A stretch of 12,420 bases of DNA, from positions 1-12,420 of the forward strand of contig JBHLLG010000081.1 of assembly GCA_048885925.1 (NCBI GenBank). Direction: 5' to 3'. The notes under the pieces were generated by a model. It saw only the letters and a list, made by a program, of their open reading frames with translations. It had not been told where the DNA came from and searched no databases. The position numbers and the translations under genes were made by a program. Shown here piece by piece: positions 1 to 12,420 of the stretch; the first letter of the stretch is position 1, and every line of letters begins with the position of its first letter. Source of the stretch: Candidatus Hermodarchaeota archaeon (lineage in GTDB: Archaea; Asgardarchaeota; Lokiarchaeia; Sigyniarchaeales; SOKP01).

Positions 1-74
1 ATATAAGTTTTTAGGTGAATTAATTAAATTTTTTAATTTGACCTTCTTATATTATACATTCACATTTATGCTAG

Positions 75-3000
75 ATGGTTTTCGTGGAAGTTTTGGATAA
101 AAAGCTGAATTTATTAGCATTGGAAGAAAACATACTGCAATTCTGGAAAGATAACAACATATATACATTAATAAAGAAAAAGGAAGAAGGAAAAAAAACC
201 TGGAGATTTATTGATGGACCTCCCTATACAACGGGCTCAATTCATATAGGGACAGCATGGAATAAAATTTTAAAGGATTACTCAATAAAGTACAAACGGA
301 TGAGAGGTTTTAAGGTAACTGATACACCCGGTTATGATACTCATGGATTGCCAATTGAGGTTCAAATGGAGAAGGAATTAGGCATTAAAAATAAACAAGA
401 AATTCAAGATTACGGAGTAGACAATTTCATTAAGAATTGTAAGGAGTATGCTAAAAAAAATCTAAAAATAATGAATGAACAATTTAAGAGATTAGGGTGT
501 TATTTCTGGGACTGGGATAATCCTTATATCACTTTCAAAAATAGCTACATAGAAGGGATTTGGTGGACATTAAAAAAAGCCTGGGAAAATGGTTTATTAT
601 ATCAATTTTATCGACCATTAAACTGCTGCCCTAGATGTGCTACAGCTTTAGCTAAACATGAACATGATTATAAAAATATTCTAGATACCAGTTTATTTCT
701 AAAAATAAAATCCGTTGACATGGAAAATACATATTTCATAATTTGGACAACTACACCTTGGACATTAGTAGCTAATGAAGCTATTATGGCAAATCCATTT
801 GCTGATTATGCTAAAGTGCACATTATAGATCTTGATGAATATTGGATTCTATCAAAAGTCTCAATAACTCACCTCATTTCAGGAGAATTAGGATACAAAT
901 ATAAGATTGTTAAAGATTACAAAGGTGAAGATCTTAAAGGTATGAAATATATTCATCCATTATTGGAAGAAGTACCATATCAAAAAGAATTAGAAAATTT
1001 AAGCGACAATGTCCATTCTATTATATTATCTGAAGAATATGTATCAGCTTCGGAAGGTGTAGGCTTAGTTCATTCTGCCCCAGGACATGGTCCTGAAGAT
1101 TTTGAAGTTGGTGTCGCAAATAATATTCCTGTATTTACTCCTGTAAATATAAGAGGAGAGTATACTAAGGAAGGAGGCAAATTTAAAGGAAGGTTTGTTT
1201 TTGATACCAATGAAGAAATATTAGATTTATTAAAACAAAAGGGTACTTTAATATTAACTAATGAAATAGAACATGAATATGCTCACTGTTGGAGATGTGA
1301 TTCAAAATTAGTTTATCGAGCTACTAATCAATGGTTCTTTAAAACAGAGAGTTTAATTCCTGAACTACTAGAAAAAAACGATGAAGTTTATTGGATTCCT
1401 GATTGGGCAGGAAATAGATGGTTCAGGAGTTGGTTATCTACTCTGAAGGATTGGTGTATTTCAAGACAACGTTTTTGGGGTATTCCTTTAAGTGTATGGA
1501 TATGCGATAATGAAGATTGTAAAGATATAACTGTAATAGGTTCTGCAAAAGAGTTAAAGGAAATAGCTGGGGAATGTCCCGAAGATTTACATCGTCCTTG
1601 GATTGATAAAGTTACTTGGAAATGCAAAAAGTGTAAACAGGGAATAAAAAAGAGAATTCACGACATTTTAGATGTTTGGCTAGACTCTGGTTCGGTAATG
1701 TGGGCTGCTCAGGAAGTATATGATGGTAATAGTCATTTTGATACATGGATTCCTGCTGATTTTATACTTGAAGGTAAGGATCAAATAAGGGGATGGTTTA
1801 ATACTCTACTATGTAGTGCGATGGTATCATCTAGGCGTAAAAATTATGACGCTTGTTATATGCACGGCTGGACTTTAAGAGAAAAATTAAAAATGAGTAA
1901 ATCCAAAGGGACTCAAATTTTACCTGAACATCTTATTGAAGGTACTTTAGATGAACTAAAAAAGAATAAGTCATACTCAAATATTAAGGGAATTGAAACT
2001 TTTCGTTTCTATTCAATAGGAGTAACGCAACCCGGGAGAGATTTCAATTTTGTAGTAAAAGAATATGCTGATACGTATAAAATCATTAATACCATTTGGA
2101 ATGTTTATGTATATGCTAATGAAAAATTTAAATTAGCCAAATTTGATCCATCTAAGATAAAAATAGATTATAAATCTCTTAGTAAATTAGATAAATGGAT
2201 ACTTTCAAAAGTAAATTCAACAATTAAAAAAGTCACCGAATTAGCTGATAAATATGAACTTCCATGGATTACAAGTGAAATAAGAGATTTGATTGTAAAT
2301 GATATAAGTAGATGGTATATAATGCTAAATCGTGAAAAGCTTGATATCTATTCTGAAGATCCTAATAAATTATTAATAATGGCACTTCTCTATCGCGAAT
2401 TATTTAAAGTCTTATTGTTATTAGCACCTATTAACCCAATGATAAGTGAACATATTTTTCTTAAAATGTACAAATCACATTTAAAATCAATTGGTTTAGA
2501 AGAAACGGATAGTATTCATTTACAAGATTGGCCTAAGTTTAATGAAAGAGAGATAGATTTGGAATTAGAAGAACAAATGCATTTTACTCGTGAATTAATA
2601 GAAATCATAAGAGCAATAAAGGATGAGAATAAAATCAGATTACGATGGCCAAACAAAAAAATAATTATAGAAGTAAAGGATGGTATGCCAAAAATAGAAT
2701 TTCCTGAGATTATTAAACAAGTAGGTAATGTCAAAGAATTAGAAATAGTAAAATCATTAAAACCATCGAAATCTTTAATTAAATCGGAATCTAAATTTTG
2801 TAATGTATATTTAGATCCTTCCATTGATGATGATCTATTATCTGAACGTATTATAAATGATTTAATAAGAAATATTCAATTTATACGTAAAAAGAATGGA
2901 TTTAAAGTTGGAGAAAAAATATTACTGAAGATTGGAACTAATACACAGTATTTATATGATTTTCTTGTTAAAAATCAAAGTACTATTTCAGATAAAATTA

Positions 3001-3221
3001 ATGTAGAAAACCTTGAAATTATTTATGGAGATTTAACAGAAGAAAAAGGTAGAATTTATGGAGCTTTAAATATCTGCCCAAATAAAGAATGCTCTGCATC
3101 ATTAAAAGATAATATTATTTCAAAATTTAAGAAGAAAACTGAATTACAATGTCCATATTGTAATTCCAAAATAAGTCAAAATACTATGAAATTTATAAAA
3201 TTTAATTTTAAACGTAAATAA
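75..3221 (+). CDS. ileS: Isoleucine--tRNA ligase (archaeal-type IleRS)
   Basis: 1048 aa. Has FIDGPPY, the class I HIGH-equivalent HIGT (243-254), GYDTHGLPIE, editing-domain IWTTTPWTL and GVGLVHSAPGHG, DWCISRQRFWG, EGKDQIRGWF and KMSKS (1890-1904). Internal Zn motifs are CPRC, CWRC, CDNEDC and CKKC. Confidence 0.97.
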   Translation: MVFVEVLDKKLNLLALEENILQFWKDNNIYTLIKKKEEGKKTWRFIDGPPYTTGSIHIGTAWNKILKDYSIKYKRMRGFKVTDTPGYDTHGLPIEVQMEKELGIKNKQEIQDYGVDNFIKNCKEYAKKNLKIMNEQFKRLGCYFWDWDNPYITFKNSYIEGIWWTLKKAWENGLLYQFYRPLNCCPRCATALAKHEHDYKNILDTSLFLKIKSVDMENTYFIIWTTTPWTLVANEAIMANPFADYAKVHIIDLDEYWILSKVSITHLISGELGYKYKIVKDYKGEDLKGMKYIHPLLEEVPYQKELENLSDNVHSIILSEEYVSASEGVGLVHSAPGHGPEDFEVGVANNIPVFTPVNIRGEYTKEGGKFKGRFVFDTNEEILDLLKQKGTLILTNEIEHEYAHCWRCDSKLVYRATNQWFFKTESLIPELLEKNDEVYWIPDWAGNRWFRSWLSTLKDWCISRQRFWGIPLSVWICDNEDCKDITVIGSAKELKEIAGECPEDLHRPWIDKVTWKCKKCKQGIKKRIHDILDVWLDSGSVMWAAQEVYDGNSHFDTWIPADFILEGKDQIRGWFNTLLCSAMVSSRRKNYDACYMHGWTLREKLKMSKSKGTQILPEHLIEGTLDELKKNKSYSNIKGIETFRFYSIGVTQPGRDFNFVVKEYADTYKIINTIWNVYVYANEKFKLAKFDPSKIKIDYKSLSKLDKWILSKVNSTIKKVTELADKYELPWITSEIRDLIVNDISRWYIMLNREKLDIYSEDPNKLLIMALLYRELFKVLLLLAPINPMISEHIFLKMYKSHLKSIGLEETDSIHLQDWPKFNEREIDLELEEQMHFTRELIEIIRAIKDENKIRLRWPNKKIIIEVKDGMPKIEFPEIIKQVGNVKELEIVKSLKPSKSLIKSESKFCNVYLDPSIDDDLLSERIINDLIRNIQFIRKKNGFKVGEKILLKIGTNTQYLYDFLVKNQSTISDKINVENLEIIYGDLTEEKGRIYGALNICPNKECSASLKDNIISKFKKKTELQCPYCNSKISQNTMKFIKFNFKRK

Positions 3222-3252
3222 CTTTTTTATTGAATCAGTTTAAAAAGATATA
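3222..3252. terminator. Possible bidirectional oligo-T terminator between convergent genes
   Basis: T6 (3223-3228) lies just after the ileS stop, and A5 (3242-3246, T5 on the minus strand) lies after the SDR stop. There is no GC hairpin. Weak signal in an AT-rich background. Confidence 0.3.
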
Positions 3253-4296
3253 TTAAATTCCATATTTCTTATAAAAATCTGACCAATAATCGAACATATC
3301 CTTAAGAGTTTCTTCAATTGGAATTGAAACCTCCCACCCTAATTCATTTTTTATTTTTGAATTATCTCCAAGTATGATATCTTCATCAGTTTTTCTTAAT
3401 TTTTGAGGTATATTTTCTCTTATTTCTATGTTTTTTGATGAAAAGCTTAAAGCAATATTTAAAATTTGGCGAATTTGAATCTTTCTACCAGAGCAAACAT
3501 TATAAGTTTCTCCTGGTTTTCCATTTATTGCTGCTAACCAGATTGCCTTAAGTGAATCTTTTATTCCAGTAAAATCACGATAAGGATTTAGATTTCCCAC
3601 CTCAATGATTGGCTCTGACAAACCTAATTCAATTTTAGCTATTTTACTAATAAAATCTGCAGTTGCATCTCCTTTTCTTCTAGGACCAGTTTGATTAAAA
3701 AACCTGAGATTGATAATTTCAATTCCAAAATTAATATAGTATTGTCGTGCAAGTAACTCTGTAGCTATTTTACTAATTCCATAAGGATGTATCGCCAATA
3801 ACGGGTCAGTTTCTTTTAATGGCCTATTAATTGAGGTTGTTGTACCATATTCTGCACTGGTGCAAGCAACGATAACTCTTGTTTTTAATCTATGTTTTTT
3901 AACTGGTTCAAAAATATTAATTGTCCCTATAACGTTTGTTTTTATGGTTGTAATAGGGTCTTTCCATGATGGTAGAACAAGTGGTTGGGCACCAAAATGA
4001 AAAATATATTTTGGATTAATTTTTATAATTATATTTTCCAATAAACTAGCATTTTCCAAATCACACTCTAAAAATACAAAATTTTCATTAGTAGTGGGAA
4101 TCTGAACAAAAGTATTAAAAACTTTTAGTTTCTCTTCAAAAGTGAAAACAAGTTTTCCATCAGTATAATGATTTAAATTTTGTAAAGGGCGATCAGGGAG
4201 ATCAATACCATATACCTTTTTACCTTCCTTAATACAAAAATCAACCAAGTGTGATCCTAGAAAACCATTTGCTCCGGTAATAAGTATTTTTTCCAT
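3253..4296 (-). CDS. Extended SDR of the GDP-mannose 4,6-dehydratase/Rmd/WcbK(DmhA)-like family; probable GDP-sugar (possibly GDP-heptose) modifying enzyme
   Basis: 347 aa. Has ITGANGFLGSH (GxxGxxG), NVIGT, ACTSAEYG, YGISK (YxxxK), FNQTGPRR, VGNLNPYRDF and GETYNVCSG, typical of GDP-sugar SDRs. Confidence 0.8.
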   Translation of the reverse strand: MEKILITGANGFLGSHLVDFCIKEGKKVYGIDLPDRPLQNLNHYTDGKLVFTFEEKLKVFNTFVQIPTTNENFVFLECDLENASLLENIIIKINPKYIFHFGAQPLVLPSWKDPITTIKTNVIGTINIFEPVKKHRLKTRVIVACTSAEYGTTTSINRPLKETDPLLAIHPYGISKIATELLARQYYINFGIEIINLRFFNQTGPRRKGDATADFISKIAKIELGLSEPIIEVGNLNPYRDFTGIKDSLKAIWLAAINGKPGETYNVCSGRKIQIRQILNIALSFSSKNIEIRENIPQKLRKTDEDIILGDNSKIKNELGWEVSIPIEETLKDMFDYWSDFYKKYGI

Positions 4297-4328
4297 CTAA
4301 AACTCAAATCTATTAATTTTAATATAAT

Positions 4329-5462
4329 TTATTTTAATAACCCTTTTTCTATTAATTTTTGTATAGCTTTCTGAGAAGGTTTTTGAACATTGTTTTTTTG
4401 ACTCTTGATCCAATCAATTAAATCATCTATCCCTTCTTTAAAAGTTAAATTTGGTGCATACCCTAGTTTATTTTTTATTTTTGAAATGTCTGCTACGCAG
4501 TGTCTTATGTCACCAACCCTGTATTGGTGATTATAAATTGGTTTTAAATCAGGATTGATTTTTTTAGTAATTATTTCTGCTACTTCTTTTATTGTTATTG
4601 GTTTTCCGTTACCAACATTAAAAATCTCGCCATTAGCAGCACTCTTTTTCATAGCAAGAAGTAAAGCTTGACAAACATCTTTAACATTAACAAAATCTCT
4701 TGATTGGTTTCCATCTTCAAAAATTATTGGAGGTTTTCCATAAAGTGCTCTAATACTAAATATTGCACATACACCTGTGTAAGGATTTGATAAAGCTTGC
4801 CTTGTACCATAAACTAAAAAAAATCGCAATATACTTGTTTTTATCCCATAAGTATCGCATATCATTAAACTCATTTTTTCTTGAGCTTCTTTAGAAAAAG
4901 CATAAACAGAACTCGGATTATAAGGGGAATCTTCATCTGATAAAAGAGGTTTAATTTTTGATCCACATTTTGGACAATTTAATTCCCAATCTTTACGTTT
5001 CAACTGCTCTAATGATCTTAACTTAGGGAAGACGACCCCGCATTTGTTACATTTAGATTTTCCCTCTCCATAAATAGTATTGGATGAAGCAATAATCACT
5101 TTTTCTATATTATGTTTACCATTAACTAATATATCAAGTAAATTCGCTAAACCAAGTATATTATTATCTATATATTTTTGTATTTGATACATTGACTGAC
5201 CAACACCAACTTTTGCCGCCAAATGAAATATTATATCATTTTCCATTACAATATTTTCTAATTTTTTATAATCGTTAACAGATTCCTTAAAAAATTTCAC
5301 TTTTTTATTTAAATAATCTGGAGGATGATCGATTTTTCCATGAACTTGTTCTTCTAAGATATCAAGTATGGTTATTTCATACCCTTTTTGATCGATTAAT
5401 GTATCAGCCAGATGTGAACCAATAAAACCTGCTCCACCGGTAATTAATATTTTTTTAGACAT
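4329..5462 (-). CDS. NAD-dependent nucleotide-sugar epimerase/dehydratase (extended SDR) with a CxxC...CxxC insertion
   Basis: 377 aa. Has ITGGAGFIGSH, FHLAAKVG, ASS, YAFSK (YxxxK), DGNQSRDFVNV, FNVGNG and RVGDIRHC. The insert runs from CNKC (aa138-141) to CPKC (aa163-166). Confidence 0.85.
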   Translation of the reverse strand: MSKKILITGGAGFIGSHLADTLIDQKGYEITILDILEEQVHGKIDHPPDYLNKKVKFFKESVNDYKKLENIVMENDIIFHLAAKVGVGQSMYQIQKYIDNNILGLANLLDILVNGKHNIEKVIIASSNTIYGEGKSKCNKCGVVFPKLRSLEQLKRKDWELNCPKCGSKIKPLLSDEDSPYNPSSVYAFSKEAQEKMSLMICDTYGIKTSILRFFLVYGTRQALSNPYTGVCAIFSIRALYGKPPIIFEDGNQSRDFVNVKDVCQALLLAMKKSAANGEIFNVGNGKPITIKEVAEIITKKINPDLKPIYNHQYRVGDIRHCVADISKIKNKLGYAPNLTFKEGIDDLIDWIKSQKNNVQKPSQKAIQKLIEKGLLK

Positions 5463-5567
5463 TGAATTTATTAAAACTAATTTTAGTTATTTCTATTGTT
5501 CAATTGCATCAATATAAATTAAAGATTATGACAAACTAATAAAAATAATCGTTTTGTAAGTTAAATA

Positions 5568-5596
5568 TTAAAATTTCTAAAATTGAGAAAATTTAA
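5568..5596. repeat. Imperfect inverted repeat (29 bp)
   Basis: TTAAAATTTCTAAAATTGAGAAAATTTAA; 12 of 14 symmetric positions are complementary around A5582. Confidence 0.5.
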
Positions 5597-5616
5597 AATG
5601 AATCTTTCAAATAATA

Positions 5617-5654
5617 ATCAAATTTTTTAATGATTTATCATGAACAAATTTGAT
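5617..5654. repeat. Imperfect palindrome (38 bp), candidate operator or hairpin
   Basis: ATCAAATTTTTTAATGAT-TT-ATCATGAACAAATTTGAT; 16 of 18 arm positions are complementary. It extends to 5612-5658 with one bulge and ends 32 bp before the hddA ATG. Confidence 0.7.
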
Positions 5655-5686
5655 ATTACAGTACTTTAACAATAACAGTTATAAAA

Positions 5687-6697
5687 ATGATAATTCGTTC
5701 AAAAGCCCCATTTCGAGTAAGCTTTGGCGGAGGAGGAACAGATATGCCTCCCTATTGTCTTGAACATGGCGGATGTGTTATAAGTACAACGATTGATCGT
5801 CATATCTATATAACTTTAAAGCCAAGGGATGACAAAAAAATACATGTTTTTTCAATTAATTTTAACAAAGAGCTTATTTTTGATATTGGAGATAAAGATT
5901 ATTCTACTGATTTTGAATTAATCAAGGGAATTATTAATGTTTTAAATGTAAAAGAGGGATTTGACATTAATATCTATTCAGAACTTCCTGCTGGTTCAGG
6001 AATGGGCGGATCATCTTCTTTATCTGTGGCATTAATAGGAGCTTTAAATAAATACTATCAATTAGGATTATCTAAACACGAAATAGCACAAAAAGCATGT
6101 GATATTGAACGTATTGAATTAAAACAAAAGGGAGGATATCAAGATCAATTTGCAGCTGCTTATGGGGGTTTTAATTTTATAGAATTTTCTAATATTGTTA
6201 AGGTATCTCCTATAAATGCTAGTGAAGAAATGATAAATGAACTCCAATTTAGCTTAATTTTATGTTATATTGGAGGATCCCATTTTTCTTCAGATATACA
6301 AGATGAAGTGTTAAAAAGTTATAAATTTGAAAAAAAATCTTATATGGAAGCGATGCAAGATTTAAAAGATGTAGCCAATACTATGAGAAGTATTGTAGAA
6401 TCTAATAATTTAAAACAGATAAATGAATTTGGCAAACTGTTACACAAGGGATGGTTAGCAAAAAAAAGTTTAAGCAATAGAATTTCTAATCAAAAAATTG
6501 AGAATTTTTATTTAACTTCAATGAGGTTGGGAGTTCTTGGAGGAAAATTACTAGGTGCTGGAGGTGGTGGACACTTATTACTTTTTTCAGATTCTATGAA
6601 GAAATTTACAATAATTAAAGAATTAGAAAAAATTGGTGGAAAAATTGTTAATTTTCATTTTAATCCAAGAGGTCTTGAAGTTTGGACGATTAAATAG
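5687..6697 (+). CDS. hddA: GHMP-family kinase, D-glycero-alpha-D-manno-heptose-7-phosphate kinase
   Basis: 336 aa. Has APFRVSFGGGGTD, the GHMP ATP loop PAGSGMGGSS, GGYQDQFAAAYGGFN and GGKLLGAGGGG. Adjacent to gmhA and near gmhB. Confidence 0.88.
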   Translation: MIIRSKAPFRVSFGGGGTDMPPYCLEHGGCVISTTIDRHIYITLKPRDDKKIHVFSINFNKELIFDIGDKDYSTDFELIKGIINVLNVKEGFDINIYSELPAGSGMGGSSSLSVALIGALNKYYQLGLSKHEIAQKACDIERIELKQKGGYQDQFAAAYGGFNFIEFSNIVKVSPINASEEMINELQFSLILCYIGGSHFSSDIQDEVLKSYKFEKKSYMEAMQDLKDVANTMRSIVESNNLKQINEFGKLLHKGWLAKKSLSNRISNQKIENFYLTSMRLGVLGGKLLGAGGGGHLLLFSDSMKKFTIIKELEKIGGKIVNFHFNPRGLEVWTIK

Positions 6698-6729
6698 AAT
6701 TAAAATAAAATGATAAGAGGAAGAATGAT

Positions 6730-7296
6730 TTGGAAAATGAAATAATATCAATTCTGGATGAAAATATTAAAGTAAAAGAAGCTTTAAAAGGATTAACCCC
6801 TACAATTATGAAAATCGCTGAATGTATCATAAATGCTTATAAAAATAAAAGAAAAGTCGTTCTTTTTGGTAATGGTGGAAGTGCTGCTGATGCTCAACAT
6901 ATAGCAGCCGAATTTGTAGGAAAATTCTATAAAGACCGTGATTCACTTCCTTCTCTTGCTTTTCATACCAATACTTCTGTTCTCACAGCAACAGCTAATG
7001 ATTATGGATATGATTTAGTGTTTGAAAGACAAGTATCCTCTTTTGTGGAGAAAGGAGATGTTGCTATTGGTATTAGCACTTCTGGAAATTCAACTAATGT
7101 AATAAAAGGTTTAAAAAAAGCAAAAGAGAAAGGGGCTATAACAGTAGGATTTACTGGTCAAAAAAAAAATATAATTGAGGAAATTTCAGATATTTGTCTG
7201 AAAGTACCTTCTTCTGATACACCAAGAATACAGGAAGGACATATAACCGTAGGGCATATTATATGCTATTTAGTTGAAAAAGAACTTTTTGGGTAA
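6730..7296 (+). CDS. gmhA: Sedoheptulose-7-phosphate isomerase (phosphoheptose isomerase)
   Basis: 188 aa SIS domain with GNGGSAADAQHIAAEF, TATANDYGY, GISTSGNS and TPRIQEGH. TTG start preceded by a purine-rich GAGG (6717-6720). Confidence 0.95.
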   Translation: MENEIISILDENIKVKEALKGLTPTIMKIAECIINAYKNKRKVVLFGNGGSAADAQHIAAEFVGKFYKDRDSLPSLAFHTNTSVLTATANDYGYDLVFERQVSSFVEKGDVAIGISTSGNSTNVIKGLKKAKEKGAITVGFTGQKKNIIEEISDICLKVPSSDTPRIQEGHITVGHIICYLVEKELFG

Positions 7297-7306
7297 TTCA
7301 TACGTC

Positions 7307-7942
7307 ATGAAAAAAGTAGCAATTTCTATTCAGGCGATAGAAAACTTCATACCTGAAATAATTGAAAATATAAAAGGATATGATTATATCCACGTTGACA
7401 TTATGGATGGTAAATTTGTAAATAATAAATATAATAATCTTAATGTTCTTCAAATGTTAAAAGAAAAATATGAAATTCCTATAATTGCCCATTTAATGGT
7501 AACTAATCCAATTAATTATGTTAGTAGGATAATTGATAATATTGATATCTTTTTATTCCATTTTGAGATTAAATATGATAAAAATAAACTAATAAAAACA
7601 ATTAGAGCGAATAATAAAAAGGTTGGTATAGCTATAAATCCCGAAACGGAGATATTTGAAATTATACAATATTTAGATAAAATTGATCTTGTTTTAGTAA
7701 TGAGTGTAAATCCTGGATGGTCAGGTCAGAAATTTATACCAAAAATACTAACAAAAGTAGAAAATTTAGCAGAATATAAAAAAAAATACAATTTTCTTAT
7801 TGATGTTGATGGTGGGATAAATTTAATAAACGCAAAGCAGTTATTAAATGCTGATATATTAACTAGTTCTAGTACAATCTTGAAAGCGAAGGATCCTAAT
7901 AAAATAATTAAATTATTGAAAGAATCATTTGATTATGAATAA
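7307..7942 (+). CDS. rpe: Ribulose-phosphate 3-epimerase (divergent)
   Basis: Has HVDIMDG, HLMV, INPET, VMSVNPGWSGQKF and VDGGIN, so the metal ligands His/Asp/His/Asp are present. The start was moved from TTG 7274 to the in-frame ATG 7307 (211 aa), which removes the overlap with gmhA. Confidence 0.88.
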   Translation: MKKVAISIQAIENFIPEIIENIKGYDYIHVDIMDGKFVNNKYNNLNVLQMLKEKYEIPIIAHLMVTNPINYVSRIIDNIDIFLFHFEIKYDKNKLIKTIRANNKKVGIAINPETEIFEIIQYLDKIDLVLVMSVNPGWSGQKFIPKILTKVENLAEYKKKYNFLIDVDGGINLINAKQLLNADILTSSSTILKAKDPNKIIKLLKESFDYE

Positions 7943-8477
7943 GAAAAATAAAGCAATTTTCTTAGATCGAGATGGTGTGTTAAATAAAGAAGTTAACTAT
8001 CTGTCAGATCCAAATGATTTTGAATTTATCGATGGTTCAATTGAAGCTTTAAAAATTCTAGAAAAGAAAGGTTTCTTGCTTATTGTAATTAGTAATCAAG
8101 CAGGTATTGCACGGGGTTATTTTTCTGAAGAAACACTTAAAAGAATTCATGAGAAAATGATAAATATTTTAAAACAAAACAAAACAAAATTGGATGCTAT
8201 TTATTACTGTCCTCACCATCCTGAATATACTGGTCCATGTGATTGCAGGAAACCAAATCCTGGTATGATATTTAAAGCACAATTAAAATATAATATTGAT
8301 TTAAAAAGATCTTATATAGTTGGAGATACTTTGAAAGATATACAAACTGGTAAAGCAGCTAGTTGTAAGACAGTCTTAGTTTTAACAGGTTATGGAAAGG
8401 AAGAACAAAAAAAACTAGATTCAATAATGCCAGACATGATATTTAAAAACTTAAAAGAATTTGCTATAAATATATAA
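7935..8477 (+). CDS. gmhB: D-glycero-D-manno-heptose-1,7-bisphosphate 7-phosphatase (HAD IIIA)
   Basis: Has FLDRDGVLN, SNQAGIARG, the Zn loop CPHH...CDCRKPNPGM and GDTLKD. ATG 7935 overlaps the rpe end by 8 nt (ATGAATAA), suggesting translational coupling. Confidence 0.92.
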   Translation: MNKKNKAIFLDRDGVLNKEVNYLSDPNDFEFIDGSIEALKILEKKGFLLIVISNQAGIARGYFSEETLKRIHEKMINILKQNKTKLDAIYYCPHHPEYTGPCDCRKPNPGMIFKAQLKYNIDLKRSYIVGDTLKDIQTGKAASCKTVLVLTGYGKEEQKKLDSIMPDMIFKNLKEFAINI

Positions 8478-8521
8478 TAACCAATTATCATTATAATCAA
8501 TAAAATTTAGCTGTGAAATGT

Positions 8522-9178
8522 ATGAAATTTTTTATAGATACTGCTAATTTAAAGCATATAAGAGAAATGCAAGAACTAGGTATAATAGATGGTGTGACAA
8601 CAAATCCTACACTTTTAGCGAAGGAAGGAGCTGAACCTATAGAACAATTGAGAAAAATTTGTGAAATTGTTGACGGGCCTGTTAGTGGAGAAGTTATAGG
8701 ATTAACTACAGAAGTTATGGTTAGAGAAGCACGTGAATTAGCCAAAATTGCTCCAAATATAGTAGTTAAAATTCCTTTTACAAAGGATGGGATTAAAGCA
8801 GTTAAAATCCTTGAATCGGAAGGGATTAAAACAAATGTTACTCTTGTTTTTTCACAGAATCAAGTTTTAATTGCTGCTAAAGCAGGAGCTTCGTATATTA
8901 GCCCTTTTATTGGAAGATTAATGGATAATGGACAAAATGAAATTGATATGCTCTGGGAATCAATGGAAATTATTCGTGCGTATGATTTTAAATCTGAAAT
9001 AATAGTTGCTTCGGTTAGAAATACTCGACATGTTATCGAATCTGCAAAAATGGGAGCTCATATTGCTACAATTCCCTTTGATGTTCTTGAAAAAATGTTC
9101 AAACATCCAAATACAGATCTTGGATTAGATGCATTTCTAAAAGATTGGGAAAAATTGCAAAATCAAATAAAAAAATAA
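8522..9178 (+). CDS. tal: Transaldolase (small TalC/FSA-fold type)
   Basis: Starts MKFFIDTAN at ATG 8522 (218 aa). Has GVTTNP, the Schiff-base Lys in VVKIP and NVTLVFS. Glu in GPVSGEV and Phe in YISPFIGR are the transaldolase pattern; fructose-6-phosphate aldolase has Gln/Tyr there. Confidence 0.9.
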
Positions 9179-9187
9179 TCCTAAAAT

Positions 9188-10186
9188 ATGACTTTTATTG
9201 ATGAAATTTCCAAATGGAATAAAAGGAAAGTATTAATTATAGGGGATGCTTTAATCGATAAGTATATCTTTGGATATACAAATAGTATTTCACCTGATGC
9301 ACCTGTGCCGAATGTTAAGATAGAAAATACTTCTGTTTACATAGGTGCAATAGGATTAGTGTTACAGTTTATACAATCTTTTGGAGGAATTCCCGAGGTT
9401 TGTACTATTGTAGGAAATGATTTTGAAGGAGACTTTTTTTTAAAAAAAATCAAAGAATTAAAAGTGGACTCAACGGGTATTTTAATAAAAGAAAAGATAA
9501 AGACTCCACAAATAACTCGAATAAAAGCAATGAATCAACATCTTTTAAGGTTAGAAACTGATTATAATAGCGATATTTCGAACTCGATAATAGAAGAATT
9601 TGAAGCTCTAATAAAAGATAGATCTAAAGATATTGGAGCAATATTAATTTTAGATTATGGCTTAGGAGGAATTTTTACTGATCAATTTATTCAAAAATTA
9701 TTAATTCTTCTAAAAAAAATCTATAAAAATGTTCCTATTATCGTTCGCCCCACAAAAACTAATTATTATTTATATGAAAACGTGGAATTAATTAAAATAA
9801 ATCTTCAGAAAGCTCTAGATACTTTTTCAATTGATTGTTGCAATGAAACAAGTATTAGTATTGCAGGAAAAAGAATTTTAAATTCCTCTAAATCTAAGAA
9901 TGTTTTACTAAATTATTTAGAAACTGATTCTTTTCTCTTTTCAAGAGAAATTGAAAAAGTAGAAAAATTCAGTCCAATTTTACAACAACCTGTTAGAAGT
10001 TATGTAGCAGTTGGTAGTGTCATTATGGCAGTACTGGGATTATCATATGCTTCTGGAATTTCGGTGTTAAATGCAGTAAAAATTGCTCTTTTTGCTGCTG
10101 CTCTTACAGCTACACTCCCTCCTGTTAAATTTTTTAAACCTGAGACACTTTCTAATTTTATATTAACTAAAATGAATAAAAAATAA
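9188..10186 (+). CDS. RfaE/HldE kinase-domain homologue (PfkB/ribokinase fold), predicted catalytically inactive
   Basis: 332 aa. VLIIGDALIDKY, ISPDAPVP, VGNDFEG, QHLLRLE and ILDYGLG match HldE domain I. The usual DVTGAGD appears as SYVAVGS, and NxxE appears as NLQK. Confidence 0.8.
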   Translation: MTFIDEISKWNKRKVLIIGDALIDKYIFGYTNSISPDAPVPNVKIENTSVYIGAIGLVLQFIQSFGGIPEVCTIVGNDFEGDFFLKKIKELKVDSTGILIKEKIKTPQITRIKAMNQHLLRLETDYNSDISNSIIEEFEALIKDRSKDIGAILILDYGLGGIFTDQFIQKLLILLKKIYKNVPIIVRPTKTNYYLYENVELIKINLQKALDTFSIDCCNETSISIAGKRILNSSKSKNVLLNYLETDSFLFSREIEKVEKFSPILQQPVRSYVAVGSVIMAVLGLSYASGISVLNAVKIALFAAALTATLPPVKFFKPETLSNFILTKMNKK

Positions 10187-10207
10187 TAAAATACGTTATT
10201 TAACAGA

Positions 10208-11062
10208 ATGGAATTATCTAAAACTGATGAGCGGACAATCTTAATTGATATTTTGGATATCAAAAAAGACATTTTAACGATGATATATAAAGCGCAATCA
10301 GGTCATCCAGGGGGTTCATTATCATGTGCAAATATAATTTATCTTCTTTATAACAATATTATGAGAATAAATCGTGAAAACCCTACTTGGGAGGATAGAG
10401 ATATATTTATTTTAAGTAAAGGACATGCTGCACCTGCTTTATATGCTGTTTTATCAAAATTTGGGTTCATAAGAAGAGAAGAACTATTTAGTTTAAGACA
10501 ATTTGGTTCAAAATTACAAGGACATCCTGTTAAAAATCCAGAATTCGGGGTAGAAATAACTACTGGATCTTTAGGTATGGGATTATCAATTGGGGTTGGA
10601 TGTGCTTTAAATTCTAAACTTGATCATAATGATAAATTTATATATGTTTTAATAGGAGATGGAGAATTAAATGAAGGTGCTATTTGGGAGGGTGCTATGT
10701 CAGCTAGCCATTTTAAATTAGATAACTTAATAGCAATAATAGATCGTAATGGTATACAGTTAGATGGATCAACAGAAGAAATAATGGCTTTAGAGCCATT
10801 AGCAGAAAAATGGAAAGCATTTGGATGGGAGGTCATCGAAATTGATGGATCAGACTTAAATCAGCTGTTGCAAGGATTTGAAAAATCTAAAAACATAATT
10901 GGCAAACCTAAAGTGATTGTATCTTACTTAATTAAAGGTTCTGATGTATCATTTATGCAACACACTCAAAAATATCATGGACGTGCACCAAATGAAGAAG
11001 AATTTAAGACTGCTATTAAAGAACTTGAAAATATAAAAATTAAATTAATAGAAGGTAATTAA
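10208..11062 (+). CDS. Transketolase, N-terminal (ThDP-binding) subunit
   Basis: 284 aa. Has SGHPGGSLS, RDIFILSKGHAAPALY, LQGHP, TTGSLGMG, the ThDP motif GDGELNEG...IDRN and HGRAP. Confidence 0.95.
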   Translation: MELSKTDERTILIDILDIKKDILTMIYKAQSGHPGGSLSCANIIYLLYNNIMRINRENPTWEDRDIFILSKGHAAPALYAVLSKFGFIRREELFSLRQFGSKLQGHPVKNPEFGVEITTGSLGMGLSIGVGCALNSKLDHNDKFIYVLIGDGELNEGAIWEGAMSASHFKLDNLIAIIDRNGIQLDGSTEEIMALEPLAEKWKAFGWEVIEIDGSDLNQLLQGFEKSKNIIGKPKVIVSYLIKGSDVSFMQHTQKYHGRAPNEEEFKTAIKELENIKIKLIEGN

Positions 11063-11066
11063 ATAA

Positions 11067-11990
11067 ATGTCTGAACCTCCTCTTAGAGACACTTTTGGAA
11101 ACTTTTTAATTGAAATTGGAAAAAAAGAAAAAGATATTATTGTTTTAGACGTTGATTTATCATCTTCTACAAGGACATCTAAATTTGCTAAAGCATTTCC
11201 GAATCGTTTCTTTAATTTGGGAATTGCGGAGCAAAATATGTTAGGAGTGGCAATGGGGTTTGCAATTTCTGGAAAAATTCCAGTTGTTAGTGGATTTTCA
11301 ATATTTACAACTGGAAGAGCATGGGAATTCATAAGATTTGCTTGCCATGATAACTTAAACGTAAAAATTATCACAACTCATGGGGGATTAGTAGGAGAAG
11401 ATGGTAGTACTCATAATGCATTAGAAGATTTTAGTTTAATGACATCACTCCCAAATTTAAAAGTATTAATACCCTCAGATAATATCGAATTAATAGAGAT
11501 TTTAAATTATGTATTAGAAACTGAAGGACCCTTTTATGTTAGGCTTCCAAGGGGTTCTTTCCCTAAAATCCATGAAGATAACTATAAATTTATGATAGGT
11601 GAACCTAATATATTGAAAAAAGGAAAGGATATTTGTTTAATTGGAACTGGTTATGGAGCTTTTTTAGCATTAAGATCAGCTCTTTTAATTGAGAAAGAAT
11701 TAAAAATAACACCAAAAGTGATTAATCTTCCTAGTATTAAACCTATAAATAAAAAATCTCTATTGAAGGAAATAAAATCAATCAAAGGAATTGTAGTAAT
11801 AGAGGAACATAATTTATATTGTGGATTTGGAAGTATACTGGCAAGAATTATTTCTGAGAGTAATCCAAAAATGATAAAATTCATTGGAATTAATAATTCA
11901 TATGGCGAATCTGGGAAGAGAGAGTTATTATTAGATTCATATGGCTTAAATGAAAAGGCAATTTTAGACCAAGTAAAAAGTATAATTTAA
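11067..11990 (+). CDS. Transketolase, C-terminal subunit
   Basis: 307 aa. Has DLSSST, FFNLGIAEQN, GEDGSTH, YVRLPR and IEEHN. Starts 4 bp after the N-terminal subunit stop. Confidence 0.95.
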   Translation: MSEPPLRDTFGNFLIEIGKKEKDIIVLDVDLSSSTRTSKFAKAFPNRFFNLGIAEQNMLGVAMGFAISGKIPVVSGFSIFTTGRAWEFIRFACHDNLNVKIITTHGGLVGEDGSTHNALEDFSLMTSLPNLKVLIPSDNIELIEILNYVLETEGPFYVRLPRGSFPKIHEDNYKFMIGEPNILKKGKDICLIGTGYGAFLALRSALLIEKELKITPKVINLPSIKPINKKSLLKEIKSIKGIVVIEEHNLYCGFGSILARIISESNPKMIKFIGINNSYGESGKRELLLDSYGLNEKAILDQVKSII

Positions 11991-12018
11991 GATTAATAGT
12001 ATAGAACTAGTTTATAAA

Positions 12019-12420
12019 TCAATTTGGTAAATAACCCATATCATTTAAAGCATTCAGAATTATAGTTTTGCTCTCTTCAATTGTTTGTTTATCTGTTTCA
12101 ACAATTATATCAGCATTATCTGGTTCTTCAAAGGGGTGATCAATTCCAGTGAAATCTTTAATCACACCTCTTCTTGCTTTTTCATACATTCCTTTAATAT
12201 CTCTCCTTTCGCATTCTTCAAGAGAGCACTTTACATAAACAAGAATATAGTCTCCAATCTCTTTCCGAGAATACTCTCTGATTTTATTATATGGTGAGAC
12301 AAATGAAGCAAGAACAGCAACTCCATTACGTGTCAAAATTTTGGCGACAAATGTAACTCTTTCTATATTCATGTTTCTATCCTCTTCTGTAAAGCCAAGA
12401 TCCCTTGTTAAACTTTTACG
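12019..12420 (-). CDS. cysC: Adenylyl-sulfate (APS) kinase, 5'-truncated by the window edge
   Basis: The frame is open to the window edge (RKSLTRDLGFTEEDRNMNIERV...). Has SFVSPY and RDIKGMYEKARRG-IKDFTGIDHPFEEP. The P-loop lies outside the window, and an N-terminal fusion cannot be excluded. Confidence 0.92.
   Translation of the reverse strand, partial: RKSLTRDLGFTEEDRNMNIERVTFVAKILTRNGVAVLASFVSPYNKIREYSRKEIGDYILVYVKCSLEECERRDIKGMYEKARRGVIKDFTGIDHPFEEPDNADIIVETDKQTIEESKTIILNALNDMGYLPN

Follow-up and report, generated by a model that had tools for sequence, protein, structure and literature searches.

What becomes of a heptose kinase homologue whose catalytic motifs have been replaced, and which is nevertheless kept in the middle of a heptose operon? 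This question is raised by a gene, here called X, on contig JBHLLG010000081.1 (GCA_048885925.1) of Candidatus Hermodarchaeota archaeon, an Asgard archaeon of Loki type. The window analyzed is the entire stretch of 12,420 nt, to which all coordinates refer. The gene order of the operon is hddA-gmhA-(rpe)-gmhB-tal-X-tktN-tktC, and the following genes are located in the window:

3253..5462, - strand: two SDR genes (GDP-mannose-dehydratase/epimerase type), divergently transcribed and frequent neighbours of the operon
5687..6697, + strand: hddA-like GHMP kinase with intact motif II (PAGSGMGGSS), the candidate for the real heptose kinase of the operon
6730..7296, + strand: gmhA, sedoheptulose-7-phosphate isomerase
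7274..7942, + strand: rpe, ribulose-phosphate 3-epimerase
7929..8477, + strand: gmhB, heptose-1,7-bisphosphate 7-phosphatase with HAD motif DRDGV
8513..9178, + strand: tal, transaldolase of the short or F6P-aldolase type
9188..10186, + strand: X, HldA/RfaE-domain-I homologue without kinase motifs, intact (332 aa), candidate pseudokinase
10208..11062, + strand: tktN, N-terminal half of a split transketolase
11067..11990, + strand: tktC, C-terminal half of the split transketolase

The operon makes sedoheptulose-7-phosphate (S7P) by means of the split transketolase, transaldolase, and Rpe and turns it into heptose phosphates by GmhA, HddA, and GmhB. A preliminary description of the locus had claimed an uninterrupted ORF of 332 aa between tal and tktN, and the translation bears this out: internal stops are absent, and the gene is spaced 9 bp from the end of tal (9178) and 21 bp from the start of tktN (10208).

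Assignment of X to the HldA family rests on profile as well as structure comparisons. The rfaE_dom_I profile (TIGR02198) matches X with an E value of 1.7e-41 and 142.4 bits (141.9 bits in the six-frame genome search); at the level of sequence, homology is well past chance, yet the score stays far under the curated equivalog cut-off of 345. Pfam PfkB (PF00294) covers residues 14-309 with 27.3 bits, just over the gathering threshold of 25.8, and scores 23.9 bits in the six-frame genome search, under that cut-off. The profile of the bifunctional HldE (NF008454) is matched only at positions 5-293 of 475, with 111 bits vs a cut-off of 521, and the C-terminal adenylyltransferase (cytidylyltransferase-like) domain is absent from X. 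The HMMER alignment with HldA of B. cenocepacia (4e84) has an E value of 6.2e-12. The AF2 model (pLDDT 94.1, pTM 0.92) displays a ribokinase-like alpha/beta fold with a beta-sheet lid, for which Foldseek returned the HldA structures 4e84/4e8y as best PDB matches (E about 1e-26, TM 0.78-0.85). Thus, both checks proposed in the preliminary description, the HMM search and the superposition of a predicted structure on HldA, lead to this family. A search of the ESM Atlas returned the cluster of X itself and canonical HldA clusters, nothing else.

Motifs of X were read from the translation and their counterparts taken from the HMMER alignment to 4e84. In addition, alignment columns were compared between 29 sequences of the Loki family and 33 canonical HldA sequences. 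All motifs lie on the + strand:

9242..9265, +: G19-D-A-L-I-D24-K-Y26 (GDxxxDxY), retained N-terminal sugar-binding signature, D24 invariant
9287..9310, +: I34-SPDAPVP41, retained lid-strand signature
9344..9364, +: G53-AIGLVL59, replaces GGAANVA; the sugar-contacting Asn is Leu57
9503..9562, +: T106-PQITRIKAMNQHLLRLETD125, retained lid segment
9743..9754, +: V186-R187-P188-T189, replaces VDPK (Asp to Arg), opposite VDPKG of 4e84
9800..9811, +: N205-LQK208, replaces the NXXE Mg motif (Glu to Lys), opposite NRAE of 4e84
9827..9853, +: S214-IDCCNETS222, family-specific motif
9911..9931, +: N242-YLETDS248, replaces the TRGExG phosphate loop (Thr to Asn, Gly to Leu, Met to Ser248); N242-YLETD247 lies opposite TRSEEG of 4e84
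9992..10018, +: V269-RSYVAVGS277, replaces V-x-D-V-T-G-A-G-D and lies opposite V-F-D-V-S-G-A-G-D of 4e84, with A274-V-G-S277 facing G-A-G-D and the catalytic Asp being Ser277 (codon AGT at 10016-10018)

Each of the replacements previously claimed (GAGD, NxxE, GGAANVA, IDPK, and a TRSEQG-like loop) is seen in the translation and in the alignment to HldA, and the N-terminal signatures described as kept (GDxxxDxY, ISPDAPVP, QxLLRL, DYGxG) are present, the latter two as Q117-HLLRL and D156-YGLG160. Compared with canonical HldA, the Loki family has switched N to L57, K to I109, D to R187, E to K208, T to N242, and G to L244, as well as D to S271, G to A274, A to V275, D to S277, N to L301, and G to P312. 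Among the positions conserved in the 33 canonical sequences, the family keeps 27 of 34 in residues 1-180 and 9 of 23 in residues 181-310, in agreement with the proposed concentration of the loss in the ATP-binding and catalytic half. The further claim that the lid region is kept holds with a refinement: the lid segment, with T106, T110, R111, Q117, and R121 common to canonical HldA, and Asp24 are retained, whereas the sugar-side Asn and the canonical lid Lys (Ile109 in X) are lost. For single HldA residues, the sugar-binding roles used here are presumed ones. PMC5931981 assigns catalysis to the Asp of GXGD and the binding of Mg to NXXE. X lacks the GXGD anion hole, the NXXE Glu, and the DPK Asp, three features expected of an HldA kinase.

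The replacements are themselves strongly conserved. In 46 aligned orthologues of 54-82% identity, R187, P188, S214, C217, T221, S222, S248, S271, and S277 are invariant and K208, A274, V275, G276, and N242 are conserved to at least 90%; within the AVGS, NLQK, and RPT replacements, only Asn205, Gln207, and Thr189 are less conserved. Loss of GAGD was predicted to be shared by orthologues, and Ser277 together with Arg187-Pro188 is found in 46 of 46. Within the family-specific motif, S214, I215, C217, T221, and S222 are invariant in the Loki family. Cys217 is invariant and Cys218 nearly so in the orthologue alignment; this vicinal pair is restricted to the Loki family, the NETS part being common to a wider degenerate clade.

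Purifying selection on X is of the strength seen for the true enzymes alongside. Its dN/dS (NG86, 15 non-overlapping pairs) amounts to 0.141, below 1 as anticipated, next to 0.133 for HddA, 0.153 for TktC, 0.157 for GmhB, 0.116 for TktN, 0.068 for Tal, and 0.241 for Rpe. Within X, omega is 0.107 for residues 181-310 and 0.151 for residues 1-180, so that the rebuilt half is under selection no weaker than that on genuine enzymes. Since the former ATP-binding and catalytic half is the most constrained part, the old active site was rebuilt into something still in use rather than simply lost. The ORF is intact, with about 330 aa, in all 53 loci holding the gene. In-frame TAA codons occurred in 2 of 72 genome matches (G202, G253), for which run-through of the natural stop, the explanation in the case of L036, is possible; an in-frame TGA in tktN of several genomes was discarded as alignment run-through of the natural stop. 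Together with the conserved replacements, the gene order, and the HldA fold, these values uphold the earlier suggestion of a repurposed, conserved protein. X is homologous to active enzymes, lacks the residues needed for catalysis, and is under purifying selection, as expected of a pseudoenzyme (pseudokinase).

The gene also keeps its place. From 54 recovered loci, 49 had downstream sequence, and in 47 of these tktN follows directly 3' of X, which confirms the expected conservation of synteny. One MAG (L034) has a second intact copy of X beside tal with tktN deleted; hence the adjacent transketolase is not strictly required for X. A complex prediction of X with TktN+TktC (alignments of 46 rows each) scored 0.24 at a mark of 0.32, a value that weighs neither for nor against binding. 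In the 134 genomes of the GTDB family, X was detected in 67, HddA in 66, and TktN in 64; all three co-occur in 59 and none is found in 63, 100%-complete genomes included. Within this one Asgard family, the operon occurs or is lacking as a whole, with about half of the genomes having it. In two other Asgard families, distant degenerate relatives with 36% and 29% identity occupy the position immediately 5' of tktN. Phylogenetically, the Loki family (support 100) is nested in a degenerate clade, which itself falls inside canonical HldA; support for this clade is 100 for the xGS types and 97 when one member keeping GVGD is included. A long stem (1.08) leads to the Loki family, followed by short branches, and Arg187 in place of Asp is found in most of the wider degenerate clade, too. 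X tops a wider Asgard clade of progressively degenerate HldA-like proteins.

According to PMC4691232, GDP-D-glycero-alpha-D-manno-heptose is made by GmhA-HddA-GmhB-HddC, with a branch to 6-deoxyheptose. The operon resembles this pathway in having gmhA, an hddA-like gene, gmhB, and the nearby SDR dehydratase/epimerase genes. It differs in encoding the provision of S7P as well (tal, split tkt, rpe) and in having no hddC in or near the operon at 54 loci, the fourth slot being taken by X. No NTP-transferase gene was found within about 6 kb of X at these loci. The genome holds nine NTP_transferase matches, none of which exceeds the HddC cut-off (best 124 vs 300 bits). Two short ones resemble RmlA/GalU types, and the best HddC-like match is a ManC-like guanylyltransferase of 378 aa, whose presence in 112 of 134 family genomes marks it as a housekeeping protein. 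A canonical HldA was likewise not found by the six-frame profile search of the genome, the best rfaE_dom_I match being X itself.

On this basis we consider it very likely that X is not a kinase. What it does instead can be said with far less assurance; our preferred reading, held tentatively and at somewhat below even probability, is that of a non-catalytic, heptose-phosphate-binding accessory or regulatory protein. X would have descended from a bacterial-type heptose-7-phosphate kinase HldA (PfkB/ribokinase fold) and lost phosphoryl-transfer chemistry and probably nucleotide binding while remaining functional. A heptose phosphate (heptose-7-P, 1,7-bisphosphate, or 1-phosphate) might be bound via Asp24, the lid residues Arg111 and Arg121, and the retained strands. 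Where Mg and the gamma-phosphate used to sit, a metal-free anion pocket may be formed by Arg187 (for Asp), Lys208 (for Glu), Ser277, and the retained Gly276 at the helix N-terminus; it could take a sugar phosphate group in place of ATP. The nucleotide pocket would be filled by larger residues in place of small ones (Gly to Leu244, Gly to Ala274, Val to Tyr272, Asn to Leu301, Gly to Pro312). Both pockets are placed from alignment positions and from PfkB structures in general. Thereby, X could link heptose phosphate levels to the supply or hand-over of precursors without catalysis, much as the dead galactokinase Gal3p senses galactose; Tkt and Tal are candidate partners by gene neighbourhood. 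The intact GHMP kinase HddA in the operon, by which a kinase step of X would be redundant, was counted in favour of this assignment. Given the loss of the sugar-side Asn (Leu57) and the lid Lys (Ile109), the ligand of X may be something quite other than a heptose phosphate.

Very strong conservation of polar residues (Ser, Thr, Cys, Arg, Lys) where the active site used to be counts against a passive binder, as it suits an enzyme at least equally well. The alternative that we regard as unlikely but worth serious consideration is that X is an enzyme whose rebuilt site performs a new chemistry on a heptose phosphate, either independently of nucleotides or with a different nucleotide dependence. 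In its boldest form, X replaces HddC and converts heptose-1-P to NDP-heptose; a mutase, anomerase, or phosphotransferase would be other options. It would account for the former active site, lined with the invariant residues, being the most constrained part (omega 0.107), for the lack of an NTP-transferase gene close to X and of an HddC over cut-off in the genome, and for the flanking SDR genes, which require an NDP-sugar. However, the adenine/ribose and phosphate-loop positions are all replaced, several by bulkier residues, the ManC-like protein could serve heptose-1-P, and the Cys pair and several other "new" residues are not common to the wider degenerate clade. Furthermore, we know of no precedent for nucleotidyl transfer on a ribokinase fold, which also weighs against it.

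We see little probability for a sugar or sugar-phosphate kinase that still works with an unconventional base and donor, e.g., with Arg187/Lys208 holding PPi or polyphosphate. [quoted passage not shown] An intact GHMP heptose kinase is already encoded in the operon, and the 142 bits of X compare with an equivalog cut-off of 345. Similarly improbable is a ligand-independent structural scaffold joining Tkt, Tal, or the heptose enzymes. The lid mediates dimerisation in the ribokinase fold, and its retention in X as well as the conserved order tal-X-tktN would fit such a role; if no ligand is bound, however, there is little to explain why sugar-binding residues are kept and why the rebuilt pocket is invariant, and L034 maintains its second copy although tktN is deleted there. 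Fused or longer relatives (582-2000 aa) at E<=1e-40 were not found, which is weak evidence against a scaffold. A decaying kinase relic on its way to loss could explain that every catalytic motif is gone, but has next to no probability in view of the intact ORFs, a dN/dS of 0.14, replaced positions invariant or nearly so down to 54% identity, and a confidently predicted fold, and was rejected on the selection and conservation data.

Comparison with known systems helps to delimit the preferred reading of X as a non-catalytic binder. Canonical HldA shares with X homology, the ribokinase fold with lid, the GDxxxDxY, ISPxAPVP, T..TR, Q..LR, and DY signatures, and linkage to gmhA/gmhB, and X nests inside its family tree. 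Unlike canonical HldA, X has AVGS, NLQK, and RPT, is without the TxGxxG loop, the GGAAN Asn, and the adenine-side Asn, and is archaeal, in an operon of the GHMP-kinase (HddA) type. The plant proteins FLN1 and FLN2 (FRUCTOKINASE-LIKE) of the plastid RNA polymerase complex, which are not known to have kinase activity, are, like X, PfkB-family proteins kept for a non-obvious role, but X is on another PfkB branch and in a sugar operon rather than a transcription complex. Two vicinal cysteines of FLN1 are required for thioredoxin z binding, as stated in PMC3409070. The Cys217-Cys218 pair of X has no positional relation to them, and the wider clade lacks it. Yeast Gal3p, also according to PMC3409070, is a non-catalytic sugar-kinase homologue that binds sugar and signals to a partner. 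It serves as the functional analogy for X, although Gal3p has the GHMP fold instead of PfkB and still binds ATP, whereas X is without nucleotide-contact residues.

In the literature on Lokiarchaeota or Asgard heptose enzymes, pentose-phosphate enzymes, and pfkB pseudokinases, X was not found described, though supplements might list it; the passages of PMC11976288 around Asgard transketolase and transaldolase terms do not mention the operon. To our knowledge, few pseudoenzymes have arisen from small-molecule kinases, and most of these are found in eukaryotes (Gal3p, plant FLN proteins). X would add a clean prokaryotic pseudokinase case, a single-domain HldA descendant with all catalytic motifs replaced, of which more than 50 orthologues at enzyme-level constraint and a stepwise series of intermediate forms are available. 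Its fixed position in an operon with seven other genes of clear chemistry makes the function of a dead sugar kinase directly testable with few commercially or enzymatically accessible ligands. If X made NDP-heptose, it would represent a new, Asgard-specific enzyme class on an old kinase scaffold.

Two further results concern annotation and metabolism beyond X. Public records mislabel relatives of X as bifunctional HldE, a name wrongly implying an ADP-heptose pathway in Asgard archaea. Finally, the data show that in about half of the Asgard family transketolase, transaldolase, and Rpe exist only within this accessory heptose module, a point of relevance to any reconstruction of central carbon metabolism in Asgard archaea.

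X lies in the window within a tight gene row on the + strand (hddA-like, gmhA, rpe, gmhB, tal, X, tktN, tktC), with IleRS and APS kinase genes as its outer flanks.

Genes of the row and its surroundings (position, strand, description)
within 3253-5462, -, two SDR dehydratase/epimerase genes, divergent, upstream of the row
5687-6697, +, hddA-like GHMP kinase
6730-7296, +, gmhA
7274-7942, +, rpe
7929-8477, +, gmhB
8513-9178, +, short transaldolase (tal)
9188-10186, +, X, uninterrupted 332-aa frame
10208-11062, +, tktN (split transketolase)
11067-11990, +, tktC (split transketolase)
12019-12420, -, APS kinase

Translation and coordinates confirmed the preliminary description of an intact 332-aa frame placed 9 bp 3' of tal and 21 bp 5' of tktN. 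GHMP motif II of HddA is intact (PAGSGMGGSS). The GmhB product (7929-8477) passed the model for beta-heptose-1,7-bisphosphate phosphatase (205 bits vs. a cut-off of 178) and failed the alpha-type model (150 bits vs. 250), in contrast to the operon kinase, which is of the HddA (alpha) type. The 377-aa SDR (4329-5462, - strand) aligns with epimerase/dehydratase models over two separate segments (about 5-135 and 175-358), and this split suggests an insertion of ~40 residues in its Rossmann domain.

By descent and fold, X belongs to the PfkB superfamily and the HldA lineage. The relationship to HldA/RfaE domain I proposed earlier was recovered with the profile model (E 1.7e-41), the score of 142 bits lying below the curated cut-off of 345, and the Pfam PfkB model was narrowly passed (27.3 vs. 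25.8 bits). The sole solved relative found by sequence is the HldA of B. cenocepacia, 4e84 (HMMER, E 6.2e-12), and the alignment to it bears out the claimed replacement of the GAGD, NxxE, GGAANVA, IDPK, and ATP-loop motifs: GAIGLVL stands for GGAANVA, VRPT for VDPK, NLQK for NRAE, and NYLETD for TRSEEG. As VRSYVAVGS is placed opposite VFDVSGAGD, the position of the catalytic Asp is taken by Ser277 (codon AGT, 10016-10018). According to a section of PMC5931981, the Asp of the GXGD motif is catalytic in the ribokinase family, its glycines hold the donor phosphates, and NXXE binds Mg.

Column-wise comparison of 29 members of the Loki family (X and its close orthologues) with 33 canonical HldA sequences showed that, of the positions conserved in canonical HldA, X retains 27 of 34 in residues 1-180 vs. 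9 of 23 in residues 181-310, in agreement with the view that the N-terminal signatures are kept and the loss is concentrated in the ATP/catalytic half. The switches of the C-terminal half are D to R187, E to K208, T to N242, G to L244, M to S248, D to S271, V to Y272, G to A274, A to V275, D to S277, N to L301, and G to P312; on the sugar side, N is changed to L57 and K to I109. Retained are Asp24, the ISPDAPVP strands, T106, T110, R111, Q117, R121, and D156-Y157. The retained half is the part holding the sugar and closing over it in PfkB kinases. X carries neither the catalytic features defining HldA nor the domain content of HldE.

A word-indexed search returned 300 relatives, the best 120 of which are 327-346 aa long and share 66-82% identity with X, the named ones among these being Lokiarchaeia/Promethearchaeota MAGs. 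Scanning a single genome per species revealed 54 loci, all in Asgard MAGs, and the frame is intact in all 53 loci holding the X gene. An in-frame TAA was seen in two of 72 genome matches to X, and the similar in-frame stop flag in one locus (L036) is mere run-through of the natural stop. R187, P188, S214, C217, T221, S222, S248, S271, and S277 are invariant in 46 orthologues down to 54% identity, with K208, N242, A274, V275, and G276 conserved in at least 90% of them; the loss of GAGD is hence a conserved property, as had been anticipated. Purifying selection, likewise predicted, was found with a dN/dS of 0.141 (Nei-Gojobori, 15 non-overlapping pairs, dS 0.1-1.0), next to values of 0.133 for HddA, 0.084 for GmhA, 0.241 for Rpe, 0.157 for GmhB, 0.068 for Tal, 0.116 for TktN, and 0.153 for TktC. 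Inside X, constraint is stronger on residues 181-310, the former ATP/catalytic half (0.107), than on residues 1-180 (0.151). A pseudogene is excluded by these selection data. The AlphaFold2 model (70-row alignment; pLDDT 94.1, pTM 0.92) retrieved HldA as the top Foldseek match (E about 1e-26, TM 0.78-0.85), followed by pseudouridine kinase, ribokinase, and Pfk-2, so that the predicted fold also agrees with the proposed homology. The preliminary observation is real and accurate, and it is biologically meaningful.

Gene order is nearly constant across the loci (hddA-gmhA-(rpe)-gmhB-tal-X-tktN-tktC), and the suspected synteny is conserved: tktN directly follows X in 47 of 49 loci having downstream sequence, the exceptions being L021, with an inserted SDR gene, and L034, a second, eroded copy. 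Among 134 genomes of the same GTDB family, X was detected in 67 (E<=1e-10), HddA in 66, and TktN in 64 (both E<=1e-60). All three occur together in 59 genomes and are jointly absent from 63, including genomes rated 100% complete; among the 12 mixed cases are incomplete or fragmentary assemblies as well as matches truncated at contig ends. Hence the module is accessory and is inherited as one block, its transketolase included. The pentose-phosphate-type genes (split tkt, tal, rpe) sit inside this module (5687-11990), and in this lineage their products look dedicated to supplying S7P for heptose and not to central metabolism. Outside the family, only two of 265 other Asgard genomes gave an X-like match (E<=1e-10): G133 holds a 36%-identical form (X') in the arrangement gmhB-X'-tktN-tktC, with an HddA-like gene on a separate short contig, and G073 a 29%-identical form immediately 5' of tktN, with no HddA found in this genome (best match 59 bits).

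An exhaustive, profile-free search over 1.84 billion representatives placed the Loki family in one full-length 50%-cluster. Below it follows a thin tier of degenerate HldA-like proteins at 34-37% identity (P0128, P0130, P0131, P0132, P0135) and ~30% identity (P0138, P0139, P0144), one member carrying a Promethearchaeota name, and then canonical HldA. Motif loss is graded across this tier: P0144 keeps GVGD and NRRE, with ACPR for VDPK; P0131 and P0138 keep a GGAANV-like motif and an Asp and have lost the glycines; P0139 has Cys at the Asp position; and P0128, P0130, P0132, and P0135 show xGS. In most tier sequences, the DPK Asp is replaced by Arg (or Lys), and a NETS motif is present. In the tree (IQ-TREE, LG+C20, 67 rows; SH-aLRT support from a short search, with long branches to an outgroup of three further PfkB proteins from this genome), the Loki family forms one clade (100), joined by six tier sequences without the Asp (100), then P0144 (97) and the P0131/P0138/G073 group (93), all inside canonical HldA. 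This nesting is well supported; the identity of the exact sister lacks such support. A long stem (1.08 changes per site) leads to the Loki family, whose inner branches are short, the pattern left when rapid change gives way to constraint.

Motif loss, purifying selection, and conserved orthologues together support the pseudokinase reading. We consider it probable that X is not a kinase, a kinase role being very unlikely because four independent motif sets are gone, the operon encodes a GHMP heptose kinase, and no canonical HldA was found in this genome. A kinase using PPi or polyphosphate is also unlikely, since the known PPi-dependent member keeps both Asp and Glu, as stated in part of PMC5931981. 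The most economical reading, offered tentatively and with somewhat less than even confidence, is that of a non-catalytic heptose-phosphate binder acting as accessory or regulatory subunit of the S7P-to-heptose module, similar in logic to Gal3p. The two acidic metal ligands of the old Mg-ATP site are replaced by Arg187 and Lys208, the catalytic Asp by a Ser, still at the helix N-terminus and next to the retained Gly276, and several small residues giving the nucleotide room by larger ones, probably closing its pocket. A metal-free anion pocket could occupy the former gamma-phosphate site, which also seats the 1-phosphate of the kinase product, and X may bind a substrate- or product-like heptose phosphate without catalysis.

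A scaffold free of ligand would leave the invariant pocket unexplained. An enzyme with new chemistry at the rebuilt site has a modest chance: the high constraint on its polar residues fits equally well, the GDP-heptose pathway's fourth enzyme has no gene in the operon, and the neighboring SDR genes need an NDP-sugar. No NTP-transferase (HddC/HldC) was found within about 6 kb of X in 54 loci, and none of this genome reached the HddC cut-off, the best HddC-like gene being ManC-like (378 aa, G000:C1:249482-250615). However, X has lost the nucleotide-contact positions, and 112 of the 134 family genomes carry this ManC-like guanylyltransferase as a housekeeping enzyme; both points speak against X filling the HddC gap. 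The range of possible functions of X has been narrowed and can be tested at low cost.

X is best classed as a PfkB-family pseudoenzyme, and our searches of published main texts found no description of it or its operon. Its nearest described analogues are Gal3p and the plant pfkB-type FLN proteins; FLN1 requires two vicinal cysteines to bind thioredoxin z, as a section of PMC3409070 states, to be compared with the Loki-specific Cys217-Cys218 pair of X. Many 332-aa relatives (e.g., P0002, P0019, P0023) are publicly named [quoted passage not shown]. Judged by their sequences, this is a propagating misannotation, because the adenylyltransferase domain and the kinase motifs are both absent.

Locus L034 (5333-12338), the second copy in one MAG (bin60), comprises tal-X and 119 residues left over from the C-terminal domain of TktC, followed by a GT11 glycosyltransferase, two methyltransferase-like genes, an epimerase, and GDP-mannose 4,6-dehydratase; X is intact despite the loss of tktN. 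The GT11, methyltransferase, and GDP-fucose genes point to surface-glycan synthesis. Across L001-L052, the operon is followed 3' by APS kinase (30 loci), ATP sulfurylase (28), and a gene of the type I phosphodiesterase/nucleotide pyrophosphatase family (24), and a PAPS-making set so close to genes for glycan precursors hints that the glycan may be sulfated. The least constrained operon gene is rpe (7274-7942; median dN/dS 0.24, one pair 1.7), which is also mobile, standing after tktC or missing from the row in several loci (L027, L032, L030, L036, L039, L054). The tal-X gap measures 800-940 bp in L007 (5060-6001) and L024 (5193-6001) vs. about 10-30 bp in other loci.
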